A stretch of 64,000 bases of DNA from a virus. Its lineage: Duplodnaviria > Caudoviricetes. The notes beneath the pieces are model-generated. The model was not told the DNA's origin. It saw only the letters and a program-made list of their open reading frames with translations, and did not search any database. The position numbers and the translations under genes were made by a program. Positions 1-64,000 of the stretch are shown in pieces. Each line of letters starts with the position of its first letter. Position 1 is the stretch's first letter. Location of the stretch: the IMG/VR virus record IMGVR_UViG_3300042940_001591; one strand, written 5' to 3'.

Positions 1-1
1 A

Positions 2-106
2 ACTGAAACAACTGACTCAACTGCGGTTCAAGTAGACACTGCCGCAGTATCTGCGACAGATTCAACAACTGCACAAATTCCTGCAGACGGTTCATCCGTA
101 AAATAA
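2..106 (+). CDS. C-terminal end of a small Thr/Ala/Asp-rich protein (truncated at window edge)
   Basis: Frame reads TETTDSTAVQVDTAAVSATDSTTAQIPADGSSVK*, followed by a hairpin and T run at ~112-140. Confidence 0.5.
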   Translation, partial: TETTDSTAVQVDTAAVSATDSTTAQIPADGSSVK

Positions 107-161
107 AAATTGGGGTCGGTAACCAATCCGACCTTATTTTTAATTTTTAAATCTCTCTCCA

Positions 162-590
162 ATGGATACAAATACAGAAAAACAAGGCGATTTAATACTT
201 CTCAGAGGTATTCCTGGTTCGGGTAAAACAACATTTGCCAATGTTATATTACAACAACCAAATAACAACCCACAAGAAATATTGTCTGCAGATGATTTTT
301 TTGAGGATGAAAATGGTGAATATAATTTCGACCCAACAAAATTAAAAGAAGCACACAATTATTGTCAATTTAGATGTTCCGAAAGAATGAGACAACAAAA
401 AGTGAGAATTGTGGTTGCAAATACATTTACACAGGAGTGGGAAATGGATGAATATTTTAAAATGGCTGAAAGGTACAATTATAGGGTTCATACAATAATT
501 GTAGAGAATAGGCATGGTAATGAAAATATCCACGGAGTCCCAAAAGATAAACTTCAACAAATGAAGAATAGGTTTGAAATTAAATTATAG
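162..590 (+). CDS. P-loop kinase, AAA_33/polynucleotide kinase-like
   Basis: Walker A GIPGSGKT, SADDFF, VANTFT; adjacent to RNA ligase. Confidence 0.8.
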   Translation: MDTNTEKQGDLILLRGIPGSGKTTFANVILQQPNNNPQEILSADDFFEDENGEYNFDPTKLKEAHNYCQFRCSERMRQQKVRIVVANTFTQEWEMDEYFKMAERYNYRVHTIIVENRHGNENIHGVPKDKLQQMKNRFEIKL

Positions 591-836
591 ATGAGTCAAT
601 TTATTGAATCTTATTTTAAAATAATCTCACAAAAAAAAACAAAAATGAAATTTAGTTCACACTTATTTAAAAATCAATGGGCTGTATACCCATTACCTTT
701 TGCATATATCTATTTTGAAACATGTGAACCAGAATCACATAAAACATTACTTGAAAATAAAATATGTGCGGTGTACTTGTCTTTTAATTGGTTAAAATGG
801 ACTTACAATGTTGGATTTTATAAACCTATTAGATAA
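591..836 (+). CDS. hypothetical protein
   Basis: ORF abuts both neighbours. Confidence 0.5.
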   Translation: MSQFIESYFKIISQKKTKMKFSSHLFKNQWAVYPLPFAYIYFETCEPESHKTLLENKICAVYLSFNWLKWTYNVGFYKPIR

Positions 837-2044
837 TGTTGGAAATTTTACAGAAATACCATACTGATGGTTTGTTACATAAACAAACTCACCCAACTCT
901 TGATTTAACTATTTGGAATTATTCACCAAAAGTTCAGTATGAAAGATTATGGGATGAGATTACTTTGCAATGTCGTGGATTGGTAACCAACTCAAAAGGA
1001 AAAATTGTTGCAAGACCGTTTAAGAAATTCTTCAACTACGAAGAACATAAATCAGAAGACATCCCAAATGAAGATTATGTTGTCTATGAAAAAATGGATG
1101 GTTCTTTAGGTATTCTCTTTTATTACGAATACGAATTGAGTGATGAAAGGAGATACAACATATGGTTTAATAATAATTACGAAACGGGCATGGAAAGGTT
1201 TTTTGACCCGAACAACTTACCTGATTATGATAATTCATATTATGAACCAACACCAAAGACTAAGGGTGAATGGATAATGGCAACTCGTGGGTCATTCACA
1301 TCACCACAAGCAATTAAGGGAAAAGAAATTCTTGATAACAAATATGATGTAAGTTCTTTAAGTAAAAAAAGAACCTATTTGTTTGAGATTATTTATCCCG
1401 AAAATCGTATCGTTGTTAATTATGGTAATGAAGAAAAGTTAGTTCTTCTTGGTGTTATAGATACCGATAGTGGTGAGGAGTTACCCAATAGTTCAATATT
1501 TTTTATGCAAGAACAAGGTTTTGAAGTTGTAACAACGTACAAAACTTGGGGCGAAGGATATGACTTATTGAAAGAAGAAATATCTAAAGACAAGGAAGGT
1601 TATGTCATTCGTTTCAATAATGGTTTCCGTATGAAAATTAAAGGAGAAGAATATGTTAGACTTCACAAAATTTTAACCAACGTATCAAATAGAGATATAT
1701 GGGAATATTTGAAAGATAATAAACCATTTGATGAACTACTTGAAAAAGTTCCGGACGAATTTAATCAATGGGTTAAAGAAACTGTTCGAGATTTAAGATA
1801 TGCTTGTTTTCAACTAAGAGAACGTGCAGGTAAATTACATGATGGTTTTAGATATGGAAAATTTAATGACAGGGGCCCTGAGCCATCTAAAAAAGAATTT
1901 GCCGAATTTGTTATGAAACAACAAAAAGTTTTACATGCGATTATGTTCGCAATGTGGAATGGAAATAATGAAAAAGTCGATGACATAATTTGGAAAATAG
2001 TTAAACCAGAATATTCAAAACCATTTAAGAAAGATGAAAACTGA
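836..2044 (+). CDS. rnlA: T4 Rnl1-like RNA ligase
   Basis: Adenylation motif EKMDGS, CRGLV..ARPFKKFFN, ATRGSF, FEII, EGYV..MKIK. Confidence 0.85.
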   Translation: MLEILQKYHTDGLLHKQTHPTLDLTIWNYSPKVQYERLWDEITLQCRGLVTNSKGKIVARPFKKFFNYEEHKSEDIPNEDYVVYEKMDGSLGILFYYEYELSDERRYNIWFNNNYETGMERFFDPNNLPDYDNSYYEPTPKTKGEWIMATRGSFTSPQAIKGKEILDNKYDVSSLSKKRTYLFEIIYPENRIVVNYGNEEKLVLLGVIDTDSGEELPNSSIFFMQEQGFEVVTTYKTWGEGYDLLKEEISKDKEGYVIRFNNGFRMKIKGEEYVRLHKILTNVSNRDIWEYLKDNKPFDELLEKVPDEFNQWVKETVRDLRYACFQLRERAGKLHDGFRYGKFNDRGPEPSKKEFAEFVMKQQKVLHAIMFAMWNGNNEKVDDIIWKIVKPEYSKPFKKDEN

Positions 2045-2519
2045 GAAAAAAAGATTATACTTAGACGACGTTAGAACACCAATTGGAACTGATTGGGTTA
2101 TTATAAGAAATTATGAACATTTTGTTTCTACCATTAGATTATATGGGTTAGAAAATTTTGATGTTATTTCGTTAGACCATGATTTAGGTGATGAGTCTAT
2201 GATTGAGTACTATACAAATGTAAAAAATAATTATGTTTTAAATTATGACAACATAGTTAATGAAAAAACAGGATATGATTGTTGTAAATTTTTAGTGGCT
2301 GAAAGTATGTCCAAAAAGATACCCCTTCCCCAAATTTATGTTCATTCCGCAAATCCAATCGGTAGTGCTAATATGATGGGATATATTAATAATTATTTAA
2401 TGAACTGTGGTTTACCCCAAACCTGTATTAGGGTTAAAATTGAACACACAATAGACGAGCCAATGATACTTTCTCCAGAAGCCAGAAAAGCAAAATGGGA
2501 TAGAAGTAAGGAAAATTAA
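2034..2519 (+). CDS. cyclic-phosphate-processing receiver-like domain protein
   Basis: LYLDDVR, ISLDHDLG, TGYD, VHSANPIG motifs; RNA ligase neighbour. Confidence 0.65.
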   Translation: MKTEKKRLYLDDVRTPIGTDWVIIRNYEHFVSTIRLYGLENFDVISLDHDLGDESMIEYYTNVKNNYVLNYDNIVNEKTGYDCCKFLVAESMSKKIPLPQIYVHSANPIGSANMMGYINNYLMNCGLPQTCIRVKIEHTIDEPMILSPEARKAKWDRSKEN

Positions 2520-2570
2520 TTTTTATTTTAAAAAAAAATTATTTATATTACACTAACCAAATATTAGACA

Positions 2571-2921
2571 ATGGCTTACACAAAAAAAACAAGAACACCA
2601 TATAAAAAAATGTACATAAAGGGGAAATATGAAGATTTCACTGATTTTTATGATATTAATAAAAAATCAATTTATGAAAATATTTTGGAGGTTTTTTATG
2701 GTTTCAAAGACAATAAAAAAAGAGTATTAACACTTTATATTCAAGCGATTATACAAGGTTTGGAATGGGATACCGAGTTTAAATTTAATAGAACTGACAC
2801 AATTGTTTTAACAAGAGACGTATTACCGTATTTTGAAAGTATTGAGGATTATGAAAAATGTTCAGAAATAAAAAATTTATATGAAGTATTGACAAATAAA
2901 AAAGAATTGTCTATAATTTAA
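2571..2921 (+). CDS. hypothetical protein with C-terminal UVR-like motif
   Basis: EDYEKCSEIKNL. Confidence 0.5.
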   Translation: MAYTKKTRTPYKKMYIKGKYEDFTDFYDINKKSIYENILEVFYGFKDNKKRVLTLYIQAIIQGLEWDTEFKFNRTDTIVLTRDVLPYFESIEDYEKCSEIKNLYEVLTNKKELSII

Positions 2922-2991
2922 TTGTATCAGGAGAGAGGTACATTTTCATTTTTGTCACATCCCCGTTGGTTTTAATCATCGGGGATTTTTT

Positions 2992-4449
2992 TTATAGTAC
3001 CATTCTTGACCCTATTAAGAAATTACTTAACCAAGGTGAACCTGGAGATGTGTTTCCACTCAATTTGTAGTTAAAACTAAACCCAAATCGTTTACTCAAC
3101 TTGTAATCAAACGAACTACCTAATAAGAATCCCATATGTCGATTAACGGTGGACGTTCCTGCAACAGTGTTCCAAGATAATGGTGCAAACATTGTAAATA
3201 TTTGTGGAGACACCGTCAACTTTTTACTATATTGATATGGTTTAGTCCAAAAAGCGACTACCGATGACGACATGTTATAATCATAGTTATCTTTTTCATT
3301 TTTAAGAAATAAATTTATCAATCCTAAATTATAACCAAATACACCATGCTTTGGTGTTGGTTTAATATATGTATAACCTAATAAATTCATGTAGTTCCCA
3401 TTCAAATAAGCAAATGCGGTAGAATATGAGTGTATTGCTTTTAATTTACCTTCTGAGAAATCCATCTTAGTGTATCCACCACTAACAATAAATGTTTTTA
3501 GGTCACTCATAATAACCGTATTTGCGGAATAACTTTTATCCCCCATCAAGGATGATTTAGATACCCCAATAGTGGCCGATTGTAACCATCTACCGTCAGG
3601 TGATTCTATTGTTGATAAATCAGAAGATAATAACATAGGATTTGTTGCGACCGCCTTTTCTTTTTTCTTCTCTTCTTTTTTCTTTTCCTCTTCCTTCTTT
3701 TCTTCTTTAGATTCCTCTTTCTTTTCTTCTTTTTTCTCTTCCGATTTAGATTCCTCTTTCTTTTCTTCGGATTTACTTTCAGATTTAGATTCTTCTTTTG
3801 ATTCAGATTTACTTTCGGTTTTTGATTCTGACTTAGTCTCCGATTTAGTTTCGGTTTTTGTTTCTGTTTTAGTTTCAGAAGATGAGGATGATCCACCACT
3901 TGATGACGAACCACTTGATGAAGATGATGAACTTCCACTACTTGGTGGTGGAGGTGTTGATGAACTACTACTTGTTGGTGGTGGAGTAGTGGGTGGTGGT
4001 GTTGACGCGGCGGAACTTGCGGCAGCTGAACTTGCACTTGAACTAGCAGCAGAACTTGCCGATGATGATGCAGCACTACTTGCCGCACCACTTGCAGCAG
4101 AACTAGCGGCTGCAGATGCTGCCGATGCTGCAGCATTACTTGCGGTTTGTGCAGCCGCATTTGCTACCGTTTGTTGAACAATTGGATTATTAATTACAGG
4201 ACAAGTTAATGCCTCATATGTTGCTTTAGTTGTAAATAACCAAGTCTGTACAACTCCCGTTTGTACTTCCATAGGAGAAAATGTTCTTACTTGATTGTAA
4301 AAAGACACAGTAGCATTACCATTTATGATGGTTGTTGTTGCTATCTTTTTTTCACCACTACATTTATCAATAAATGTTTGAGTGTACGTTTGTCCAAAAG
4401 ATTTACCACAAAAAAACAATATTAGGAGAGAGATAATATATTTTTTCAT
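2992..4449 (-). CDS. exported protein with Ala/Ser/Pro and Glu/Lys low-complexity linker and probable C-terminal beta-barrel
   Basis: Signal peptide ..KSFG|Q; alternating aromatic beta-strand pattern in the C-terminal ~220 aa. Confidence 0.65.
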   Translation of the reverse strand: MKKYIISLLILFFCGKSFGQTYTQTFIDKCSGEKKIATTTIINGNATVSFYNQVRTFSPMEVQTGVVQTWLFTTKATYEALTCPVINNPIVQQTVANAAAQTASNAAASAASAAASSAASGAASSAASSSASSAASSSASSAAASSAASTPPPTTPPPTSSSSSTPPPPSSGSSSSSSSGSSSSGGSSSSSETKTETKTETKSETKSESKTESKSESKEESKSESKSEEKKEESKSEEKKEEKKEESKEEKKEEEKKKEEKKKEKAVATNPMLLSSDLSTIESPDGRWLQSATIGVSKSSLMGDKSYSANTVIMSDLKTFIVSGGYTKMDFSEGKLKAIHSYSTAFAYLNGNYMNLLGYTYIKPTPKHGVFGYNLGLINLFLKNEKDNYDYNMSSSVVAFWTKPYQYSKKLTVSPQIFTMFAPLSWNTVAGTSTVNRHMGFLLGSSFDYKLSKRFGFSFNYKLSGNTSPGSPWLSNFLIGSRMVL

Positions 4450-4450
4450 T

Positions 4451-5284
4451 TTAAAAATTGATACCTAAACCAAAGGTACCGTTACGAATTACCGGGTCAT
4501 AGTCATACTTTATTGTTATATTTTTGAAATCGTGTAATATTCCAACTTTAACAGTTGCGAATCTATCTTTATATTTTGGGAAAGTAATATATCCAATATC
4601 ATCTTTACCTCTCCACTTCACATCTTCCGTCACACTACCAATCATAAGGTGAATACCCGTTCTTTTAATCCTCTTACCAACACCAACATAGAAATTTCTT
4701 TGTTCTATCAAATCACTTACCATTGGAAAATCGACTTGTGTTATATTACCATAAGGAAAGAATGTTGAATTATCTCTTTCAAATGTTGAGTTATATTCAG
4801 CAATAAAATATGCTTTAGTCCCTATTGTAAAAAATCCACCAATCTGATTACCACCTGTTTTCTGAATACCAAAGCTGACGATTGGTCTCTTACCTTTAAT
4901 GGTGTCCAATTTTCCATTATCATAAACATACACTCTTGCAGGTTGTCTATAACCCCAATCGTTTAAGTAAAAGCCTGGGTTCCAAAAGTTCCAACCAAAT
5001 GCAGGTGCTCCCCACATATCCCATCTATTCCATCCCCATCCAAAATTATTCATTAACCATGGGTCTCTTACAATTATGTTTGAACCTGGTCTTGTTCTTA
5101 GAGGTCTATCATATCCATTTGATGGTGGTTGATTTCTCCAATTACTAACATCATTTCTTTGTGGAGTTGGTGGTTGTATTGATGGTGTTGACCTTTGAGG
5201 TGTAGGTGGATTACTTCTCCATGATGAGACTTGTCCTAACACGATAGTTGGGATAAGTAATAATAATATTAATAACGTTTTCAT
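4451..5284 (-). CDS. probable outer-membrane beta-barrel protein
   Basis: Signal peptide ..VLG|Q, Pro/Arg/Trp-rich N-terminus, C-terminal GLGINF (BAM-type signal). Confidence 0.65.
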   Translation of the reverse strand: MKTLLILLLLIPTIVLGQVSSWRSNPPTPQRSTPSIQPPTPQRNDVSNWRNQPPSNGYDRPLRTRPGSNIIVRDPWLMNNFGWGWNRWDMWGAPAFGWNFWNPGFYLNDWGYRQPARVYVYDNGKLDTIKGKRPIVSFGIQKTGGNQIGGFFTIGTKAYFIAEYNSTFERDNSTFFPYGNITQVDFPMVSDLIEQRNFYVGVGKRIKRTGIHLMIGSVTEDVKWRGKDDIGYITFPKYKDRFATVKVGILHDFKNITIKYDYDPVIRNGTFGLGINF

Positions 5285-5361
5285 ATGGTTATTCTTTTAT
5301 TATAAATATAAAAAAAGGAGGTTATTACACCTCCTTTTAAATAATTCTTAATGTAATTAAA

Positions 5362-6084
5362 CTATTTTGTGAATATTCCTTTTTTAATCATTCTATCAAG
5401 GATGTTAGCACATGCAATATCTAAAGCCTTTTTAGTTGCTATGGAAATTGTTGATTGATTAAATTTTATTGGGTCTACAGTTGCATCAGATAAAAGGGTT
5501 AACTCTCTTTTTGTGGTTGCCTCACCTAAACCCGATCCACCAAATACAACACCTGTTTCAGCATCTGTAAATCTAACCTGAAGACCTATACGAGTCACCA
5601 TATTGTCTTGTATACCATTTTTAAGGTTGATGGTTTCATCTTCCGACACCGAGTAATCATAACACTCAATAGTGACAAAATACTTTGCCAAATTTATTTT
5701 ACCACGACCATCTAATTTATTCTCGGAAATACCAGATTGGGATGCTTGGAATTGCTTTACCATACGATTCTTAATTTCTGTTTTATCCTCAGTAAATTTG
5801 AATCTGTTTAAGTTTTCAAGATATTCCATTGAAATATTAGCAACCCCCAAACCAACACGTTTTTCTTTTAGTTCAGGATACATTTCATACATCTCATCAG
5901 AAATTCCTGCCTTTAATATTTGAATTGGAATTTGTGGACCGTCGTAATCCATATAATCACTAATATCTCTTTTCTTTTCGAAGTCCGCCTTGTAGTCTTC
6001 TGTTTTAGTTTTACCTATTGTTTGTCCGTTAACAACAACAACGCTTAGTAAAAAAACGCTTAATAATGTTAATAATTTTTTCAT
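5362..6084 (-). CDS. CsgG/FlgO-like exported protein
   Basis: Signal peptide ..VNG|Q; GLGVANI..LENLNRF and RIGLQVRFTDAETG..SGLGEA pattern of CsgG-like folds. Confidence 0.6.
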   Translation of the reverse strand: MKKLLTLLSVFLLSVVVVNGQTIGKTKTEDYKADFEKKRDISDYMDYDGPQIPIQILKAGISDEMYEMYPELKEKRVGLGVANISMEYLENLNRFKFTEDKTEIKNRMVKQFQASQSGISENKLDGRGKINLAKYFVTIECYDYSVSEDETINLKNGIQDNMVTRIGLQVRFTDAETGVVFGGSGLGEATTKRELTLLSDATVDPIKFNQSTISIATKKALDIACANILDRMIKKGIFTK

Positions 6085-6094
6085 ACATTTTATC

Positions 6095-6262
6095 TTAACC
6101 CTTCCAATTTTTTGGGTGGGATTTTCTTTTAGGTGTGTTATTTATAATTTCTTCTACAACAACAATTTCCGGTTCAGGAATAACTTCCTCAACAACTGAA
6201 ACAATTTCAGGTTCCGTAATTATTTCTTCAATAACAGTAACAATTTCATTATTTTCTTCCAT
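6095..6262 (-). CDS. 55-aa acidic protein with three EIVxVxEE repeats (not in ORF track)
   Basis: Manual translation MEENNEIVTVIEEIITEPEIVSVVEEVIPEPEIVVVEEIINNTPKRKSHPKNWKG*. Confidence 0.55.
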   Translation of the reverse strand: MEENNEIVTVIEEIITEPEIVSVVEEVIPEPEIVVVEEIINNTPKRKSHPKNWKG

Positions 6263-6322
6263 TTTTAATTAATTTTTTAAATAAATTTTTATTAAAAAGG
6301 AGGGTTTTATCCCTCCTTAATA

Positions 6323-6571
6323 TTAACCTTCCATCTCATCTTTCTTTTTGTGAGAGAACTTATCCAAAGTGTCAGCACCCATTCCAATTCCCGTGATTAA
6401 CATCACTGCATTCACCAATTCAGGTGACGGGGCAAAATCCGCATGAGAGAACGAATTTAAAATCATCGTTATACATAGGAATAAAGCACCTATCATTGCT
6501 ATTACCGGTTTTACCGATATTGAACCTCTTTCATCTTTGAAGAGTTCGATTACCCATTGTTTAAAATTCAT
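6323..6571 (-). CDS. small two-TM membrane protein (holin-like topology)
   Basis: Two hydrophobic helices and a charged C-terminus. Confidence 0.55.
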   Translation of the reverse strand: MNFKQWVIELFKDERGSISVKPVIAMIGALFLCITMILNSFSHADFAPSPELVNAVMLITGIGMGADTLDKFSHKKKDEMEG

Positions 6572-6596
6572 TTTTGTCTTGTTTTAATTTTATTTA

Positions 6597-7226
6597 TTAT
6601 CCTTCCATATGCATTTCTGCATTTTCATCTTTTATTTTACCACACTTTAAACATTCCTCGATTCCGTCACCATCCAAGTCACCCCAAACGTGTTCACATT
6701 GTCTATGTGCAAAATACATATCAATTTTACCATCACCATCAAAATCTATACCATCCATTGTACCATCACCATCTTCATCAACTTCAACACCAGTTCTTGG
6801 TTGAACGGTTGGTACTTGTTCAAACGTATCATTTACCTTTTCTATTTTTGAGTTTTCAATAGCGGTTTGAAACTCCTCTGGTATGATTGGAGTGTTGTTT
6901 GGTGGAGTTGGTGGTAAATCGGCGGTATTGCTTAATGATGTGCCATCTTCTTCATCCATTTTCTGAACTAACATCTTATCCTTATCGGTATCACTAAACC
7001 AATAGTCAATTATTTTACCATAAGAACCGATGAAAGCTCCTAACAATAATAGAAGAAGTTCTTTCCATTCTCCTTCTATTGCTGATTTATTTAATATAGC
7101 AAAGAACATTCCTCCTATAATAAACATGAATCCACCCAATACCAATGCGGTGATGTACCATCTTCTGGCCATCATATTACTTAATAAATCTTTAAAACCA
7201 CTTGGTGGTTGTTTGTTTTCTGCCAT
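6597..7226 (-). CDS. two-TM protein with DxDGDG Ca-binding-like repeats and a C-terminal Cys/His cluster
   Basis: DEDGDGTMDGIDFDGDGKID; CEHVW..ECLKC. Confidence 0.6.
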   Translation of the reverse strand: MAENKQPPSGFKDLLSNMMARRWYITALVLGGFMFIIGGMFFAILNKSAIEGEWKELLLLLLGAFIGSYGKIIDYWFSDTDKDKMLVQKMDEEDGTSLSNTADLPPTPPNNTPIIPEEFQTAIENSKIEKVNDTFEQVPTVQPRTGVEVDEDGDGTMDGIDFDGDGKIDMYFAHRQCEHVWGDLDGDGIEECLKCGKIKDENAEMHMEG

Positions 7227-7228
7227 TT

Positions 7229-7507
7229 TTATTTATTTTTTTTTAAAAGAGATTTTATATCACAATAACAGGAATTAGCACCGTGAGCTATTGCCATTAG
7301 TATCCACATTAAAGTCATTTCACCCAAACCCAAAATGGTTTTAGGAGTATCACTACTTAATGTGTTTGGTGAACAATGTGTTATTGATTGTATTGGTTCG
7401 TAAAAATAGATCGCTAATCCTAAAAAAATTATAGAAACCCAATATCTTAGTATGTAGTATTTTATATTATTCATATTATTATTATTTTTTATCTTTTCCA
7501 AGACCAT
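7229..7507 (-). CDS. small membrane protein
   Basis: Two hydrophobic segments. Confidence 0.5.
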   Translation of the reverse strand: MVLEKIKNNNNMNNIKYYILRYWVSIIFLGLAIYFYEPIQSITHCSPNTLSSDTPKTILGLGEMTLMWILMAIAHGANSCYCDIKSLLKKNK

Positions 7508-7644
7508 CCCTTTTTTCTACCTCTTATTAATAAATAACTACAACCCCCAATAAAAAATGTTAAAAACATCGATTGGGAATTAAATACAAACATAGCTATC
7601 ATACATAATACGATTACCGCTATAAAACTTAATCCCTGTTCCAT
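7489..7644 (-). CDS. 51-aa two-TM protein (not in ORF track)
   Basis: Manual translation MEQGLSFIAVIVLCMIAMFVFNSQSMFLTFFIGGCSYLLIRGRKKGWSWKR*. Confidence 0.5.
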   Translation of the reverse strand: MEQGLSFIAVIVLCMIAMFVFNSQSMFLTFFIGGCSYLLIRGRKKGWSWKR

Positions 7645-7653
7645 TTTAAATTT

Positions 7654-7965
7654 TTACCATTTAGGAGCCTCTTCTTTAAACTCATCACCTTCTTTCTTTT
7701 TTACAGGAGCTGGTTTTTCTTTAACTGTTTCTTTTTCTTTAATAATTACAGTCTTACCACCACCCGCCGATTGTTGTTGAGTTTGTGAATTTGTAATGTT
7801 TATTACTGGTGCCGCTTGTTGTGGTGCCGGTTCTGCTTTATCACCACCACCTAAAAGTGTTGATAACCATACTCCCGCCGCGGTCACTAATGTTCCTGCA
7901 ACCCCAATTATTGTCTTTTTTAAACCCGACCAAGTTCCTTCTGATTGTTCTACTTCTTCTGACAT
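7654..7965 (-). CDS. single-TM protein
   Basis: N-terminal TM, Lys-rich tail. Confidence 0.55.
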   Translation of the reverse strand: MSEEVEQSEGTWSGLKKTIIGVAGTLVTAAGVWLSTLLGGGDKAEPAPQQAAPVINITNSQTQQQSAGGGKTVIIKEKETVKEKPAPVKKKEGDEFKEEAPKW

Positions 7966-8003
7966 TGTATTTGTTTTTAGTTTTTTAGTTTATTTTATTA
8001 ATA

Positions 8004-8723
8004 TTACGCACCCAATGCTTTACTGAATCCATTAGGACAAGTTCTAGTACATATCAAATCTGCTATAATAGGTGCTACTGCAGTTCCGATTGCAATACCA
8101 ACTCCAGCAGGGGTAGCCCATAATGCCGCCGAATCTAAACTATGATAGATACAATTTGAACATACGTTTCTTAATAATTCTGAATCAATATTTTCACCAA
8201 CACCAGGTATTGATAAAAATCCATCTGCCACTATTACACCCATTGCCGTTGATACCGCCATTTTAGCTGCCGTATCTGCAATGTAAAGAACAGGCGTAGC
8301 CATCAACGATAATGTAGTTGAAGTTGCCGCTCCAGCAGGTTGCGCTGGTGTAAATGCCGCAACAACACCGGCAGAGATTAGTGCGGTTATTGCTATATTA
8401 CAAGCGTTTTCGTCCGCCCAGTTATATGCCATCACAGCACCATCTTTTACCACTTCATATCCCTCTTTAACACCAGATTCTATTTGATTTCCAACATTAA
8501 TAAGTACCGGCATAACTTCTTCTTCCCATTCTCTACCTACCACATCTTCAACTCTATGATTTATTTCAGGATGGTCGTGAATGTATCTTATTGCTTTATT
8601 GGTTAATCCCCACGTATCACACGCCGAACAAGGTCCATCTCCTCCGAATCCATACCATCTTACATAGTTATCACCACAATCCGAGCGATGATAAACAACT
8701 CCGTCTCCGTTTCTGTCTGCCAT
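8004..8723 (-). CDS. Cys-rich protein with long Ala/Gly-rich hydrophobic helices, no signal peptide
   Basis: ORF track; composition. Confidence 0.55.
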   Translation of the reverse strand: MADRNGDGVVYHRSDCGDNYVRWYGFGGDGPCSACDTWGLTNKAIRYIHDHPEINHRVEDVVGREWEEEVMPVLINVGNQIESGVKEGYEVVKDGAVMAYNWADENACNIAITALISAGVVAAFTPAQPAGAATSTTLSLMATPVLYIADTAAKMAVSTAMGVIVADGFLSIPGVGENIDSELLRNVCSNCIYHSLDSAALWATPAGVGIAIGTAVAPIIADLICTRTCPNGFSKALGA

Positions 8724-8740
8724 AATTTTTGTTTTTTAAT

Positions 8741-9121
8741 TTATTGTATTTTATTGAAATCTGTTATTCCTAATTGTTTATTGTTAGAATCGAATAACCC
8801 TATTCTATATGCTGATGATGGTAACGCGTTAGTGTATACCTTTAAAAGATTATCACCGGCAACTACATTCATCGTTTCTTTAGATACTACTCTGTTTGAA
8901 ATGTCGAATATTTTAACCGTCACTGAACCCGCAGTTTCGGTTTTAACATTCATTGCCACCTCAGAGGTTACAAAAACAGTTTGTAATTTAATACCGACTG
9001 AATTTGTCATTTTAAGATCTTCCGATATCGATTGAGGGGCTGGTAAAATGTCATCTTTGTAACATCCTGTTAAAATTGTGGATAATAACACCATTGAGAG
9101 AATTTTTTTCATTTTTGTCAT
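8741..9121 (-). CDS. lipoprotein with T9SS-CTD-like Ig fold
   Basis: Lipobox ILTGC; VTVKIFDISNRVVSKE..LPSSAYRIGL. Confidence 0.55.
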   Translation of the reverse strand: MTKMKKILSMVLLSTILTGCYKDDILPAPQSISEDLKMTNSVGIKLQTVFVTSEVAMNVKTETAGSVTVKIFDISNRVVSKETMNVVAGDNLLKVYTNALPSSAYRIGLFDSNNKQLGITDFNKIQ

Positions 9122-9123
9122 TT

Positions 9124-9468
9124 TTAATTTACTATTATTTTTGTTTTTTTCAATTCATTTCCATCCACACCTTTAAGTACTAAATATAAATATCCTTTAG
9201 GTAGGGAATTGGTATAAATCTTCTTCACATTTTCACCATTTTGTCCAATAAATTTTTCTCGACTAATAACTTGATTTGTTGTCACATCTATTAAGGTCAA
9301 TGTATACGTACCTGCGGAGGGTAAATCAAAATAGATAGATTGTCCGTTTGTTACCTTACTTTCTGTTACATTAAAGATATTATCTTTCGCAACCACCTCG
9401 GGCATCGGTAATTCGGGTTTAACACATCCCGTTAATAAAATAAATGATATTAATATTAATTTTTTCAT
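9124..9468 (-). CDS. lipoprotein with T9SS-CTD-like Ig fold (paralog of 8741-9121)
   Basis: Lipobox LLTGC; YTLTLID..LPKGYLYLVL..KTKIIVN. Confidence 0.55.
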   Translation of the reverse strand: MKKLILISFILLTGCVKPELPMPEVVAKDNIFNVTESKVTNGQSIYFDLPSAGTYTLTLIDVTTNQVISREKFIGQNGENVKKIYTNSLPKGYLYLVLKGVDGNELKKTKIIVN

Positions 9469-10361
9469 TAAAATTGAAAGTTTGTTCCTATCATAAACAT
9501 TATTGGATTACTTTTTTTATAACCAACTGATTCTGATAATTTATCCCAAGTTGTGTTATATCTGATATTAGTATTTAACACAAATCTTTTAGTTATTTTC
9601 CAATCAATAGATGTTCCATAATATAAGTCCAAATTGAAATCATCTATATATGTCAAATCCGATTCAGTACCATCTTTAAATACTTTATATACATCACTCA
9701 TAGCAAATATTTGTGGTGAAATGTTTACCCTCTTCGTTTTCAATGTATACGTGTACATCACCATACCTCTATAAGTAAGTTCGGATGATGATGGCATTTG
9801 TGGATATATTAAATCTTTAAAATCACCATTTTCATCTACCGTATATTTTCCTTCCCATTCACCCTGATAAGTTCCCCAAAATGATTTTGACGCAGTTAAA
9901 CTATAACCAAATGTTCCAAACTTTTTAGTTCTGAATACATCTATAAATGATAATGTAATATCTTTTTGGAAATCAAAATCGGTTGAAAAAAATGTTTGTA
10001 TTGTTGTAGTTCTCTTTTCGGTATTTTTACTAAGTCCATAACCCACACCATAATAATTCCATATAGGGTTTATTGATGTTGCGAATGTATGTCCCCATTG
10101 TCCATTCATAGATGATTTATGATACCCCAAATTAAGAGTAGTAGATACCTGTCTTCCAATTATACCAACTGATAAGTTTGAAGATGAAAGTACATCTTTT
10201 GAAAAATTAACATATGATTGCAATATACCCACATCGTTCCAATCATCACTTTCTCCAAATAATTCTTTTGGTGATAGTTGTAATGTATCGGGTGCAGGTA
10301 TTTGTGCGTTTGACACAAATCCAATTAAAACTAACGATATGATTAATAATAGTTTTTTCAT
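9468..10361 (-). CDS. probable outer-membrane beta-barrel protein
   Basis: Signal peptide ..SNA|Q; C-terminal IGTNFQF. Confidence 0.65.
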   Translation of the reverse strand: MKKLLLIISLVLIGFVSNAQIPAPDTLQLSPKELFGESDDWNDVGILQSYVNFSKDVLSSSNLSVGIIGRQVSTTLNLGYHKSSMNGQWGHTFATSINPIWNYYGVGYGLSKNTEKRTTTIQTFFSTDFDFQKDITLSFIDVFRTKKFGTFGYSLTASKSFWGTYQGEWEGKYTVDENGDFKDLIYPQMPSSSELTYRGMVMYTYTLKTKRVNISPQIFAMSDVYKVFKDGTESDLTYIDDFNLDLYYGTSIDWKITKRFVLNTNIRYNTTWDKLSESVGYKKSNPIMFMIGTNFQF

Positions 10362-12658
10362 TAGTTCATTTTTACTTTTAATTGTGTTCCATTTTTATTA
10401 ACTGCATCGGTTGTTGATATTGAAGTTAAACCCAAAGTACCACTCAGTCCTATTAATGGTAAAAATGTTATTTTATATTCTGTTGTTTTATCCAATAATG
10501 TTGAACCATCGGTAATCAATGAACCTAATGTTATTGATGAACCTCTATTAGTTCCAAAATTGGTAGGAGTTCCCTTTGTGGTGAATTCTACTTTTTCAAA
10601 TTTCAATGATGTGTTATCATAGTTCAAGTTAAATTGAGTACCAACTACCTCTTGTTGTAATGGGTCTACCGAAATCGTTACTACTAATTTACCACCAATG
10701 TTTTCACCCATCAAATATGCATTTATTTCGTTTGGTACTGAATTGGTATTTAAACTCATAGTTCTAATTGAATTACTTGTAACACCACTTACACTTTGTT
10801 GTGCCGAATGTGATAGATTTACATCACCTACCCAAGTTGCGTTCACATTGTAAGTATTATTAAGTGTACTCGTATTCAAACTAAAAGGGAATAAACTTCT
10901 GGTAGAGTTAAATTGTGTACTCCAATTAGATTTTGTTACCGCATCATATTCTGACTTACTATATAACTTAATCAAATAGGTTAATACCGAGTATTGTGTT
11001 AGTGGTGCGGCTCCTGTCAAATGTTGTAATAATTTGTATGTATCTGCTTCATTAAATATACCATTACCATCCACATCTGCGTTCATATATTGAATCCCCG
11101 ATGTAAATTCCAACCCACTCTCATTTCCAAATATACCACCATTTGATAATTCTTTAAATGCGATAAACACATCCGATACCGTTACAATACTATTATATAG
11201 AGTGTTTAAATCAGTTTGGTTGGTATATGATAAATCGATTCCGTGTTGTTTATAACTTTGAATTGGTGAGAATGTAAATTCTGCCTTTGTTCCGTACCAC
11301 CCATCTTGTAATCGTAATTGAGATTGAAATGTGGATGAAGTTATTTTGGTTGTCAAATTACCTGGCATTATATACGTTTTCCAAAATCCACTTACATTAT
11401 TAATGGTAACCGGTCCATCATATATGTCAAATAATTTAACCGATGTTACATTGTTTGGGGATACTCCCGTTCCATCAAATTCTCTTTCATCTATTAACAA
11501 TTGGTGTCCACCTAAATTTGCATCATATGGATTTATTATTGCCCATTCAACTTGTCCGGCGGTTGTAGTTGCTTTAACCCCAACACCACTTACCTTTGCG
11601 GTATCTAAATCATTTGTAATATCAACTTTACCTAATCCACTTATTGCTCTTGATGTGTTGGTTGTTGTACTCCATACATTATTTACATATCTGTTTGCCT
11701 TTGCTGAGAATTTGGTCTCATCCACGTTACTACCAAAATCAAAATTAAATCTAGCAGTTAGAACTTCACCATTTGAGTGAGTTACTGAATTGGTATAAAA
11801 CTCTGTGAACGTTGCATCATCAGGATTAGTCCAAGTTCCAAATTCAACCACATAAGGATTTGCAAAATGGTTTGGTAAATCATTCCATTGAGAACCATTC
11901 CATTTGGTTACTGCATAATCTTCGTTACCACTATCGTTTGGTTCACCAGGTGCCCAGTTATTATATTGACCGGGAATATTTCCGTTTAGTTGTCCGTTAT
12001 TTATTTTAATTAAAGTTCCAGCTTCAGGACCTGCATCAATTGTCCATCTAGCTTCACTTGCAGCATCGGATAATGCGAACCATATATTTGTTTGAGGTAC
12101 ATTGTTAAAAATAAAAGCATCTTCATCCGCTGAAGTAATTGTTACTAAATATCCTTGTTGTCCTTTGAATGTTTGTTGTGATGATAGTGTTTTAGCATTT
12201 GTATAAGTTGCTCCGGTTGATATTGGTCTATAAAAGTGTCCATTTGTTCCGTTATAAAAATATCCTGTTGGATTGACTGTTGCAGCCACGGATAATGCAA
12301 CATTACCTCTTACCGAACCTGTATTTACTTTTAGAGATGCTAAAGCAGTATTGATATTCGCCATTGTTCCCGTTACCACCAAACGAGTTTTATTACCGCT
12401 TAAAGTAAATCCACTTGCTGCGGTTAAACCTGTTGTTGTAGTTAGGTTAAATGTTGTACCCGTTGGTGGATTAACTAAACTAATTGATGCTAATAAAGTT
12501 GCGGTTGAACCGAACCCACTCAATACAAATCCACTTGCATCTTGTCCAGATGTAGATGGTAAAAATGATTTAGAGTCCGGAGCAGATACACTCTGTCCGA
12601 ACCCTAAAAATGAAATTAGTAAAAAACATATTACTAATAGTTTCTTCATATTACTCAA
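10361..12658 (-). CDS. exported C-type lectin / dockerin-like / cohesin-like multidomain protein
   Basis: Signal ..GFG|Q; YNNWAPGEPND..EDYA..WNDL (C-type lectin); ADVDGNGIFNEADTYKLLQHL (dockerin/EF-hand); VGTQFNLNYD (cohesin-like). Confidence 0.7.
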   Translation of the reverse strand: MSNMKKLLVICFLLISFLGFGQSVSAPDSKSFLPSTSGQDASGFVLSGFGSTATLLASISLVNPPTGTTFNLTTTTGLTAASGFTLSGNKTRLVVTGTMANINTALASLKVNTGSVRGNVALSVAATVNPTGYFYNGTNGHFYRPISTGATYTNAKTLSSQQTFKGQQGYLVTITSADEDAFIFNNVPQTNIWFALSDAASEARWTIDAGPEAGTLIKINNGQLNGNIPGQYNNWAPGEPNDSGNEDYAVTKWNGSQWNDLPNHFANPYVVEFGTWTNPDDATFTEFYTNSVTHSNGEVLTARFNFDFGSNVDETKFSAKANRYVNNVWSTTTNTSRAISGLGKVDITNDLDTAKVSGVGVKATTTAGQVEWAIINPYDANLGGHQLLIDEREFDGTGVSPNNVTSVKLFDIYDGPVTINNVSGFWKTYIMPGNLTTKITSSTFQSQLRLQDGWYGTKAEFTFSPIQSYKQHGIDLSYTNQTDLNTLYNSIVTVSDVFIAFKELSNGGIFGNESGLEFTSGIQYMNADVDGNGIFNEADTYKLLQHLTGAAPLTQYSVLTYLIKLYSKSEYDAVTKSNWSTQFNSTRSLFPFSLNTSTLNNTYNVNATWVGDVNLSHSAQQSVSGVTSNSIRTMSLNTNSVPNEINAYLMGENIGGKLVVTISVDPLQQEVVGTQFNLNYDNTSLKFEKVEFTTKGTPTNFGTNRGSSITLGSLITDGSTLLDKTTEYKITFLPLIGLSGTLGLTSISTTDAVNKNGTQLKVKMN

Positions 12659-14303
12659 TGGTTAAATCAACTTTATTTCCTTTCGCGTCAACAGCATCCG
12701 ATAAAACAAAGTAGAATAAACCCGCAGTATTTGTTAAAGTAGTTTTTGGTGTGAATATTAATTTATATGGAGTACCTACTTTAATTCTCGCACTTTTCAA
12801 TTGGTCAATAGAACCAAACGTTAATCTACCATCTTTATGTGTAGAAAAGTTTGTGATAGTTGAACCTGAATCAAATATGATATTATCCAAAGTTAATTTA
12901 GACTCATCATAATTCATTATTACTTGTAAACCTGCTAATTCTGTCTTTGTTAATGTAGTGGTTAATACAACCTTACCACCCTCTAATGTTGATGTAATAC
13001 CTAATGTTGCCTTTTCCACTGCTAAAGTTTGATAAGCCATCGGGGCAGTACTCATAGATTTTATAGAACTAGTTGCTTTATCATTTACAGAATTTGTAAA
13101 TTGACCTGCAGTTATTTTAGTTGCAATTACCGCTGGGTCGGATGAATGTGACCAGTTTAAGTCTCCACCCCACGCAAATACAGCATAAACCTCTTTTGTA
13201 GGTGAATCAATTAATACTCTATTCTTAACCACACCATCTAACCAACTTTGATTCAATAAACCACTATACCATCTTACTGATGTTGATGTGTTTGTTGGAA
13301 TCATTGCGTTTGAGTCAGTATTTTGTCCCATTACATGTGCAAATAATGCGTATGAATCTCCTTCACCAAACGCGTTTTGGTTATTGGTTACCTTACCAAC
13401 TTTCTTTTCCAATGCTGGTAGAGTAAAGAAGTTCGCGGTACCACTAATATCAGTTTGTGAGTGTCCTAAGAATGCTTTATAGGCATCTGATACGGTTACA
13501 ATGTTGTTCATCCAAGTTTTTTGAAACGCGGGTCCAACGAATACCCCAACTGAATCACCCACTTTAACTTGTGTTGTGAATAACGCTTCACCACTTGCAT
13601 CCAATGGTAATTGTGCAATAGGTTGTTGTGACCAATCAATTTCACCACTACCATTTGATTTCAATTTCATCAATTGAACATTATGGTCGGTAATAGTATA
13701 TCCTTGTGGATATAATACTTTTACTTTGAATTGTGACGTGTTACCAACAACATTACTTACAGATGACCAACCACCACCAAAGATAGTCCCAACATTTGCA
13801 CCGGCAGTGTCGGTACCCGTTGCCAAATCTATTTTGAAAATATTGTTATATGTATTTTGGTCTTTTAAAACATATTTTTGAGTCGCAATTAAACCACTAA
13901 TAGATGCATCAGCTCTTTGAACGGTTAATTGTCCAACATTCCAATCAGCATTTACCGCATAACCCCAAGGAGTTAAACCATATTGAAGATCTAAATTATT
14001 ATCACTCGTAGTGCTGTTTGGTGTAAACTTATAGTTACTCCATCCAGTGTAAAATGTTTGGGCAGACGTGCCTTGGTTAAATGCGGTTGACACATATGAT
14101 AATGCCTTATTATTAAATTGATATCTAAACCAAAGATAACGAGGGTTTTTAATTACAGTACCTTTTGTTAAGTTATATTTAACCGTTAGTGTGTCTCCTA
14201 CTTTTAATCCAGTAGTTGGTGTTATTGATTGACTAATTGTTAATTGACCGAATGATGTAAAGGCGATCAATAAAAAAAAGCTAAGAGAGAGTAGTTTTTT
14301 CAT
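12651..14303 (-). CDS. exported cohesin-like multidomain protein
   Basis: Signal ..SFG|Q; LAGLQVIMNYD; shares VTVSD and GDxNxSHS motifs with 10361-12658. Confidence 0.65.
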   Translation of the reverse strand: MKKLLSLSFFLLIAFTSFGQLTISQSITPTTGLKVGDTLTVKYNLTKGTVIKNPRYLWFRYQFNNKALSYVSTAFNQGTSAQTFYTGWSNYKFTPNSTTSDNNLDLQYGLTPWGYAVNADWNVGQLTVQRADASISGLIATQKYVLKDQNTYNNIFKIDLATGTDTAGANVGTIFGGGWSSVSNVVGNTSQFKVKVLYPQGYTITDHNVQLMKLKSNGSGEIDWSQQPIAQLPLDASGEALFTTQVKVGDSVGVFVGPAFQKTWMNNIVTVSDAYKAFLGHSQTDISGTANFFTLPALEKKVGKVTNNQNAFGEGDSYALFAHVMGQNTDSNAMIPTNTSTSVRWYSGLLNQSWLDGVVKNRVLIDSPTKEVYAVFAWGGDLNWSHSSDPAVIATKITAGQFTNSVNDKATSSIKSMSTAPMAYQTLAVEKATLGITSTLEGGKVVLTTTLTKTELAGLQVIMNYDESKLTLDNIIFDSGSTITNFSTHKDGRLTFGSIDQLKSARIKVGTPYKLIFTPKTTLTNTAGLFYFVLSDAVDAKGNKVDLTIE

Positions 14304-14318
14304 TTTATTATTTTTTTT

Positions 14319-14969
14319 TTATTTTTTATCCATTAATTTATTTATTAATTTTTCACTAGCCTTTTTAAGTGCATTACTTAAAGATGTTTGGTTAAACGAC
14401 CCCCCTTCATCGACAATAAGCGTCGACATAGAAACTTCAGATGATGATTCCTCAACAACAAATTCTTTTTCTTTTTTACCGTCTTTTGTTAATGTTCCCT
14501 TCAATCTAATAACCACTTCCTCCTGATTAGAATGGAAAACAGATATGTTCTTCTTTGTTGTAAGAACATCTAAATAAACAATTTGTACTTTTAATTTGTA
14601 AGGAGATGATGCCGATAAATCGTAGCCTTTTTCTTGTAAAAACTCTTCTAATATGTTTTTAACCCCGAATGCTAAATTTCTGTTACCAGCCAATTTACCA
14701 ATTTTAACCTCATTGGTTACACTCTCAACCCAAATATGGTCTTCAGCATTATACCAAATGTTTTCTGGAGAGTTTTTGAATGTTCCATCAATTCTCCACG
14801 AAATCCAATTAACGATATTTCGTTGCAACTCATGTTTGCCGGAAAACTCTAAATAAACAAAGAATAATTGAAAACAAAGGGCAAAGACTATCCAAAATAC
14901 TACTAATCTTAAAAATACCCAAAATAATATATTGCCTAAATTAAGTGATAATGTTCTAATTCTTTCCAT
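14319..14969 (-). CDS. membrane-anchored periplasmic protein, CsgG/LptE-like alpha-beta pattern
   Basis: N-terminal TM; LAFGVKNILEEFL..KLKVQI..ALKKASEKL. Confidence 0.5.
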   Translation of the reverse strand: MERIRTLSLNLGNILFWVFLRLVVFWIVFALCFQLFFVYLEFSGKHELQRNIVNWISWRIDGTFKNSPENIWYNAEDHIWVESVTNEVKIGKLAGNRNLAFGVKNILEEFLQEKGYDLSASSPYKLKVQIVYLDVLTTKKNISVFHSNQEEVVIRLKGTLTKDGKKEKEFVVEESSSEVSMSTLIVDEGGSFNQTSLSNALKKASEKLINKLMDKK

Positions 14970-15155
14970 ATGAAATTTTTTAAAGTACTCCTGGCAATTT
15001 TCATATGAAAAGAGTCAGGAGAGAGATAATTTTTATTTGTCCCTTATAAATATCAACACTTTATACATCTGACAAAAAAAAGTTTTTAACTTTTCTTGAT
15101 TATATACGTATTTATTAATATCTTTGTAAAAGAAAAAAAGATAAAACTAAATTCA

Positions 15156-15251
15156 ATGAGACAATTAACAAACATAACGTCGACATCAAACCAACTAAAT
15201 TGGAATGAGCAACCTATGCGCATATGTCTCGATGATACTGATGTTGGTTAA
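15156..15251 (+). CDS. 31-aa leader peptide of putative attenuator upstream of tRNA array
   Basis: MRQLTNITSTSNQLNWNEQPMRICLDDTDVG*, between promoter TATCTTTG (15119-15126) and terminator. Confidence 0.55.
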   Translation: MRQLTNITSTSNQLNWNEQPMRICLDDTDVG

Positions 15252-15274
15252 TTTAGTTTAACTTAAAATATTAG

Positions 15275-15308
15275 AAAACCTCGGGACTTAAAAATCTCGA
15301 GGTTTTTT
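15275..15308 (+). terminator. intrinsic terminator preceding tRNA array
   Basis: AAAACCTCGGGA / TCTCGAGGTTTT stem followed by T tract. Confidence 0.75.
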
Positions 15309-15321
15309 GTTTTATACAAAT

Positions 15322-15396
15322 AGGGTAATGGACTAATGGCTAAGTCACTTGCTTTGGGAGCAAGGCATCATGGAGGTTCGAGTCCTCTTTACCCTA
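15322..15396 (+). tRNA. tRNA-Pro(TGG)
   Basis: Cloverleaf AGGGTAA/TTACCCT, loop TTTGGGA, T loop TTCGAGT. Confidence 0.85.
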
Positions 15397-15401
15397 CAAA
15401 C

Positions 15402-15473
15402 GCTGATTTAGCTCAGAGGTAGAGCACGAAGCTGTTAACTTCGGGGTCCAGATATCGTAATTCTGAATCAGCG
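15402..15473 (+). tRNA. tRNA-Asn(GTT), non-canonical T loop
   Basis: GCTGATT/AATCAGC, loop CTGTTAA; T arm CAGAT-ATCGTAA-TTCTG. Confidence 0.75.
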
Positions 15474-15479
15474 CAAAAT

Positions 15480-15551
15480 GCGTGTGTAGTTCAATTGGTA
15501 GAATTTCGGTCTCCAAAACCGAAGATGAAGGTTCGAGTCCTTACATGCGTG
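15480..15551 (+). tRNA. tRNA-Trp(CCA)
   Basis: Loop CTCCAAA, T loop TTCGAGT. Confidence 0.85.
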
Positions 15552-15558
15552 CAACAAT

Positions 15559-15638
15559 ACCCGAGTGGTGGAATGGTATACACAGCGGTCTTAGAAACCG
15601 TGTCGAAAGGCGTGTCGGTTCGAGTCCGACCTTGGGTA
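15559..15638 (+). tRNA. tRNA-Leu(TAG)
   Basis: ACCCGAG/CTTGGGT, loop CTTAGAA, variable arm. Confidence 0.9.
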
Positions 15639-15643
15639 CATAT

Positions 15644-15714
15644 TGTCCTTTAGTATAGTGGTAGTACAGATGGTTTTGGTCCATCTAGCTGTGGTTCGAG
15701 CCCACGAGGGACAA
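15644..15714 (+). tRNA. tRNA-Gln(TTG)
   Basis: TGTCCTT/AGGGACA, loop TTTTGGT. Confidence 0.9.
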
Positions 15715-15719
15715 CATAT

Positions 15720-15792
15720 TGCGGGGAGGAGGGTACCCGACCAGTCTCATAAGCTGTGTCTTTTCCGGTTTCGACTACCGGCCCCGCAACCA
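15720..15792 (+). tRNA. tRNA-Met(CAT)-like with shortened D arm, encoded CCA
   Basis: TGCGGGG/CCCCGCA-ACCA, loop CTCATAA, T arm CCGGT-TTCGACT-ACCGG; only 14 nt between acceptor and anticodon stems. Confidence 0.6.
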
Positions 15793-15942
15793 AAAAGATT
15801 TTAAAATAATTTGGAATATCTGAAATTATTTATTATCTTTGTTAAACAATGGTTGATTGGGATTTAACGGGGCTAGCGAATAGCGAGAAACGCCAATCAT
15901 AAAAACAGATGTCCACACCCCCATCTTCTGTTTTCCATAGTA

Positions 15943-16016
15943 GCCCGAATAGCTCAGCTGGCCAGAGCAACTGATTTGTAATCAGTAGGTCCTCAGTTCG
16001 AATCTGAGTTTGGGCT
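15943..16016 (+). tRNA. tRNA-Thr(TGT)
   Basis: Canonical cloverleaf, loop TTTGTAA. Confidence 0.9.
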
Positions 16017-16018
16017 CA

Positions 16019-16275
16019 ACAGGTGACGACGGTGGTGTAACCCCACTGTCTATGAATCCCAAAAGATCCGTCTGACTCGCGAGGTAGGGCGGTGAGGGTA
16101 GAGTTACTATAAGTCGGGAATAATTACCCCAATACGAAAATGTAACCGCAGACTATGTCTGTTATGATGTACATAGATGGTACGAAAAACCTGTAACTTT
16201 TTGAAACTAACTCAACGAGGACTTTGTCAACCAGAGCAGTGACTCGGATGGTGCAACTTAAGGTGAGTTAGAATC
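16019..16275 (+). ncRNA. unidentified structured RNA between tRNA-Thr and tRNA-Ser
   Basis: GC-richer, no ORF; helices ACAGGT/ACCTGT, GACGGTGG/CCACTGTC, CTAACTCA/TGAGTTAG. Confidence 0.4.
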
Positions 16276-16282
16276 AATTTTT

Positions 16283-16367
16283 AGAGAGTTGGCCGAGTGG
16301 TTGATGGCACCAGTCTTGAAAACTGGCATACTGAAAGGTATCTGGGGTTCGAATCCCTAACTCTCTG
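16283..16367 (+). tRNA. tRNA-Ser(TGA)
   Basis: AGAGAGT/ACTCTCT, loop CTTGAAA, long variable arm. Confidence 0.9.
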
Positions 16368-16543
16368 CAAGAATTAACTAAGATACTGTAAAACCAGTAG
16401 GTGGTGATTCCAGATTTATCTGTGAGCCATTTAAACCCTGATAGCAATGTTAATTTTTAATATATAATATTTTTTTTATATTAAGATATTGATTTCCAAC
16501 ATTTTATTCTGTATATTTGTCATATTATTAATATTTATAATAT

Positions 16544-16846
16544 ATGATAGATAAAATCACATTATCGTTAATGTTATTTTTTAACACATTAACATCATCT
16601 ATCGACCCAAGTCTTTCTGATGAAAGAAAGTCAGTCAATCAAATAAAAAAAGAGATTAAATCCCTTGAAAGAAAGATTGAATGGGTTGAAGTAACAGATG
16701 AGAATTACGCTAGCAGGGCCGTCAAAACCAAAGAAATCACGGACGAGATTACCAAATTGAATGGTAAAATTGTAAAGATTGAGAAGGTTGCAAAATTAAA
16801 AGAGAAATGGGCAACGGAAGATTCCTTGTCCAAATCAAAAAAATGA
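16544..16846 (+). CDS. exported coiled-coil protein
   Basis: Hydrophobic N-terminus, heptad-rich; TATTTATA at 16532-16539. Confidence 0.55.
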   Translation: MIDKITLSLMLFFNTLTSSIDPSLSDERKSVNQIKKEIKSLERKIEWVEVTDENYASRAVKTKEITDEITKLNGKIVKIEKVAKLKEKWATEDSLSKSKK

Positions 16847-17292
16847 AAAAAATTTTTTTAGTGCTAACGTTACTTTTGGGAGTGGAAGTCGTAGCAAATG
16901 GACAAGAGTGGTTTATAACCGCCACTCGAAAAGGCGGTCCATCAGACGGTTATATAACAGGTGGTTTTATGAAAAAAGGTTGGGGGTTTTATGCGGGACT
17001 TCCATACGGTGAAATAAAAACCCCAAATGGCGGAATTTCAATTCCCCCTGGTGTTAACACCAATACAGGAAATGTGTCCGATAACATGAAGTTTGGTGTT
17101 CTTAGACAATTAAAAGAAGACAAGGCGATTGTTGGATTTGGATTACAGCCAACACTTGATGGTAATAAACCAAATTTTCTTATAATGTACAATCCACTTA
17201 GGCCAAGTACTGTTATAAATTTATGGACAATTGGTAATTTAGTCGGTAGTGATTTTACATTAGGACTTGGATTATCGTATAAAGTAAAATAA
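16843..17292 (+). CDS. probable small outer-membrane beta-barrel protein
   Basis: Start moved to MKKIFL; signal ..ANG|Q; C-terminal LGLGLSYKVK. Confidence 0.55.
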   Translation: MKKIFLVLTLLLGVEVVANGQEWFITATRKGGPSDGYITGGFMKKGWGFYAGLPYGEIKTPNGGISIPPGVNTNTGNVSDNMKFGVLRQLKEDKAIVGFGLQPTLDGNKPNFLIMYNPLRPSTVINLWTIGNLVGSDFTLGLGLSYKVK

Positions 17293-17413
17293 AATAAAAT
17301 TTTAGTTAAGTTAATTCCCTGAACAAACTAAAAAAATTGTTCGGGGTTTTTTTATATCACATTTTTTGTTTATGTTTGAGTTATAGTTCTTTGATGTATT
17401 GGAAAAACAAAAT

Positions 17414-17498
17414 GCCTGAGTGATGAAATGGTATACATGACAGACTTAAAATCTGTTGAGCAGAAACGCTCGTGCGGGTTCAAGTCCCGCCTCAGGTA
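17414..17498 (+). tRNA. tRNA-Leu(TAA)
   Basis: GCCTGAG/CTCAGGT, loop CTTAAAA. Confidence 0.9.
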
Positions 17499-17615
17499 CA
17501 AATGTAATGACTCAGAAATGAGTGACGGAACGGACGCTACGTATGAAATGGAAACTTTTGATGCACGTACAAAGGTGCTGATTAGAAACAAACCGTACAG
17601 ACATTACATTAACTT

Positions 17616-17689
17616 GGTTCCGTAGCTCAGTTGGATAGAGCAACATCCTTCTAAGATGTGGGTCTTTGGTTCGAATCCAAACGGGATCA
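17616..17689 (+). tRNA. tRNA-Arg(TCT)
   Basis: Canonical cloverleaf, loop CTTCTAA. Confidence 0.9.
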
Positions 17690-17699
17690 CGTAAATTTT

Positions 17700-17773
17700 G
17701 GACTTGTAGCTCACTCGGTTAGAGCGGCACACTCATAATGTGAAGGTAGTAGGTTCGATTCCTACCTGGTCCA
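17700..17773 (+). tRNA. tRNA(CAT), probably Ile2 (lysidine type)
   Basis: GGACTTG/CTGGTCC-A, loop CTCATAA; resembles bacterial Ile2 tRNAs, lacks initiator GGG/CCC. Confidence 0.75.
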
Positions 17774-17785
17774 CTTTTAAGTTAT

Positions 17786-17963
17786 GGGTCTCCGATGGAA
17801 GTCCGCAAGAAAAATAGATGTTTTTCATCCATCAAAAAATTACCATAGAGACCGCTAAATCGAGTTAGTGAAAATCTACATTCTCATTGGTAATCATTCA
17901 TGACACCTACCGGTGGTTCCACACTAAGGTTATGTGAGGCTTCGGCTGATAAAAGGGTGTTAT
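17786..17963 (+). ncRNA. unidentified structured RNA, possible pseudoknot
   Basis: GGTCTC/GAGACC, GATGGA/TCCATC, crossing ATTACCA/TGGTAAT, TGACACC/GGTGTTA. Confidence 0.35.
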
Positions 17964-17965
17964 AT

Positions 17966-18116
17966 TGTAGTGTGACGAAATTGGCAAACGTACCCTCCTG
18001 TCTCGGGGGTGTGGACAAAGAAATAGATTGATAATATTAGGGGGTAGACCACCAGCTTGCAAGCGTCATGTTATCAGTTGAATCTCCACTTGGTGGTTCG
18101 AACCCATCCACTACAG
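17966..18116 (+). tRNA. tRNA-Asp(GTC) with 82-nt structured variable region
   Basis: TGTAGTG/CACTACA-G, anticodon stem CCCTC/GGGGG with loop CTGTCTC, T arm GGTGG-TTCGAAC-CCATC; insert 18010-18091. Confidence 0.7.
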
Positions 18117-18180
18117 CAAATTAAATTTTGTTTTTTGAAATTTATTATGTATATTTGTAAAACAATTAAAGATTAAAATT

Positions 18181-18402
18181 ATGAAATGTATTAAGTTAAT
18201 TAAAGCAAGTAAAGGTCATGAAATTGGTCAAGTTTTAAGAGTAGAAGATAACGAAGCGGATTTAAGAGTTAAAGGTGGTTATTGGTCATTTGCACCAAAA
18301 ACCGAATATAAACTTTACAAAAATCCAGACTATAAAACTAAGAAAACTGATGATAAAGTTTCTTCTAAAAAACAATTAAAGAAGAAAAAAACTTCTGAAT
18401 AA
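18181..18402 (+). CDS. small basic hypothetical protein
   Basis: Own promoter TATATTTG at 18150-18157. Confidence 0.55.
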   Translation: MKCIKLIKASKGHEIGQVLRVEDNEADLRVKGGYWSFAPKTEYKLYKNPDYKTKKTDDKVSSKKQLKKKKTSE

Positions 18403-18519
18403 AAAAAAATAAAAAATATTTGATGATTTATTTTGTTTTTTAAAATATTCATTGTATATTTGTAAAAGAAATCACAAAGGTGGTTTCGTAGTAAGAAAAA
18501 GTTCTTTGATTTAAAAATA

Positions 18520-19325
18520 TTGGCCGCCTATGGTCGATTAAAATAAACCATGAAAGTGGGATAAAGTGACAAACCCTTGGTTGGGGTAAGTTGCGGTTTC
18601 AGTAATGGAACTTGAGTAGGCAAGTGGAGTATCGTTGAACCTTAAGTACTGAGGGTAACACTTTAGGGAAAGTGGTTTGATGACTAAGCAATCCGAGTTG
18701 TTTGGTTGAGGTGGGGACACCAATAAGAATAATCCATAGAGTTATTGTGAGAAGTATCGTTATCCGACTTTACAATTGCGTGATTCAATATAATGGGAAT
18801 CTTAAAACCGAAAGGTATGGTGAAGTACGAGTGGTGTCGTTATCATCCTTTATTAAACTCTACCAAGGGTTTAGTTCTGAAGGGGTCCAAAAATATGGTA
18901 GCAGGGATGTTACAGAGAGTAGTTTAGTATCGAGTCGCTCAAAAGGTGGCTTGGCTAGGTGACGAACCACTACTTTCCAAATTCGGATAACTAAATTTTG
19001 TTAATTTTGGTTTAACAACTTAAAATCATACAAGAAGAAGTGTTCGTCAGTCGTTGTAGACAGGTGGCTACATAGTCGTGAGGGGTTCACGGCCACAAAG
19101 GGTCTCAAGCCCAATGTGATTTTTAAAAAAGTTCTCTAAACCCGCAAGGTTGAATCAGGGAGGCATCTTTGATGAGTAATGAGTATTAAAAGAGTATATA
19201 ACGACTCAAGGATTGGTTAATCTAATTGACCGCCGCTGATTGGTACTACTCAAAAGGTAGTGGAAAAGGGAAGAAACAAATAATGTCCCTAAGTCAATTA
19301 TTAAGACATGTATTCTCAGTGTTTT
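18520..19325 (+). ncRNA. large ornate ncRNA, GOLLD-like
   Basis: ~800 nt, GC-richer, no credible ORF; promoter TATATTTG 18455-18462 and terminator ~19390-19421; many helices; next to tRNA array as reported for GOLLD; 3' portion resembles GOLLD from memory only. Confidence 0.65.
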
Positions 19326-19455
19326 ATTTTCTTTGTTTAGTAAAACAAAGTGGTGGAATTGGAACGTTTTAAAACCGTTCGGCCCAAAAAAGATTAGTCA
19401 GATTTATTCTGACTTTTTTTTTGCTTTTAAATAAATTTTACTTATATTTGATATT

Positions 19456-20205
19456 ATGAGAATAGTTTGTATATCCGACACACATGCCTTACATAGAGGT
19501 ATGACCCACGAATTACCACAAGGTGATGTGTTAATACATGCGGGTGATTTATCAAATAGAGGTGGAGAAAGAGATGTGACAGAATTTATTCATTGGTTTC
19601 AAAACATAGAAGGGTTTGACTCTAAAATTTTTATTTCGGGTAATCACGATTTCTGTTTTGAGCGGGTTAATCAACCGCACCATAAAGGCGACTACGATTG
19701 GTTAAACAATCTAATGACTCCTGAAAATCTATCTCAATCCAATGTGACTTATTTGGAAGATAATTTTATGACTATTGAGTCACCTGAATTTTCAAGACCA
19801 ATTAAAATCTACGGAAGTCCTTGGCAACCAAATTTTTATGATTGGGCTTTTAACTTACCAAGATTTGGGGTTGAGTTACAAGAAAAGTGGAATATGATTT
19901 CAGAAGATACTGATGTATTAATAACACATGGACCACCAAATGGATACGGAGATTTAGTTAATAATTGGCGACAACCAAATACAAACGTAGGTTGTGAGTT
20001 GTTACGAAATAGAATAGAAGAAATAAATCCATTAGTAAGTGTATTTGGTCATATTCACGAAGGTTATGGTGTTGAGCTCGGTAATAAAACATTATTCGTA
20101 AATGCATCAACTTGTAACTCAAAATACGAACCAATAAATAAACCAATAATCATAGACTTACAAGAAGTTTATGGTGAAATAATTGCAACTCATGTCGAAA
20201 TATAA
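19456..20205 (+). CDS. calcineurin-like metallophosphoesterase
   Basis: SDTH, HAGD, GNHD, THGPP, GHIHE. Confidence 0.85.
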   Translation: MRIVCISDTHALHRGMTHELPQGDVLIHAGDLSNRGGERDVTEFIHWFQNIEGFDSKIFISGNHDFCFERVNQPHHKGDYDWLNNLMTPENLSQSNVTYLEDNFMTIESPEFSRPIKIYGSPWQPNFYDWAFNLPRFGVELQEKWNMISEDTDVLITHGPPNGYGDLVNNWRQPNTNVGCELLRNRIEEINPLVSVFGHIHEGYGVELGNKTLFVNASTCNSKYEPINKPIIIDLQEVYGEIIATHVEI

Positions 20206-20875
20206 TGGACCAATTAGTGTTGTCATTTCAACACGAAAAATAGATGATACGTATTTAAAACACGTTGAGAAAATGTTTTCACACCCTAAAACTCAAATAT
20301 TAATTTATGAGAATGATGGTGTGGATTCATTACCCAAAATTTATAATTTAGGATTACAAGATTCCGAAAATGATATTGTGGTGTTTATGCATGACGATCT
20401 TATTTTGGAAACCCCTAATATCACACCAAAAGTTATTAGATTATTTGAGGAGAATCCTGAATATGGCATAATAGGATTGGCCGGTACTAATAATTTAATG
20501 AGTGGAATGTGGTGGCAGGATAAAGAATCTATGTATGGTGTTGTTGGTCATGAACATCAAGGTAAAAGACATGTAAATCACTACTCAAAACAATCATTTG
20601 GTGACAAACCAAAAGAAGTGGTTATTGTTGATGGGTTATTTATTATGGTTCATAAAGATAGAATTAAACATAAGTTTAATGAAGAATTTACAGGGTTCCA
20701 TTTCTATGATTTACCGTTTTGTGTTGACAACCATTTAGATGGGATTAAAGTTGGGGTTACCACTAAAATAATGGTAACACATAAATCCATTGGTATGGTA
20801 AATAAACAATGGGAAAAAAATAAGTTGTTTTTTGAGGCATTATACGAAAAACACTTCCCTTTAAGGGTTAATTGA
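20183..20875 (+). CDS. GT2-like glycosyltransferase
   Basis: YN.G, VFMHDD, VDGLF, FHFYDL. Confidence 0.7.
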   Translation: MQLMSKYNGPISVVISTRKIDDTYLKHVEKMFSHPKTQILIYENDGVDSLPKIYNLGLQDSENDIVVFMHDDLILETPNITPKVIRLFEENPEYGIIGLAGTNNLMSGMWWQDKESMYGVVGHEHQGKRHVNHYSKQSFGDKPKEVVIVDGLFIMVHKDRIKHKFNEEFTGFHFYDLPFCVDNHLDGIKVGVTTKIMVTHKSIGMVNKQWEKNKLFFEALYEKHFPLRVN

Positions 20876-20917
20876 TTTTAGCACAATAACGGATATTTAT
20901 ATATAAAACAAACAATT

Positions 20918-21217
20918 ATGATGACAGTACTTTTAATTTTATTGGCTTTGGTTGTGGCTGGAGCGGTAGTATTTTTCCTAATGAAATCAGGTAAAATCGA
21001 AGACAAAGATGGTAATAACATTCCAGATGCGGTTGAAGAAAAATTGGCGGAAGTTAAAGAAGTTGCTAAAGTGGTTAAGGAAAGAGTAAAAAGAGTAGTT
21101 GAAGAAACTAAGGATGTTGCTGAAGCCGCTAAAAAAGTTGTTAAGCAATCTAAAGATGTTGTAAACGCAACTAAAGGTGGTTCTCGCAAAGGAAGAAAAC
21201 CAGCCGCTAAGAAGTAA
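20918..21217 (+). CDS. small N-terminally membrane-anchored Lys/Ala-rich protein
   Basis: TM then amphipathic repeats; TATTTATA at 20894. Confidence 0.6.
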   Translation: MMTVLLILLALVVAGAVVFFLMKSGKIEDKDGNNIPDAVEEKLAEVKEVAKVVKERVKRVVEETKDVAEAAKKVVKQSKDVVNATKGGSRKGRKPAAKK

Positions 21218-21297
21218 ATTATCACACATAATTAAATTTAAGGGTTAAAATTTGTTTTTTAACCCTTTCTCATCTACATTTGTATTCTATTTATTAC

Positions 21298-21694
21298 GGG
21301 GGTGCTTGGCATTGATTTCAGGTATCAGGGGTAAGTGGCACGTAGTCAGACTTCATCTATGACTTAAATCTATGGTGGAAAATTCTAGACGGCAACGTTT
21401 ATAACAACATGGAAATTGCAGGTTTACTTGCAACTTCTAACGTAGCAGTAGCCTAAGGCGAAACTACAATCGGGTCGACTGGCATGTAACCTAGGAACAG
21501 AAGCCTTCAAGGTGTAACACCACCCGAAGAGTGTTGGAGCAAATCTGACGGCTCTTGAAAATCCGGTTAGGAACAGTATTGATGGTTTCCTGTAATTAAC
21601 CTTCTATTTGTCTGTTATGAACTAATAGAATAAACGTGTAGTCATTTATTGTTGAACAGGAAAGACACGGGTTCGAGTCCCGTCACCTCCACCA
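21298..21694 (+). ncRNA. ssrA: tmRNA
   Basis: 5' GGGGGTG, 3' T arm ACGGG-TTCGAGT-CCCGT and CACCTCC-ACCA with G3:U70; tag frame 21391-21456 GNVYNNMEIAGLLATSNVAVA*. Confidence 0.92.
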
Positions 21695-21851
21695 TAAACC
21701 CATCTTCGGATGGGTTTTTTGTTTGGTGTCTCTATTAACGAGCAAAAGGTCCGAAGACCCTTTGTCGAGATTTGAAACACCTCCTTTTCGTTTATAAGTA
21801 TTATCGTTTAATGGCGACCAAACCAATTAAACTCTACATATAAATATCTTA

Positions 21852-22496
21852 TTATTCATTAATGTTTGAAATAATTGATGATTTTGTTTTATATGCAACA
21901 TTACAAACAGCATTTGCTAACATTTCACCAAATTGACTTGATTTTATGTATTCAAATACCGTATTTCTTAAGAAATTCGCAGCCATTGAATCTTCTTCAG
22001 TACTTGATGAAATAATATATACCACTAATGATTCTGATAACGCATCAGCAACAGTACTACCATGATATGAACAACTTTGTTTATCTCTAAAGACAGCAAT
22101 TAAATCACTTAATGTCATTTCACTCATTGCAGTTGCCATTGCACTCACTAACGGACCTTTAAACCCTATTAGGTTTAATAATGTTGTTATTGCATATTCT
22201 TTAAATTGTGAAATGGCCCCACCACCTACTTTATCTAAAATACCACTTCTTGTAGATGCATCTTGTGGATTTTGTTTGTTTGGTGTGAATAGTTTTTTTA
22301 ACCAATCAAATTGTTCATTTACCACACCTTCTATTTGTTCATTGTCATATCCCTCATCTATCAATTTACCCAAATATTGTATGGTTAAACCAAATTTATC
22401 CTCATCATTTTCATTTAGAAAAATCCTCTCAAAGGATTCGTTTATAGAATGCTTCTTTGAGAGGGTTTCACTTACTATTTTTTTAATATCTTTCAT
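21852..22496 (-). CDS. hypothetical, probable virion-associated protein
   Basis: N-terminal IVSE/INE motifs, hydrophobic central helices. Confidence 0.5.
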   Translation of the reverse strand: MKDIKKIVSETLSKKHSINESFERIFLNENDEDKFGLTIQYLGKLIDEGYDNEQIEGVVNEQFDWLKKLFTPNKQNPQDASTRSGILDKVGGGAISQFKEYAITTLLNLIGFKGPLVSAMATAMSEMTLSDLIAVFRDKQSCSYHGSTVADALSESLVVYIISSSTEEDSMAANFLRNTVFEYIKSSQFGEMLANAVCNVAYKTKSSIISNINE

Positions 22497-22497
22497 A

Positions 22498-24339
22498 TTA
22501 TTCTTCTCCTTGTAATTTCCACTTATATTTCATTGTTACATCTTCATCGTCTCTATCTCCAGTTTCTCTTTGTTTCTTTTGAATATAACCTTGGTCTTTC
22601 AAATATTTATCTAAGATGTAATAGTCGTTACCTTCTAATTCAGGACCTTTCCATTTAACAATAACACCATTACGTTTTTTAACTAAATTTTTACTAGCCA
22701 ATAATTCTTGTAATCTGTTTCTATCGTATACAGGTTCGGCAGGTACTGCTGGAGGTGTTATAGGTGCTGTTGTTGTGTTACCAGTTGTAGAACCTGTAGT
22801 TGTACCCGTTACTGAAGCGGTAGAACCTGTTGTAGAACCCGTGGTTGTACCCGTTGTAGATCCTGTTACTGGATTACAAGCTGAAATAATCTTATCATAT
22901 GTTTCTTTTGTAATACCACCAGATAAATTATATTGTAAATCTTCTAAACCTTTTTTAGTCTTAGGTCCAAAATAACCTTTTTGTGGTGTGATACCTAAAC
23001 ATTTTTGTATTTCTGCAATTTTTGGTGAAATACATCCAAATTCAAACGGAAAATCTTTTGTTGAACAATCTTGATAGTTTGGATTTGAACTTCCAGAACC
23101 TCCACTTCCAGAACCTCCGCCACCATCAACAGGTGCGGTTTCACCATCCCAAGTAATATTAATGTTACCAATACCTGTATTTGGATTACCATCTCCTTGT
23201 TCTGCAATTACTGTTTGTGTACCTTTACAAGACCATCTACCTCTTTTTGATTGATCCTTCATGAATACTCTACCGTTATTGTAAAACCATAAACCACCCT
23301 TTCCATCATATTCAGAATTACCTGTTTTTGTAACTTGTACTACTGGATCTCCGCCCGTTGTATTTCTAATTGTTGTTCCGGTATCATCAATAACATCATC
23401 TAGACATTTACCAAATAATTGATCTCCAGGTTTTGTTGTTCCACCTTTAAAAAATTTCCAAAGATACCAACCACCTACACCAGCTAAACCTAACATAATC
23501 CAATATTTTGGACTTAATCTACCGGCAATTGCTTTAAACTTTTGCCATTTAGAAGGTTTCATTGTTTCAACAATGGCTTTGGATTCTTGAGCAACAACTT
23601 TAGCTTCTGGCGCAATTTCTTTAATTGCTTGTACTTCAGCATGTGTTACTGCGGCTCCTGCTTGTGTTCCTGCCGAACCTCCCTGAGTCATGGTAATGTT
23701 AACCTCATTTTTAATTGCGGCTTCTGCTTGTTGAGGTGTTTTAACAGTTTCTAATTGTTTAATCTTCGCTTCTAAATCTGCAATTTTCTTTGTTTGATTA
23801 GCCGCTTTTTTTCCTTCTTTACTAACAACACCCGTTTCTAATTTTCTAGCCATCTCTTTAGATTCGGTTTGTGCTCTTAAGACTATATCATCAATTTCTT
23901 TAGTTGTTATATTTTTTCCTGATGCTTTTAATTCATTACTTTTTAATGACATTTCTTTCATTGCCTTTAATTTAGAGGCTTCCTTTGCTGCAGGTCCCAA
24001 TGTATTTGTTGTTGATATTCTTACTCCATTTTTCAAATCCAACTTTATTGCATCTTCAAGTTCTTTAGTTAATTGAGTAAGGTCTTTTGTTAATGCTGTT
24101 GCGATAACATTATCAGACAATTTAAATTCTTTACCCATTGCGGAAATTATAGCAGTTTCCTTGGCTCCCGTAGCGGCATTTTTAAATCTATTTGCAATTT
24201 GTTGTCTTTGTTCTTCAACCTCAGTTGACTCATCTTCACTTACCAACTTTAAAGCATTTAAATTTTCATTTAATGTTTTTTCATTATTATATGACATCAT
24301 TAATTTAATTCTGTCAATTGTGTTTGTATTATTTTTCAT
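22498..24339 (-). CDS. probable virion protein with TM segment, PG-binding-like domain and TTGS repeats
   Basis: YWIMLGLAGVGGWYLW; IAEIQKCLGI..GYFGPKT; TTGSTTG repeats. Confidence 0.55.
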   Translation of the reverse strand: MKNNTNTIDRIKLMMSYNNEKTLNENLNALKLVSEDESTEVEEQRQQIANRFKNAATGAKETAIISAMGKEFKLSDNVIATALTKDLTQLTKELEDAIKLDLKNGVRISTTNTLGPAAKEASKLKAMKEMSLKSNELKASGKNITTKEIDDIVLRAQTESKEMARKLETGVVSKEGKKAANQTKKIADLEAKIKQLETVKTPQQAEAAIKNEVNITMTQGGSAGTQAGAAVTHAEVQAIKEIAPEAKVVAQESKAIVETMKPSKWQKFKAIAGRLSPKYWIMLGLAGVGGWYLWKFFKGGTTKPGDQLFGKCLDDVIDDTGTTIRNTTGGDPVVQVTKTGNSEYDGKGGLWFYNNGRVFMKDQSKRGRWSCKGTQTVIAEQGDGNPNTGIGNINITWDGETAPVDGGGGSGSGGSGSSNPNYQDCSTKDFPFEFGCISPKIAEIQKCLGITPQKGYFGPKTKKGLEDLQYNLSGGITKETYDKIISACNPVTGSTTGTTTGSTTGSTASVTGTTTGSTTGNTTTAPITPPAVPAEPVYDRNRLQELLASKNLVKKRNGVIVKWKGPELEGNDYYILDKYLKDQGYIQKKQRETGDRDDEDVTMKYKWKLQGEE

Positions 24340-24357
24340 ATATTATAAATATTAAAT

Positions 24358-25545
24358 TTAATCAAATGGATCTTTACCATTATATTTAGTTCTAACTAAT
24401 TCAGCATATTGGTCCGCTATCTTAGGGTCCATAGCAACACTCGCACCTTTAGTTTCATGTCCGCCAATTACTTTCTCAAAACCATAAAGTACACCAGTGG
24501 TCTTCACACCGGCAGATGCTCCTGTACCTGCAGTTTGTCCCAATAATCTTTGTAAACTTTCAGTAAATCTTGTTGATATGGATTTTAATCCACCTAAAAT
24601 ACCGTTAATAAAACTGGCACCTTTAGGAAATTTAGTTGCAAGTGTTTTCATTACTGATTGTAAAAGGGCTGGAACTTGTTTAATTCCGTCAACCATTGAG
24701 GTTATCATTCCTTTAACTTTTGGGTTTTTTTCAAAATATTGTGCAATTCTTGCTGGACTATTTGCAATTGATTTAAGTGGCATTATCCCCGCTTTGGCTG
24801 CTTTAGCTGCGGCTGCCGCACTTACAAATCCTAATATATCAAAACCAAAAAATAAACATTTTAACCAAAATGGGTTATTCTTTTCTTCCTCTGGCCAATC
24901 GTCACTTATTAATTGGTAAGCATCTAATGCAACAACCATTCCCCAAGCAATTTTTGCGGCACCGGCACCAACACCCGTTGCAATTAAAATTGCATCCACA
25001 ATCATACCCAAATTACTATATAGAGCGTCTTTTAATTTTCTTAAAACATACTTTACACCCTGACCTAATAATTTTAAAATACCCATCCATTCTCCCTGAG
25101 AAACTGCAAGTCCAAATTTCTTTACACCTTCATATGATGTTTTAAGAAAATCTGCAGTACTATCTCCGGCCTTTTTAAATTGTCTACCTAACCAAGTGTC
25201 TTGTAAAAATTCAAATTCAAGTAATATGTCTCTTAAACCATAAAGGTTTTGTTGTGATTCTAATATTGGTAAAGAGAGAATGTTTTCTCTTATTTGTGAA
25301 TAACCTTCATCTTCTAATTTTATACTTTCAAAAATTGTTTTAAACACATCTAATGAACCCCAAAGGTTTCCTATTGTTCTTTGTTCTTGTATGTCAAATA
25401 CTTCGTCTTGTATAACAAAATATCTTCCATCAACCGTAACACACGCTTCAAATATATAATCACGTTTTTTTGGTACAAATCCATGTATTGAGCTGATTCT
25501 ATTCCTTTCAGATTCCGTTACTATATTTCTTGTTTGATAAACCAT
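24358..25545 (-). CDS. probable virion protein with long hydrophobic helices
   Basis: VTESER leader; DAILIATGVGAGAAKIAWGMVVALD; GFDILGFVSAAAAAK. Confidence 0.5.
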   Translation of the reverse strand: MVYQTRNIVTESERNRISSIHGFVPKKRDYIFEACVTVDGRYFVIQDEVFDIQEQRTIGNLWGSLDVFKTIFESIKLEDEGYSQIRENILSLPILESQQNLYGLRDILLEFEFLQDTWLGRQFKKAGDSTADFLKTSYEGVKKFGLAVSQGEWMGILKLLGQGVKYVLRKLKDALYSNLGMIVDAILIATGVGAGAAKIAWGMVVALDAYQLISDDWPEEEKNNPFWLKCLFFGFDILGFVSAAAAAKAAKAGIMPLKSIANSPARIAQYFEKNPKVKGMITSMVDGIKQVPALLQSVMKTLATKFPKGASFINGILGGLKSISTRFTESLQRLLGQTAGTGASAGVKTTGVLYGFEKVIGGHETKGASVAMDPKIADQYAELVRTKYNGKDPFD

Positions 25546-25583
25546 TATTTTTTTTTTATTTCTATATAAATATCCGTAATTTC

Positions 25584-25841
25584 TTATTTTAATGGATTAG
25601 CCTTACCTCTTTTTAAATTAGCACCAACAATATCAGCCCACTTTGTAACCCCAATTTGATTGGCGGGACCTCTTTCTATACCAGTTTCCCATTTACCAAC
25701 CTCAGGGTATCCTTGACCACCAGCTTGGGTGCCTGACGTACCTGGCGACGGTTCACTAGCAACATCCCCCTGTTCTTCAAGTTCTTGATTTTCAGTTGAC
25801 ACTATCAATTTTAATTGTTTTTCGTTAATTACCATTCTCAT
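25584..25841 (-). CDS. hypothetical protein with INEKQLK leader
   Basis: Leader motif; TATTTATA upstream on minus strand. Confidence 0.55.
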   Translation of the reverse strand: MRMVINEKQLKLIVSTENQELEEQGDVASEPSPGTSGTQAGGQGYPEVGKWETGIERGPANQIGVTKWADIVGANLKRGKANPLK

Positions 25842-25922
25842 AATATATAAATACCTAAAAAAATCTTTGAAATTGATTATGATATACCAAAAAATACCTA
25901 TTTTTGCTTAAAATATAAAGAC

Positions 25923-26486
25923 ATGAGGAAATTAATATCAATTTTAGTTGTTTTTACCCTATTTGGGTGTGAGAAGTATGAATTAGAATCTCCGCCCAGA
26001 TTAACGGGAGGTAAATGGATATTCACCGACTATGAGGTCACGGTTATAAGTGCAATTAGTAACGTTAAGGTCATTAAAACGGATACGGTGTGTATTACTT
26101 TTTTTAATATACAACAATTAACCGATAGTAATCTGATATTAAAACAAGACTATTCAAAAACCGCAGTAGATAGACGTTTTATAAAAGGTAAAACCACATG
26201 GGAGTTTGATAGTAATAATAAACAACTGTATTGCGATTATCAACAAATGGTAGGTAATGTTAAACCTGAACCATTTTGGGTAAATCTTTCGTTATATGAT
26301 AATAATTTAGAGGTAATGAATACCGCCAACGGTGCGGTGACAAATTATACATATAGAGCAAATGATGTAGGGTATCCAAGAACTTTAACATTACTTAGTC
26401 CTCCGATTGTTACGGATTTATATATGTCTAATGGTGCAAGAGACAAAGCCGCAACTGTAAGAGTTACTTTATATTTTTCAAGATAA
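25923..26486 (+). CDS. lipoprotein, beta-rich (lipocalin-like)
   Basis: Lipobox LFGC, GGKW early in mature chain. Confidence 0.55.
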   Translation: MRKLISILVVFTLFGCEKYELESPPRLTGGKWIFTDYEVTVISAISNVKVIKTDTVCITFFNIQQLTDSNLILKQDYSKTAVDRRFIKGKTTWEFDSNNKQLYCDYQQMVGNVKPEPFWVNLSLYDNNLEVMNTANGAVTNYTYRANDVGYPRTLTLLSPPIVTDLYMSNGARDKAATVRVTLYFSR

Positions 26487-26487
26487 T

Positions 26488-27324
26488 ATGAGAAGATTAT
26501 TAATCTTATTAGTTGTAATATCTTCTTGTCAAAAAGAAGATATAAACACAAGAAATGTTGTTTCTGTAGAAAAAACAAAAGATAGTGTTATTGGTTATTC
26601 ATGTTCGGATACCATCAATTATGATGTTTTCAACGGTATTAGATTTGTTAATAATAACACATATGGTAATAAATCATATGGTTCGCTTATTGTTAATAAA
26701 ATAAATGGTTATCCTGTCTGTGATGGTAATGAATCATCCAGATTTGAATTAAAACCGGGTGATTGTGGTGGAGGTGTTGGATATGATGATTGTTCAACAG
26801 GTAGAAGTAGAAGTGAAATTAGGGAGGATTGGGTTAATCCATCTACCGTCCTTGGGAAAACCATTATATACACAGAGAATGTTTTTATACCCACCCAAAA
26901 CAACTTTAAACCAACAAAAGACGGTTTATTGGTATTGAGTCAAGTCCATTGGGACGGTGGTGACGGGACTGTTGGTTCTTTAGCTTATTTGGTGATGGAA
27001 AAAAATAATAATTTGCTGATTAGAACACATAAAGAATTTACTTGGATTGGTTTACATGATTATGTAATAACAAATAACCCATATGATAAATGGATTAACA
27101 TAAAATACGAAGTTAAAGTCTCGGATAAATCTGATGGATACATTAAAGTTTATGTAAATGATAAGTTACTTTTTATTGAGGGTCGACCTACAGTTAGTAA
27201 CCCAACAAAGTGTTCAATTCAAATGAAATTGGGGATTTATAATACATTTATAAACAACAATTTACCAACTCAATATTATAATCAAATCTTATATATTGAT
27301 GGTGTTAGTAAAACCATTAATTAA
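26488..27324 (+). CDS. lipoprotein, polysaccharide lyase-like beta-jelly roll
   Basis: Lipobox ISSC; RFEL..RSE, SQVH, KWINI..DGYIKVYVND, MKLGIYN. Confidence 0.65.
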   Translation: MRRLLILLVVISSCQKEDINTRNVVSVEKTKDSVIGYSCSDTINYDVFNGIRFVNNNTYGNKSYGSLIVNKINGYPVCDGNESSRFELKPGDCGGGVGYDDCSTGRSRSEIREDWVNPSTVLGKTIIYTENVFIPTQNNFKPTKDGLLVLSQVHWDGGDGTVGSLAYLVMEKNNNLLIRTHKEFTWIGLHDYVITNNPYDKWINIKYEVKVSDKSDGYIKVYVNDKLLFIEGRPTVSNPTKCSIQMKLGIYNTFINNNLPTQYYNQILYIDGVSKTIN

Positions 27325-27689
27325 TCTTCGTAAATGGTTGGGTCTTCTTTTGAATACAATTTAATGTATTGACCGGCTTTGGCGTTCGCTTCATCTTCAA
27401 TTTCACCACCAATATCGGGAGGTCTTTGTTCTAAACGACCATCTTCGAACTGTTTGTGGTGAACCATTTCGTGAGCCACACTTCTCATAATATCAACCAA
27501 TGCACGATTTTTACCATATACCTTGATAATTTTATTTTCTTTGGTATAGTCATAATTTGCGGTCGTTTTTAATCCATCCCTATTACCTTTAATGGAAATA
27601 GTGGGAACTGTCTTAAGTTCCAATTGGTTTTTTACGAACTTTACGAACGCAGTTAACTTCTCCTTATTATCGTCGGTTAAAAATCCCAT
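27321..27689 (-). CDS. HExxH metallopeptidase-like protein
   Basis: RSVAHEMVHHKQ..EDEANAKAG. Confidence 0.55.
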   Translation of the reverse strand: MGFLTDDNKEKLTAFVKFVKNQLELKTVPTISIKGNRDGLKTTANYDYTKENKIIKVYGKNRALVDIMRSVAHEMVHHKQFEDGRLEQRPPDIGGEIEDEANAKAGQYIKLYSKEDPTIYED

Positions 27690-27701
27690 ATTTAATAAAT
27701 A

Positions 27702-27950
27702 TCACAAAGTTTTTTCTTCTGGTAAATCATTTTCTTTACCGTATTGAGTAATTAATTCTTTTACAAAATCTTCATCGATATCTTCCATATCCTCCTCAAC
27801 AATTATTTCGGGAGAATAGTATTCAACATCCTCAAATCCAAGATTTAGAACTCGATAGAAATTATCACTATCATCATCTGTTGAAAACTCAATGTACAAC
27901 CTCCTGTTGTCATCATTGTAATAGAATTCGTGTATAATCATTGTAAACAA
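27702..27950 (-). CDS. small acidic protein
   Basis: Asp/Glu-rich ORF. Confidence 0.5.
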   Translation of the reverse strand: MFTMIIHEFYYNDDNRRLYIEFSTDDDSDNFYRVLNLGFEDVEYYSPEIIVEEDMEDIDEDFVKELITQYGKENDLPEEKTL

Positions 27951-28027
27951 TCATAATTATATTGATTTTATTGAAAAAACAAAAAATACAATATACAAAG
28001 TACTATAAATGCATTATAATTAATAAT

Positions 28028-28354
28028 ATGATAGATTGGTATAGTGTTGAATATTTGTATCCTTCCTCATTTAAGAAATTTACAAATGTAATGTTTCCTA
28101 ATGTGGGAGTTTTAAGTTTATCAACTTTGGAATTTTATGACACAAAAAAACTTTATTATTTTTTTGATAAAGAAGGTGTATATTTGACTATTGAAATGTA
28201 TAACCCTCACCAATGGGTATTTTCAATATCGTTGGCTAATGGGGTGGTATTTGGCCCAACTCAGGATTCTAAGACGACCAGAAGTGAGGTGGAATATGAT
28301 GGATTTTTAGAGTGTTTTAGAATCTTAGATAAATTAATAAGAGATAAACAATAG
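28028..28354 (+). CDS. hypothetical protein
   Basis: Start moved to ATG MIDW. Confidence 0.5.
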   Translation: MIDWYSVEYLYPSSFKKFTNVMFPNVGVLSLSTLEFYDTKKLYYFFDKEGVYLTIEMYNPHQWVFSISLANGVVFGPTQDSKTTRSEVEYDGFLECFRILDKLIRDKQ

Positions 28355-28368
28355 AATGTATTTATAAT

Positions 28369-28659
28369 ATGAATTTTAATTTTTTATTACAGGCAACAAG
28401 AGTTTTAAATGTTGGAAATTATGATGAGGAGGAGTTAATCATGATTTATGATTTTATCACTTCTCTTGACAATGACATATTAAATGATTATAATAATACA
28501 TGTACCATCTTATCATATGATAATGATTTAGAATTATACATAGAAATAATAGATTCGTTAATATTAGTTTTTGAGGAAAGAGAAGAATATGAAAAATGTG
28601 AAAAACTTAAAAATAAAAAAGACGATTCAATTGAAATAATAAACGCTAATACAATTTAA
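28369..28659 (+). CDS. acidic protein with C-terminal UVR-like motif
   Basis: EEYEKCEKLK. Confidence 0.55.
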   Translation: MNFNFLLQATRVLNVGNYDEEELIMIYDFITSLDNDILNDYNNTCTILSYDNDLELYIEIIDSLILVFEEREEYEKCEKLKNKKDDSIEIINANTI

Positions 28660-28660
28660 T

Positions 28661-28804
28661 ATGGGAGTATTTGGAATGTCTGAAGAAGAGAAAAAGAAAA
28701 TCTCTAATCAACACAAAATCGCAATGAAAAAAGACGGTGAGAAAAAAGGTGAGCTAAAAAAAGGTTTACAAAAACCAGAAGAAAAAAAGAAAACCCCAAA
28801 ATAG
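28661..28804 (+). CDS. 47-aa basic protein (not in ORF track)
   Basis: MGVFGMSEEEKKKISNQH..; leader resembles that of 53276-53698. Confidence 0.45.
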   Translation: MGVFGMSEEEKKKISNQHKIAMKKDGEKKGELKKGLQKPEEKKKTPK

Positions 28805-28818
28805 GGGTTTTTTTATTA

Positions 28819-31158
28819 TTAGTTTTCTCTTCTCTCATTACTTGAATAATGTTCAAACCTATCGTGTTCTGTGGGGGATGCTAATAATAGTCCCGGCTTT
28901 ATGTTGTTTTTTAATGTCTCTTGAAATATATGGGACATCCATGTTTGTTCAAACGGGCTATCCCATTTAATTGCCAAAAACATTTTCCTATTCCCCTCTT
29001 TGGATACAACTTGAGGCCAATTGCAATAATAAATCTCACCGGTTATATATGGAACAGATCTATGGATTTTAATATTTTTAAAATTTGTGTAAGGTGCGTA
29101 ATTGTGGTCATTATTCGTTTTGACAGGTTTTTCAGGAAACAATTTAGATCTAGTGTCAATAGATACGTTATGCCAAGACCATTGTCTACTATTACTACCA
29201 AAAAATTCAGTAAAATTCCATTTTAGAAAATCAAAGTTTTCGGTCCAAGCAATATCCATCATGACATTGTAAAAATCTTTTATTTTTCTTTTAAAACCGT
29301 TTTTACAAAATTCATCAGGACCTAAATAAAAAAACATATCATCTTCAAAAAACATATGATAATCAAATCCATTCTCTTCCGAATGTTCCGAAATAAATTG
29401 TCTTCCACCACAAATACCCAAATTATCTTTCTTTATTTCTTCAAAACCATACTTCGTACACAATGTTGAATATTCAACATCCGTTTCTCTATTTAATGAA
29501 TTATTTAATAAAAACTTCTTTGGTCTGTCTAAAAAATTTCTATCATACAATTCAAAAGACATACATAATTTTTCAAATTGTTTTGGTGAGTTATATGTCA
29601 TTACATATAGTGCAACATTTTCTTTACTATGTGGGTTAATTTGAACCACACTTGATTTTTCTTGTTTTGCTAATAACGTGTCATTTTTTAAATTCTCAAA
29701 AAACACACCCAATAATCCATCTTGACCAATTTCATAATATTGTACTAATTCAGGATACTTGTATGTAATAATAGTAAAAAGACTTTCCTCAGTTCCCATC
29801 AATCCATTGGATAATGTGTCGTTCATCAATGAGTAATATATTTCATTGATTTTACTAATCATATGTTTAGGACCACCAAATATTCCGCCTCTTGCAACTT
29901 TATTTACTTCGTCTTCAGAATATCTACACATCTCATCATATTTGAAACCGTGTATTTCAACTTTACCATCATATGAAAAACAAACAAATGTAAACTTGTT
30001 GAAATTCTTACTTATATTATTGGTAATTTTATCTTTCCAAAAATAACCCTCGTGTACCGTATTTGTAATTGCACCATCCACCCAAACTAAATGAGATGAG
30101 TTGAATGGGTCCATTATTGATGCATCATTTAAAAGAAACACTTTTGACATGACAATTGGGTTATACATTTCCAATTTTGCTTGAGTACTTTCAGGTAACC
30201 ATCCAGATGTATTAAACCAATCTGGATTATTTCTTATTTTTTGAATCTTATCAAAGAATTCACTTTTCTTAAACCATTCTAGTTCCCTAACAATTATTAA
30301 TGTATTCTCTCTAGCTCTACGTTCCTCAACAAATGACCTATACTTCTCCTCAATATAAATTATCATGTTATCATCTGTCTTCATCAAATTAGACAAATGA
30401 TTTAAGTAATGGTCAAATTTTCTACTCCAACCTTCAGTAAGTTCTTCTCTTTTAATATCCCAAATACCAGTGACAATTGTTGTCCCACCATATTTAACTT
30501 CACCATTGGGTCTTTTAGGTATTTTATTTTCAATTATACCATTTTTTCTATACACCCCTAATTGTTCACAAACTTCTTCTACAGTATAATCAACTCCCTT
30601 TTCTTTAAAAACATCTTCTATTGCAGCACGAACGCCTGGTAAATCATTTCTTTGGTAATCATGAAAACAAATATAACCTCCATCAGTAACTCTATCAAAA
30701 ACTTTACTTAAACTATCATATATTGAATCGTAAAAATCACCATCTAAAAAAGCAAAAGATATTTTTTCAGGTATTTTATCTTCAGGAACGTTCTTAAACC
30801 AATCCTTATGTATTATAGGTAATGGTAGATTATTCTGTTCGAAGTTTGAGATTAATACTTCTTCACTACTTTTTAGTGTTCCGGCTCTCCACCCGCTATT
30901 TTCTTCCCATTTAGATAATGGAGGTAGACCTTCAAAAGAATCGTAAACAAAAAGTTTTTTATTTGAATTTGATTCTAACAATGTCTTCATTAGGTATTTG
31001 CTAGACTCCCCAACATAACACCCAAACTCAACAACGTCACCCTCGACATTATTATCGATAGAATCTAACAAATAGAAAACCAAATTTTTTATTTGTTCGT
31101 CATTAATAATTGACGAATCTATTTTTTTATTTGTAAAAGATAATATATTCTCTATCAT
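28819..31158 (-). CDS. TylF/MycF-type O-methyltransferase fused to HtrL/YibB-like and GT-A-like glycosyltransferase domains
   Basis: GDVVEFGCYVG, DSFEG, LDGDFY, GGYICFHDY; TIVTGIWDI..WVDGAI; FFEDD. Confidence 0.75.
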   Translation of the reverse strand: MIENILSFTNKKIDSSIINDEQIKNLVFYLLDSIDNNVEGDVVEFGCYVGESSKYLMKTLLESNSNKKLFVYDSFEGLPPLSKWEENSGWRAGTLKSSEEVLISNFEQNNLPLPIIHKDWFKNVPEDKIPEKISFAFLDGDFYDSIYDSLSKVFDRVTDGGYICFHDYQRNDLPGVRAAIEDVFKEKGVDYTVEEVCEQLGVYRKNGIIENKIPKRPNGEVKYGGTTIVTGIWDIKREELTEGWSRKFDHYLNHLSNLMKTDDNMIIYIEEKYRSFVEERRARENTLIIVRELEWFKKSEFFDKIQKIRNNPDWFNTSGWLPESTQAKLEMYNPIVMSKVFLLNDASIMDPFNSSHLVWVDGAITNTVHEGYFWKDKITNNISKNFNKFTFVCFSYDGKVEIHGFKYDEMCRYSEDEVNKVARGGIFGGPKHMISKINEIYYSLMNDTLSNGLMGTEESLFTIITYKYPELVQYYEIGQDGLLGVFFENLKNDTLLAKQEKSSVVQINPHSKENVALYVMTYNSPKQFEKLCMSFELYDRNFLDRPKKFLLNNSLNRETDVEYSTLCTKYGFEEIKKDNLGICGGRQFISEHSEENGFDYHMFFEDDMFFYLGPDEFCKNGFKRKIKDFYNVMMDIAWTENFDFLKWNFTEFFGSNSRQWSWHNVSIDTRSKLFPEKPVKTNNDHNYAPYTNFKNIKIHRSVPYITGEIYYCNWPQVVSKEGNRKMFLAIKWDSPFEQTWMSHIFQETLKNNIKPGLLLASPTEHDRFEHYSSNERREN

Positions 31159-31775
31159 TATTTAATATCATTTAATGAACATGGAATTAAAAATTCATGT
31201 GGTCCGGTTATGTAAGATTTTCTTTGTCTGTTTTCATCCAAATATGTTCTGGTTAAATCATCTGATGGATGATAATGATAATATTTTAAATCTTTACTTG
31301 GGTTATATACATTTTTATTAAAATTATGCATTAACCATGCTGCCATCCTATTATCACCTCCAGGCACACCAAAAGGTATTTCTTCATATTCGTCTAAATT
31401 AATAGAACCATAAAATATAAAGACATCTTGCGAATCCTTTGCATTAAAAAACCAAATATGGTTTTCATTAACATAATTCCATCTTGTTAATCCTAAACAT
31501 AGTTTTTCTTTTTCTTTGTAATTCGTATATAGATTACGTAACTCAGTTAAAAATGTCTCATCAAAAAAATTATCGGGATTAGCAATTATGTTTATATCGT
31601 TTGGATATTTTTCTATTTCTTTTAAAAAATTATTAAAAGTTGGTCTCTTTGATGTATCAATAATGTAATTATCAAAACTTAAATTTTTATTTATTTGATA
31701 ACAATAATCAAATTCAGATTCTCTTATTTCATTTTTGGGTTCGTAAAACCACCCCGTAAATAAATTAACTTTCAT
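31158..31775 (-). CDS. glycosyltransferase-like hypothetical protein
   Basis: IIANPDNFFD, SQDVFIF, GGDNR; locus context. Confidence 0.5.
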   Translation of the reverse strand: MKVNLFTGWFYEPKNEIRESEFDYCYQINKNLSFDNYIIDTSKRPTFNNFLKEIEKYPNDINIIANPDNFFDETFLTELRNLYTNYKEKEKLCLGLTRWNYVNENHIWFFNAKDSQDVFIFYGSINLDEYEEIPFGVPGGDNRMAAWLMHNFNKNVYNPSKDLKYYHYHPSDDLTRTYLDENRQRKSYITGPHEFLIPCSLNDIK

Positions 31776-31778
31776 ATA

Positions 31779-33296
31779 TTATAAAGGGTTATTTTTTATG
31801 TATTCTTCTCCATTATATTCGGGACCTGATTTCGATGCTCCTTGATAACGTCTAGATGCGTCTGTATGACCAACATATGGACCCTCTCCAATGTCACCAT
31901 ACAAATATGTCCCCCAATCATCTTTAATATCTTCCCATTTATTTTCACTAATTATCTTTCTATATGTAGGTATCATCGTTTCCTCAACATTATGTTGACC
32001 TTGATGTACCGTACCTACATGTTCATTATTAATGTATTTGTCGAACCATTCTTTGAATTTACTAAGTCTAAACATTGCCGGATTATTAGACCACCTACAT
32101 ACTGTAATCAAATCGATTTCATCAATTCTAGACTCCCTATCAAAAGGCGTGACATTATCTTCAACATCTCTAGCAATATCGAATCCTCTCATTGTATTAT
32201 CGTCTTTTGAGAACCATACCGAATTTACAAAATCATATTTTTTAAATGACTGAGTTAATTTTAAAAAATCAATATTATCTTTCTTTAGAAAAACCCAATC
32301 ATGTTCTAAAAATATAAAATACGGAGTTTTAATTCTACTAATAACATTCTTAAATGTTGAAATTAGACCACCAAATCCTGTGGTCATGGTAACATTTAAT
32401 TCACTTTTAGCGTCTCTAAAATATGCGTTTAACTTGAATTTTTCTAAATTAATATCGTTACTACCCGACTCGTCATAATGAACTAAAAATTTGCACTTTA
32501 GTAACTCACTAGGTAAACTATGTAATAGATAATTTAAATAATACAAATAATTTTCAACAAAATGTCCAGCAATTACAATTGTAACGTCCTTTTCTATCTT
32601 TTCCTCAGTAAAATCTATATTATAATTGCTATAAATGAATCTATCGTAATTACCTTGTATCCAAGCGTTATAGTTAACAGGACCTCTTGGTTGTAGTGTA
32701 GAAACAAATCCCACCGCGTGATTTATAATCATCGGTACCGTGGTTAAAGTTACAAATCCTTCATCATTTAATCTAGGTAAAAAATCATCTATTGCCAATA
32801 AATCTTTTCTATAATTTAAATTATTAACAACATACTCATACGCCCTTTTCTTAATCAAATATGCCCATGCACCTGTACTTCTATCAATCTTTGATAAGGT
32901 ATTTGTGACGGGTATTAGATTTGATTTTGGATTACAACCAAATAATAAAACATCCCACTCTACATTTTGTAAGTCATTATAAATTTGAGGTATTAAATCA
33001 TTAAATGTTGGTTTAGTTTGACTATTTGGTAAATAACAAACATCATTTATATCCATATCATCTTCGCAAACAAAAATAACTTCATAATCATTATTAAGTG
33101 CATCTTGAAATACCCCTAAATGACTTTTAGTACATGAATATTGTATCATTTCATCAGTTAATGCTGAAAATCTATTTAGATTTTGAATGTCATATTTAAT
33201 CTTTAATTCTTCTATATGATTTTTTCTATCGGTTGAAGAATCCAAGTTAATATAATATCCATTATTTGCAAAGTTAAAATTTTGTATTGTAAACAT
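31779..33296 (-). CDS. GT25-like glycosyltransferase with second GT-A domain
   Basis: YINLDSSTDR, CTKSH, VCEDD, GAWAYLI; FLEHDW. Confidence 0.75.
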   Translation of the reverse strand: MFTIQNFNFANNGYYINLDSSTDRKNHIEELKIKYDIQNLNRFSALTDEMIQYSCTKSHLGVFQDALNNDYEVIFVCEDDMDINDVCYLPNSQTKPTFNDLIPQIYNDLQNVEWDVLLFGCNPKSNLIPVTNTLSKIDRSTGAWAYLIKKRAYEYVVNNLNYRKDLLAIDDFLPRLNDEGFVTLTTVPMIINHAVGFVSTLQPRGPVNYNAWIQGNYDRFIYSNYNIDFTEEKIEKDVTIVIAGHFVENYLYYLNYLLHSLPSELLKCKFLVHYDESGSNDINLEKFKLNAYFRDAKSELNVTMTTGFGGLISTFKNVISRIKTPYFIFLEHDWVFLKKDNIDFLKLTQSFKKYDFVNSVWFSKDDNTMRGFDIARDVEDNVTPFDRESRIDEIDLITVCRWSNNPAMFRLSKFKEWFDKYINNEHVGTVHQGQHNVEETMIPTYRKIISENKWEDIKDDWGTYLYGDIGEGPYVGHTDASRRYQGASKSGPEYNGEEYIKNNPL

Positions 33297-33307
33297 CTTT
33301 ATATTTT

Positions 33308-34102
33308 TTAATATCTATCCTCATAAACGTGATTTGTAACAAACATAGTGTCAGTGTGTATTAATTTAAAATTAGACATTGGTATTACAAAAGATAGATT
33401 TGATAGATACCCTGTTTTATAGCCATACGATTTTTCATAACCGTAGTCCACAATATAGTCCCAATTATTAAAAAACTTATCGAAACTTTCCCTACTCTCC
33501 CCAAAAAATAATTGATTTGTTCCGTCTAATGTATCGTATTCATCTTCACTAAAATTAAGATTTAAATCATCGATATATTTTTGATGATAATAAAATAATT
33601 CTTGTGTTGGGTATCTGTGTTTGTAGACGAATCTTGCAGAAGATGTTTTAATGGTATTTGGTTCGTATAAATTTAATAAATGATTCATAACATCTTCTTT
33701 TGTTACTCCATCTTTTATTTTAGTATCACATTCTAAAAAATATAAACCTAAATAACCATCTTCGGCAGCCTTTTTTAAAATAAACCTTCTTAAATTCCAC
33801 GGATATCTAGCAGGATATAAACCAGAAGGGTCTTCAGGTAATGGTTCGTTTATTTTTGATTTTTCATTATCCTTTCTTAAATCTTCAATATCAAAAACTT
33901 TTATTAGTGGATGATTTTCATACTCACTAAATTCTTCTTTTAGATTTGTTGAAATATAAAATGGTATATCTAACCCTAATTCTAAAAATCTTTTAATATT
34001 GTAATCCTTTACTCTCTTGACGTAATTAGGATAATTAGCTTCTGTTAAAAAACAAATTTTCATGATATGATTTATAAATCTCCGATTATTCTTTCTAACC
34101 AA
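33308..34102 (-). CDS. glycosyltransferase-like hypothetical protein
   Basis: YFLECD (DxD-like); locus context. Confidence 0.5.
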   Translation of the reverse strand: MVRKNNRRFINHIMKICFLTEANYPNYVKRVKDYNIKRFLELGLDIPFYISTNLKEEFSEYENHPLIKVFDIEDLRKDNEKSKINEPLPEDPSGLYPARYPWNLRRFILKKAAEDGYLGLYFLECDTKIKDGVTKEDVMNHLLNLYEPNTIKTSSARFVYKHRYPTQELFYYHQKYIDDLNLNFSEDEYDTLDGTNQLFFGESRESFDKFFNNWDYIVDYGYEKSYGYKTGYLSNLSFVIPMSNFKLIHTDTMFVTNHVYEDRY

Positions 34103-35322
34103 CCCTTAGATTCGCTATGTGGCCAAACAACCCAATATTTTGGCTTTGTTTCAACTGTAAATTCTCTCCAAATTTTACAGTATCCATCAGGGTCACTTTT
34201 TAATCTTCGTATTTCATCTTTATCTGCGTCCTTTCTAAAAAGAGTTTCATCTTTTTCATTATGAAAAGCAACAACCCAAAAATCATAATCATTTTCAGGT
34301 ACTCTATCAAAAGTAACATCAATACAATGTTTAAAAATTGATAAAAATGAATCATTAAATTCATCACCATATAAAGGTGGATTGGGTGCTAAATTATTAT
34401 CTACCGTATATTTTTGCACCGCTCTCTTTTTAAATGAAATTCCCGCATATCTTTCATAATCCTCTAAAGTTCTTTCTTTACCAAAATCATAAATCCCAAA
34501 ATCAATGTCTTTTACCTCACCATCCATCTCAAATAATTTTCTATTTCTTTTATGACAACTTACGTTTTTGGTTACCCATTGTTTATCGTCATCCCATTGT
34601 TTTTTTCTACCCTTACGAGTATATTCGTGCCACACAACGGTTTTATGTGGATGAAATAAATCATAACCCCACGTGTATGCTCTTACCGCAATTGAAATTT
34701 CTTCTCCGTGGAAATAATATTCGGGGTCATGTGGAACTTCTTTAACAAAAGAACCTAATGTAAAGCAAAAATGTGCTGAATAAAATCTAGCGGGTATAGG
34801 TTCTGTTCTTTTTTGATAATCGTCAATTGTTGCAGGTAAGAAAAACACCGCACCTTCAGGAATGAATCTATCAAAATTCATTTTCCATGGGGCTTGGATT
34901 CTGCCAGCTGGATCATTATCGGGATCAAACGATGATACATATCCCGTTAGTAAAGGTTTCTTATGTCCTTTTTTCTGTAATTGTTTAATCATTTTTATGC
35001 AGTCTTCGTCCCAATTTTCCGCGAATCTATGATGAGAATCTAATTGAATTGTATATTCTTCTCCGTCATATTGTTGTTGTAATTTATTTCTAGCCCAACA
35101 TGCTCCTTTAGAATCTTCGTAATTAATGTCAATTATTTTGAATCTCTTGTCATTTGAAAATTCATCTAAATTGTCCCATTCATCTTCTTTTGACCTTTGC
35201 CAAGCAATTGAAAAAACTAAATTTTCCGGTTTTTTTGCGTTTTTTATACAGTCTTTTATTGTTGGTACTAATTGCGGATCTCGATAAGATGCAATTTGAA
35301 TGAAAATTTTGTTGTTACCCAT
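34072..35322 (-). CDS. Skp1-hydroxyproline GlcNAc-transferase (GT60)-like glycosyltransferase
   Basis: IFIQIASYRDPQL, GACWAR, QLDSHHRF, YFHGEEI..R. Confidence 0.8.
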   Translation of the reverse strand: MGNNKIFIQIASYRDPQLVPTIKDCIKNAKKPENLVFSIAWQRSKEDEWDNLDEFSNDKRFKIIDINYEDSKGACWARNKLQQQYDGEEYTIQLDSHHRFAENWDEDCIKMIKQLQKKGHKKPLLTGYVSSFDPDNDPAGRIQAPWKMNFDRFIPEGAVFFLPATIDDYQKRTEPIPARFYSAHFCFTLGSFVKEVPHDPEYYFHGEEISIAVRAYTWGYDLFHPHKTVVWHEYTRKGRKKQWDDDKQWVTKNVSCHKRNRKLFEMDGEVKDIDFGIYDFGKERTLEDYERYAGISFKKRAVQKYTVDNNLAPNPPLYGDEFNDSFLSIFKHCIDVTFDRVPENDYDFWVVAFHNEKDETLFRKDADKDEIRRLKSDPDGYCKIWREFTVETKPKYWVVWPHSESKGWLERIIGDL

Positions 35323-35431
35323 TATATTTTAATTATACGATAATATATAAAAAAATGTGGATACTTTCAACCAAATAATTTTTTTTATTGGTGTTTTTTA
35401 CATATATTTTAATAAAAATCAAACATATATC

Positions 35432-35788
35432 ATGTCAAAAATATACCAACCTATTGTTATTGAAAGAACAAAAGAAATCATTGAAACTTTGGTGGAAACT
35501 AATTTCTTTTTCGATTATGAAATTGAAGTTACGGATTTTGCTAAAAATCACATATCCGACATGTTAACTGAAAAGTTCATAAATGGTGATACTGACCTTA
35601 CTGAAGATGAAATTTTTAGTGAAGATGAGTTTGAAACTCTTTTACGTGAAATTGTGGCGGGTACAATACTAAATGAACTAAAAACAAAAGGTTTAGTAAA
35701 TTCATACGAAGACGATAACACCGAAGAGATGTTTTTCTTAACTGAAAAAGGTAAAAAAGTGTTAAAAAATGATGAAAAACTAAAATAA
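35432..35788 (+). CDS. acidic hypothetical protein, possible winged helix
   Basis: Start moved to MSKIY; LKTKGLV..FFLTEKG. Confidence 0.5.
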   Translation: MSKIYQPIVIERTKEIIETLVETNFFFDYEIEVTDFAKNHISDMLTEKFINGDTDLTEDEIFSEDEFETLLREIVAGTILNELKTKGLVNSYEDDNTEEMFFLTEKGKKVLKNDEKLK

Positions 35789-35791
35789 CTC

Positions 35792-36121
35792 TTATTTTTT
35801 CTTCTCGTCCAAAGATTGGGAGTATATAGACTTTTTATACTGTCTAACTTTGTCTTTAAGTTGGGTTAACAATTTTTGAGCATTAGATAAACTAACAGTT
35901 ATTCCCGAAATTCTCGCGTTTGACGTGCTTTTTAAGCCAGAAGGTATGGAATCCTCCAACTTTCTCAATTCTTTTACTGTTTCACCTAAAGAATTTTGTA
36001 ATTCTTCTATTTTAAACTGCACTCTACTAAAATCCTGTCTAGATACTTTCGACATTTGCTCAAATAAGACCTTATCAACCGCCTCTTTGACTAAATTTTC
36101 TGATATGATGTTTTTTTCCAT
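35792..36121 (-). CDS. coiled-coil hypothetical protein
   Basis: IISE leader, heptads. Confidence 0.5.
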   Translation of the reverse strand: MEKNIISENLVKEAVDKVLFEQMSKVSRQDFSRVQFKIEELQNSLGETVKELRKLEDSIPSGLKSTSNARISGITVSLSNAQKLLTQLKDKVRQYKKSIYSQSLDEKKK

Positions 36122-36124
36122 ATA

Positions 36125-36373
36125 TTATTCTAAACCAAAGTCTTTTTCTTCTCTATCCGTTAATTCACCATCTCTTTTCATACCTTCTTTAATGTAATTT
36201 CTAATTAATTTAGATACAGTTACTTCTTGGTTATTTGCAACTTTCTCAATCTCCTTATAATAAGCAGGAACAACTCTAAATGTTAACATTTTTATCAATT
36301 GCTTATGTTTTGGTTGACTTGAGCTTGGTTTGTCGTTCGATGATTGCATTTCTTTATATGCGTCTGATGCCAT
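36125..36373 (-). CDS. ribbon-helix-helix DNA-binding protein
   Basis: MLTFRV..IEKVA..VSKLIRNYI. Confidence 0.6.
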   Translation of the reverse strand: MASDAYKEMQSSNDKPSSSQPKHKQLIKMLTFRVVPAYYKEIEKVANNQEVTVSKLIRNYIKEGMKRDGELTDREEKDFGLE

Positions 36374-36444
36374 GATATGTGTTTTTTATATAAATATTTT
36401 GTATTACAAATAAAATTCATTATATTAATAAAAAACACAAAAAT

Positions 36445-36804
36445 ATGTCAGAAGATACCACTCCACAACTTTCCCCAATCAAATTATGTGAGGAAAAGTA
36501 CCCAGAAACAACTGCAGAATTTAAAAAGATTCTAAAAGAACAGTACGAAACCTTTTGCAGGAAACAACTTAACTATGGACCCGATAATATATCCGTAGGG
36601 ACTCGTTTAGAGACCCCTGACGAGATTAAATTATCTCAAACAGGACTTTGGTTCAGAATGAATGATAAGATTCAGAGATTGAAACAATTGGTGTTATTAG
36701 GTAAGCCAGATACTGTTGGTGAGGCTATTGAGGATACATATCAAGATTTATCAGTATATAACATAATTGCTCAAATTGTTGTTAGAGGTAAATGGGCCAA
36801 ATAA
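36445..36804 (+). CDS. DUF1599 / nucleotide-modification-associated domain 1 protein
   Basis: KQLNYG, RMNDKIQRL, IEDTYQDLSVY. Confidence 0.7.
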   Translation: MSEDTTPQLSPIKLCEEKYPETTAEFKKILKEQYETFCRKQLNYGPDNISVGTRLETPDEIKLSQTGLWFRMNDKIQRLKQLVLLGKPDTVGEAIEDTYQDLSVYNIIAQIVVRGKWAK

Positions 36805-36908
36805 TTTAATTTTTTACCATTCAAAAAAAGGGGGTAAAACTAAAATTTTATCCCTTTTTTTATTTATTATAATAAACCATCTACTATTTATTTAAAAACG
36901 AAATAATA

Positions 36909-37268
36909 ATGAAAGTAAACGTAAATCATCCATCTTTTATCCAATTCTTGGAAACTGTGAGTAACAATATTTTATCTAACGTTACTATTGAGAATTACTT
37001 CTCATTACCCCAAGAAAAAAAAATGTCAGTACTTTATATGGTTTTTAAATTAATGAAAAATTCCGTAAAATCCAGAGCACAATTAACTGACATGGAATTA
37101 AAAAGTTTTCTTACTGTTTTGTGGAAAAAACATGAAGACAATGAAAATTACGAATTTGCTGCAGTTTTAAAAGACATTTCTAACAATTTTGACGCAATTA
37201 ACGATTTTGTTAAACCACCTAAAAGGACAAAAAGAACGATAAAAACCGATAACCAAAATAATGGCTAG
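36909..37268 (+). CDS. hypothetical protein with UVR-like motif
   Basis: ENYEFAAVLKD. Confidence 0.55.
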   Translation: MKVNVNHPSFIQFLETVSNNILSNVTIENYFSLPQEKKMSVLYMVFKLMKNSVKSRAQLTDMELKSFLTVLWKKHEDNENYEFAAVLKDISNNFDAINDFVKPPKRTKRTIKTDNQNNG

Positions 37269-37653
37269 AACTATTGACATAGAATCCAAAAAACGTTACG
37301 CCACACTAGCTTTAAAGTGGTGTGAATCGTATTTTGGCATATGTGATAGAAAAAAACGTAAATTATTGTTTAGATTTAGTGAAAGAAAACGTAAAATGGA
37401 TAATTTTGACATTTTTGGTAATTATTGTTTTTATCGAAATGAAATTATAATCTATCTACCAAATAATAATACAATATACGATTTAGTTGCGACCGTAATC
37501 CATGAGTACACGCATTATTTGCAAGTTCGTAGAAAATATAGGGAATATGAGTTATCAAGATATTATTCCCATAATCCGATGGAAAGACAAGCGAAAAGAA
37601 ATGAAGATAGATATACTAAATTATGTTTAAAAGAAATTAAGAAACTATTTTAG
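37261..37653 (+). CDS. HExxH metallopeptidase-like protein
   Basis: TVIHEYTHYLQ..PMERQA. Confidence 0.6.
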   Translation: MARTIDIESKKRYATLALKWCESYFGICDRKKRKLLFRFSERKRKMDNFDIFGNYCFYRNEIIIYLPNNNTIYDLVATVIHEYTHYLQVRRKYREYELSRYYSHNPMERQAKRNEDRYTKLCLKEIKKLF

Positions 37654-37837
37654 CCTCTTCAATCCCCCTTAAAAACAATAAAATATCGTCTTGTTGATTT
37701 CTATTTCTTACTACCATATCACAATACCAAAATTCCTTTAAATCATTAACTGAACCTTCCTTTACTTGTGAATGTTTAATTCTTCTATAAACCCAATATA
37801 GTTTATCTTGATAGTTTACTAATTCTTTGTTTAACAT
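37637..37837 (-). CDS. hypothetical protein
   Basis: Operonic with nuclease. Confidence 0.5.
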   Translation of the reverse strand: MLNKELVNYQDKLYWVYRRIKHSQVKEGSVNDLKEFWYCDMVVRNRNQQDDILLFLRGIEEAKIVS

Positions 37838-37840
37838 AAT

Positions 37841-38443
37841 TTACTTGTGATCACTAGGTGGGCATATCATCTCAAGTTCATCCCATTTAAATTTAGGTTT
37901 TTCATTTAAAAAAACATAGCATTTCCACTTCTTTTGTTTTTCAAAATAAATGTGTTTTTGCATATATGACGGAATTGCTGAATTTGTAGGTAATCTTCTC
38001 ACTGGTTTGTCAAAAAATATTTTGATGATGATTGTCAAATTCTCATTGTCATCCCATTTTCTTTCCTGCTCCTCAAGTAATCTCCATTCACCTCTATTCA
38101 TGTGTTGATCCTGTAACATACAGTTCAAATATGAAAATGTTTGTTTAAGATTTTCCATATTATCAGAGAATGATGCTGCCGGCGCCAAATGTCCCTTATC
38201 GTATATGTTTTTAGCATAATCTTCGGCGTTAGACGTGTGTATATTCTTTTCAGTATAAAAGTCCATTGACCCTCTATTTACGTTTGTAGGTCTATTAGTT
38301 GAACGGTACTTTAACCATAAAGGTGATTCTAATTTTTGAGAGTAAAGTACCTCAAATACTTGATTTTTAACTCTTATAGTGTCTTGTGCAAATAATACTG
38401 TACTGAATAAAATAAAGACGATTAATAGTAAACCTTTTTTCAT
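37841..38443 (-). CDS. exported DNA/RNA non-specific endonuclease (NucA family)
   Basis: Signal ..LFA|Q; YDKGHLAPAA, TFSYLN..Q..MNRGEWRLLE. Confidence 0.85.
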   Translation of the reverse strand: MKKGLLLIVFILFSTVLFAQDTIRVKNQVFEVLYSQKLESPLWLKYRSTNRPTNVNRGSMDFYTEKNIHTSNAEDYAKNIYDKGHLAPAASFSDNMENLKQTFSYLNCMLQDQHMNRGEWRLLEEQERKWDDNENLTIIIKIFFDKPVRRLPTNSAIPSYMQKHIYFEKQKKWKCYVFLNEKPKFKWDELEMICPPSDHK

Positions 38444-38991
38444 AAATTGTTTTCTATTAAATATTTGTAAATCTCCAAAGGAGTGTCATTATGAACACTA
38501 AATTCACTATAAGGTATATTATTAATATCCAATGTGAGTTTAATATCCCTATCAATTTCTTCAGCCTCTTGTAAATCTTGTATCCTACCGTTAGGGTCAT
38601 ATGTCTCATTATTTCTCTTTAATATTATGTTTATATTTTCATATTGTTTAAATAACTTCCATATGAAGTCACCTAAACCTGTCATCCCATAAAAGGATGC
38701 AGGATAATCATCACCATACCTTTGTTCATAAAAACACCCAAGAATAATCGGTGAGTCCACAATTATATAATCAACCTTACCATAAAGACGACTAATGTTT
38801 CTATGTTGATTTGCGGTAATAAAAAATTGATCTTTTAATTGAGATATGTTACCTTCCCACGCAACTTCTTTAGGGAACTCATACGTATATTCGACGCTCA
38901 TGTGACGTTTTTTCATCTCGGTAAATAAACCTGATGCTTGTGTTGATTTACCTATACCAGGACCACCAAAAAAGTTAATTATCTTGCTCAT
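38440..38991 (-). CDS. P-loop kinase/ATPase (AAA_28-like)
   Basis: GGPGIGKST, IVDSP. Confidence 0.7.
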   Translation of the reverse strand: MSKIINFFGGPGIGKSTQASGLFTEMKKRHMSVEYTYEFPKEVAWEGNISQLKDQFFITANQHRNISRLYGKVDYIIVDSPIILGCFYEQRYGDDYPASFYGMTGLGDFIWKLFKQYENINIILKRNNETYDPNGRIQDLQEAEEIDRDIKLTLDINNIPYSEFSVHNDTPLEIYKYLIENNL

Positions 38992-39222
38992 ATGTTACAT
39001 AATATACATAAAAAAAGGGAGTTTGTGAAATCTCCCGTATATTAAATTTAAATAAGTTTATTTTGTCCCCCGACAACAAAAATAAATAAACTATTATATG
39101 AAAAAAGACCATAAAATACAATGACTATTTGTCAGTTTAAAATTAATTTCGGTTTATTATGAGGTAAACGTAATAAAATTTAAAACTTTATTTTTAATAT
39201 AACTATTTATAGAATTATTACT

Positions 39223-39849
39223 ATGGAACAACACACAATAGAATTAATTGGTATGGTCTTAGTGGCCGTTATTACAGCATTAGTTGGTCCGGCAGGACTT
39301 GAATATGTAAAAGCTAAACTATCCAAACCAGTATCGAAAGACATTGTCAAAGATGACATCGAAAGAAATTTGGTTATTTTTGACGAAATATCGGAAATTA
39401 GAGATATGTTAGATGCGGATAGAATTTGGATAAGTCAATTTCACAATGGCGGTCATTTTCTTCACACTAACAAATCAATTCAAAAGTTTTCAATAACATA
39501 TGAGGACGTTAAACCAGGTATTAGTAGTATTATTCATTTATTTACAGACATTCCACTATCGTTATATTCAAGATCGATGAATTACATTATGGAAAATAAA
39601 CATTTGTGGATTTCCGATTTTAAAGATGCAACCATTGCAACTTATGGATTAAAGTCCGCAGCGGATGCAACGGGTACTAGTGCATCATATGTAATTGGGT
39701 TATTTGATATTGTAACGGATAAATGTATTGGGACAATGGGGGTGGACTATAGAGATAAAAAGAAACTAACACAAACACAGAAAGATTTTTTAATAGAGAG
39801 AGGTAGTCGTTTGGCTGGATATTTATCAGTATACCTTAAATCAAAGTAA
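39223..39849 (+). CDS. N-terminal TM plus GAF-like domain protein
   Basis: TM 7-25; ADRIWISQFHNG..CIGTMGVDY. Confidence 0.5.
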   Translation: MEQHTIELIGMVLVAVITALVGPAGLEYVKAKLSKPVSKDIVKDDIERNLVIFDEISEIRDMLDADRIWISQFHNGGHFLHTNKSIQKFSITYEDVKPGISSIIHLFTDIPLSLYSRSMNYIMENKHLWISDFKDATIATYGLKSAADATGTSASYVIGLFDIVTDKCIGTMGVDYRDKKKLTQTQKDFLIERGSRLAGYLSVYLKSK

Positions 39850-39855
39850 CACATT

Positions 39856-40221
39856 ATGAAAAAATATATATTCACAGAAGGACAATTAAAAAAAATAATA
39901 GACTCTCAAATAAGTGAGCAAATGAGTCCGGATGCCAATTTTAATGCGGTATACGGTAATCCCCCAATTTCACAACAAATGAAAAAATACCCAAAAGGTA
40001 GATTTGCATTTTCATCTGGAATGATTAAAATGTTAGACCAAGACAAAACTAACAAATTATATGTTGTTAAAGACGGTGACACAATAAGTGGATTAGTTCA
40101 AAAATTAGGTGCAAATTCAGATTACAATATATTACACGATAATGATTTATTAAAAGGTAATCCTAAAGGGTTACAACCGGGTATGATTATTGCTTATAGT
40201 CTAAGACCCTCTGGTAACTAA
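39856..40221 (+). CDS. LysM domain protein with FTEGQLK leader
   Basis: YVVKDGDTISGL..LQPGMII. Confidence 0.7.
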   Translation: MKKYIFTEGQLKKIIDSQISEQMSPDANFNAVYGNPPISQQMKKYPKGRFAFSSGMIKMLDQDKTNKLYVVKDGDTISGLVQKLGANSDYNILHDNDLLKGNPKGLQPGMIIAYSLRPSGN

Positions 40222-40770
40222 TTCATCGAAAATTTTAATAATTTCGTCTAATCCGTCGTAGTTAAAACATTCAGAATAACCCGAAAAAGATTCTAAAATT
40301 GGTCTGTATTTTTTTACAGACCTTTTTTTATTAAGTTTTTCTTTAATATCACTTTCTAATTTTTCCGCATTTGGTGTTTCAATCCTTCTTAATATCGACT
40401 CAACAATATATCCCTCATACCCATACGCTTTACTAAAACGTCTCATTATGAATCTTTTAGATGTTATACCAACCTTAACAAATGTTTTACCTGTAGATTC
40501 TTCTTTTATTAATACGAGATATAATGATTTTGGTAATTTTGCTAGTTTTTTCTTTTTGTCCTGACCCCTTTTTACCAATTTAAGACCTATATATTCTTTA
40601 GCCTTCTCAAGAGAAGTAAACTCCTTAGTGTCTCTATACGGATTTACGATGTGTTTTTTAAACCTTTCAATGTATATGGTCTTACCACTATCAACTTTAT
40701 ATTTTACCCCTCTAGTGGTCTTTATTTGATAAATTGAATAGTAACCTATTTTTAGTATTGGGTCTCCCAT
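40201..40770 (-). CDS. GIY-YIG-like (T5orf172/MUG113-type) nuclease
   Basis: LYLV..VKVGIT..RR..E..GYSECF. Confidence 0.55.
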   Translation of the reverse strand: MGDPILKIGYYSIYQIKTTRGVKYKVDSGKTIYIERFKKHIVNPYRDTKEFTSLEKAKEYIGLKLVKRGQDKKKKLAKLPKSLYLVLIKEESTGKTFVKVGITSKRFIMRRFSKAYGYEGYIVESILRRIETPNAEKLESDIKEKLNKKRSVKKYRPILESFSGYSECFNYDGLDEIIKIFDELVTRGS

Positions 40771-40866
40771 ATAACGTAATTTTAGTTATACACAAATATT
40801 TTTTAGAATATTTGGTAATCTTTTTTAATATACATACTTTTGCATCATAAATAAACCAATAAAAAG

Positions 40867-41208
40867 ATGGACGAAAAGAAATGTTCGGGTTGTAAGACAA
40901 CCAAAACAATTGACAATTTTTACAAAAACAAGTTAGTTTTAGATGGTCACAGTAACTACTGTATTGATTGTACACGTGAAAATTCTAAGAAGTATTTCCA
41001 AAGAAAAAAGGAAAGAACATTAAAATCGGAGAATGACAATCTCATGAAAATGGTTCTTTTAAATAACTACAATTCTGAGTTTGACAAGTCTAACGCGGAT
41101 AATTTCATGAAAATATTAATGATTGAAAAGATGTGTAAATCTATTTTAGATGAATTGGATAATTTAAAACAAACATATATTAAATCGGAATCTCAATTAA
41201 CCCAATAA
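40867..41208 (+). CDS. CxxC zinc-binding hypothetical protein
   Basis: CSGC..CIDC. Confidence 0.55.
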   Translation: MDEKKCSGCKTTKTIDNFYKNKLVLDGHSNYCIDCTRENSKKYFQRKKERTLKSENDNLMKMVLLNNYNSEFDKSNADNFMKILMIEKMCKSILDELDNLKQTYIKSESQLTQ

Positions 41209-41259
41209 ATGTCTTGATTTTAACACTAAAAAAAGATATTTATAGGATATTTATATACT

Positions 41260-43035
41260 ATGAAGATTAATGATTTAATATTTGATATGGTTTTTGAGGA
41301 GATAAAAGCAAATCAAAAAACCTTTTTCAACGAACTAATGACTAAATGGAGAACTGAGGTTCCCGAGTTAACAGACGAGCAAGGAGAAAAAGTCTTTAAT
41401 AGACACAGCAACATTAAAAATCAAATTTCTATTGATAATTCTGGTGTCCTAAGATTTTTAAAAAGACATGACGGTAGATTTCCAGATAAACAGAAATATT
41501 CATTAAACGATTTAAAACAAATACAAGTTTTTAAATTTAAAGACTTAGTTTCTTTTTTGGTTGAGTTTGGTAAATTTGAATTGGGTGGTGAAGAAAAGGA
41601 AAACGATGTTGAGGATGAAAAGGCTAAACTTGATGCAATATTTGCATCCGATGGTAATCAACCAAACGTAGCAAAAATTGAGGCATCGAAACCAATGTGG
41701 TTTAGTGATGAGAATTGTATTATAAATAAAGGTGGTGTAAGGGTTTATAAAATATTAAGTGAAACCCAAGCAAAAAGAATGGGTTATTATTATCAATCTT
41801 TACATAGGGATCAATGGATTAAATTTAGAGTTCAAAAGAGAGAGGGTAGGGTAAATTCACCATGGTGTGTTACTTGGAGAGGAACTTTGTCAATTAATGA
41901 CGATGAGGGTAATTATCTATACGGTAATGGTACGAATCAATATGGGTACTATAGAAATCGTGATAAAAAAACTTTCTATTTTTTAATTGATGAAAATAGA
42001 AATTATCTAAGTGATAGTATTGAAGAGGCGAGATTTCACATGGCCGCCATTCAAATAAACAATTACGGATCTTACACAGTAAGTTCAATGATTAATGATG
42101 GTGATGACACACGAAGTTGGGATTGGATTGTTAATACTTGGCCACAATTAGATGGTGAAAGAGAAAAGATTGAGTGGAGAGCGTTATCTCCTGATGAATT
42201 AGAATCGGCAAAAGTTACAGATTTAATTAATGAGACACCAGGTGACCCTAATGAATTTTCGGCACAAACACCCCAAAGAATGTCCGAATACATTGGTATC
42301 GGAGGTAAAATTAAAGAAGTTGATTCTTGGAATGCGATGACTCCTGAATTAAAAACAACTTACATTACGATGATGCAATTACACGATGCAACATCAAGAA
42401 TTTCAAATAGTAAGTTATTAACTGCAATATTAAAAACAAGTCCTCCCGATTTTCCATATCGTGAAAAATTAGATAGAAAATTAAAACAAATCGGAAAACC
42501 TGGTATTGAATACCTCGTTAATGATTTTATGCAAAAAGATTATATTCTTGTTAGAAAAGGACAAAAAGACGACAATTATAGAATTTATCAAAGCAAGTCT
42601 TCTCATTTATTTGGTATCTATCATATCAGTTCATTTGAATGGGTAATGGATGGTACAACTAAAATAGAATATAATGACAGATTCTCTGAAGAAAAAATGA
42701 TGAGAACTGAAGATGAGCAAGGTAAAAGATATGCCGTTAAATCTTATTCTGCAGATAATGGAGATGCTTTCTACGTAATAATCGATAACCCAACATTATC
42801 TGACGGTGGTGAAGCGTTAGGTTATTTAGTTAGTAAACAAATGTGGGAAGAAGATTTATCTCATAGGTTAACTGTAATCGAAGGAAAAAGAGTACCTACT
42901 ATGGTTGGTTACGAAGGTGGGAAATATGGTGATATTCAACACGGGTTGCCTCCTAAGAAGAAAAAAGAAAAAGTACAACAACCAAATCCTCAGGTACCAC
43001 AAGAACCTGAACAGGATGGTCAAGAAGAGATATAA
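41260..43035 (+). CDS. large hypothetical protein, probable late/virion
   Basis: Two TATTTATA motifs upstream; MKINDLIFDMVFEE leader. Confidence 0.55.
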   Translation: MKINDLIFDMVFEEIKANQKTFFNELMTKWRTEVPELTDEQGEKVFNRHSNIKNQISIDNSGVLRFLKRHDGRFPDKQKYSLNDLKQIQVFKFKDLVSFLVEFGKFELGGEEKENDVEDEKAKLDAIFASDGNQPNVAKIEASKPMWFSDENCIINKGGVRVYKILSETQAKRMGYYYQSLHRDQWIKFRVQKREGRVNSPWCVTWRGTLSINDDEGNYLYGNGTNQYGYYRNRDKKTFYFLIDENRNYLSDSIEEARFHMAAIQINNYGSYTVSSMINDGDDTRSWDWIVNTWPQLDGEREKIEWRALSPDELESAKVTDLINETPGDPNEFSAQTPQRMSEYIGIGGKIKEVDSWNAMTPELKTTYITMMQLHDATSRISNSKLLTAILKTSPPDFPYREKLDRKLKQIGKPGIEYLVNDFMQKDYILVRKGQKDDNYRIYQSKSSHLFGIYHISSFEWVMDGTTKIEYNDRFSEEKMMRTEDEQGKRYAVKSYSADNGDAFYVIIDNPTLSDGGEALGYLVSKQMWEEDLSHRLTVIEGKRVPTMVGYEGGKYGDIQHGLPPKKKKEKVQQPNPQVPQEPEQDGQEEI

Positions 43036-43063
43036 AAAAAGGGACTTTAAGTCCCTTTTTTAT

Positions 43064-43906
43064 TTATGATAATAATGAATAATATTCTTTAAAGTGTTTA
43101 ATTCTATCCGCTAATCCAATCGTACCTCCATTTACTCTTTTTGTAATTGAAGTAACAACAGCATCAGTTGCTCCACCGTCAGCCATTTTATGTAGACCGT
43201 TCTTTGAGAAGAACCAAGCTGCTGATAATAATGCATAATCTGATGCAACCTTGTCAGGATTTGATAGGATATCTTCATTAATTGATTTACCAAACGCAGT
43301 GTAGTTTTCCTTACCAGTTAATTGGATATATCCACGTCCACAGAATTTTGCACCTTCTCCAGATGATTCAGGACCATTACCCATTCTATTTCCGTAAACT
43401 TTATTTGCAATTTTAGTAGGTTGTCTTTCGTATGGTTTTGCTGCTGCTTCATTTGGGAAATACTTTTTAAACGTACCCACTAATCCCTTAGCTGAATAAT
43501 TTAAATTTTCTTTTGTAGCTCTAAACCCTCCTGATTCATGACCACATTGTGCCAAGAAGTGTGCTAATCTTAACGGTGTATTAATTTGAAATTTAGCAGC
43601 CGTGTCGGGAATTTGACGAATAACCGCATCAGGAATATGACCCTTTAGTTTTTCTAATTTTAACCCACCAACTGAAGCAACAGGTGCTGGTTCAGTTATA
43701 ATTGTTGGAGCACTTACAACACCTTCAGAGAATAACTTACCCCAAGTGCCATCACCAACAATACCATCTGCAGTTAAACCATTAGCAGATTGCCACGTTT
43801 TAACCGCCGCTTCTGTTTTTGGTCCAAATTTACCTATTGGGTCAACACCCAATTTAACTTGGAGTTTTTTTACATCTTCTCCTTCAGATCCTAGTTTTAG
43901 TAACAT
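43064..43906 (-). CDS. endolysin: PG-binding domain plus GH19 lysozyme
   Basis: LKLGSEGEDVKKLQ..DGIVG; HFLAQCGHES, GRGYIQLTG..NY, TKRVNGG. Confidence 0.9.
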   Translation of the reverse strand: MLLKLGSEGEDVKKLQVKLGVDPIGKFGPKTEAAVKTWQSANGLTADGIVGDGTWGKLFSEGVVSAPTIITEPAPVASVGGLKLEKLKGHIPDAVIRQIPDTAAKFQINTPLRLAHFLAQCGHESGGFRATKENLNYSAKGLVGTFKKYFPNEAAAKPYERQPTKIANKVYGNRMGNGPESSGEGAKFCGRGYIQLTGKENYTAFGKSINEDILSNPDKVASDYALLSAAWFFSKNGLHKMADGGATDAVVTSITKRVNGGTIGLADRIKHFKEYYSLLS

Positions 43907-44014
43907 AATATGTTTTGTGTTTAAAGTCTTTATTTAATTATAAATATCTAGACAATGGACATAAAAAATTTAGTAGAATCAGAAATATTCTATATTTTTG
44001 TGTAAATTTGATTT

Positions 44015-44581
44015 ATGACGAAATTTTTAATCCTATTGTTTCTACCAATTGTATTCGGGTTTTCAAATCCTGAATATAATGAAAAGTCTATTATATTTCA
44101 TTTTGAGGAGATTATTAATGAATATCGAATAAGTAATGGTCTACACAGAATTTCATTAGATGAGTCAATTAAATATTTTTCCGATGAACGTTGTAACGAT
44201 ATAACCAAAGATTATAGTCACAGGGGGTTTGTAGATAAAGTGTTTAATAGGGGATTAAAATATAGTGAGGCTTATGAAAATATTGTTCTATTTAAAATCC
44301 CAACTCTAACAAACAAACCGAACTATCAACATTTTAAAGAAATAATAAATGAAAAGGGAGATACAATTGTAATAGAACTTAAAGAATTAAATTATGTAAA
44401 AAATGAAATGTCAATGGGGGTTGTATCGAATTATAATATTGCCAAATATTGTTTTTTAAAATGGAAATATTCAAAAAATCATAACGAATTACTTCTTAAC
44501 CCCAATATAAAAAGGTTTTACTTATCACATTGTTATGATGAAAGTAAAACCCTGTATTTTTGTTTTATTGCTTTAAATTAA
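44015..44581 (+). CDS. CAP/SCP domain exported protein
   Basis: INEYR..GL, HRGF, ENI, WKYSKNHNELLL. Confidence 0.65.
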   Translation: MTKFLILLFLPIVFGFSNPEYNEKSIIFHFEEIINEYRISNGLHRISLDESIKYFSDERCNDITKDYSHRGFVDKVFNRGLKYSEAYENIVLFKIPTLTNKPNYQHFKEIINEKGDTIVIELKELNYVKNEMSMGVVSNYNIAKYCFLKWKYSKNHNELLLNPNIKRFYLSHCYDESKTLYFCFIALN

Positions 44582-45807
44582 AATTTAGGACATGGCATAC
44601 TTGTTCCTCTTCCAAAGAAACCTCCAAACGATATTCTTGGTAATGTAATCCTAAGGCTAATGTTAGGTCTTAACTTAAGTATGTTTCTACCGGTGGCAGT
44701 AAATCTAATTATAAAATCGGTAACTTCTACGGGAGCAAATTGTGGTGGAATCGGGTCAATTGTAACCTTTCCTGTTTTTGGAGGATTAGTTCCTCTAACC
44801 GCAAATGCAAATGACATATCAACTCTTTGATTTTTAACCAATTCTTGTTTATCCTGACCAACATATGCATCCCCACTTGTACCTGTCCCATCAACCTCAA
44901 TCATTTTATTTCCATTTTTAATTTTAATCATTTTACCTGCATTCGTACCATTACTATTAATTACAATACCCTCTTGGTTGAATTTTGCATTTCTTTTGGT
45001 TAACCCATCTACCAAATAATCGTACACAACTTTTGCTCTTGCATCTGATAATTCTTTAAATGTTGGAACTTTTCCAGGAAAAGTTTGTTTACTTTGTCCG
45101 TTTGGTATTGTTGAGCTAGATGAGGTAATTTGTAATTTGTTTATGTAAACGTCCACCGCTTTTCTACCATCTTTTTCTAATTGAGCGGTCATATTACTAA
45201 TGGCCTGATCAATACCACCAAAAATAGTTTCATTAATGTATTGAATAAATTGAGGGGTCATTATCGCCTCATTAAATTGAAATTGCATTGGTTGTTCAAC
45301 CGACGGGGGAGTAACCATTTCATATCCCTGTTCTACGTTTGGAATATCAATTTCCTTACCGTCTTGTCCCGGACTAACCATCTCTTGTTTTATTGTTGTT
45401 TGATTATCAACAACAATTTTTTTATTTTTAGTTTGAGTTCCAAACTGACCATTAATAAAAAGAAATACACAATAATAATAAAAGTTTGGATTTTTAGTTA
45501 ACATGCTATCAAAAACCTGTACGGATGTTCCATCCATCATAGATTTCATATTTGCCACATTTTTGGCAAATTCCCTATCCATTTCTTCATCGGGTACGAT
45601 ACTTTTTGTATTTGTATTCCACATTAAACCTGCTCTCTTCACCATATAACCCAAATCTTTGGTTGCAAAAAATTTGGAGTGTTTAGGGTCTTTTGTTGAC
45701 ACAATAGTATTAACATTATCTTGTCTTTCAAATCCAACTTGTTCATTTATAATGTTACTTAAAACCATTTTCATTTGGTTTTCTGTAAAAATAATTCTTT
45801 TCATCAA
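44578..45807 (-). CDS. protein with FTENQMK leader and OmpA-like domain
   Basis: ELSDARAKVVYDYL..NQRVD. Confidence 0.55.
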   Translation of the reverse strand: MMKRIIFTENQMKMVLSNIINEQVGFERQDNVNTIVSTKDPKHSKFFATKDLGYMVKRAGLMWNTNTKSIVPDEEMDREFAKNVANMKSMMDGTSVQVFDSMLTKNPNFYYYCVFLFINGQFGTQTKNKKIVVDNQTTIKQEMVSPGQDGKEIDIPNVEQGYEMVTPPSVEQPMQFQFNEAIMTPQFIQYINETIFGGIDQAISNMTAQLEKDGRKAVDVYINKLQITSSSSTIPNGQSKQTFPGKVPTFKELSDARAKVVYDYLVDGLTKRNAKFNQEGIVINSNGTNAGKMIKIKNGNKMIEVDGTGTSGDAYVGQDKQELVKNQRVDMSFAFAVRGTNPPKTGKVTIDPIPPQFAPVEVTDFIIRFTATGRNILKLRPNISLRITLPRISFGGFFGRGTSMPCPKF

Positions 45808-45838
45808 TTCTATTTTTTAAATAAATATCTAATTATCG

Positions 45839-46186
45839 TTAATTATGTTTTCCACACCAAGGACAAATGGGTAGTGATTTTTTCTTTTTGTGTGTTGTTT
45901 GGGTATATAATTTTCTACACGCCTTACATTTTAAGAATTTTGCGTCCTTATTTAAATCGTCAATACTTTTAATTTGTTTATCGGTCAATGAACTATAAAC
46001 ATCCTTTCTTTCTCCGTCATCCTCATTCAATTTTTCATTGTCATGTCCACACTTATGACAAGTATATGGGTCTTTACCACCCTCAGATTTCTTCCATTCC
46101 CATCCACAACCATCACAATGTACGACTCCGTTTTTTTCTGATTCAATAATGTACTTTAATTGTGATTCGGTTAATACTATTTTCAT
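45839..46186 (-). CDS. zinc-ribbon protein with LTESQLK leader
   Basis: Four CxxC pairs. Confidence 0.6.
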   Translation of the reverse strand: MKIVLTESQLKYIIESEKNGVVHCDGCGWEWKKSEGGKDPYTCHKCGHDNEKLNEDDGERKDVYSSLTDKQIKSIDDLNKDAKFLKCKACRKLYTQTTHKKKKSLPICPWCGKHN

Positions 46187-46187
46187 G

Positions 46188-46796
46188 TTATAATTTTACG
46201 ATGGCCCAGTTATAAAGAGATTCACTTATTTTTTCATCATCTGTCTCACCACTTTCTTTTATCCTGTTTCTAAGAGTGTTAAGATAGTTAACAAACATCA
46301 TATCACTATAGTTGTCATATCCCCCCATTTTAGGTATGTATTCTTTGGTTAATAAACCTAATTTAACAAATTCCCTACACTTTCTCAACCCAAACTGATC
46401 CGCAACATTTTCTGTATATTTTAAAAATCTAACCGCCTCATCCATGTCAACCTCCCCAACATAAAATCTGTGCATCATACTTGAACCATATTTCTTATAT
46501 TGGTATTGATGAGCCACTTCGTGGAAAATAACAAATAGGGTATTTTCTAATGTATATTGTAATACCTTTTTATTAATAACGACTTTATTGTGTAACGATA
46601 TACCCGCAGCTGGTAATTTAAAGGTACCAAATTCAATATCTTGACAATTTGATTCTTCTATGAATTTCTTAACTAAATCAATGTGAGACTCCAATCTTGG
46701 GTAAGCAGTCAATAACTCATCAATAAACGAGTCGATACCATTCGTCTCTTCAAGAATAATAGATTTGTATTGATTTTCGGTTAATACTATTTTCAT
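46188..46796 (-). CDS. HExxH metallopeptidase-like protein with LTENQYK leader
   Basis: VIFHEVAHQYQ..ENVAD. Confidence 0.6.
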   Translation of the reverse strand: MKIVLTENQYKSIILEETNGIDSFIDELLTAYPRLESHIDLVKKFIEESNCQDIEFGTFKLPAAGISLHNKVVINKKVLQYTLENTLFVIFHEVAHQYQYKKYGSSMMHRFYVGEVDMDEAVRFLKYTENVADQFGLRKCREFVKLGLLTKEYIPKMGGYDNYSDMMFVNYLNTLRNRIKESGETDDEKISESLYNWAIVKL

Positions 46797-46899
46797 ATAG
46801 TATAAATACTATACATGATAACATTTCTCTATATTCTCCTTAAAGAACACGTAAAAGTCATCAGTCAAAAAAAAACCCTCATAATTGAGGGTTTTAAAC

Positions 46900-47154
46900 T
46901 TATTTAATAAATCTATCGAATTCTTTTTTAATAGATTCGTTTAGACTGTATTGAAATCTTAAATCGTCATCTTTTGGGTATTCTGTCTTATCAGTTAATT
47001 CCCCTAAAATTAAATTAACAACTTCGGGTGAAAAAGAATCATCGGTTTTTAATGTGTGAATAACAAATTCCCTTTCCTTAACGGTCGGGTTATTCAACAT
47101 ATAAGTTAGTAACTTACTAATCCCACCAAATTGCTTCATTAAACTATCCGCCAT
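46900..47154 (-). CDS. hypothetical protein
   Basis: C-terminal LNESIKKEFDRF shared with 47154-47519. Confidence 0.5.
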   Translation of the reverse strand: MADSLMKQFGGISKLLTYMLNNPTVKEREFVIHTLKTDDSFSPEVVNLILGELTDKTEYPKDDDLRFQYSLNESIKKEFDRFIK

Positions 47155-47519
47155 TATAAAAATCTATTAAATTCTGATTTTATTTTGATTACCGACTCGT
47201 TCATATTAATTTCTGAAGGTGGGTTTGGCATCATGTTTTCATCATCACTACCCATAGTGTAATCTACTGGTTCATTATTACTACATAACTTATTTTTTAA
47301 TATGTCACAAGCATTTAATAGAGCCTCTTCACTATCGAATTCTGAACCCGCAACCAAATCCTTATATTGACTAACAAAACTATCAATCATTCTTTCTGTT
47401 TCGCTAGCAACATCCATACCATTTTCAACACCAACTGCACCAGCAGATTGTTCGTTTACTTGTTTAGACGCAATTATTTTCTTTAATTGTTCTTCTGTGA
47501 TTTTGATTTTTTTTCCCAT
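47154..47519 (-). CDS. hypothetical protein with ITEEQLK leader
   Basis: Leader motif. Confidence 0.55.
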   Translation of the reverse strand: MGKKIKITEEQLKKIIASKQVNEQSAGAVGVENGMDVASETERMIDSFVSQYKDLVAGSEFDSEEALLNACDILKNKLCSNNEPVDYTMGSDDENMMPNPPSEINMNESVIKIKSEFNRFL

Positions 47520-47658
47520 TTTGATTTTATATCTCTATAAATATACGGATTTGTTAAAATAATTTAAATAAAAAAGGGACAAGAGTAGCGAATTCTTGTC
47601 CCAACGGGATTAGTAACTAGTCCCGGCCCTAAGTCCGGTCTTCAAACCGGAGGTATCT

Positions 47659-47970
47659 TTATTTATGTTTGATTATAAGTTCACCAAGTACCTCTAAACG
47701 ACCAACCTCTATTTGAAATTCAGTTTGGTTCATATCTAAAGATATACTTTTTAATGTTTTAATAAACTCTTTCTTTGACTCTTCTATATCAAATTTACCT
47801 TCAGATGCTTTCTTATAGTAAGGAAGTTTCACCTTAAAATGGTGATAGGTTAACATTGCTGGACCACCTTTCTCTTTAGCATTATCGGCAATCTTAGATG
47901 CACCACCCATTCTTTTTTCTGCAAACTCATCAAATGACTTTGATTCTGTTAGTATGTCTGTTAATTTCAT
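47659..47970 (-). CDS. hypothetical protein with MKLTDILTE leader
   Basis: Leader motif. Confidence 0.55.
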   Translation of the reverse strand: MKLTDILTESKSFDEFAEKRMGGASKIADNAKEKGGPAMLTYHHFKVKLPYYKKASEGKFDIEESKKEFIKTLKSISLDMNQTEFQIEVGRLEVLGELIIKHK

Positions 47971-47974
47971 AATA

Positions 47975-48613
47975 TTAAATATCTAAACATTTTAGATTAC
48001 CGTCCTTATCATACCCATAGTTACCGACGTGAACATCTGCAGTTGGTTTCAATTCGTATACAGAATGAATAAGATTATAGAACCCAACAAAGATTTCGTA
48101 AATGAATTCATTACCCGTTTCTTTTATTTTTTCACCAATAGATAGGAATTCTTCCTCCATTTCCTCATCCATTCCCAAACTTGTAAGATATGTTTGTAAT
48201 GATTTACCTGACATTGTTGAAACAACGTTAGCTAATGAATTCCAATATTGTTTTGCTTTCTCTGTGTTCAATCTTTCAACTGCAACATACTTTACTTTAA
48301 TAGTATCACCGGGGTTATATGTGATTGGTTTAAATTCGCCAGTTCTCCAAGAGAAGTTCGTTACTTGTTTTTTCAATTTGATATTAACATAACCCGTACC
48401 ATATACCTTTGGGAATATGTCAGGACGACTTTTAAATAAATCAACCCAACCATTAACGTCTTCATCAAATCCAATTTTATAAACCATGTTTGGGTTCTTA
48501 TTGGATGGATATACATTATGAAATGCACCTTTACCAACGAGTTCTTTTTCTTTCGTTGCAATCTCATCAACATCATGTTGAATCATTTCAATAATGATAT
48601 GTTCAAATTTCAT
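47975..48613 (-). CDS. protein kinase-like protein
   Basis: VGKGAFHNVY, VYKI, DVHVGNYG, KCLDI. Confidence 0.65.
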   Translation of the reverse strand: MKFEHIIIEMIQHDVDEIATKEKELVGKGAFHNVYPSNKNPNMVYKIGFDEDVNGWVDLFKSRPDIFPKVYGTGYVNIKLKKQVTNFSWRTGEFKPITYNPGDTIKVKYVAVERLNTEKAKQYWNSLANVVSTMSGKSLQTYLTSLGMDEEMEEEFLSIGEKIKETGNEFIYEIFVGFYNLIHSVYELKPTADVHVGNYGYDKDGNLKCLDI

Positions 48614-48735
48614 TACTCTTTAACTAATTTCAAATACTTCTTAAGAATTTCTTGATTCTTTTTATAGATTTCCATTTTCTTTCTTCCTGAACGTACACTT
48701 CTCATTGCACGTGGTTTTTTTGCTGCTGTTCCCAT
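48613..48735 (-). CDS. 40-aa basic protein (not in ORF track)
   Basis: MGTAAKKPRAMRSVRSGRKK..; stop overlaps kinase start (TAATG). Confidence 0.45.
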   Translation of the reverse strand: MGTAAKKPRAMRSVRSGRKKMEIYKKNQEILKKYLKLVKE

Positions 48736-48758
48736 ATTATAGTTGTTTTAATATATTA

Positions 48759-50186
48759 TTAACGGTTCCAACCCTTTTTAGGGTAATTATCAGATAACCA
48801 TAACATTTTATCACTCTGTAATGCCTTATCAATTTGTCCTTTGATGTCTTTCATGTCGGTATAAGCAATTCTTACCAATTTAATCCCTTTCCTCATACAA
48901 TAGTCGTTTTTGTATTTATCATCCATTACACGTAATTCAAAATGTTCCTCGGTCTGATTAAAGGTTCTTATAAAATGAAATCCACCATCAAATTCAAATA
49001 TGGTGTTTAAATCAGGACAATACGCATCAAATTTATATCTGTAACATGTAATTCCTTTCCAAGCGTTTGTACAGTCATCAAATCTTTTATCTTTTATTGT
49101 GTCATAACCTAAAGAATAAAGATATTGTGCCACCGCATCCTCACCTTTGGACGTTGCACATTTGGAACAACCTGATTTACTATATAAATGGGCACCCGAT
49201 TTAATAGAAAAATCACCATGTCCTTTTTTTGGACAGGTTAGAATCACATCATCAATGGATTGTATATAGGGTGATTTTATCAAATCAATTTTCTCGTAGG
49301 TATATTTTGGTGTTCCATCTTTCAATTTATGTATACTACGAGAAAATTCAATCCATTCATCTTTTTTATATGATACTCTTTCTGTTTTCTTAAGTTTTCC
49401 ACATTTGGGGCAACCTACAGGTCTCTCTTGAGCAATTAAACTTTGTGCCAATTTCACATTAAACAAACCGTGTTCCACACCATTTTCATCTTTTTTATGG
49501 CAGATGATATTTCTCACAGGTTCTTTACCTTTACCTTGTTTATAAATCATTTGACTATAATCGTATGTACCCTTACCATTTACTTCTTCAGCCCTTTTTA
49601 TAAACTCCTCACGTGTACGTGATTTTTGAGTAAATACATTTGCACGATATTCATTGGAGCATTGTTTACAATACATGGGGTTATTCTTTGCCAAGAACCA
49701 CTGAGCTCTATTAATAGTAAATGGCCCATGTTCCACTCCATTTTCATCTTTCCTGTGACAGATAATATCTACAGGTTCTTCACTTCCTCTGTATTCTAAG
49801 TTAGAATAGTCCCATCTACCCTCCCCCCATCTTTCTTCCGCCTTTTTTATAAACTTATCTTGATTATGACCAAAACGAGATGATGTGTTCTCAGCACCAC
49901 ATAATTTACAACCATCGTTTCTGTTTATCATATTGTTTATTGCAGCCACTTGTTGTGTACCATGAGGTTTACCGTTATCACCTATTTTGTTACAATAAAA
50001 AGTTATAGGATGTCTAGAACCTTTATAAACTGTTTTGGAAAAGTCATAACGAGGAACTTTTTTACCATTAGGTAGTGTAACTAAATCATTCTTGAATTTA
50101 CTCTTAATTCTTTGCATAAATTCGTCTTGAGTAACTTTTGCGGCTTCGTCAACAACAGTTTCAAATATAATATCAATTAGTTTCAT
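48759..50186 (-). CDS. repeated Zn-ribbon (DUF723-like) domains plus Vsr/DUF559-like PD-(D/E)xK endonuclease
   Basis: Start moved to MKLIDIIFE; repeated YDYS..Y..ICH..HG..C..C; FDAY..FEFDGGFH..D..KN..C..LVRI. Confidence 0.7.
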   Translation of the reverse strand: MKLIDIIFETVVDEAAKVTQDEFMQRIKSKFKNDLVTLPNGKKVPRYDFSKTVYKGSRHPITFYCNKIGDNGKPHGTQQVAAINNMINRNDGCKLCGAENTSSRFGHNQDKFIKKAEERWGEGRWDYSNLEYRGSEEPVDIICHRKDENGVEHGPFTINRAQWFLAKNNPMYCKQCSNEYRANVFTQKSRTREEFIKRAEEVNGKGTYDYSQMIYKQGKGKEPVRNIICHKKDENGVEHGLFNVKLAQSLIAQERPVGCPKCGKLKKTERVSYKKDEWIEFSRSIHKLKDGTPKYTYEKIDLIKSPYIQSIDDVILTCPKKGHGDFSIKSGAHLYSKSGCSKCATSKGEDAVAQYLYSLGYDTIKDKRFDDCTNAWKGITCYRYKFDAYCPDLNTIFEFDGGFHFIRTFNQTEEHFELRVMDDKYKNDYCMRKGIKLVRIAYTDMKDIKGQIDKALQSDKMLWLSDNYPKKGWNR

Positions 50187-50301
50187 ATACACATATAAAT
50201 ATCCCATTAATATTAAGGGACACAAAAATTAAAGGGTCACAAATTGCGAACGGGGGTACCGGAGTACAAAAACCGTGAAAAGGACAGTACGAGGTTAGAA
50301 A

Positions 50302-50796
50302 TTAACGAATACCAACATAAACAGGATATTCAAATCCGTCAGGGTTCATAATGAATAACTGAATCAATCGGTGCCAACCCTCCCACATTTCCAATTTACC
50401 TTTCTCGGTGGGATTCATTACCATAATCAATGGTTTCTTGCTGCCGGATTTAAGGAGTTCCAATTGTTTCTCATGACGTTCCTTATCACCATCAAATAGG
50501 GTTGCACCCTTAATACGAGGTCCAATGTTATGTCTTGACTCGGAATCCAACTTATCCATGGTAATATGAAGGTTAGGGAAGAATTTCCATTTCATCTTCT
50601 TAAGTCCTTGCATGTACTCATACTTAGGATGATTAGGGTCCATCATCTCTGGATTAAATCTGGCGGTGGTATAATAAAGGTCATTAAAGACCCATTCAGG
50701 TACATCTGGAAGTTCCTTTCTCAATTCCCTATATAATCCACCACGTAGTTCGTGGAGGTCAACAGCGGTCTCATATAGGGTATTAATTAATTTCAT
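50302..50796 (-). CDS. ParB/sulfiredoxin-like domain protein
   Basis: KPLIMV..MWEGWHRL; MKLINTLYE leader. Confidence 0.55.
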   Translation of the reverse strand: MKLINTLYETAVDLHELRGGLYRELRKELPDVPEWVFNDLYYTTARFNPEMMDPNHPKYEYMQGLKKMKWKFFPNLHITMDKLDSESRHNIGPRIKGATLFDGDKERHEKQLELLKSGSKKPLIMVMNPTEKGKLEMWEGWHRLIQLFIMNPDGFEYPVYVGIR

Positions 50797-51140
50797 TAGA
50801 ACTGGGAGTTATACTTTATATTAGTGATGGACCCACCTTCCTTAAAGAACTCATATCTTTGTTCCTTCGTGATAGATTTATCCATGGCCATAAACAGGGA
50901 ATTAAAAGTCTTATCGTCGTAGGTTTTCTTACCGGTGGTTTTCTTCTCGATTAACTTCTGCGCCATAGGGTATATGGTCTTAGAATTAAACATCATGGTT
51001 TTTTTTAACTGACCAGCAGGTGTTTTCTCAAATTCACCGTCTTCTCCTTTAAGGAAACGATTTAAGAAACCCAATAGGGTTTGCTCGGGTGTGGTAAGTT
51101 TAAAAATTTGTTGTTCTGATATAATATCTAACAGTTTCAT
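50796..51140 (-). CDS. hypothetical protein with MKLLDIISE leader
   Basis: Leader motif. Confidence 0.55.
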   Translation of the reverse strand: MKLLDIISEQQIFKLTTPEQTLLGFLNRFLKGEDGEFEKTPAGQLKKTMMFNSKTIYPMAQKLIEKKTTGKKTYDDKTFNSLFMAMDKSITKEQRYEFFKEGGSITNIKYNSQF

Positions 51141-51141
51141 A

Positions 51142-51873
51142 TTAAGGTTGTTTATCGTACCACTTCTTTAATGAACTCATATAACCAGCAGTCATATGGT
51201 CCTTAATGTTCTTTCCGGTAACCATAGATTTAAGGAAATTCCAAGCACGTTCCCAATCAATCATAAATTTCTTAATATTACCGTTATAATCGATTCGTAA
51301 CATGTGATTGACGTGATAGTACCCTATGTTCGGAGAACGTGTCACCACGTCGTTATTATGGACGATTCTGAGGGTTTTAATCTTCTTACTGTCGTAGTTG
51401 TTCTTAAAGGTCTTATTACCGACCCTTGGACTCCCTATGGTACAACATTCAATAGTGGTATCCTCAAATACGTGGGAAAGGTTATAAGCACATAGAGTAG
51501 CAACTGCAGCTCCAAGACTATGACCACATACAACAATCTTATTATACCCACTCATCTTGGTGATGTCTTTGAGGATGGTGTTCTTAACGGCATCCCAAGA
51601 AGACTTAAACCCAATATGGACCTTGTCACCCTCAAGGATAAATGGAACCTTATCTATCGACACATCATTCTGAGCATCCTTCTTGGATGACGTACCTCTG
51701 AAGACCACATAGAGTGACTTCCCTTTCAGGGCAACAAATCCTTGGGTATCTGATTTCTTATCATCAATCCACTTAACGGATGTTAATCCAAGTGATTTGA
51801 AGTCAATGTCTTTTTGGTCTTTATATACAACGTCACATAATTGAACGTTATAGATTACTTCGTCTTTATTCAT
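51142..51873 (-). CDS. class 3 lipase
   Basis: VVFRGT, VHIGF, GHSLGAA, GSPRVG, DVV, DH. Confidence 0.85.
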   Translation of the reverse strand: MNKDEVIYNVQLCDVVYKDQKDIDFKSLGLTSVKWIDDKKSDTQGFVALKGKSLYVVFRGTSSKKDAQNDVSIDKVPFILEGDKVHIGFKSSWDAVKNTILKDITKMSGYNKIVVCGHSLGAAVATLCAYNLSHVFEDTTIECCTIGSPRVGNKTFKNNYDSKKIKTLRIVHNNDVVTRSPNIGYYHVNHMLRIDYNGNIKKFMIDWERAWNFLKSMVTGKNIKDHMTAGYMSSLKKWYDKQP

Positions 51874-51882
51874 AGTAATGTT

Positions 51883-52821
51883 TTAATTGGTTTTGGGATA
51901 TGTGGAATTATAAACGATTTTATCGTTTGTTTTCATATAGATTAATTTGTTCAATATACCAGGAATGTCATTAATTTTCTCAGTATCGGTTTTAACAAAC
52001 ACACGAATCAGTCTAACAATGTCAGGATTATCCATAACATAAGAATCTTTAATACGGTCATTGATTTGTTGTGTTTTAAATTTGGTTTCACCGTTAGTGT
52101 GATTGGACGGTGCAAAATGTAATTCACCATCAAACTCAATCAACATCTTATAGTCAGGAAGAAAGAAATCATATTCAAGTGAGTATTTGTTTTTAAGTCC
52201 GGCAAATCTTTTATACCTCTCATAATATATTCCTTTAGAGTCCAAATATTTTGCAACTGCGGCTTCACCTTTAGATTCAGCACAAGGAGGACAACCTCCA
52301 CCTCTTTTATGGACATTAGCGTCTTGAGTAAAAAATTCATTATGTGTTTTACAAAAAATGGAAAATCTTCGATGTCCGTCTCTTTCTCGACCTGGTATAA
52401 TATAACGTGGGTCGGTGAAATCCACCATAGTATAATCATACTTATCGGGGTCAAGATGACTTTCACGTGACTTCTCAATAAAGTTATTACGTAATCTTTG
52501 TGCTAAACATTGTGGACAACTTGCGGTCGGTTGACTAACCCACGTTCTTAATATCTTACGGAACACTCCGTGTTCTTGACCTTCTTTATCACCGTAATCG
52601 TATATTGCGTGACATTTGATAGGTATTTCATTACGAACTTTAATTCTATCGTTTATATCATATTGAATCAAACTATAGTCATACGGATTACCTTCAACAT
52701 CGAGATACTTAGGATTATCTTTAACCAAATTCATCAACCTCTCCTTATTCCAATCTTCTCTCTTTGGTTTAAGAGTGTTGGAAAGGGTTTCGATTTGTTG
52801 TTCGGTTAATATTATTTTCAT
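51883..52821 (-). CDS. DUF723-like plus Vsr-like endonuclease (paralog of 48759-50186)
   Basis: SKGEAAVAKYL, YDFF..IEFDGELH..D..KD; LTEQQI leader. Confidence 0.7.
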   Translation of the reverse strand: MKIILTEQQIETLSNTLKPKREDWNKERLMNLVKDNPKYLDVEGNPYDYSLIQYDINDRIKVRNEIPIKCHAIYDYGDKEGQEHGVFRKILRTWVSQPTASCPQCLAQRLRNNFIEKSRESHLDPDKYDYTMVDFTDPRYIIPGRERDGHRRFSIFCKTHNEFFTQDANVHKRGGGCPPCAESKGEAAVAKYLDSKGIYYERYKRFAGLKNKYSLEYDFFLPDYKMLIEFDGELHFAPSNHTNGETKFKTQQINDRIKDSYVMDNPDIVRLIRVFVKTDTEKINDIPGILNKLIYMKTNDKIVYNSTYPKTN

Positions 52822-52976
52822 ACTGTATATAAATATACATAAAAAAACCTCTACGTTGAGAGGATTAAATTTGTGCCCAGTATATTCTAGTATTATTTCT
52901 AGTTTCTTTATTCTAGTTCTAGTACTCTAGAAGCTAGTATACTAGAATAAATATCTAAAATTTGTATAAAAATAAA

Positions 52977-53207
52977 TTATTTTTGATTTAAACAAATTCT
53001 TCCCAATTCTTCTGGTCTTAGTGCAAAGGTCTGTTCAATATGTCCGTTTTCTGATACCATATGAACTACGTGAAGACCTAACTTCCTCTCTCCAACCTCA
53101 ATGTCTTGTCCTGATATAAATCCCATCTCCATGAGTCTAATTCTCATACATGGAACACAGTTCTCACAGTTAATTGATTTGGGAACATCTACCACTTGAT
53201 ATGTCAT
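52977..53207 (-). CDS. FeoA-like SH3 domain protein
   Basis: RIRLMEMGFISGQDIEV..FALRPEE; start moved to MTYQ. Confidence 0.65.
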   Translation of the reverse strand: MTYQVVDVPKSINCENCVPCMRIRLMEMGFISGQDIEVGERKLGLHVVHMVSENGHIEQTFALRPEELGRICLNQK

Positions 53208-53275
53208 ATAGTATAAATACATAAAAAAACCCTCCGTGTAGGAGGGTTTTTCATATAAGGAGTTAGTTTTAGATA

Positions 53276-53698
53276 TTAAATAACCTTTTTACTTTTTAAA
53301 CAACTATGTAAATCAGTCAATTCTGAAGTAACACTTGCAGAACCACTACCACTTGATGTTAAAAATCCTTCAATGGTCACCATGATTGCACCTGCAGCTG
53401 CAATAATTAAAGCTGGAATGGTACCCGCACCTGATGCAAATAGAGCGGCTAACGCTCCTAGTGCTGTTGCTCCAGCACCTGTAGTTAAAATTGCTAAGTG
53501 AGTATAACCATTACTTGTAATACAGTTTGTAATTTCACCTGCAATTGATGAGTTTCCCTGACCACTCTTCGCCTTTGCGATTGCATCTGCCGCCATTGCT
53601 GATGCTGATTCATTTAATGGTTGTCTATAACCATATGTGGCATGTTGTTCCAATATTTGTTTTCTTTCCTCTTCTGTTAAATTAAAGTTTTTGTACAT
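53276..53698 (-). CDS. protein with LTEEERKQILEQH leader and hydrophobic hairpin
   Basis: Ala/Gly-rich TM-like segments. Confidence 0.55.
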   Translation of the reverse strand: MYKNFNLTEEERKQILEQHATYGYRQPLNESASAMAADAIAKAKSGQGNSSIAGEITNCITSNGYTHLAILTTGAGATALGALAALFASGAGTIPALIIAAAGAIMVTIEGFLTSSGSGSASVTSELTDLHSCLKSKKVI

Positions 53699-53735
53699 TG
53701 TAGTATTTGTTTTTTTTATAAATATCCTGAAATTT

Positions 53736-54221
53736 TTATTCTGATGCCCAATCTGTGTGATTATCGTCGAATTGACTACATTGATAAAATCTTTCTGAAT
53801 GTTCCTTAATTTTATTTTGTATCATACCAATAATTTTTGGATCGCCTTGTTGTATTAAATCACGGATTTCATCAATTGATTTATTTGTTTTTGTAAAATG
53901 AATCCATATCTTACCTCCTGATTTGTGTCTATCTTTAATTGGTACATTTCTCATAGGGACATTTATAAGACCTTGACAAATTTTATGTAATCCCATTTTT
54001 CCTGTAAGTGGATCCTTTTTAGGAATATCCTTTTCAATCAAGTGTAAATCTTTTTTAATATCAAAGTTTGAAAGAAATTGGCAACCTAAAAGTTTATTGT
54101 AGGTATTATTTAATTCTAATAGTTTCTTTTCGTAATCTACTCTATTGGTATTTTCTTTAATAATTTTACTAATGTATCTTTTCAAATCAGATTCCGTAAG
54201 TCTTATAATCTTATTATTCAT
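53736..54221 (-). CDS. hypothetical protein with RLTESDLK leader
   Basis: Leader motif. Confidence 0.55.
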   Translation of the reverse strand: MNNKIIRLTESDLKRYISKIIKENTNRVDYEKKLLELNNTYNKLLGCQFLSNFDIKKDLHLIEKDIPKKDPLTGKMGLHKICQGLINVPMRNVPIKDRHKSGGKIWIHFTKTNKSIDEIRDLIQQGDPKIIGMIQNKIKEHSERFYQCSQFDDNHTDWASE

Positions 54222-54344
54222 AGTAATAAATATAAAAAAATCTGGAAAATTTTTTTTTCACTTTTTAGACATATATTTCCATTTACAAGTTTTTACCCCC
54301 CGAATGTATAGGGATATTATAGGAATTAGAAATATAGTTCTAAT

Positions 54345-54851
54345 TTATAGAATTTTATTGGACTTCTCCCAGTTGTCTTCTGCCCACAATGGTTGGAGGT
54401 TTGTATAGTGACATAGTTTAGCAACATCCTCAGGAGTCTTCCCAAAATCGATAGGTATGATATGATCAATATGCCAACCTTTTAAAGAATGGTTATCCCA
54501 CGTCATTCCATCTTGCCATTTGGATTCTATGTATACTTTAAATGTTAACCAATCACAACCTAATAATTCACCAGTTTTACTTGTCTTAATAAAGTTCTTT
54601 CGTTTAAATGAATTTCTACAAATATTTCTACACATTTCTTTATAATAAAATAAAGTGTCTGTTTCAGAACGTCTACGTTTCATTTTTTTTCGGTCCCATT
54701 CCTTAACCTTTTCACGATACACTTCATCCGTTTGTATCCTACTCTTCTTTTGAACGTGTCGTCTTTTATTATAACATGATTTACATTTTCTTCGATTGTC
54801 TCGATATTCAGTTAAATCTTTATTAATATTACATTCTATACAGATTCTCAT
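54345..54851 (-). CDS. HNH endonuclease with N-terminal CxxC
   Basis: WHIDHIIP..CHYTNLQPLWAEDNWEK. Confidence 0.85.
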   Translation of the reverse strand: MRICIECNINKDLTEYRDNRRKCKSCYNKRRHVQKKSRIQTDEVYREKVKEWDRKKMKRRRSETDTLFYYKEMCRNICRNSFKRKNFIKTSKTGELLGCDWLTFKVYIESKWQDGMTWDNHSLKGWHIDHIIPIDFGKTPEDVAKLCHYTNLQPLWAEDNWEKSNKIL

Positions 54852-54899
54852 ATGGTATATAATATACTCAAAAAAGTCGAATTCCCCAAAAAAATCCCA

Positions 54900-55135
54900 A
54901 AAATTTTTATTTTTAAATCTTAAATGTGCACAGTAAAAAGTCTTAAATGTGAGCAGTGGAAAACCTTAAATTTCTCAAAAAATTTCCGGAAAAATTTCTG
55001 TTACGGCATTGACCCCCCTATTAGGATGTCAAAATACCCCCTATATAAGGGGGGATACGGGGAGGGGGGACCCCCCACCTATGGGTATAGGGAGGTCTAC
55101 CCAGTAATAAGTCCCCTGTGTATCCTGAGGTCCCA
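54900..55135. other. GC-rich homopolymer/hairpin element at the transcription strand switch
   Basis: G/C runs (CCCCCC, GGGGGG), TCTTAAATGTG x2, AAAAATTTCCGGAAAAATTT. Confidence 0.5.
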
Positions 55136-55214
55136 TGAACCTTATGAAAACATTAACATTAGTATTTGGTATAATGAAACTAATGTTATATCTTTGTCTT
55201 CTAAATCAAATGAT

Positions 55215-55421
55215 ATGAAAAAAACTTATAACAGAATGTTCAATGTCGGAATGACATTGGTGTCCGTATGTTCCCTACTCCTATTCCTCGGTTTTTTGGT
55301 TGATGACGGGAGTATTCAACTTGATAGTAGTTATAATTGGATAGGTACCTTATGGACAATGGTATTCTTATTCGGTGTATTGTTAATATTAATTAGTGTT
55401 CCTAACACAGATTCAAAATAA
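55215..55421 (+). CDS. cassette 1: 68-aa two-TM protein
   Basis: Start moved to MKKTYN; promoter TATCTTTG 55189-55196. Confidence 0.6.
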   Translation: MKKTYNRMFNVGMTLVSVCSLLLFLGFLVDDGSIQLDSSYNWIGTLWTMVFLFGVLLILISVPNTDSK

Positions 55422-56198
55422 AAGATTAGTTCTCCCCCTCCCCCTAACCCTCATCGTTAATTCGGTGGGGGTTTTTTATTTCTCCCACTCCTCGTCCACG
55501 ACACGGTAACTTTTACAAGAAACCTTACTGGGTTATTTTGGAAGGAAACCTGATTTTTTTTCTGATCCTTGTTTTTGTTTACTGGGGTAATGCCAACGAG
55601 ATGAAAAAAAAATTCTCCGATTTCAGGAATTGGTTACTGGGTTGTTACCCCAGGAATGTTTTTCACGACATCCGGTAGATGACTCAACTGGAAAACAACC
55701 CAGTAAGGTTATTAATAAAATTTTCCGACGATCAGAAAAAGTTACCCTAGTAATGTTTTCGGATTTCCAGGGTTTTCTGGATTTTTGGGTCATTAAAAAA
55801 AGTTACCCCAGTAATAAAAAAAGTTTGTAAACAACAAAAAAAATTTTTATCTTTATATTCTAAAAAAAAAAATATTCATTTCGTCACCCCAGTAATATAG
55901 TTTTACTTTTCTCCGATTTTTTACTAATTCCAGTACAACCAAATTTTTTTTGAGTTTTTTTTATTTCAACACCCCAGTAATATTATTTTTACGAAGAAAA
56001 AAAAAATTTTTCCTGGTTTTCAAAAAAACCTTACTGGGGGATATAAAAAAATTTCAATGGATTTTTCAAATAACTTTACTGGGGTGTTACCCCAGGAATA
56101 TATTTCATGGGAACCTCACCTTCACAAAAGTTTAACAGATTTATTTTGGAATAAACTGGTAATAGTGTTATATTTGTATACACTAAAAACAAAATGAA

Positions 56199-56537
56199 AT
56201 GACTACTGAACAAACACTAATGGAGTTGGGTGTACGAGAGTTCGACCCAAATCAAACTTTGTATGTATTGACAAGAACACAAGGGGGTGTACCTTATATG
56301 TGTTGGGGTGTTAAAAAACTTATCCGAATCGGTCTTACCGATGATGGTTATGTTAAAGGTATTCTATTGAAAGTTAATGGTATGAAGTGGAAACAATTCG
56401 TATTGATTACTTTGAATGGTTTAGATTATTATGAAGTTCGATTGATAAATGATATGATGGTTGTGATTGAAACAATTGACAACGACATTATGTTTGATGA
56501 ATTGGTTGATGTTATCGATAAGTTGATTGAGAGTTAG
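56199..56537 (+). CDS. cassette 2: hypothetical protein
   Basis: Own promoter and terminator. Confidence 0.65.
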   Translation: MTTEQTLMELGVREFDPNQTLYVLTRTQGGVPYMCWGVKKLIRIGLTDDGYVKGILLKVNGMKWKQFVLITLNGLDYYEVRLINDMMVVIETIDNDIMFDELVDVIDKLIES

Positions 56538-56937
56538 GTTTATGTTTTCATAGGTTTTTTGGTTGAATCCCTCGGACTTTTAGTTCGGGGGATTTTTGTT
56601 TGTGGAAGAATCTCCGTCACACTGTTGGACAGGTATGACATATTACTGGGATATTGAAGATAGAGTCTGAGGAAATTTATAACGATCACCGGTATTACAT
56701 TACTGGGATATGTGAAGAAAACTACGAGTCGTGGGACCATCATGGACGTAAATCAATTACTGGGTAATACATCCCAGTAAAATCGTTTTCACCTCTTGAG
56801 GAATTCTTCATCTTCATTTCCCCAGTAATACATTATCCCCCGTTTACCGGTTAATAAATTTTTAGAAAGTTTTAACATTTTTATTTTGTATATAATGAAA
56901 TTAGTTTTATATTTGTGGACACTAAACACATAAACAA

Positions 56938-57573
56938 ATGGAAACATTAAAAAGAAAGGTTGGTCGACCTCGTAAAAACGAAACGACAACATTAAGAAAT
57001 TTCGAAAATGAAATCTTGATGACAAAAGAAAAAATCAAAGAATTGGAGAACAAGTATTATCAAAGTGAAACCTCTTTCGTTAGTAGAGTGGATAAAATCA
57101 AGGATAATATGTTCAACAATTATATGATGAGAAGAAAAATCTACGAAGAAGAAGTGGAAAGATTAACCAAAAAAATTGTTAAGAAAGACACTAAAAAATT
57201 CGTTGAAGGTCAAATCGTGGTTAGAAAACATTGGAACAATGAGAATACCTTTGTTCTAATTACCAAAGTGTATGACGGAAATACTGAAAAACATTATTAT
57301 TGGGATTGTGGTGGGTTTAAGTATTGTACTATCGGTGTAGGTGGGGTTGGTACAAAGTGGGGTAATCATTGGTTTAACGATGAAGAAAATAGAAATGTTG
57401 ATATTGTTTGTGATACACGAAACTTTGTAAAACTTTGTGAGAAGTACGGAATTAAGAAACCGAAGTTAAATAAATCCAATATGGAAATTATTTATGAAAA
57501 CATATTCGGTAAGAAGTTGAACGACACATTTAATTACAACGACCTACATAAGTTGGGTATAATAACTAAATAA
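56938..57573 (+). CDS. cassette 3a: AT-hook-like N-terminus, coiled coil
   Basis: KRKVGRPRK. Confidence 0.6.
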   Translation: METLKRKVGRPRKNETTTLRNFENEILMTKEKIKELENKYYQSETSFVSRVDKIKDNMFNNYMMRRKIYEEEVERLTKKIVKKDTKKFVEGQIVVRKHWNNENTFVLITKVYDGNTEKHYYWDCGGFKYCTIGVGGVGTKWGNHWFNDEENRNVDIVCDTRNFVKLCEKYGIKKPKLNKSNMEIIYENIFGKKLNDTFNYNDLHKLGIITK

Positions 57574-57574
57574 T

Positions 57575-57832
57575 ATGGAAAGATATAGAAGGTCGTATTA
57601 CTCGGACGAAAACTTTATTATATCAATTTACGTTAATAACACTCCTCTTTGGGAAAGTACAAGAATAACAATTAAAAATGGGGATAGAAAACGTGAGGTG
57701 TATAAAGATTTTAAACATACTCACAAAGTTATAACCGACATTTATTGTTGTTTAATTGAAAACAAGGTTAAGGGTAATACAATACGAGAGATTATAAAAG
57801 ACATTACAAATAAAATCATTTATAAAGATTAG
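57575..57832 (+). CDS. cassette 3b: hypothetical protein
   Basis: Follows 3a by 1 nt, then terminator. Confidence 0.55.
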   Translation: MERYRRSYYSDENFIISIYVNNTPLWESTRITIKNGDRKREVYKDFKHTHKVITDIYCCLIENKVKGNTIREIIKDITNKIIYKD

Positions 57833-58167
57833 TATTTGTGGTGTTAGTGAAAATTGGGGTATCAGAAATGATATCCCTTTTTTTATGTCCAAGAATTTCT
57901 ACATCATCTTCCCATCCGGATATTTTACTGGGTTATGCTTCGTGAAGTCTGAAGAAATCTCCGATGACCATCAGTATTAGATTACTGGGTAGAACATCCC
58001 AGTAAATGATTTTTTATTTTTACAGAAATTCTTCGTCTTCATTTTTCCCAGTAAAATATTTCCCTTCAGACCGGTTAATAAATTTTTAGAAAAGATTAAC
58101 AGATTTATTTTGTATATAATGGAATTAGTTTTATATTTGTGTATTCTTTAATCTTTAATGTTATGAT

Positions 58168-58836
58168 ATGAACACCTTCAACAATCACAAAGGAACGAAC
58201 AAGAGTACGGCCAGGAATATAATGGTCGAAGCAATCCACAACTCGGAAACAAAGAACTACAAAATCCTATCTTTGCCAGCTGAACATTTTGAAATTGAAA
58301 AAACAATTTACCAGGATGTATCCAGAAAGTATCGGTATGTTATGTGCGAACGAGATGAACTAACCTTCGACAAATTAAAACGAAATATCAAGAAACAAAA
58401 AATGAAGTATTTCGTTGGGAAAACTCCTTCACTTTATTTTGGTTCAATCGGGGATATTATATACAATGCAAACAAAGGGGAGTATAGCCATTTGATATTG
58501 GACTATTGTGGTCAAATTGGTACATTTCACCAGGAACTCCAATACATTTTTAGAAACGATATTATCGAGGTGGATGGTACTATATCCCTAACATTCAACA
58601 AACGAATTACACCAGGACCTTCTACAATTTTTTGTAATACTATCGATAAGTTAAACACTTATCAAATACCGAAAGGTCAAGACAATGGTAAAACTATGAG
58701 GGTTATCAAAACTTTTATTAATCGTGAGGGTGGTTACAAGTATGACATTGAGAACATTTTCGAATATACCGACAACAATAACGGAAGTAGTAAGGGAGCA
58801 GCGATGGTTTTGGTTATTGTAAGACGAATAAAATAG
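58168..58836 (+). CDS. cassette 4: SAM-dependent methyltransferase-like fold
   Basis: ILSLPA..VMCERD..GSIGD..LILDYCG. Confidence 0.45.
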   Translation: MNTFNNHKGTNKSTARNIMVEAIHNSETKNYKILSLPAEHFEIEKTIYQDVSRKYRYVMCERDELTFDKLKRNIKKQKMKYFVGKTPSLYFGSIGDIIYNANKGEYSHLILDYCGQIGTFHQELQYIFRNDIIEVDGTISLTFNKRITPGPSTIFCNTIDKLNTYQIPKGQDNGKTMRVIKTFINREGGYKYDIENIFEYTDNNNGSSKGAAMVLVIVRRIK

Positions 58837-59122
58837 TATTGTTCTTGAAAAACTGACCTCCGTTTCTACGGAGGTTTTTTTATGCCCAAGATTTCTTGTT
58901 CTCCCGTCGATTCAGATTTATTACTGGGGGACGTATTACCCAGTAATTGATTTCAGGAGGAACCACAGATTTTACATTATACTCATTCCCCAGTAATACA
59001 TTTACGGCGTCGGAACCATTAGATAAATTTCTTTAAATAAATTTGGTGGTTTAATATTATTGTTATATCTTTGTATCAACAAAAAGGAAATAGTATTTTA
59101 TTCACTTTAAAATGTAAATGTT

Positions 59123-59482
59123 ATGTTAATTAAACTGACAAATTCAAATTCAAAACGACCAGTGGTAATGAATCCACAAAATGTGCACTCAATGTATGAA
59201 ATCATTGACAAGAATACGGGCGAGCCTGTAACCAAAGTTCACTTCAACGAGAATAGTTATATCATTGTAACTGAACGACTTGAAACAATTTATAACATTC
59301 ATTGGGCAAATTCTAAACAAATGGATTTAGATTGGAATGTTCAACCGATTGATGAACAAATGGAAAACTCCTTCATACAACGACCAAGATACCCTCAACG
59401 TGTTCCTCGTAATGAGTATCGAGAAAACAATCGACAAAGAAATTATAATACGTATGATACCTATAATCAAAACACATATTAA
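59123..59482 (+). CDS. cassette 5a: FlbD-like small beta domain plus Arg/Asn/Gln-rich tail
   Basis: IKLT..VVMNPQNV..TKVHF..IVTERLETI. Confidence 0.45.
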   Translation: MLIKLTNSNSKRPVVMNPQNVHSMYEIIDKNTGEPVTKVHFNENSYIIVTERLETIYNIHWANSKQMDLDWNVQPIDEQMENSFIQRPRYPQRVPRNEYRENNRQRNYNTYDTYNQNTY

Positions 59483-59483
59483 G

Positions 59484-59630
59484 ATGAAAGATATGATAAA
59501 GACGATTATTGAGGTCTACAAGGAAGACAAAAGGGAATTTTGGGATGCAATTTTTAGTTTGATATTAATAATTGGAACATTTTACTTTATGTTTTGGTTT
59601 TTTATCCCTACATTTGCGTACGATATGTAA
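59484..59630 (+). CDS. cassette 5b: 48-aa single-TM protein
   Basis: Start moved to MKDMIK. Confidence 0.5.
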   Translation: MKDMIKTIIEVYKEDKREFWDAIFSLILIIGTFYFMFWFFIPTFAYDM

Positions 59631-59954
59631 AGACAATAGTTTTGTTTAATAGTGTGGTTAGTAAGTGAGCCCTCATCAGAAATGGTGGGGGTTTCTCTTT
59701 TTAGGTGTATTACCGAATCAGCGCAAACGCAACTGCCGTTACAACAATGCAGATGGGACAATTTTACTGGGATGAACGTATGACATTTCCCAGTAATGTC
59801 GTGTCGTCTGCTTGTAAAAAACTACATCTTCGTATTACCCCAGTAATAAAAGCAATGTAACAACACGGGAAAAATTCTTTCACAAAATTTTAACAAAAAA
59901 ACTTTTTATATAAAAATAATATTTGTATATTTGGGTACTAAACATTTAAACAAA

Positions 59955-60155
59955 ATGACTACACAAATCACAACACAAAAATTCAATTTCATTGGGAACA
60001 ATGAGGTTAAGGGTTGGTTTAAACTGACCGATGGTACAAAGACAAACTTTCACATCCAAGAAAATGGGGAAGTCAAACAATGGGGGGACTCAAACAATAA
60101 TGAGGTACATCCTGTCGTTTTAGGTTTATTGGAAATGTTATTTTCTAACGAATAA
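59955..60155 (+). CDS. cassette 6a: hypothetical protein
   Basis: ATG after AAACAAA. Confidence 0.55.
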   Translation: MTTQITTQKFNFIGNNEVKGWFKLTDGTKTNFHIQENGEVKQWGDSNNNEVHPVVLGLLEMLFSNE

Positions 60156-60166
60156 AACCTATAACA

Positions 60167-60376
60167 ATGTTTGAACTATTAAAAATCAGAAAACAATTAG
60201 TTGGTAAAAGAATTAGATTAATTCTAATGGATGATGACCCAAAGACAAACCCTATTCAACCTAACACAATGGGTACGATTGTATTCGTTGATGATATGGG
60301 TTACTATGGTGTGGATTGGGATAACGGAAGGAGTTTATCCGTAATTCCCGAAGAAGATAAGTTTGAAATAATGTAA
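60167..60376 (+). CDS. cassette 6b: DUF4314 family protein
   Basis: GKRIRLILMDDDP..GTIVFVDDMG..VDWDNGRSL..EDKF. Confidence 0.75.
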   Translation: MFELLKIRKQLVGKRIRLILMDDDPKTNPIQPNTMGTIVFVDDMGYYGVDWDNGRSLSVIPEEDKFEIM

Positions 60377-60732
60377 TAGACTCAACACAATTATTTTAGA
60401 AACCCTACGACTTTTAGTTGTGGGGTTTTTTGTTTTTAAGAAGTGTGGGTGGAACCGAGTCTCCAGGAAAACTATACTGGGGTATTACACAACAATGAAC
60501 CTTGAATCTGATCATCCAGGAAAAGTTTCCTGGGGTAAAAACGTATTACACCCCCAGTAATATCGAACAGGTAGATCTACAGATTTTTTTTCTTTACGTC
60601 CCCAGTATTGTTTTCCTGCATCAACACATCGATACATGTTTTTTCGTTTTCCCCAGTATTGTTTTCCTGAACGGGACAGATTTTATGTCAGAGAGTCCCC
60701 AGTAATTTATTTCTGGATCAAGGGGAAAAAAG

Positions 60733-60776
60733 TTATCCACAATTTGTCCACAAAAAAAAATTAAGAATGTGGATAA
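60733..60776. promoter_or_regulatory. cluster of three DnaA-box-like 9-mers
   Basis: TTATCCACA 60733-60741, TTGTCCACA 60744-60752, TGTGGATAA 60768-60776. Confidence 0.55.
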
Positions 60777-60853
60777 AAAAATATTAAATATATTTTGTTA
60801 TATTGGATAAAAGTTGTAATTTAGAGTATTGAAAAAATAAACAAAATAATGTT

Positions 60854-61384
60854 ATGAAAAAAAATCGTTTCAAAATCCTACAAGGTGAGTTTATCAAAAT
60901 GATGAACGAGGTTAAAAATCCTACATTTATGAATTTAGTTACACACACTATCCCAAAAATGAACAAAGGGGGTAGGGAAGGTTTGAACAAGTATTATGGA
61001 AAAGTTGTGAAGAAAAAATCGGTTAGAGTTTTAATCGGTGGTGAGTACGAACAACGAGTAAAGGGTAACGAAATTAAGGGTGGTGGTGAAGGTAATTTTC
61101 AAGTAAGTGAAAATAAAGTTGGTAACCATATCAACAATGTTATCCTTTACAACGAAAATACAAAAAAGTATTATCTTCAATACGAGTGGTTTATGGAAGT
61201 GAAACCAAAAGTTGAATTTGAATTTGAGGGAAACCCTATTGACCAAACTTTGTTTGATAGTTGGTTAGTGAAGTCCAACAATTACAAAAATCAACCGAGT
61301 GAAAGAAAGGTACAAACCTTATCGGTAAGTTTAGATAATGTTAAAGAAGTGTCATACAACGGAAACATTTACGAGTTCATTTAA
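60854..61384 (+). CDS. cassette 7: hypothetical protein
   Basis: Own promoter variant and terminator. Confidence 0.65.
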   Translation: MKKNRFKILQGEFIKMMNEVKNPTFMNLVTHTIPKMNKGGREGLNKYYGKVVKKKSVRVLIGGEYEQRVKGNEIKGGGEGNFQVSENKVGNHINNVILYNENTKKYYLQYEWFMEVKPKVEFEFEGNPIDQTLFDSWLVKSNNYKNQPSERKVQTLSVSLDNVKEVSYNGNIYEFI

Positions 61385-61667
61385 AGGTTAGTTCCCCTAC
61401 TAACCGAAGTCCACTCCGAAAGGGGTGGATTTTTTTTGTCCAAGAATTTCTCCATCTCCGTCCATCTGTTTTTATTACTGGGTAATACAAGAAGAACCTC
61501 ATCATCAGGAAGACAGAGTCGAAAAATTACTGGGGTATCATTGTCATACATCCCAGTAAATTATTTTACCTTCACGGGTATCCAAAATTCTTTGACAATA
61601 TTTTAACAAATTTATTTTTGATATAACCGAATTAGTTGTATATTTGTGTACACTAAAAAACATTAAA

Positions 61668-62228
61668 ATGAGAAAGTATGAATTAGTTGTCGAACACGAT
61701 AACGACCCAATGAATCCTCGTACCGAGTGGGATAACATTACTACAATGATTTGTTTTCACAAAAGGTACGATATTGGTGACAAAACTGACTACAAAAGTG
61801 TTGACTTTGATAGTTGGGATGAATTGAAGTCACAAATTGAAAGTGACCATAAAGTCCTTTTGATTAAACCTTTGTATATGTACGACCATAGTGGTATAAC
61901 TATATCCACAAGTCCGTTCAGTTGTCAATGGGATAGTGGACAAGTTGGTTGGGTTTTCATAAGTGAAAAACAATTGAACTTAATGTGTGGTAAAGAATTT
62001 GAAAGGGGTGAAGAAAAGTTAAGTTTGATTATGAATAGTGAAGTTAGAATTTATGATGAATACTTAACGGGTGAAGTTTACCAATACAAAGTTTACGAAA
62101 TTGAAACTTGTAATAAAGGTCACGAACACAAAACATTAGTTGAATGTTGTGGAAGTTATTATAGTGAGGACGATTGTTGGGATGAAGGTAAGTCCGTATT
62201 ACGACATTTAGAAGGAGTAGTTGTGTAG
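61668..62228 (+). CDS. cassette 8: conserved mobile-element hypothetical protein
   Basis: PLYMYDHSG..S..FSCQWDSGQVGW, motif recalled from ICE/phage uncharacterised proteins. Confidence 0.6.
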   Translation: MRKYELVVEHDNDPMNPRTEWDNITTMICFHKRYDIGDKTDYKSVDFDSWDELKSQIESDHKVLLIKPLYMYDHSGITISTSPFSCQWDSGQVGWVFISEKQLNLMCGKEFERGEEKLSLIMNSEVRIYDEYLTGEVYQYKVYEIETCNKGHEHKTLVECCGSYYSEDDCWDEGKSVLRHLEGVVV

Positions 62229-62567
62229 AAATACATAGGTTGGAAAGGTGAAGAAGGGTAGTCGAAAGACTATCCTTTTTTTTGTTCATACCTCAGGTCC
62301 TCGACCGGTTAGGTGTATTACTTTACTGGGGAGTTTATAGTGTGTGTTAGAATTTCCGACGCGACGGTTCGGACGTATTACTTTACTGGGGAGTTTACCC
62401 AGTATTAATTTCCAGTAGGTCCCCGAACTGGAATTCTTGTATTACCCAGTAATATATTTGGATTACCAGGGTCAGAAAAAAAGTAAAATAATTTTTCATA
62501 AATGTATTGTAAAACGGAATTTCTTTTTTATATTTGTATTGTCTACTAACCAATAGACCTACACACT

Positions 62568-62888
62568 ATGGACACTTTGTTCACTTCCCAAATCGAAAAA
62601 ACTCTAAATTCCAATGTGGAGTTTGAGTTCTCCTTGGACTTCCAAGGTCAAGTTGAATACATTGAGTCGGAGAACACCGACCAATTTTTGGAGTACGAAC
62701 TCGTACTTCTATTCCTTGTTGAAAAGGATTTGATTCCTATCAACGAGAGAACCGAAGGAGTTGTCACCATCGAGAATGGTGTTGTTGAAATTTTCTACAA
62801 GACTTGTACCCAAGTCGGTGAGGATTGGAATGATGATGTGTGGGATGAAAAAACTTCCGAACATTCAGTACAAGATTTGTTGGTGTAA
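62568..62888 (+). CDS. cassette 9: highly acidic protein
   Basis: About 25 D/E vs 5 K/R in 106 aa. Confidence 0.65.
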   Translation: MDTLFTSQIEKTLNSNVEFEFSLDFQGQVEYIESENTDQFLEYELVLLFLVEKDLIPINERTEGVVTIENGVVEIFYKTCTQVGEDWNDDVWDEKTSEHSVQDLLV

Positions 62889-63088
62889 TAAAACCACCTA
62901 CTTTAATAAGACCTCCGATTCTGTCGGGGGTTTTTTTATGTCCAAAATTTTTCTCGACCTGATCGTCCGGTAAGTTTACTGGGGTGTTTACCCAGTAATG
63001 TATTTGGATACGAGAGTCAGATTTAAAAAATAAATTTGGTGTATAACAATTATTGTTGTATATTTGTAGACACTAAAAAATAAAATGT

Positions 63089-63358
63089 ATGACACAAGAA
63101 GAAATTGAAATTGTAAAAAACACTATCTATTCAGTTGTTGAAGGACACATTGATAGTGAAATTAATTATGAGTGGGTTGGTAGTGATTTTACCGAAAGGA
63201 TAATGGATAACCTACCGATTGATAAAAAAATGTCTTTCGTTAGGATTGTCCAAAATAGTAGTAGTGATGTTCAATTTGATAACGAATTGTATGTGAAGTT
63301 CCTTAATCATATTACCGACTTTCTTTATAGTGGTTTGGAGTTTGAAACCAAAGAATAA
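63089..63358 (+). CDS. cassette 10: acidic protein
   Basis: D/E in excess; own promoter and terminator. Confidence 0.6.
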   Translation: MTQEEIEIVKNTIYSVVEGHIDSEINYEWVGSDFTERIMDNLPIDKKMSFVRIVQNSSSDVQFDNELYVKFLNHITDFLYSGLEFETKE

Positions 63359-63634
63359 AATTTTTTAGATTTTAACCCTCACAGAAATGTGGGGGTTTTT
63401 TATGTCCACAGATTTCCCGTCCCTGATCATCCCATAAAATTACTGGGGTGTATCCGTATATATCCGTGTTTATCTGTAAACGTATTCGATTCCCCAGTAA
63501 TATCAGTAGCTCTGATCACAGGTGGATCAGGAGAAAAAAATTAATTAATATTTCTTAAAAATAAATTTGGATTATATGCCAAATTGATTTATCTTTGTCA
63601 TACAATCATTTATTAAACCATAAAAATTAAACAG

Positions 63635-64000
63635 ATGGAAATCGTAGAAAACAATCGGGTTAATCAGTTCTTGGATAGAACTGGTTTAAATTGGAAAGTC
63701 CGTACCGAAGGACTTCAAACTTCGTCAGGAATTATTATCCCTGATAAAATTGGTATTGTTCGTGAGGACGATAGTACAATCTTGGGTATTCACTCGAATG
63801 GTTATGTACCATATCAGAATGACCAAATGATGGAACTATTATTCAAAGTATCCCAACAAACTGGACTTGATGTTCACAGAGGTGGTTTGTTTGGTGGTGG
63901 ACGAAAAGTATTCGTTCAATTAAAATCAAACGACTTAACCTTGGGGACGGATAGAATCGAGGGTTATGTTACTGGGATTAATTCTTTTGATGGTTCGACT
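63635..64000 (+). CDS. cassette 11: DUF932 family protein (truncated at window edge, not in ORF track)
   Basis: MEIVENNRVNQFLDRTGLNWKV..VREDD..LG..Y.PYQN..GGLFGGGRKVFVQL..NSFDGS. Confidence 0.8.
   Translation, partial: MEIVENNRVNQFLDRTGLNWKVRTEGLQTSSGIIIPDKIGIVREDDSTILGIHSNGYVPYQNDQMMELLFKVSQQTGLDVHRGGLFGGGRKVFVQLKSNDLTLGTDRIEGYVTGINSFDGST

Follow-up and report, generated by a model that had tools for sequence, protein, structure and literature searches.

The phage tRNA genes in this stretch of DNA appear to be preceded by a ribosome-coupled attenuator of the trp type, which would sense the speed of decoding and feed back on the synthesis of the phage tRNAs themselves. On the basis of the comparison of related loci and of folding models, we put the probability of this interpretation at about 0.7. 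The stretch, here called the window, is 64,000 nucleotides of phage DNA, in which ARAGORN calls ten tRNA genes on the plus strand (15322-17774) plus a tmRNA; the leader is placed between a divergent gene on the minus strand (14319-14969) and the first of these tRNA genes. A sequence-only reading of this region had described a promoter, a 31-codon ORF (15156-15251) and a terminator located 13 nt before tRNA-Pro, and had recognised in them the layout of trp/his attenuation. All three elements are where they were described (Table 1), and the layout proves to be real and conserved, as judged from the related loci, the codon match and the pairings. Four things are established at the level of sequence comparison: the anatomy of the leader, the conservation of its frame, the covariation of the pairings (that of segments 1 and 2 in part of the classes), and the match between the codons of the leader and the tRNAs behind it.

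Table 1. Features of the leader and of the tRNA array, in window coordinates except where another locus is named
Feature	Position	Strand	Details
Promoter, Bacteroidota type	15096..15126	+	TTG 15096-98, 20-nt spacer, -7 box TATCTTTG 15119-26
Segment 1	15152..15162	+	TTCAATGAGAC; spans the start codon; would pair with segment 2 in the absence of a ribosome
Leader ORF	15156..15251	+	ATG 15156, TAA 15249-15251; 31 codons, predicted peptide MRQLTNITSTSNQLNWNEQPMRICLDDTDVG
Sensor codons 2-21	15159..15218	+	AGA, CAA, TTA, ACA, AAC, ACG, TCG, TCA, CTA, AAT, TGG, CCT, ATG
Segment 2 (putative antiterminator)	15226..15235	+	core GTCTCGA 15226-32, codons 24-27; partners are segment 1 or the terminator 5' arm
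AU-rich hairpin holding the stop codon	15238..15274	+	in folds, forms one long bipartite antiterminator stem with the 2:3 pairing
Intrinsic terminator	15275..15313	+	5' arm core ACCTCGGGA 15278-86 (segment 3), 8-nt loop, 3' arm TCTCGAGGT 15295-15303 (segment 4), T6-G-T4
First tRNA block	15322..15715	+	Pro(UGG), Asn(GUU), Trp(CCA), Leu(UAG), Gln(UUG); spacing 4-6 nt; no promoter of its own; ARAGORN, Rfam
Array remainder	15943..17774	+	Thr(UGU), Ser(UGA), Leu(UAA), Arg(UCU), Met/CAU
Type 2 leaders	L100:4001-4099, L101:4001-4099

The promoter, with its TTG, its 20-nt gap and its TATCTTTG box, matches the Bacteroidota promoter pattern, and transcription probably starts near 15131. An A-rich untranslated stretch separates the promoter from the ATG. 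The promoter block is kept in 12 relatives, and the DNA farther upstream is variable. The leader as a whole (192 nt) folds with -43.1 kcal/mol (z = -5.5), and none of 200 shuffled sequences folds as well. At its end, the terminator is a 9-bp G+C-rich stem lengthened by A-U pairs (15275-15307); a consensus scan calls the hairpin and its T-run at 15272-15309 (15 pairs, of which 5 are G-C). The T-run is followed after 13 nt by tRNA-Pro(UGG), which ARAGORN places at 15322. There is no TAnnTTTG box within the leader, nor does anything between the terminator and tRNA-Pro look like a promoter. Since that interval has neither a promoter nor the room for one, the tRNAs of the first block could be transcribed only through the terminator.

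The related loci were gathered in two ways. The first was the retrieval of 76 IMG/VR loci via a neighbouring protein, in 12 of which the same leader stands before an array that begins with tRNA-Pro. The second was a peptide-profile scan combined with a DNA scan for the tail D-T-D-V-G-stop, which added further loci. The comparison took in about 60 related IMG/VR loci. About 33 of the 45 viral matches to the tail motif belong to a small ORF that is followed by a hairpin with a T-run and by a tRNA array on the plus strand. By contrast, the same motif has 112 matches in the genomes of prokaryote species, and none of these has a tRNA within 400 nt; this serves as a negative control only, and gives no clue as to a prophage or a host. 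The leader family, as defined by this tail, is found in lake phage contigs of up to 336 kb, and three of the relatives (238-336 kb, IMG/VR viral contigs) are rated 100% complete. Because the family was gathered partly by a motif search, it is to be taken as a single lineage, in which about six terminator classes are independent.

Outside this family, a blastn search of GenBank phages with 14970-16100 matched the tRNA genes and not the leader, and no cultured relative was found there; nor does the nearest virus record (G001, a 39-kb fragment) have a match to the leader region. With regard to transcripts, 23 metatranscriptome runs from lakes or other freshwater share small parts of the stretch. 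Contigs from four lake metatranscriptomes cover tRNA-like parts and some spacers, and do not cover 15119-15352; since they stop short of the leader, they have no bearing either way on its expression.

The most direct indication of what the leader might sense comes from its codons. The sequence-only reading had drawn attention to several GC-rich codons (ACG, TCG, CGC, CTC); these are indeed there, and they are uninformative. What is informative is that the tRNAs of the array read 18 of the first 21 codons of the leader under strict wobble rules, as compared with 31.7% of codons across the phage ORFs. When 13,598 windows of 21 codons were taken from ORFs, none reached 18 matched codons, the maximum being 16. 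The last ten codons of the leader, by contrast with the first 21, form a constant tail that is not matched to the array. No tRNA gene of the window is cognate to ATA, to GAG or to most codons of the tail. Conversely, nine of the ten tRNAs of the window have a cognate codon in the leader under the strict rules, and all ten do if Pro-UGG reads CCU.

The same correspondence is found in the relatives. In six of them, every tRNA of the unit has its codon in the leader (10/10, 23/23, 17/17, 15/15, 13/13 and 8/8), for which the null fractions are mostly 1% or less. All types of leader share their first codons and their tail, and differ in their middle codons where the arrays differ. Type 2 leaders (L100, L101, L105 and L130), for example, abound in F, I, K, C, H, A and R (CGY), and their arrays contain Ala-like, Ile, Phe, Lys, Trp, Arg(ACG), Cys and His tRNAs. 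The first tRNA of these type 2 arrays was missed by ARAGORN; in L100 it lies on the plus strand at 4163-4232, where it has an Rfam tRNA score of 30.1 bits and a loop UUUGCAA with the anticodon UGC (Ala), and it is also present in L099, L101-103 and L130. GCG or GCT codons for Ala occur in the type 2 leaders. A type 6 leader (L134:1480-1575) has many codons for N, T, G, P and D and is followed by Pro, Asn, Asp, Gly, Gly and Thr tRNAs. The Trp codon is present in every type with a tRNA-Trp in the array, and is missing from the one type whose first block lacks tRNA-Trp.

These correspondences were also put into numbers. When the leaders of eight representatives were paired with their own or with swapped arrays (first tRNA blocks), the true assignment was the best of 40,320 permutations, a test in which kinship is ignored. 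Across 20 leaders, and with no phylogenetic correction, the leader contains the cognate codon in 136 of 145 cases with the tRNA gene no more than 1.5 kb away, as compared with 157 of the 275 other cases. In L101 and L134, the first block alone is matched, and not the blocks that lie beyond long gaps, as would be expected if the leader serves one transcription unit.

A second body of evidence concerns the pairings. In the window, GTCTCGA (15226-32), which is the core of segment 2, can pair with TCGGGAC (15281-87) in the 5' arm of the terminator; this pairing of 7 bp, one of them G-U, had been proposed from the sequence and is confirmed by folds. Segment 2 is the best complement of the 5' arm leader-wide, both in the window and in 11 of 12 representatives of the six classes. 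In each class the complementary stretch is 6-10 nt long and is centred 18-26 nt before the stop codon. The terminator stem itself covaries: the arms CCTCGGGA/TCTCGAGG of the window correspond to CCCTGAGA/TCTCAGGG in L105 and L054, and five more arm sequences occur in other classes, the representatives making up six terminator classes in all. The stretch at the end of the ORF follows these changes, being complementary to the 5' arm of its own class and much less so to the arms of the others. In a duplex matrix of the six classes, only 2 of 720 permutations reach the diagonal formed by each arm and its own ORF end, again with no correction for phylogeny. In class B (L104 and L132), segment 2 (GTTAGAGG) repeats the 3' arm of the terminator letter for letter. 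Covariation of the 7-bp pairing, which the sequence-only reading had named as a means of checking it, is therefore found in six terminator classes and at a constant place relative to the stop codon, and the pairing in the window is one instance of a covarying antiterminator.

Two further pairings complete this picture. Segment 1 is paired with segment 2 in the minimum-free-energy fold of the whole leader, and a similar pairing involving the first six or so codons is seen in classes A, B and D and cannot be made out clearly in C and E. The relatives also retain a hairpin around the stop codon, and its sequence and the length of its loop vary between them. Because the classes are shifted by 1-2 nt relative to one another in the MAFFT alignment of the 3' half, these comparisons were based on duplex matrices and on tests of position rather than on column-wise counts of pairs.

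These two bodies of evidence bear on the explanation that is the best placed of the alternatives, which we nevertheless consider unlikely, namely that a small functional peptide is the product of the ORF, which has a terminator of its own, and that the tRNAs result from constitutive leak-through with no sensing. Terminators are seldom 100% efficient, and some residues of the peptide (the M-R/K start, H-T, W, M, and the tail L-D/E-D-T-D-V-G) are conserved independently of tRNA content, as this explanation would have it. It leaves unexplained, however, why the variable middle of the peptide tracks the downstream tRNA genes in its amino acids and codons, why a copy of the terminator 3' arm is found at a fixed place in the ORF in six classes, and why the element is restricted to the front of tRNA arrays.

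How an attenuator of the trp type might choose between the pairings was explored by folding the RNA as it emerges. In nascent folds, the 1:2 pairing is favoured up to about 15275, the 1:2 and 2:3 pairings are equal in energy at 15288-94, and the terminator wins from 15300 onwards. The equality of 1:2 and 2:3 as the 5' arm emerges means that the outcome would be set by the state of segment 2 at that moment. A ribosome, modelled as a mask with a 28-nt footprint on the nascent RNA, has the required effect: with the A site on codons 1-20, the 2:3 pairing is formed (P about 0.98), and with the A site on codons 21-31 it is abolished. This switch point, between codons 20 and 21, coincides with the end of the tRNA-matched codons. 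In the complete transcript, the antiterminator is 6-10 kcal/mol worse than the terminator; being both short and weaker than the terminator, it could act only in a kinetic switch. In the nascent RNA with no ribosome, the equilibrium slightly favours 2:3, so that termination by default would rest on the order of folding. The full-length leader with a ribosome mask always folds the terminator, and hence only folds at nascent lengths are informative about the switch. The earlier proposal that stalled ribosomes cause antitermination of the phage tRNAs thus has the support of comparison in its outline, while its direction, in which a stall leads to read-through, is one that we infer from this geometry and these models.

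The direction could, in principle, be the opposite. In a pyrBI-like arrangement, a ribosome at the stop codon would hinder the terminator, such that efficient translation would license the tRNAs and stalling would shut them off. The distance from the stop codon to the terminator stem is of interest here. It is only 23-26 nt in the window, 24-28 nt in 11 of 12 representatives and 24-34 nt in all 12, and this conservation fits the idea. At the lambda tR2 terminator of E. coli, a ribosome at the stop codon lowered termination when the distance was below roughly 27 nt (PMC4824070). The spacing in the window is near this limit; at about such a distance, a ribosome that terminates ceases to be a hindrance to the terminator in E. 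coli (PMC4824070). This polarity nonetheless seems improbable to us: the ORF never enters the terminator, the covarying complementarity of segment 2 and the 5' arm would be left with no role, and a ribosome modelled on the last ten codons takes away the pairing that competes with the terminator, leaving the terminator itself in place. Moreover, the result would be a positive feedback on tRNA supply with no obvious benefit.

In the attenuator of the trp type, events would proceed as follows. The RNA would start near 15131, and a ribosome would load on the A-rich leader and translate the 31 codons while the polymerase advances. If codons 2-21 are decoded fast, the ribosome would cover segment 2 (15226-35) and then sit on the stop codon, where it lies between segment 2 and the terminator. 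With segment 2 covered, the arms 15275-87 and 15295-15307 would pair, and transcription would terminate at the T-run before tRNA-Pro. If decoding is slow because a cognate tRNA is scarce, uncharged or cleaved, the ribosome would lag behind and leave segment 2 free to pair with the 5' arm (GTCTCGA:TCGGGAC), stacked on the hairpin that holds the stop codon. The terminator would then be blocked, and the polymerase would enter the Pro-Asn-Trp-Leu-Gln block and perhaps go beyond it. In a leader that is not translated at all, segment 1 would trap segment 2 first, and termination would ensue. The net effect would be a negative feedback in which phage tRNAs are produced on demand. Such a mechanism presumes that the ribosome keeps pace with the polymerase in the host.

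The physiological trigger of the switch would presumably be such a slowing down of decoding; that anticodon nucleases or starvation are what bring it about is a matter for speculation. The more specific idea of a feedback driven by demand, in which a peptide that samples many codons reports which downstream tRNAs are limiting and opens the terminator only then, is one to which we lean, if not strongly. The sensing of codons does not account for everything in the peptide, since it offers no reason for the conservation of the tail L-D/E-D-T-D-V-G and of the N-terminal M-R/K...H-T. It is tempting to speculate that the D-T-D-V-G-stop tail is a signal for slow termination, which would park the ribosome between the antiterminator and the terminator.

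The attenuator requires that the leader ORF be translated, and here too the relatives are instructive. Conservation of the ORF in related phages had been given by the sequence-only reading as a further check on its proposal, and the frame is open in all 25 of the distinct variants obtained from related contigs, with lengths of 30-57 codons. The differences in length between leaders are multiples of 3 nt. In the tail, the Val and Gly codons vary synonymously, with three or four forms, and the residues L-D/E-D are encoded by CTC GAT GAT in the class of the window and by TTA GAG GAY in another class. An open frame, insertions and deletions of 3 nt, and synonymous change are what is expected of a translated sequence and do not fit a purely structural RNA; it is on this pattern of substitutions that the probable translation of the leader ORF is based. 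That the leader is instead a noncoding structured RNA (an sRNA or an element for the processing or stability of the tRNA precursor) in which the ORF is incidental is most improbable. In favour of this are the strong fold with its three conserved hairpins, the very high conservation of nucleotides in the 3' half, and a neighbouring pre-tRNA-Thr element that looks noncoding. Against it, the frame stays open in 25 of 25 variants with indels in threes and varying third positions in the tail, the amino acids of the tail are retained by different codons across classes, and the leader belongs to no Rfam family, the best match being a His_leader at 25.2 bits, below its threshold of 49. All three of these alternatives fit the covariation data worse than the attenuator does.

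It is useful to compare the leader with systems that are already known. It resembles the trpL, hisL, leuL, thrL and pheL attenuators in having a promoter, a short ORF with putative regulatory codons, and segments that can pair as 2:3 and 3:4 and, in the window and some of the classes, as 1:2. As in the amino-acid leaders generally, the terminator lies directly before the genes that would be regulated, in a layout alike to that in which a stalled ribosome frees the antiterminator. Among these systems, it is most like the multivalent ilvGMEDA and thr leaders of the enterobacteria, since these sense several codon types at once, as the phage leader would. There are, however, differences. Amino-acid attenuators use runs of a single codon, whereas the phage leader samples about ten codon types, mostly one to three times each. 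Its segment 1 overlaps the start codon, unlike that of leaders of the trp/his type, and its signals are of the Bacteroidota type. Above all, amino-acid attenuators control biosynthetic enzymes, whereas the phage leader precedes tRNA genes. As the regulated genes are those of tRNAs, the decoding speed that is sensed would depend directly on the product, and it is the presence of tRNA genes behind the terminator that places the leader outside every named leader family. There is also no relationship in sequence to these leaders, and no Rfam leader family is matched at threshold: apart from the His_leader match (RF00514) already mentioned, the matches are weaker and driven by the terminator.

Two other systems invite comparison. 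The T-box riboswitches likewise read the status of tRNA, choose between a terminator and an antiterminator, and lie upstream of translation-related genes. They differ, however, in that they bind a single uncharged tRNA via a specifier codon and the T-box bulge, with no ORF and no ribosome, and in that they control genes for synthetases or for amino acids. The T-box model has no match in the leader even at E values up to 10. The pyrBI leader likewise has a short ORF, a terminator, and a dependence on the closeness of ribosome and polymerase. In pyrBI, however, the ORF runs through the terminator and the ribosome blocks the hairpin, whereas the phage ORF stops 23-26 nt short of it and there is a separate, covarying antiterminator.

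A related question is that of how far into the array the attenuator acts. The leader samples the codons of all five of the later tRNAs, but these are preceded by promoter-like boxes at 15833-40 and 17372-79; the attenuator may or may not act on them too. The box at 17372-17379 (TATGTTTG, plus strand), which lies 35 nt before tRNA-Leu(UAA), has neither a leader ORF nor a terminator, which indicates that not all blocks of the array are gated. At 15833-15942 (plus strand), there is a second TATCTTTG box (15833-40, a repeat of the -7 box), together with an element of about 90 nt that has a weak terminal hairpin directly before tRNA-Thr. It is near-invariant in the window and in L004, L005, L006 and L013, is absent from L009, L019 and L098, and has no match in Rfam. 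Metatranscriptome contigs cover 15834-15938, one of them at a depth of 882. This element was considered as a second coding attenuator and rejected, given that its ATG is ATT in L004, that its 90 or so nucleotides are near-invariant, and that three of the loci lack it; its sequence makes it look like a noncoding insert and not a leader ORF.

Several other parts of the array deserve mention. Right after tRNA-Gln, there is a tRNA-shaped stretch (15719-15792, plus strand), in which an acceptor-like stem, a T-arm and a CUCAUAA loop can be recognised and which is conserved in L009. It is called neither by ARAGORN nor by Rfam (E up to 1), and at the corresponding position in L005 a Met(CAU) tRNA is called. 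Between tRNA-Thr and tRNA-Ser lies a stretch that is rich in G+C and free of ORFs (16020-16280, plus strand) and is a candidate for a structured RNA; contigs from RNA libraries lie over 16028-16235 and 16037-16147. As for the CAU tRNA (17700-17774), comparison with the Ile and Met tRNAs of the phages did not separate Met from a lysidine-type tRNA-Ile, which could read the ATA codons of the leader.

The wider setting of the array contains other elements connected with RNA. A gene for an RNA ligase similar to T4 Rnl1 is located at 836-2044 on the plus strand (phrog_562, E = 3e-70). T4 Rnl1 mends tRNAs that have been cleaved by the anticodon nuclease of the host, and a ligase of this kind fits a phage whose tRNA supply is under pressure. 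Just downstream of the tRNA array, at 18915-19322 on the plus strand, is a full-length Rfam match to the GOLLD RNA (303.7 bits against a cut-off of 150); GOLLD is known to associate with phage tRNA clusters, and the window agrees with this. The phage tmRNA lies at 21298-21694 on the plus strand (ARAGORN tag ATSNVAVA; Rfam 78 bits) and is followed by a terminator at 21696-21717; it is a ribosome-rescue RNA that lies near an element which would act via the stalling of ribosomes. Two HNH/homing endonuclease genes (phrog_559 and phrog_9084), less than 3 kb apart, are found on the minus strand at 48759-50225 and 51883-52821.

Phage tRNA genes have been proposed to compensate for differences in codon usage, to replace host tRNAs that are degraded, and to help the phage escape anticodon nucleases. 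A full-text search of the literature, in which not every journal is covered, found no description of control of the present kind for tRNA genes. If the interpretation given here is right, phage tRNAs would be made in response to a measured deficit in decoding, and the array would be turned on when the tRNA pool of the host is degraded, has been cut by anticodon nucleases or does not suit the codon usage of the phage. The sequence of the leader would name the tRNAs that the phage expects to lack, and the question of what these genes are for would become testable. For uncultured phages, it would supply a rule for delimiting the transcription units of tRNA genes. More generally, the leader would offer a small, naturally occurring means of sensing how fast many codons are translated, and attenuation by leader peptides would be extended from enzymes to the decoding machinery.

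Follow-up and report, generated by a model that had tools for sequence, protein, structure and literature searches.

Several classes of RNA combine a tRNA-like body with unusual appended or inserted elements, and tRNA-like RNAs that left decoding, such as tmRNA, Y RNAs and viral tRNA-like ends, have each opened a field. Bacterial class II tRNAs, especially tRNA-Leu (Rfam RF00005), have a 7/5 acceptor/T branch, a 3-bp D stem, an A15–U48 pair, G18G19, A73 and an extra arm of about 13–21 nt emerging between positions 45 and 48. Canonical bacterial or phage tRNA-Asp(GUC) is a class I tRNA with a 5-nt variable loop, G1–C72, G10 and A37. The allo-tRNAs (Mukai et al. 2017, PMC5389517) are irregular long-armed tRNAs with G73 and often a GUC anticodon, proposed to act as missense or regulatory RNAs. 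In tmRNA a large inserted domain with a tag reading frame accompanies an alanine-type tRNA-like domain that lacks an anticodon arm, and the whole is matured by tRNA enzymes. Bacterial Y RNAs (YrlA; PMC4201824) and the phage T4 species 1/2 RNAs (rnaC, rnaD) are non-decoding RNAs with tRNA-like modules, the T4 RNAs lying in the phage tRNA cluster and being processed with the tRNAs. Introns of bacterial tRNA genes are group I introns located in the anticodon loop.

The RNA gene examined here lies in a 64,000-nt stretch of phage DNA (the window; IMG/VR record IMGVR_UViG_3300042940_001591, Caudoviricetes) from lake water. The original prediction described positions 17966–18116(+) as a 151-nt tRNA-Asp(GTC) with an 82-nt folded variable arm, and this description was confirmed by the sequence. 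The features are as follows.

17966–18116 (+): whole tRNA-shaped RNA gene of 151 nt, ending at discriminator G73; C74 follows and CCA is not encoded
17966–17972 (+): acceptor stem, 5′ strand (TGTAGTG), pairing with CACTACA at 18109–18115; G73 is at 18116
17975–17991 (+): D arm with a 3-bp stem (17975–77/17989–91) and a loop with A14, A15, G18G19 and A21, of class II (Leu-like) type
17993–18009 (+): anticodon arm CCCUC-CUGUCUC-GGGGG, with GUC at 18000–18002, U37 at 18003 and C38 at 18004
18010–18091 (+): whole 82-nt variable arm
18011–18021 (+): arm base, 5′ side, with P1a GUGG (18011–14; partner CCAC 18086–89), a 4-nt bulge ACAA (18015–18) and P1b AGA (18019–21; partner UCU 18083–85)
18022–18026 (+): 5′ strand AAUAG of a conserved asymmetric internal loop, opposite UGAA at 18079–18082
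18027–18037 (+): 5′ strand of the 11-bp P2 helix, pairing with 18068–18078
18040–18053 (+): conserved distal motif GGGGGUAGACCACC (GGGUUGACCAC in most hosts and many phages)
18055–18064 (+): apical perfect palindrome GCUUGCAAGC, a self-pairing tip
18092–18108 (+): T arm GGUGG-UUCGAAC-CCAUC

The stems originally proposed for the arm are real but required refinement: GTGGA/TCCAC is the 4-bp P1a followed by the bulge and P1b, and TGATAAT/GTTATCA is part of P2. The distal part (18038–67) holds the conserved motif and the palindrome. The gene is the last of a tRNA cluster, following tRNA-Leu, tRNA-Arg, tRNA-Met and a 180-nt conserved element. ARAGORN called ten tRNAs (15322–17774) and a tmRNA in the window but was silent here at default settings; with introns allowed and a lowered score threshold it offered only an implausible tRNA-Lys(ctt) with a 56-nt intron. 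Rfam 15 found GOLLD, the tmRNA (21298–21694) and the ten tRNAs. At E up to 10 there was no RF00005 match, no YrlA match and no group I or II core, and the unit alone gave only chance C/D snoRNA hits with E of about 5. The minimum-free-energy fold reproduced the cloverleaf and arm, but its stability was not distinctive against shuffles (z = −0.53). The case therefore rests on comparison with relatives.

Exact-pattern scans of IMG/VR with the T arm plus acceptor, the 5′ half or the arm core each returned the same unit, and the 16-mer of the anticodon arm hit at least 119 contigs. From these loci 121 units of 117–172 nt were extracted, 87 of them distinct; all begin with TGT and end with ACAG followed by C. 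The anticodon arm was identical in 24 of 25 loci found with patterns that did not include it. In five loci (L009, L010, L018, L020 and L024) the unit lies 4–8 nt from neighboring ordinary tRNAs, in several contigs on both sides. A search of the INPHARED phage collection returned no relative of this region beyond tRNA-Met, and the nearest record (G001) lacks the region.

An alignment of 86 distinct sequences showed strong covariation. Standard pairs were formed in 95.1% of cells, compared with 42–54% when the 3′ partners were slid by 1–3 columns; 26 of 38 pairs changed on both sides, and 0 of 500 shuffles reached any of the five measures. The acceptor stem was paired in 99.8% of cells, with 5 of 7 pairs changing on both sides, and U1–A72 and G2–C71 were invariant. 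Covariation was seen in 2 of 3 pairs of the D stem, 3 of 4 pairs of P1a (99.7% of cells paired), 3 of 3 pairs of P1b (96.9%), 7 pairs of the 9-pair run of P2 and 4 of 5 pairs of the T stem. The conserved tertiary nucleotides U8, A14, G18G19, T54-Ψ55-C56 and A58 are all present and invariant, as are A15, U48, G53, C61 and G73. Within the internal loop, A58, A116 and A117 of the unit are invariant and U59 and A60 nearly so. An 18-mer holding the distal motif, the role of which is unknown, hit 22 IMG/VR contigs exactly, and the motif is present in most long-armed host copies. K-turn, loop-E, T-loop and sarcin-ricin readings of the internal loop and distal motif were considered by eye, but none fitted all subtypes and none is claimed. 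The distal motif also holds GAC, complementary to GUC. Nevertheless, short-armed members lack it, and self-pairing with the anticodon was discarded.

The same anticodon arm, preceded by the end of the D stem, hit at least 120 species genomes, all Bacteroidota by record title. These include Cyclobacteriaceae, Spirosomaceae-type genera (Aquirufa, Arcicella, Flectobacillus, Spirosoma, Larkinella), Flammeovirgaceae, Roseivirgaceae, Marivirga, Persicobacter, Ohtaekwangia, Saprospiraceae, Chitinophagaceae and a few Bacteroidaceae MAGs. About 140 distinct host units of 108–196 nt were obtained, some in tandem, with five copies in Persicobacter and three in Marivirga. A covariance model built from the phage alignment found full-length matches of 87–128 bits in 13 of 151 evenly sampled Bacteroidota genomes, plus one of 60 bits, whereas everything else at about 50 bits was an ordinary 82–87-nt class II tRNA. 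In 75 of 118 host loci an Lrp/AsnC-family regulator gene lies divergently about 150 nt upstream, followed by sufB, and an AMP-binding enzyme gene often lies downstream. The family is thus a chromosomal host gene that phages carry in their tRNA clusters, and its promoter region in hosts is shared with a regulator gene.

No protein gene accompanies the RNA consistently in phages; the largest cluster of neighbors covers 29 of 124 loci and has no Pfam family. In the window, a scan for sigma-70 promoters and terminators found nothing at the gene. Boxes of the TATATTTG type, resembling the Bacteroidota −7 element, stand before the next units at 18150, 18455 and 19443, although the motif TAnnTTTG is not enriched window-wide (124 matches against 106 ± 10). 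GOLLD RNA lies 800 nt downstream (303.7 bits), and a GOLLD homologue lies within the fetched locus in 24 of 124 phage loci. No complementarity between the two RNAs was found, with RNAduplex z-scores of 0.8, 0.1, −2.3 and −0.7 against shuffles.

The original interpretation, which offered a tRNA with an appended RNA domain, a novel intron removed and sealed by the phage Rnl1, or a decoy, was supported only in part. The appended domain is supported, the arm being a conserved, covarying and retained domain in a family of hundreds of genes. It had been proposed in advance that relatives be searched for the same body with and without the insert, and that an insert that was unique and unstructured in homologs, with the RNA not expressed, would refute the idea. 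No family member lacks the arm, the variable region spanning 48–102 nt in phages and 39–127 nt in hosts and never 4–5 nt. The arm helices covary as in a functional RNA. The shortest members keep P1a, the bulge, P1b, the internal loop and a capped P2, so the proximal arm is the constant part and the distal part is exchangeable.

For expression, contigs from four lake metatranscriptome runs, from four studies, were compared with 17400–18400. One contig covers 17689–18107 without interruption and another covers 17986–18112 with one mismatch, running from the anticodon arm through the whole arm into the T arm. No joints were reported. No run has any cover from 18114 to 18400, although the DNA continues with a reading frame there, and three runs gave no cover at tRNA-Met; such holes are not evidence by themselves. 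Contigs do not prove ends, strand or that the template was RNA. Nevertheless, the patchy cover, with nothing on the neighboring reading frame, argues against DNA carry-over, and the pattern fits a transcript that ends at the tRNA-like 3′ end with the arm retained.

The intron reading, in which the halves would be religated to give a class I tRNA-Asp, is therefore not supported and is considered extremely unlikely. An Rnl1-type ligase does exist in the window (836–2044), and the body would be tRNA-sized without the arm, but nothing links the ligase to this gene. In addition, the insert lies in the variable region, and its removal would leave a class II D arm and U37.

The label tRNA-Asp is only half right, and the RNA is probably not the aspartate decoder. 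Position 37 is U or C in every copy seen. As the pattern scans fixed the loop, the unbiased sample is the covariance-model search, in which the loops among 16 host hits were CUGUCUC, UUGUCUC, UCGUCUC (two genomes), CGGUCUC, CUGUCCC, UUGUCCC and CUUUCUC, the last a tandem pair with a Glu-type UUC anticodon. G34, U35, C36, Y37 and C38 stay nearly fixed, whereas position 33 is C or G in three host genomes. Loss of U33 in a conserved lineage is hard to reconcile with ribosomal decoding, although the window copy itself has a normal U33; its loop lacks the purine at 37 expected of a decoding elongator. Moreover, an ordinary tRNA-Asp (loop CUGUCAC, G1–C72, G73) exists in all five carrier host genomes tested and in 22 phage loci in the same array, including the sister contigs L002, L004/L006 and L022. 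The window phage has lost that gene and tRNA-Glu but kept the giant-armed RNA.

A working elongator, either a special Asp isoacceptor or an Asp-codon reader charged with another amino acid such as Ser, decoding GAY on the ribosome with the arm as a tolerated or regulatory appendage, is nonetheless conceivable. The cloverleaf and tertiary nucleotides are complete, the window copy has U33 and GUC, the gene sits in tRNA arrays, and the window phage has no other tRNA-Asp in its 64 kb. tRNAs with aptamers grafted into a long variable arm can still translate (PMC7590224), so the arm alone does not exclude decoding, and that the RNA does not decode is unproven. The allo-tRNAs, with G73, a long arm and often GUC, were proposed as missense tRNAs. 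Against this reading stand the pyrimidine at 37, the host copies without U33, the coexisting canonical tRNA-Asp and an arm about four times longer than any class II arm and under selection of its own. It is regarded as unlikely.

The identity elements were compared with the published bacterial Asp set of G73, G10, G34, U35, C36 and C38, with G2–C71 minor and G1–C72 conserved (PMC9976931). G73, GUC, C38 and G2–C71 are present. G10 is A here (A, U or G in the family), and G1–C72, which helps seat the 3′ end in E. coli AspRS, is replaced by U1–A72. With most but not all determinants present, and charging not assayed, the comparison does not settle whether the RNA is an AspRS substrate. Class II synthetases such as AspRS approach tRNA from the variable-loop side, so an 82-nt arm could clash. 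The RNA also fits part of the SerRS set (G73, G2–C71, C11–G24 and a large variable region) but lacks C72 and G30–C40.

The invariant U1–A72 suggests a further possibility, an off-ribosome transamidation platform in which AspRS would load Asp because of GUC and G73 and GatCAB would convert Asp to Asn, with the UUC variant doing the same from Glu to Gln. U1–A72 is the single positive determinant for bacterial GatCAB, and a GUC-bearing tRNA-Asp (U1–A72, ΔU20A) is amidated almost as well as tRNA-Asn (PMC1635274). Phage tRNA-Asn mostly has G1–C72, the host neighbor is an AsnC-family regulator, and the only other anticodon seen is that of Glu. Nevertheless, GatB is present in 18 of 18 carriers and 17 of 18 non-carriers and so does not discriminate, and U1–A72 also occurs in tRNA-Ile and tRNA-Gln in these phages. 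The 1–72 pair of host tRNA-Asn and tRNA-Gln was not read, as BLAST with the phage tRNAs found nothing and a pattern search gave only non-tRNA loci. There is no release route for Asn and no obvious benefit to a phage, carriers have asnB genes, and the GatCAB question has a published answer (PMC4206432). This reading is kept only as a remote possibility.

Phage copies carry additions. Their arm tip nearly always holds a perfect palindrome. A perfect palindrome of 10 nt or more was found in the arm of 56 of 87 distinct phage sequences (64%), compared with 7% of shuffles. About 20 different palindromes occupy the same place, including GCUUGCAAGC, GCCGGCCGGC, GCAUGCAUGC, UCCUGCAGGA, GGCGGCCGCC and UUCCGGAA, and in another subtype AAGCGCGCAA, GUGCAC, GCUAGC and UGUACA. 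A plain hairpin needs no self-complementary loop, and six-nucleotide palindromes flanked by A residues cannot fold on themselves at all. Host copies showed no excess (7 of 137, or 5%, the same as shuffles), the exception being a Cyclobacteriaceae subgroup with CGAGCUCG. Cofolding of two window RNAs gained about 16 kcal/mol through a 10-bp intermolecular duplex at 18055–64; dimers were not examined experimentally. In addition, 22 of 87 phage copies, and no host copy, carry an extra hairpin inside the D loop.

A decoy or sponge in phage–host conflict, titrating a tRNA-Asp-binding protein such as an anticodon nuclease of the colicin E5 type, TGT or AspRS and so protecting or starving the real tRNA-Asp, remains possible but was not tested, and is considered unlikely. 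The anticodon loop copies that of tRNA-Asp exactly except at position 37. The Rnl1-type ligase and a calcineurin-type metallophosphoesterase (19456–20205) form a typical tRNA-repair kit, suggesting that tRNA-cleaving defenses matter here, and phage-specific dimerization would raise avidity for dimeric targets. As a precedent, yeast AspRS is regulated by an anticodon mimic in its own mRNA. Nevertheless, host chromosomes keep the gene at a conserved housekeeping locus beside the Lrp/AsnC regulator and sufB rather than in defense islands, no nuclease partner was identified, and the conserved arm is unexplained by a pure anticodon decoy.

Alternatively, the tRNA body might be only a processing and stability scaffold, with the arm as the active part, either an aptamer for a protein or small molecule or a base-pairing regulator. 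The constancy of the proximal arm while distal parts are swapped, the distal motif GGGUUGACCAC conserved across hosts and phages, and the divergent regulator gene in hosts would fit. A mere scaffold, however, would not need an almost invariant anticodon arm, invariant U1–A72 and G2–C71, and G73, and no target complementarity was found in the test against GOLLD. This alternative is also considered unlikely.

The gene is best explained as encoding a stable tRNA-mimicking non-coding RNA rather than an interrupted tRNA. What the analysis itself demonstrates is membership of a large family with a complete, covarying cloverleaf and a covarying multi-helix arm, its residence in chromosomes of Bacteroidota (Cytophagales, Saprospiraceae and others) and in the tRNA arrays of their phages, and its occurrence in lake RNA libraries with the arm in place. 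The remainder is inference. The RNA would be cut out by RNase P and the 3′ tRNA-processing enzymes and receive CCA like its neighbors, because it shares their N73–C74 3′ signature, with A-rich sequence following as in all ten tRNAs of the window, and lies close to flanking tRNAs in relatives; CCA addition and exact ends were not measured. As it presents most of the AspRS identity set, it would be bound, and perhaps aspartylated, by AspRS. It would be kept out of routine decoding by the pyrimidine at 37, in some hosts also by a non-U at 33, and perhaps by the arm. In this view the proximal arm, comprising P1a, the bulge, P1b and the A-rich internal loop, is the conserved docking surface for an unknown partner, and the phage copy is a captured host gene with phage-specific additions. 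The main one, the apical palindrome, should pair two molecules tip to tip, giving a two-headed tRNA mimic that supplements or subverts the host RNA's job during infection; as the host function is unknown, this last part is a guess. Confidence is high that this is a real tRNA-like RNA family with a retained arm, good that it is not the routine decoder, and only slightly better than even for the whole statement.

More speculatively, and probably less likely than not by a wide margin, the RNA may be a new class of adaptor, loaded by AspRS but working off the ribosome and docking a partner through its giant arm. The phage homodimer could then clamp a dimeric tRNA-binding enzyme such as the α2 AspRS, or deliver or withhold an activated amino acid during infection.

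The family occurs in roughly a tenth of sampled Bacteroidota species and in well over a hundred lake-phage contigs, yet it is missed by the standard tRNA and RNA-family tools, and no description was found in full-text literature searches, in Mukai et al. 2017 or in Rfam 15. With phages repeatedly adding a self-pairing tip and a D-loop hairpin, it offers a tractable case of an RNA gene exchanged and re-engineered between host and virus. Such genes are left as unannotated gaps or mislabeled tRNA-Asp, so a covariance model for them would improve annotation of Bacteroidota and phage genomes.

Compared with class II tRNAs, in particular tRNA-Leu, the RNA shares the 7/5 branch, the 3-bp D stem, A15–U48, G18G19, a similar D-loop sequence and the position of the extra arm, and the covariance model gives about 50 bits to ordinary class II tRNAs. 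It differs in an arm of 39–127 nt with three helices, a bulge and an internal loop, in G73, in the pyrimidine at 37 and in a GUC anticodon rather than that of Leu, Ser or Tyr. It shares with canonical tRNA-Asp the anticodon loop except at position 37, G73 and G2–C71, but not the class I body, G1–C72, G10 or A37. The allo-tRNAs have 8/4 or 9/3 acceptor/T geometry, Sec-like D arms and arms of ordinary length and come from Clostridia, Proteobacteria and Acidobacteria, whereas this family is 7/5, with both stems covarying, Leu-like and from Bacteroidota. Like tmRNA, which these phages also encode, it is tRNA-like with a large inserted domain; here, however, the anticodon arm is complete, the insert sits in the variable region and there is no reading frame. 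Y RNAs are closed at the acceptor end, open at the anticodon side and bind Ro, and the T4 RNAs share no sequence or arm architecture with this family. Finally, the kissing loops of the retroviral dimerization initiation site (HIV-1 DIS) resemble many phage copies in having six-nucleotide GC-rich palindromes (GCGCGC, GUGCAC) flanked by A residues in an apical loop, for example CACAAGCGCGCAAUG, an analogy of motif only; here the loop tips a tRNA arm.

A 180-nt conserved non-coding element lies between tRNA-Met and the giant-armed RNA, and other RNA and protein genes of the phage lie on the same strand. Their positions are as follows.

836-2044 (+), T4 Rnl1-type RNA ligase (PF09511, 67 bits)
17783-17962 (+), 180-nt conserved non-coding element
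18915-19322 (+), GOLLD RNA (Rfam RF02032, 303.7 bits), 800 nt downstream of the giant-armed RNA
19396-19414, terminator-like hairpin following GOLLD
19456-20205 (+), calcineurin-like metallophosphoesterase
21298-21694 (+), phage-encoded tmRNA with tag peptide ATSNVAVA

The 180-nt element is present in about 10 related contigs. As one of these, L013, holds only the first 115 nt and another, L016, only the last 70, the element looks like two modules. Its helices covary: TTACCA/TGGTAA becomes TTATCA/TGATAA and TCATCA/TGATGA, while GAAAAA/TTTTTC becomes GAAGAA/TTCTTC. A search of Rfam gave no match. Three RNA runs cover the element, and contigs bridge from it into the tRNA-like gene. Within that gene, contigs from two RNA runs (X16 and X17) abut sequencing adapter directly at 17977, 17978 and 17981, in the D stem and loop. 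These junctions may be reverse-transcription stops at modified bases or fragment ends; they may also come from relatives sharing this conserved stretch.

GOLLD homologs were found within the retrieved locus in 24 of 124 phage loci that hold the giant-armed RNA, usually 1-2 kb away on the same strand. No base-pairing between the two RNAs was detected. tmRNA genes also occur in 20 of the related phage loci. Comparison of 15943-16368 with the sister contigs L002 (4330-4940) and L004 showed that the latter carry canonical tRNA-Asp(GUC) and tRNA-Glu(UUC) between tRNA-Thr and tRNA-Leu. The window phage and contig L007 lack both of these genes but keep the giant-armed RNA. In addition, 22 of 87 distinct phage copies, such as those at phage loci L034, L036, L038, L053, L077 and L094, carry an extra 15-25-nt hairpin inside the D loop, whereas no host copy does.

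Host family members include copies with a non-U at position 33, C at 37, or a Glu-type UUC anticodon. The anticodon loop is UCGUCUC at host loci L267 and L268, CGGUCUC at L270, and CUUUCUC in two tandem copies at L271, while L262 and L272 have C37. Persicobacter (L161) has five tandem copies at 172-nt spacing and Marivirga (L192) has three. In 75 of 118 host loci, for example L181 (2452-5058), the RNA gene is divergent from an Lrp/AsnC-family regulator gene, which is followed by sufB (Fe-S cluster assembly). To our knowledge, a link to the suf operon rather than to asparagine has not been considered before.

In the phage, TATATTTG or TACATTTG boxes at 16512, 18150, 18455, 19443 and 21275 lie just upstream of reading frames, the GOLLD region and the tmRNA. 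They resemble the Bacteroidota -7 promoter element and, although the motif is not enriched window-wide, this is consistent with a Bacteroidota host. The Rnl1-type ligase and the metallophosphoesterase together resemble a tRNA break-repair kit, which hints that anticodon-nuclease defences matter for this phage.

Follow-up and report, generated by a model that had tools for sequence, protein, structure and literature searches.

The 64,000-nt stretch of viral DNA analysed here (Duplodnaviria, Caudoviricetes; IMG/VR record IMGVR_UViG_3300042940_001591), hereafter called the window, carries at 18455-19421 a full-length, canonical GOLLD RNA gene, which is an added member of a described family and not a new kind of RNA. 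A GOLLD-like giant non-coding RNA had been proposed for this place in an earlier reading, and this identity is borne out by a full-length match to the Rfam model far above its gathering score and by the homology of the 5′ half to a GOLLD of solved structure. The structured element comprises a core of about 840 nt within a transcription unit of about 950 nt. The explanation that best accounts for the whole, and that we hold to be very probably right, is a canonical GOLLD gene with its own promoter and terminator, encoding a probable cage RNA of about 800 nt in a phage of Bacteroidota type. The GOLLD family, whose name contains the words "Lake-derived", reportedly goes back to Weinberg and colleagues in 2009. 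The features of the element are collected in Table 1.

Table 1. Features of the GOLLD gene and its flanks, in window coordinates.
Feature	Position	Strand	Description
Bacteroidota-type bipartite promoter (putative)	18432-18462	+	TTTG, 19-nt spacer, -7 box TATATTTG; exact consensus match
Variable 5′ leader hairpin	18471-18490	+	GAAAUCAC-AAAG-GUGGUUUC; conservation 0.15
Conserved leader	18494-18520	+	Motif GUUCUUUGA and A/U-rich stretch; conservation 0.75-0.79
GOLLD 5′ domain, helices P1-P12 (own count)	18521-18914	+	Homology to env-38 and LR745206.1; covariation
Loop of 5′-domain hairpin 18683-18706	18692-18698	+	Pairs with 18981-18987 in J13/15
GOLLD 3′ domain	18915-19322	+	RF02032 covariance model match
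Linker-closing pseudoknot, 5′ strand	18961-18967	+	Pairs with 19042-19048
Linker J13/15	18976-19041	+	Lowest core conservation; unpaired stretch of the Rfam model; equivalent to env-38 linker 497-538
L20 loop CUCAA	19104-19108	+	UC pairs with GA 19034-19035 in J13/15; published bridge B7
L21a loop CGCAA	19143-19147	+	Self-complementary GC; published bridge B8
3′ tail past the Rfam model	19323-19395	+	Hairpin 19331-19350, GUGGUGGAAU motif, second hairpin, GGCCC
Intrinsic terminator	19396-19423	+	7-bp hairpin 19396-19414 and run of 9 T; terminator scan

Family identity and extent of the RNA

In a whole-window Rfam scan the 3′ domain matched GOLLD (RF02032) with 303.7 bits against a gathering score of 150 (E = 6e-86), spanning model positions 1-416 of 416 without truncation and scoring twice the gathering score; this was the check that the original prediction had proposed. 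A permissive Rfam scan of 18300-19500 returned only GOLLD at E ≤ 1, ROOL and every other family being absent. RF02032 models only the 3′ half of GOLLD (416 positions), and the 5′ domain, leader, tail, promoter and terminator lie outside the family definition.

The GOLLD known as env-38, an 833-nt RNA from a marine metagenome, forms by cryo-EM an RNA-only cage of 14 subunits (PDB 9MEE), in which the 3′ region (env-38 421-833) is universally conserved among GOLLD RNAs, the 5′ region (1-420) is less so, and the linker 497-538 is disordered (Kretsch et al., 2025; PMC12286853). Compared by eye with the printed sequence, in which our own residue counts drift by 5-11 from the numbering of the paper, so that env-38 residue numbers are left off the 5′ loop, the 5′ half of the window RNA is homologous block by block to the env-38 5′ domain: the printed construct starts with ATGGCCGC, equivalent to window position 18521, and continues in the same block order. 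The same region is matched by LR745206.1, a 635-kb uncultured phage, at 71.6% identity over window 18541-18746, and this phage has its own GOLLD match (287 bits) about 420 nt downstream of the 5′ match, beside tRNAs. Two conserved 5′-domain blocks used as probes each matched more than 100 IMG/VR contigs, a number to be read as a lower bound, and nhmmer profiles of both halves lay joined on the same strand in 114 loci; a 27-mer specific to env-38 matched no IMG/VR contig. There were 104 copies of full length with flanks, and removal of near-duplicates left 61 non-redundant relatives, whose identity to the window ranges from 55% to 94% (median 64%). From the homology of the 5′ half to LR745206.1, the joined loci and env-38, it therefore follows that the gene has the canonical GOLLD form. 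The alternative of a new ornate RNA, which the original prediction had kept beside GOLLD, is excluded by the homology of both halves to known GOLLD. Column conservation over the 61 relatives is high across 18494-19330 and falls after 19334, with a separate island kept at 18454-18473 and an unconserved insertion at 18474-18493.

In its predicted structure the window RNA is close to the canonical env-38 form. Both have the two-domain layout, the length, the 5′ homology from the first base of the construct, an L11a-type GAAA loop, the UCAAAAG loop of P14, the linker-closing pseudoknot, the complementarity of L20 with J13/15, the CGCAA loop L21a, P21b and a tRNA-Met nearby; they differ in the kept leader and 3′ tail, which fall outside the solved construct, and in origin (freshwater against marine). 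With RF02032 the window also shares the phage setting beside tRNA genes. As given in a review (PMC12990946), the GOLLD of Streptococcus agalactiae is a 700-nt RNA that forms a 12-mer (PDB 9L0R; Wang et al., 2025) and has the family and the conserved 3′ domain in common with the window RNA, its L15 × L20′ kissing contact being the equivalent of L20 × J13/15 in the window; it is described there as being without P9, P11a-c, P21b and part of P7 and P10, whereas counterparts of P11a-c and P21b are present in the window RNA. ROOL (of the RF03087 type, with 8-mer and 6-mer cages) resembles GOLLD in being a large RNA of phages or prophages, in its closeness to tRNA islands and in building a cage of RNA only, with a disordered internal linker, but its sequence and fold are unrelated to those of the window RNA.

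The region had also been said to hold no credible ORF, and the comparison agrees. The longest ORF, of 86 aa with a TTG start (18702-18962), is not conserved, as in 42 of 60 relatives the homologous stretch is longer or shorter by a number of nucleotides that three does not divide, and the differences from the window are spread evenly over the codon positions (1423/1394/1376).

Covarying structure and cage contacts

RNAalifold on the 61 copies gave about 35 helices, paired in 84-100% of the copies and most of them in at least 95%, with double (compensatory) changes in all but one minor 3-bp helix. Since the helices covary, an Rfam score due to base composition alone is excluded. The 5′ half contains 19 of them, which show 89-100% pairing and 1-9 double-change pairs per helix; their order putatively fits the published P1-P12 numbering by our own count, and the GAAA loop at 18810-18813 stands where the published L11a does. 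Those who work on the cage may find a use for these 61 diverse relatives of full length, as covariation runs through their whole 5′ domain and the published R-scape table for GOLLD is one of the 3′ domain only (PMC12286853). Folded as a single sequence, the RNA beats all 20 shuffles with z = -2.73, which is a modest signal by itself.

Five pairings had been named in the original prediction, and four of them hold in the 61 relatives, one only in a 7-bp core. AGUAGU (18918-18923) with ACUACU (18969-18974) is 100% paired and belongs to the first Rfam helix, P13, the hairpin TACTAC-TCAAAAG-GTAGTG (19244-19250/19256-19262) is 100% paired with double changes in four pairs, and AACC-CGCAA-GGTT (19139-19142/19148-19151) proved to be the published L21a hairpin. 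The pairing of ATCCGAGTT with AATTCGGAT survives in its core, 18692-18698 with 18981-18987, where it is the contact of a hairpin loop with the linker and not the plain long-range helix that had been described. CTATGG (18528) with CCATAG (18734) fails, being only 87% paired with no double changes; the two arms take part in other pairings, 100% paired and covarying, namely 18526-18531 with 18616-18621 and 18733-18737 with 18624-18628. A further pairing offered by RNAalifold, leader UCUUUG (18503-18508) with CAAGGA (19207-19212), is 95% paired with one covarying pair only and is not claimed.

The linker J13/15 reaches the conservation minimum of the core (0.54-0.63 at 18994-19033), and no tRNA is present inside it. 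The pseudoknot that closes it is formed by 7 pairs, which are paired in 60-61 of the 61 copies with double changes in five of the pairs; its counterpart in the R-scape table of Kretsch et al. (PMC12286853) is env-38 467-471/555-559. Between L20 and the linker, position 19105 is paired with 19035 in 100% of the relatives (U-A 11, G-C 24, C-G 26), as is 19106 with 19034 (C-G 59, A-U 2), and L20 × J13/15 is an intermolecular kissing contact in the published cage (PMC12286853). The L21a loop reads CGCAA in 44 relatives, GUCGA in 11, CAUAA in 3 and CGGCA in 3, and by our own reading the first three of these, together 58 of the 61, contain a self-complementary dinucleotide; the published covariation of L21a is an exchange of GC and CG at the symmetric contact B8 (PMC12286853). 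The conserved cage contacts support, short of proof, an env-38-like multimer. We consider it likely that the window RNA would form one, in a copy number that may differ from 14, relatives being 10-, 12- or 14-mers depending on the helices that they carry (PMC12990946). By homology with env-38, the RNA would most likely self-assemble, with no need of protein, into a closed cage of identical subunits whose linkers turn inward, and the stable product of about 800 nt (roughly 18521-19322) would consist of a 5′ cap domain, the P13/P14 hairpin, the pseudoknot-closed linker and a 3′ ring domain.

The contact between the 5′-domain loop and the linker involves the loop and closing bases of its hairpin, and the partner segment starts six bases after P13. 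Its 7 bp are 97% paired in the 61 relatives, a value that drops to 31-46% if the partner is shifted by 1-4 columns, and when partners were shuffled among sequences the observed pairing was attained in 0 of 2000 trials. Five complementary states are found (CCGA/UCGG, GUGG/CCAC, GUAG/CUAC, GCAG/CUGC and GUGA/UCAC), with at least seven switches on a tree made from the remainder of the molecule. This contact is absent from the published covariation table, limited to the 3′ domain, and from the text of the cryo-EM paper, in which the covariation-predicted kissing contact that is named, L20 × J13/15, lies at another site (PMC12286853). The equivalent hairpin loop of env-38 is UGACA, for which no complement was seen by eye just after P13, unlike in the window clade, where this loop covaries with J13/15. 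The review speaks of an "additional intramolecular kissing loop" from the S. agalactiae 5′ domain, its site being unnamed there (PMC12990946), and because this could be the same contact, the one described here cannot be called new. It is conceivable, if rather doubtful, that in the env-38-like clade common in freshwater phages the helix between this loop (probably L8) and J13/15 is an undescribed bridge, either tying the cap to the inward linker or confined to the primary transcript. Such a bridge would lie within one chain or between chains, and the pairing may act only in the primary transcript, whose kept leader and tail the solved construct lacks. The contact, too, may be useful for work on the cage, being open to direct comparison with the coordinates of 9MEE.

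Transcription signals and RNA libraries

The gene appears to have a host-type promoter of its own, for which the start site is placed by the motif; a -7 box of the form TAnnTTTG is described as a conserved element for both Flavobacterium and Bacteroides (PMC7641319). The window has 23 sites with the bipartite motif TTTG-N17-23-TAnnTTTG against 6.5 ± 2.6 expected, a number attained by no shuffle, and this enrichment fits the Bacteroidota-phage setting that had been suggested for the DNA. Of the 61 relatives, 31 have a TAnnTTTG box no more than 100 nt before the core, against 4.1 after shuffling, about half of the relatives being without one inside that distance; after the box there often come GTAAAAGAAA, then a variable hairpin and a conserved GTTCTTTGA. 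A sigma-70-like promoter inside the RNA (TTGATT ... TATGGT) was dropped, the scan having found no promoter-like excess over shuffles.

Between the promoter and the core, the leader hairpin is a non-conserved insertion outside the env-38 construct, and the relatives either have other sequences there that again form a hairpin (by eye) or are devoid of the segment. The GUUCUUUGA motif that follows recurs in nearly all 61 relatives and precedes the start of the env-38 construct; this leader, outside both the solved construct and the RNA contigs, may be a processing signal. At the other end, the 3′ tail is kept in the subgroup of the window only and likewise falls outside the env-38 construct, its first hairpin being CUUUGUUU-AGUA-AAACAAAG and its second variable. 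The tail repeats the leader heptamer UUCUUUG (18500-18506). A strict hairpin-plus-T-run test at 11-120 nt past the 3′ domain is passed by 33 of the 61 relatives, and in about 10-12 of the others a tRNA gene follows GOLLD directly (by eye). The motif match and the scanned terminator agree with the earlier claim that the RNA has both signals of its own, and transcription would start at the host-type promoter and end at the intrinsic terminator.

Sampled words of the element were present at 39-49% in 17 RNA runs from about 16 freshwater, lake and river studies, and 18521-19356 is covered by contigs from four of these studies, with an identity of at least 90%. One contig of 797 nt (run X4) spans 18540-19298, and its further letters (GCCGCC..., ...CUCAGCC) extend to the equivalents of about 18524 and 19321; another of 622 nt (run X1) spans 18718-19298, and a third of 122 nt (run X5) extends to 19356. 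The call of the original prediction for a full-length transcript is answered at the level of contigs (up to 797 nt), which fix neither the ends of the RNA nor its strand or level; an RNA library may contain DNA, and the summed word depths (up to 5.7e5 in run X5) are not readable as an expression level. In the four RNA runs, 17855-18520 and 19409-20600 were without contigs bar traces, which is uninformative, as the flanks of the relatives may differ. Contigs of several studies start near 18521 and mostly end near 19298-19322, limits that coincide with the env-38 construct and with the end of the Rfam model and are at most a weak hint of mature ends. Because contigs cannot fix ends, trimming of leader and tail stays a matter of inference, for which we see the balance as even.

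Genomic neighbourhood and possible role

Ten tRNA genes (15322-17774) lie upstream of the element and a tmRNA gene (21298-21694) lies downstream, with a metallophosphoesterase and then a glycosyltransferase in between. These two genes (19456-20875) encode a calcineurin-like metallophosphoesterase of 249 aa and an overlapping family-2-like glycosyltransferase of 230 aa. The tmRNA scores 78 bits, with the tag ATSNVAVA according to ARAGORN, and is preceded by a promoter match, TTTGTTTTTT...TACATTTG (21251-21694 region), of the same class as those at 18432 (GOLLD) and 18127 (ORF 18181). Among the relatives, tRNA or tmRNA genes were found in the fetched flanks of 31 of 58 and in none of the other 27, many of whose loci are short, and in at least seven relatives (loci L004, L034, L036, L111, L122, L141 and L151) GOLLD and a tmRNA are a few kb apart at most. 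The relatives are IMG/VR viral contigs, and GOLLD occurs in very different phages. The window belongs to a large freshwater phage that probably infects Bacteroidota. The published GOLLD alignment already includes a full-length match on a Flavobacteriia MAG contig and partial ones in Flavobacterium and Bacteroides, as well as matches in Caulobacter, Vibrio and Mycobacterium phages, and the host range seen here is therefore not new; a search of the literature on GOLLD in freshwater found nothing relevant. With a host-type promoter and terminator, a conserved GOLLD-to-tmRNA neighbourhood and relatives in lake and river RNA libraries, Flavobacterium phages may offer a tractable system in which to study what GOLLD does.

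Two other readings of the region itself have to be weighed against a canonical GOLLD gene. Since the Rfam model covers the 3′ half only, the 5′ half could in principle be unrelated, and the RNA would then be a new ornate family, or a relative of ROOL, with a superficial likeness to GOLLD; we give this next to no credence, because the 5′ half aligns with the env-38 5′ domain and with loci that have their own GOLLD matches, and the Rfam scan speaks against ROOL. The region could also be a leader or precursor of its neighbours, either as read-through of the tRNA array or as the 5′ UTR of the phosphoesterase gene at 19456, and the relatives in which GOLLD runs into a tRNA with no terminator between (by eye) do point to co-transcription within the family. 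In the window, however, the terminator and a separate promoter match of the phosphoesterase gene (19420-19450) precede the next ORF, the element has its own promoter match, and the 797-nt RNA contig matches the core alone, so that this reading is very improbable.

As to what a canonical GOLLD gene does for its phage, we tentatively favour, at somewhat less than even confidence, a part in how the phage takes over translation, for instance by keeping or protecting tRNAs or components of the ribosome. This role is suggested by the neighbourhood of the gene, an RNA island of ten tRNAs, a tRNA-like RNA and a tmRNA, and the 27 of 58 relatives with no tRNA in their fetched flanks speak against it. 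Arrays of tRNA genes in other phages have been linked to the countering of tRNA-cleaving defences, and GOLLD might be a decoy or shield against host defence, an abundant and stable RNA that absorbs or blocks host nucleases or RNA-sensing defence proteins, for example anticodon nucleases directed at the tRNAs of the phage. The phage tRNA array adjoining GOLLD, the presence of the RNA in the libraries of many freshwater studies and the spread of GOLLD over very different phages are in keeping with a decoy, yet no defence or counter-defence gene was identified alongside, the neighbours being the metallophosphoesterase and the glycosyltransferase, and a closed cage with conserved inter-subunit contacts is not obviously needed for such a purpose. 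We regard a decoy as improbable, and a role in translation is preferred.

Some further observations concern the neighbourhood of the relatives and the rest of the window. The LR745206.1 locus (L001:2384-4107) has the same type of 5′ domain; a tRNA-Met gene lies upstream of its GOLLD, which passes into tRNA genes downstream without an intervening terminator. Five loci (L121, L134, L177, L185 and L207) have GOLLD among 23-26 arrayed tRNA genes, which flank it on either side. In another locus, a tRNA with anticodon CTA (L154:1081-1153; tRNA-Pyl of amber suppressor type according to ARAGORN) and a tRNA-like gene for which a 4-base anticodon, aaca, was called (L154:1802-1896) lie a few kb from GOLLD. 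Of the 23 bipartite promoter matches in the window, 10 are gathered in its last 9 kb (55165-63597), all on the plus strand and many in the wording TTTGTATATAATG / TTATATTTG.

Follow-up and report, generated by a model that had tools for sequence, protein, structure and literature searches.

The promoter-early stem-loops (PeSLs) of T4-type phages were found to organize arrays of single-gene units in the hyperplastic early region, in which a conserved terminator stem-loop and a host-type early promoter mark the ends of every unit, and close relatives differ by whole-unit indels at the repeated edges (Arbiol 2010, PMC2839356; Comeau 2014, PMC4122927). Composites of a terminator and a middle promoter were also described (PMC4122927). 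The same traits recur in the DNA analyzed here, a stretch of 64,000 nt (the window) from a freshwater giant phage with a genome of about 330 kb. Eleven cassettes were found, each composed of promoter, ORF and terminator, with copies of a short motif occupying the terminator-to-promoter spacers. In a PeSL, however, stem-loop and promoter form one compact composite, whereas here they stand 190-700 nt apart, with 2-9 oriented copies of another word filling the space between them; this word, which is under its own selection and changes between lineages, is a third component that PeSLs do not have.

Exact copies of the 8-mer, TTACTGGG on one strand and CCCAGTAA on the other, number 38 in the window, 19 on each strand, and all 38 lie within 55100-63976, while shuffled sequences gave an expectation of 2.09 and a maximum of 5. 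A count of 18 plus 18 exact copies in the ten spacers, given in an initial annotation of this DNA, was reproduced exactly when the copies at 55100 (before the first promoter) and 63969 (in the DUF932 ORF) are set aside, and the motif count that it had proposed as a check showed the motif, in the window and on contigs of relatives, to be concentrated in the array, not evenly spread. In a 91%-identical relative, 63 of the 64 copies on a 131-kb contig fall inside 18.9 kb, and on a 69-kb relative contig 61 of 61 fall inside 17.6 kb. The array in relatives is a bounded block of about 18-19 kb, running on for another 9-10 kb past the window end, with 50-60 sites per phage. The 8-mer, whose extended form is a-n-n-TTACTGGG-g, may be the core of a docking site, a proposal to which we give even chances.

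The array opens with a conserved non-coding start element (54983..55099), rich in G/C runs and carrying the 15-mer AAGGGGGGATACGGG at 55047-55061, in the divergent gap between leftward genes on one side and the first rightward cassette on the other. It is 76% identical to positions 6601-6687 of lineage L007, 64 non-redundant versions of it align, and the 15-mer is present in 101 IMG/VR viral contigs. The first motif copy (55100..55107, minus strand, reading CCCAGTAA on the plus strand) is 39 nt past the start element and 89 nt ahead of the first -7 box; in L029, L031, L058 and L066 the first site past the element is likewise a minus copy.

All cassettes read on the plus strand, with TAT(A/C)TTTG -7 boxes at 55189, 56169, 56908, 58132, 59066, 59926, 61639, 62529, 63059 and 63590, each opening its cassette, and a less canonical promoter for the cassette at 60854. 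Ten plus-strand intrinsic terminators follow the ORFs, and the array region holds 22 terminator-like sites against 5.7 expected. Cassette 1 (55189..55473) contains the -7 box at 55189-55196, a 68-aa hydrophobic ORF (55215-55421) and a terminator (55446-55473); the 695-nt spacer 1 (55474..56168) carries three plus, four minus and two plus exact copies in that order, besides near-copies. Cassette 2 (56169..56595; ORF 56199-56537, terminator 56565-56595) is followed by spacer 2 (56596..56907; plus 56643, 56700 and 56757, minus 56773 and 56821), whose inner pair is an 8-N8-8 palindrome and which lacks exactly one 57-bp unit in the relative L001. Cassette 3 (56908..57877; ORFs 56938-57573 and 57575-57832, terminator 57856-57877) is covered by an RNA-library contig at 56947-57131 and precedes spacer 3 (57878..58131; plus 57925 and 57982, minus 57998 and 58047). 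Cassette 4 (58132..58876; 222-aa ORF 58168-58836, terminator 58855-58876), missing entirely from L001, leads to spacer 4 (58877..59065; plus 58921, minus 58939 and 58989), and cassette 5 (59066..59694; ORFs 59123-59482 and 59484-59630, terminator 59667-59694) to spacer 5 (59695..59925; plus 59764, minus 59789 and 59839). Behind cassette 6 (59926..60430; ORFs 59955-60155 and 60167-60376, the latter DUF4314; terminator 60398-60430), spacer 6 (60431..60853) holds the near-copies ATACTGGG and TTCCTGGG, exact minus copies at 60553 and 60698 and, after these, three DnaA-box-like sites at 60733-60776.

Cassette 7 (60854..61433; ORF 60854-61384, terminator 61406-61433) is covered by RNA-library contigs at 60858-61271 and is separated by spacer 7 (61434..61638; plus 61475 and 61527, minus 61552) from cassette 8 (61639..62281; terminator 62250-62281), whose phrog_6186 ORF (61668-62228) is conserved more widely than any other array gene. 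Then follow spacer 8 (62282..62528; plus 62323 and 62383, near-copy 62398, minus 62445), cassette 9 (62529..62934; ORF 62568-62888, terminator 62908-62934), and spacer 9 (62935..63058), in which plus 62976 and minus 62991 form an 8-N7-8 palindrome. Cassette 10 (63059..63397; ORF 63089-63358, terminator 63374-63397), missing entirely from L001-L004, spacer 10 (63398..63589; plus 63440, minus 63493), and cassette 11 (63590..64000), cut by the window end with a DUF932 ORF from 63635 and a plus copy at 63969, complete the map. The self-contained cassettes proposed by the initial annotation are confirmed by the ten terminators and the -7 boxes, and its homologous edges are borne out by terminator tails in which a T-run leads into ATGTCCAAGAATTTCT-like sequence and by the visible similarity of the promoter modules 56821-56915 and 58047-58139.

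The copies follow a strict grammar. Same-orientation neighbors are 45-60 bp apart in 18 of 21 pairs, and within clusters plus-then-minus transitions outnumber minus-then-plus 11:1, so that the previously noted flip of polarity in the middle of spacers 2-10 holds, with spacer 1 as the sole and already recognized exception. Convergent and divergent transitions stand at 9:2 in L007, 7:0 in L021, 17:2 in L029 and 9:0 in L031. In 25 of 27 spacers from three lineages the first plus site follows the terminator stem at 40-54 nt (range 34-69), and in 16 of 17 spacers of L029 it does so at 37-51 nt, the distance being less regular in L031 (42-50 nt in 6 of 9). From the last minus site to the -7 box, 84-89 nt were counted in 9 of 14 spacers and 67/68, 74/77 or 97 in the rest, although the intervening sequence is unrelated among spacers (median identity 35%). 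A Rayleigh test of this distance at a 10.5-bp period gave p = 0.0007 for the window and p = 0.0009 for L029, in the same phase, while control periods of 8 and 13 bp were weak. Inverted pairs enclose gaps of anything from 2 nt to 45 nt or more, and the distal copies, those within ORFs included, point in the sense direction (at least 18 of 19, counted in three lineages).

In alignments with relatives, identity reaches 99.3-100% in the motif columns, compared with 87-96% in the remaining spacer columns and 91-94% in ORFs, and the 8-mer is under selection of its own. The grammar is kept with other words in at least five further lineages, namely TTGTTTGGCA in L007, GTTTYCTGGCA (YCTGGCA) in L021, TTGTCTGGA in L029, TTACCGGG in L031 and TTGTGTGGCA in L066, and all lineage words share the form TT..Y-YGG. 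Homologous positions inside genes F11 and F12 hold each lineage's own word. The change of word between lineages is concerted while the architecture stays constant. Binding specificity would then differ between phage lineages, so that a docking factor would most likely be phage-encoded.

With about even confidence, we propose a model in which a DNA-binding factor, specific to each lineage and probably encoded by the phage, docks on oriented sites that have the 8-mer as their core, and in this way regulates the early cassettes or insulates them. Restriction to the array block, in the window and in the 131-kb and 69-kb relatives, conservation above that of the surrounding spacer and ORFs, the grammar of spacing and orientation with its coupling to terminators and -7 boxes and its helical phasing, and the concerted change of word, also within F11 and F12, all argue for it. 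So do the lack of a second promoter box at a constant distance from the word and of Rfam matches in the spacers and, weakly, the position of the RNA-library contigs inside array ORFs. Since the copies are placed after terminators and before promoters, the suggested action at the DNA level is supported, as is an undescribed cis-element system in a cassette array; between the two functions offered for it, loading of a phage protein fares best and the marking of recombination sites is not supported. Protein would be docked about every 50 bp across each spacer, facing one way in the left half and the opposite way in the right half; the outermost plus site lies just ahead of RNA polymerase stopping at the upstream terminator, and the outermost minus site keeps to one face of the helix, about 90 bp ahead of the point where the next host-type early promoter starts transcription. 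Such a bound array may act on the entire 19-kb early block simultaneously, could boost or shut off early promoters, and could keep each cassette insulated against its neighbors and against read-through, while gap-free distal operons would tolerate sense-oriented copies only. A plain operator model, however, would predict neither the strict orientation rule, nor the sense-only copies inside distal-operon ORFs, nor the fixed link of plus site and terminator. Moreover, the early promoters look intrinsically strong, which leaves the need for an activator in doubt, and sites at about -93 stay clear of the core promoter, which classical repressor sites overlap. In a search for the reader, HTH_3, AP2, ParB_N and MotA C-terminal domains were not found in five partial relative genomes. 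The RHH protein at 36125-36373 (minus strand), suggested earlier as the motif binder, is not the specificity-determining reader, because its DNA-contacting strand is invariant in two lineages with different words.

Could the word instead be a stand-alone promoter element, comparable to the single 8-bp T4 late box? Host polymerase with a phage-encoded sigma-like or appropriating factor would then read it in a middle mode, at tandem middle promoters behind terminators as in the PmSLs of phage nt-1. Isolated copies are indeed oriented with the genes, in the window-type relative L004 the start codons of F12 and F11 have a plus copy 29-52 nt ahead of them, and one precedes the F12 start by about 28 nt in L007 and about 51 nt in L021. 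Co-evolution of promoter and polymerase factor, the classical cause of concerted word change in T7, T3 and SP6, would also account for the lineage words. Yet half of the copies oppose the genes and face the preceding terminator, often head-on with plus copies 2-8 nt away, about half of the isolated plus copies lie mid-ORF, no -7-like second box was found at a fixed distance, and the five partial genomes yielded no MotA-like domain. RNA-library contigs that could be placed fall inside array ORFs and begin near the transcript starts set by host-type promoters, which is weak evidence in the same direction, and we consider this function of the word unlikely. Just as unlikely is a copied regulon of a host transcription factor, by which host physiology would gate the early genes and words would differ with hosts. 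It would suit the helically phased distances to host-type promoters and the failure to find a phage reader in the five partial genomes, but at least six words occur among phages sharing one Bacteroidota-type promoter, 50-60 sites per phage, some intra-ORF and some terminator-linked, are at odds with it, and the word is enriched in 0 of 401 Bacteroidota genomes, a count to which a small regulon would be invisible.

Strict orientation, extending to the distal intra-ORF copies, the availability of both orientations in each spacer, and a perfect DnaA box immediately after the last copy in three lineages would also suit a polar signal for a moving DNA machine. It might be a Chi- or KOPS-like mark read by a nuclease or translocase, or a Tus/Ter-like barrier to forks or antisense polymerases that enter at the distal end, near the DnaA boxes. 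The chance of this is slim, given confinement to 19 kb of the genome, the lack of Chi-like excess among the 401 Bacteroidota genomes, and fixed, phased distances to promoters and terminators that are unexpected for a translocase signal. The inverted pairs were further considered as the cores at which a site-specific recombinase or transposase would move cassettes in and out. Every cassette stands between a CCCAGTAA and a TTACTGGG copy, whole-cassette indels separate relatives, and a metagenomic relative (run X18) has its cassettes in another order with two missing. The crossovers nevertheless fall at different points of a roughly 60-nt repeat, in L002 at the T-tract/ATGTCCA but in L004 and L001 close to the first plus copy; pair gaps are variable, the majority of copies are unpaired, shared genes are colinear between lineages, and no tyrosine or serine recombinase (Phage_integrase, Resolvase) was found in the five partial genomes. 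Such mobility by recombinase is very unlikely. With their shifting crossover points and no recombinase in the five partial genomes, cassette gain and loss, as far as these comparisons go, fit PeSL-like homologous exchange and not site-specific recombination. The repeated edges would be its substrates, and we read the exchange as a by-product. Scarcely credible is action of the word in RNA, where it might serve a nuclease or regulator as a target or form UUACUGGG + CCCAGUAA hairpins in read-through transcripts: sense-only copies within operons and inner pairs able to form 8-bp hairpins followed by T-rich tails would agree with it, but most copies lie behind efficient-looking terminators, conservation is on the sequence itself and not on pairing, pair gaps vary, and the spacers gave no Rfam match.

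Among known systems, the PeSL analogy drawn initially holds for the cassette edges only. The integron analogy drawn beside it fails because the cassettes carry their own promoters; small accessory genes between repeated elements, gained and lost as cassettes, resemble attC arrays, but these cassettes bring terminators as well, no integrase was found in the five partial genomes of relatives, the repeats are not attC-like imperfect palindromes, and the crossover points are variable. REP/BIME elements of enterobacteria, which are bound by gyrase and IHF, are also short extragenic words clustered behind terminators in both orientations, but BIMEs alternate in orientation and occur genome-wide, whereas the phage word flips once per spacer, is limited to one block and is phased to promoters. 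Mobile elements also have global operator regulons, among them those of KorB with its OB sites on IncP plasmids and of the omega repressor with its heptads on pSM19035; KorB acts from sites far upstream of promoters, and omega binds direct or convergent repeats while rejecting divergent ones. One element-encoded protein with many dispersed sites near many promoters would be the shared principle. Unlike them, the phage has its 50-60 sites in a single block, spaced about 50 bp apart and not contiguous, and tied to terminators as well as promoters, and no ParB or RHH reader was found for its word among the relatives compared. The layout is matched by the TTF-I/Reb1 sites of Pol I spacers in rDNA, where the terminator repeats T1-T10 follow the gene and T0 precedes the promoter; these sites serve as polar roadblock and in promoter activation and looping. 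That system is eukaryotic, no homology is implied, and the analogy is one of layout only. In both cases repeated oriented sites, putative protein sites in the phage, come directly after a T-rich release element and recur ahead of the following promoter in a tandem gene array.

All 38 exact copies of the 8-mer word TTACTGGG, 19 on each strand, fall within the cassette array at 55100-63976, where shuffled sequences would give 2.1, so that the motif is confined to the array. The initial annotation had counted 18 copies in each orientation in the ten spacers, which is exact once a copy ahead of the first promoter and another in the DUF932 ORF are set aside, and its polarity of plus before minus was borne out by 11 such transitions against one reverse within clusters. 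In close relatives, found through the protein of the ORF at 61668-62228 in cassette 8 (F0, phrog_6186), the word runs on for another 9-10 kb past the end of the window; 63 of 64 copies lie inside 18.9 kb of a 131-kb relative contig, and 61 of 61 inside 17.6 kb of a 69-kb contig. The block starts in the divergent gap 54852-55190, directly after a conserved G/C-run element, and ends in about 850 bp of convergent non-coding sequence rich in small GC hairpins; no direct repeats are placed at these two boundaries so as to excise it. In its distal half the genes are packed into operons, and the copies there are single, all sense-oriented and in many cases within ORFs.

The window is part of a large lake-water phage. 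The runs containing its sequence are lake metagenomes, 11 tRNA genes and one tmRNA gene are found in the window, and relatives lie on contigs of 131-334 kb, with CheckV estimates implying a genome of about 330 kb. The promoters in the window are of the Bacteroidota type, with TTTG at -33 and TAnnTTTG at -7, which indicates a Bacteroidota host. No match was found when the array was compared by megablast with 50,697 phage records, and the nearest cultured phage matches are distant Flavobacterium phages, reached via one lectin domain only. A literature search with the word returned primers only, and one on giant-phage intergenic repeats returned nothing relevant.

The array falls into 11 promoter-ORF-terminator units, marked off by ten intrinsic terminators on the plus strand and ten clear TAT(A/C)TTTG boxes. 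When the array was aligned with four relatives, the motif columns were 99.3-100% identical, the other spacer columns 87-96% and the ORF columns 91-94%. The word is under purifying selection relative to its flanks, as the sites of a transcription-factor operator regulon would be; the flanks of the copies vary freely between relatives, and whole repeat units of about 57 bp are gained or lost. Since no second box was found at a fixed distance, the word stands alone, with GTAATAC or GTATTAC near some copies. GATC occurs 15-21 nt upstream of the core in 25% of sites in the window lineage, and in 31% and 46% in L007 and L021, two lineages with other words, over a background of 3-8%. It is missing in L029 and L031, the TTGTCTGGA and TTACCGGG lineages, and is therefore not a general part of the site.

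The cassettes themselves come and go as whole units. Those at 58168-58836 and 63089-63358 are present or absent entire, with crossovers in the repeated terminator tail, and for the second the crossover points differ among relatives inside about 60 nt of that tail. Of the cassette shuffling envisaged at first, comparison of order and content among relatives thus retained single-cassette indels, while the gene order proved colinear. For mini-circles between tandem elements, a further property of PeSL-type arrays, the joints observed in assembled contigs had only short sides, located in repeats. Those of high depth in run X13, whose sides of 20-31 nt belong to repeated promoter or terminator stretches, were taken for artefacts of the assembly graph. 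At 57885-57980, 62939-62974 and 63401-63436 the terminator tail opens with ATGTCCA(A/C)(G/A)A, which starts short frames (MSKNF..., MSKIF... and MSTDF...). These frames are without a promoter or evident start context, so the tail is probably conserved DNA rather than coding sequence.

The copies of the word are placed by rule with respect to each other and to the transcription signals. In 18 of 21 cases, neighbouring copies of like orientation are spaced by 45-60 bp, and the gap of the inner plus/minus pair is 7, 8, 10, 17, 18 or 45 nt in the window and 2-98 nt elsewhere. The first plus copy lies 42-51 nt past the terminator stem in nine of the ten window spacers, 40-54 nt past it in 25 of 27 spacers from three lineages (range 34-69), and 37-51 nt past it in 16 of 17 in L029. 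In 9 of 14 independent spacers of the window lineage the last minus copy precedes the -7 box by 84-89 nt, and the outlying distances (67/68, 74/77 and 97 nt) step by about 10 nt; the sequence in between is unrelated across spacers (median ungapped identity 35%). A Rayleigh test at a period of 10.5 bp gave p = 0.0007 for the window lineage and p = 0.0009 for L029 with equal phase, the promoter modules being partly of shared ancestry, and control periods of 8 and 13 bp gave weak signals. With that partial ancestry as a caveat, constrained and helically phased promoter distances again match a transcription-factor operator regulon. The array region as a whole has only two TAnnTTTG boxes on the minus strand, and the plus copies therefore do not serve as upstream sites for promoters pointing left.

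Other lineages keep the positions and replace the word. In L007, whose F0 is 71% identical, TTACTGGG is absent and 36 copies of (A/T)TTGTTTGGCA(A) occupy 13.5 kb. L021 carries 26 copies of (A)GTTTYCTGGCA(A) in 14 kb, in the patterns '+ -', '+ + -' and '+ + + + - -', then distal single plus copies, and two minus copies last. A 15-mer from the start element was found in 101 viral contigs of IMG/VR, and further words appeared downstream of that element, namely TTGTCTGGA (54 copies in 14 kb), TTACCGGG (35 copies in 13 kb) and TTGTGTGGCA. All lineage words share the form TT..Y-YGG, followed by G, GA, A or CA. In the conserved array genes F11 (at the 3' end) and F12, the window lineage and L007 each have their own word at homologous in-gene positions, and a plus copy lies shortly ahead of the F12 start in both of these and in L021. 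Since positions are kept and the word is replaced throughout, the putative protein reading it must have changed with its sites. In L051 (9016-9550), and also in L071, L094 and L115, phages that have the start element in common with the window, a 66-bp tandem repeat with a GGTGGAAGAGGTATTAAATCATAA core stands in place of the dispersed word.

A search for this reader covered several kinds of protein. Pfam and PHROGs scans of the array proteins gave no DNA-binding domain, F11 and F12 were looked up in the ESM Atlas without result, and ORF clustering over 101 loci gave no local protein with clades tracking the word. Searches of five partial relative genomes for HTH_3 and ParB_N domains were negative; those for MotCF and AP2 were negative as well, which carries little weight because the control genomes gave no match either. 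The ribbon-helix-helix (RHH) candidate at 36125-36373 (minus strand), named in the initial annotation as a possible binder of the spacers, was dismissed as the specificity determinant, its RHH score being below threshold and its beta-strand identical across lineages with different words. The protein, of 82 aa and RHH-like though under the Pfam thresholds, is a well-conserved small regulator: its identity is 73% in a lineage where that of the array proteins is only about 37%.

Several known roles for the word were weighed against its arrangement. The initial annotation had offered recombination sites for accessory-gene exchange; on present evidence the word is not a site-specific recombination site, whether for a tyrosine or serine recombinase or of the integron attC kind, for the genes are colinear with single-cassette indels and the crossover points shift. 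Inverted half-sites would have a fixed 6-8-bp crossover spacer and one exchange point, and here gaps vary and crossover points differ; searches for recombinases with PF00589 and PF00239 gave no match in five partial relative contigs of 69-234 kb. A Chi- or KOPS-like signal was rejected on the finding of at most about 190 copies in each of 401 Bacteroidota genomes, a set that may or may not include the true host, together with the confinement of the phage word to 19 kb. An iteron-type origin would form one compact direct-repeat cluster beside an AT-rich unwinding region, and the word forms more than 20 clusters over 19 kb in both orientations.

Readings at the level of transcription fared similarly. 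Hairpin promoters of an N4-type virion RNA polymerase would each form a short hairpin of conserved stem and loop; here most copies are single rather than inverted pairs, and loop lengths vary. As a promoter of another kind the word is unlikely, because one copy in two points back at the terminator before it, in many cases with an opposed copy just 2-8 nt away, and because no -7 box follows and a MotA-like domain was not found, the control genomes being unmatched too. A known RNA was set aside, Rfam having no match in the spacers. RNA-library contigs fall in ORFs, and among those listed none is in a spacer, although missing cover is uninformative and DNA carry-over is possible.

The two ends of the block have features of their own. 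A strongly conserved non-coding element lies at 54983-55099, at the start of the early block, and consists of GG.ATTGT-CCCCCC, about 25 nt, TATATAAGGGGGGATACGGG and then G runs. Its 15-mer (55047-55061) is also present in phages without a clear motif array, and many of its 101 contigs are 290-360 kb long; candidate roles for the element are those of an origin, of a packaging or entry end, and of a small RNA. The array-closing non-coding region (L009 7905-8750 in minus-strand view, L022 13400-14250 and L021 13400-13900) is conserved in colinear blocks between lineages. Among its elements are GGGGACC..GGTCCCC hairpins with CTTCAG and GTATTAC after them, a tRNA-T-arm-like GGGTCAATCCCCA and, in three of three lineages, a perfect DnaA box; the window-lineage copy also holds one TTGTTTGGCAAA, a word of the L007 type. 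Neither an Rfam family nor a tRNA was found in this distal non-coding region. Within the array, three DnaA-box-like sites lie in 44 bp at 60733-60776, two of them perfect and opposed TTATCCACA and one TTGTCCACA, between motif copies and the non-canonical promoter of the ORF at 60854-61384, and are fully kept in four of four relatives.

The array genes belong to the DUF932, DUF4314, DUF1281_C (Api92-like), GP88 and DUF1737 families (window 63635-64000 and 60167-60376; close relative L004 16821-17456, 14319-15119 and 12711-12995). These families are common in the leading, first-entering regions of conjugative elements, which is in keeping with a block that acts early, in anti-defence or takeover. 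The 211-aa protein of 56938-57573, restricted to the window lineage, has an AT-hook-like KRKVGRPRKN at its start (by eye), a coiled-coil-like stretch and a Cys-rich C-terminal part, with only a weak CxC4 match in Pfam. Directly left of the array, 51142-51873 (minus strand) encodes a protein with a class-3 lipase domain (Pfam E = 1.5e-30).

A mechanism can be proposed from this arrangement. The outermost plus site lies roughly at the place expected for the leading edge of a polymerase stopped by the terminator, the outermost minus site lies on one helix face about 90 bp upstream of the transcription start, and intermediate sites occupy the gap at intervals of about five turns. The placement of the outer sites and the regular filling of the gap suggest that spacers may be platforms for a putative oriented DNA-binding factor, controlling early promoters and insulating cassettes. 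The strict sense orientation of the in-operon copies suggests that such a factor would be polar, tolerating sense transcription and acting against something from the opposite direction. What we infer here of binding, polarity and transcription effect comes from the sequence. A tentative and rather doubtful extension is a polar 'cassette insulator', encoded by a large freshwater giant-phage clade, with an oriented DNA-binding protein that would cover all gaps between terminator and promoter in the early block, backing onto the terminator at one end and onto the promoter at the other. This protein would block polymerases or forks arriving from the wrong direction and link terminator with promoter like TTF-I on rDNA, and the protein and its roughly 50 sites would have co-switched specificity at least six times.

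Giant phages take over the host with early blocks that have seen little study, and one such block shows here a clear, conserved regulatory grammar: a single word repeated about every 50 bp, one change of orientation per spacer, and fixed links to terminator as well as promoter. The wholesale replacement of the word in sister lineages amounts to a natural experiment in how a DNA reader and about 50 sites evolve together, and gives a handle for finding that reader. Orthogonal insulator or regulator parts for use in Bacteroidota might also be drawn from the system.

Two look-alike things, the repeated cassette edges and the motif array, are separated by this analysis. The cassette array is filed under the kind of the promoter-early stem-loop (PeSL) of T4-type phages, as a terminator stem-loop and a host-type early promoter are repeated between small ORFs of a hyperplastic region (10 terminators and 10-11 TAnnTTTG promoters bracketing 11 cassettes), and indels or replacements between close relatives end in repeated elements. 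The edges behave like PeSLs (PMC2839356, PMC4122927), but terminator and promoter are here 190-700 nt apart rather than adjacent, and PeSLs are without motif arrays, which are an extra component. The T4-type analogy first drawn therefore holds for the cassette edges, with their whole-unit indels in repeated tails, and fails for the motif arrays. In conclusion, the gain and loss of genes can be put down to the cassette edges, as in PeSLs, and the motif array does something else. The comparison systems for the motif arrays, and by analogy only their nearest functional counterparts, are the global operator regulons of plasmids and the TTF-I and Reb1 sites of rDNA spacers.
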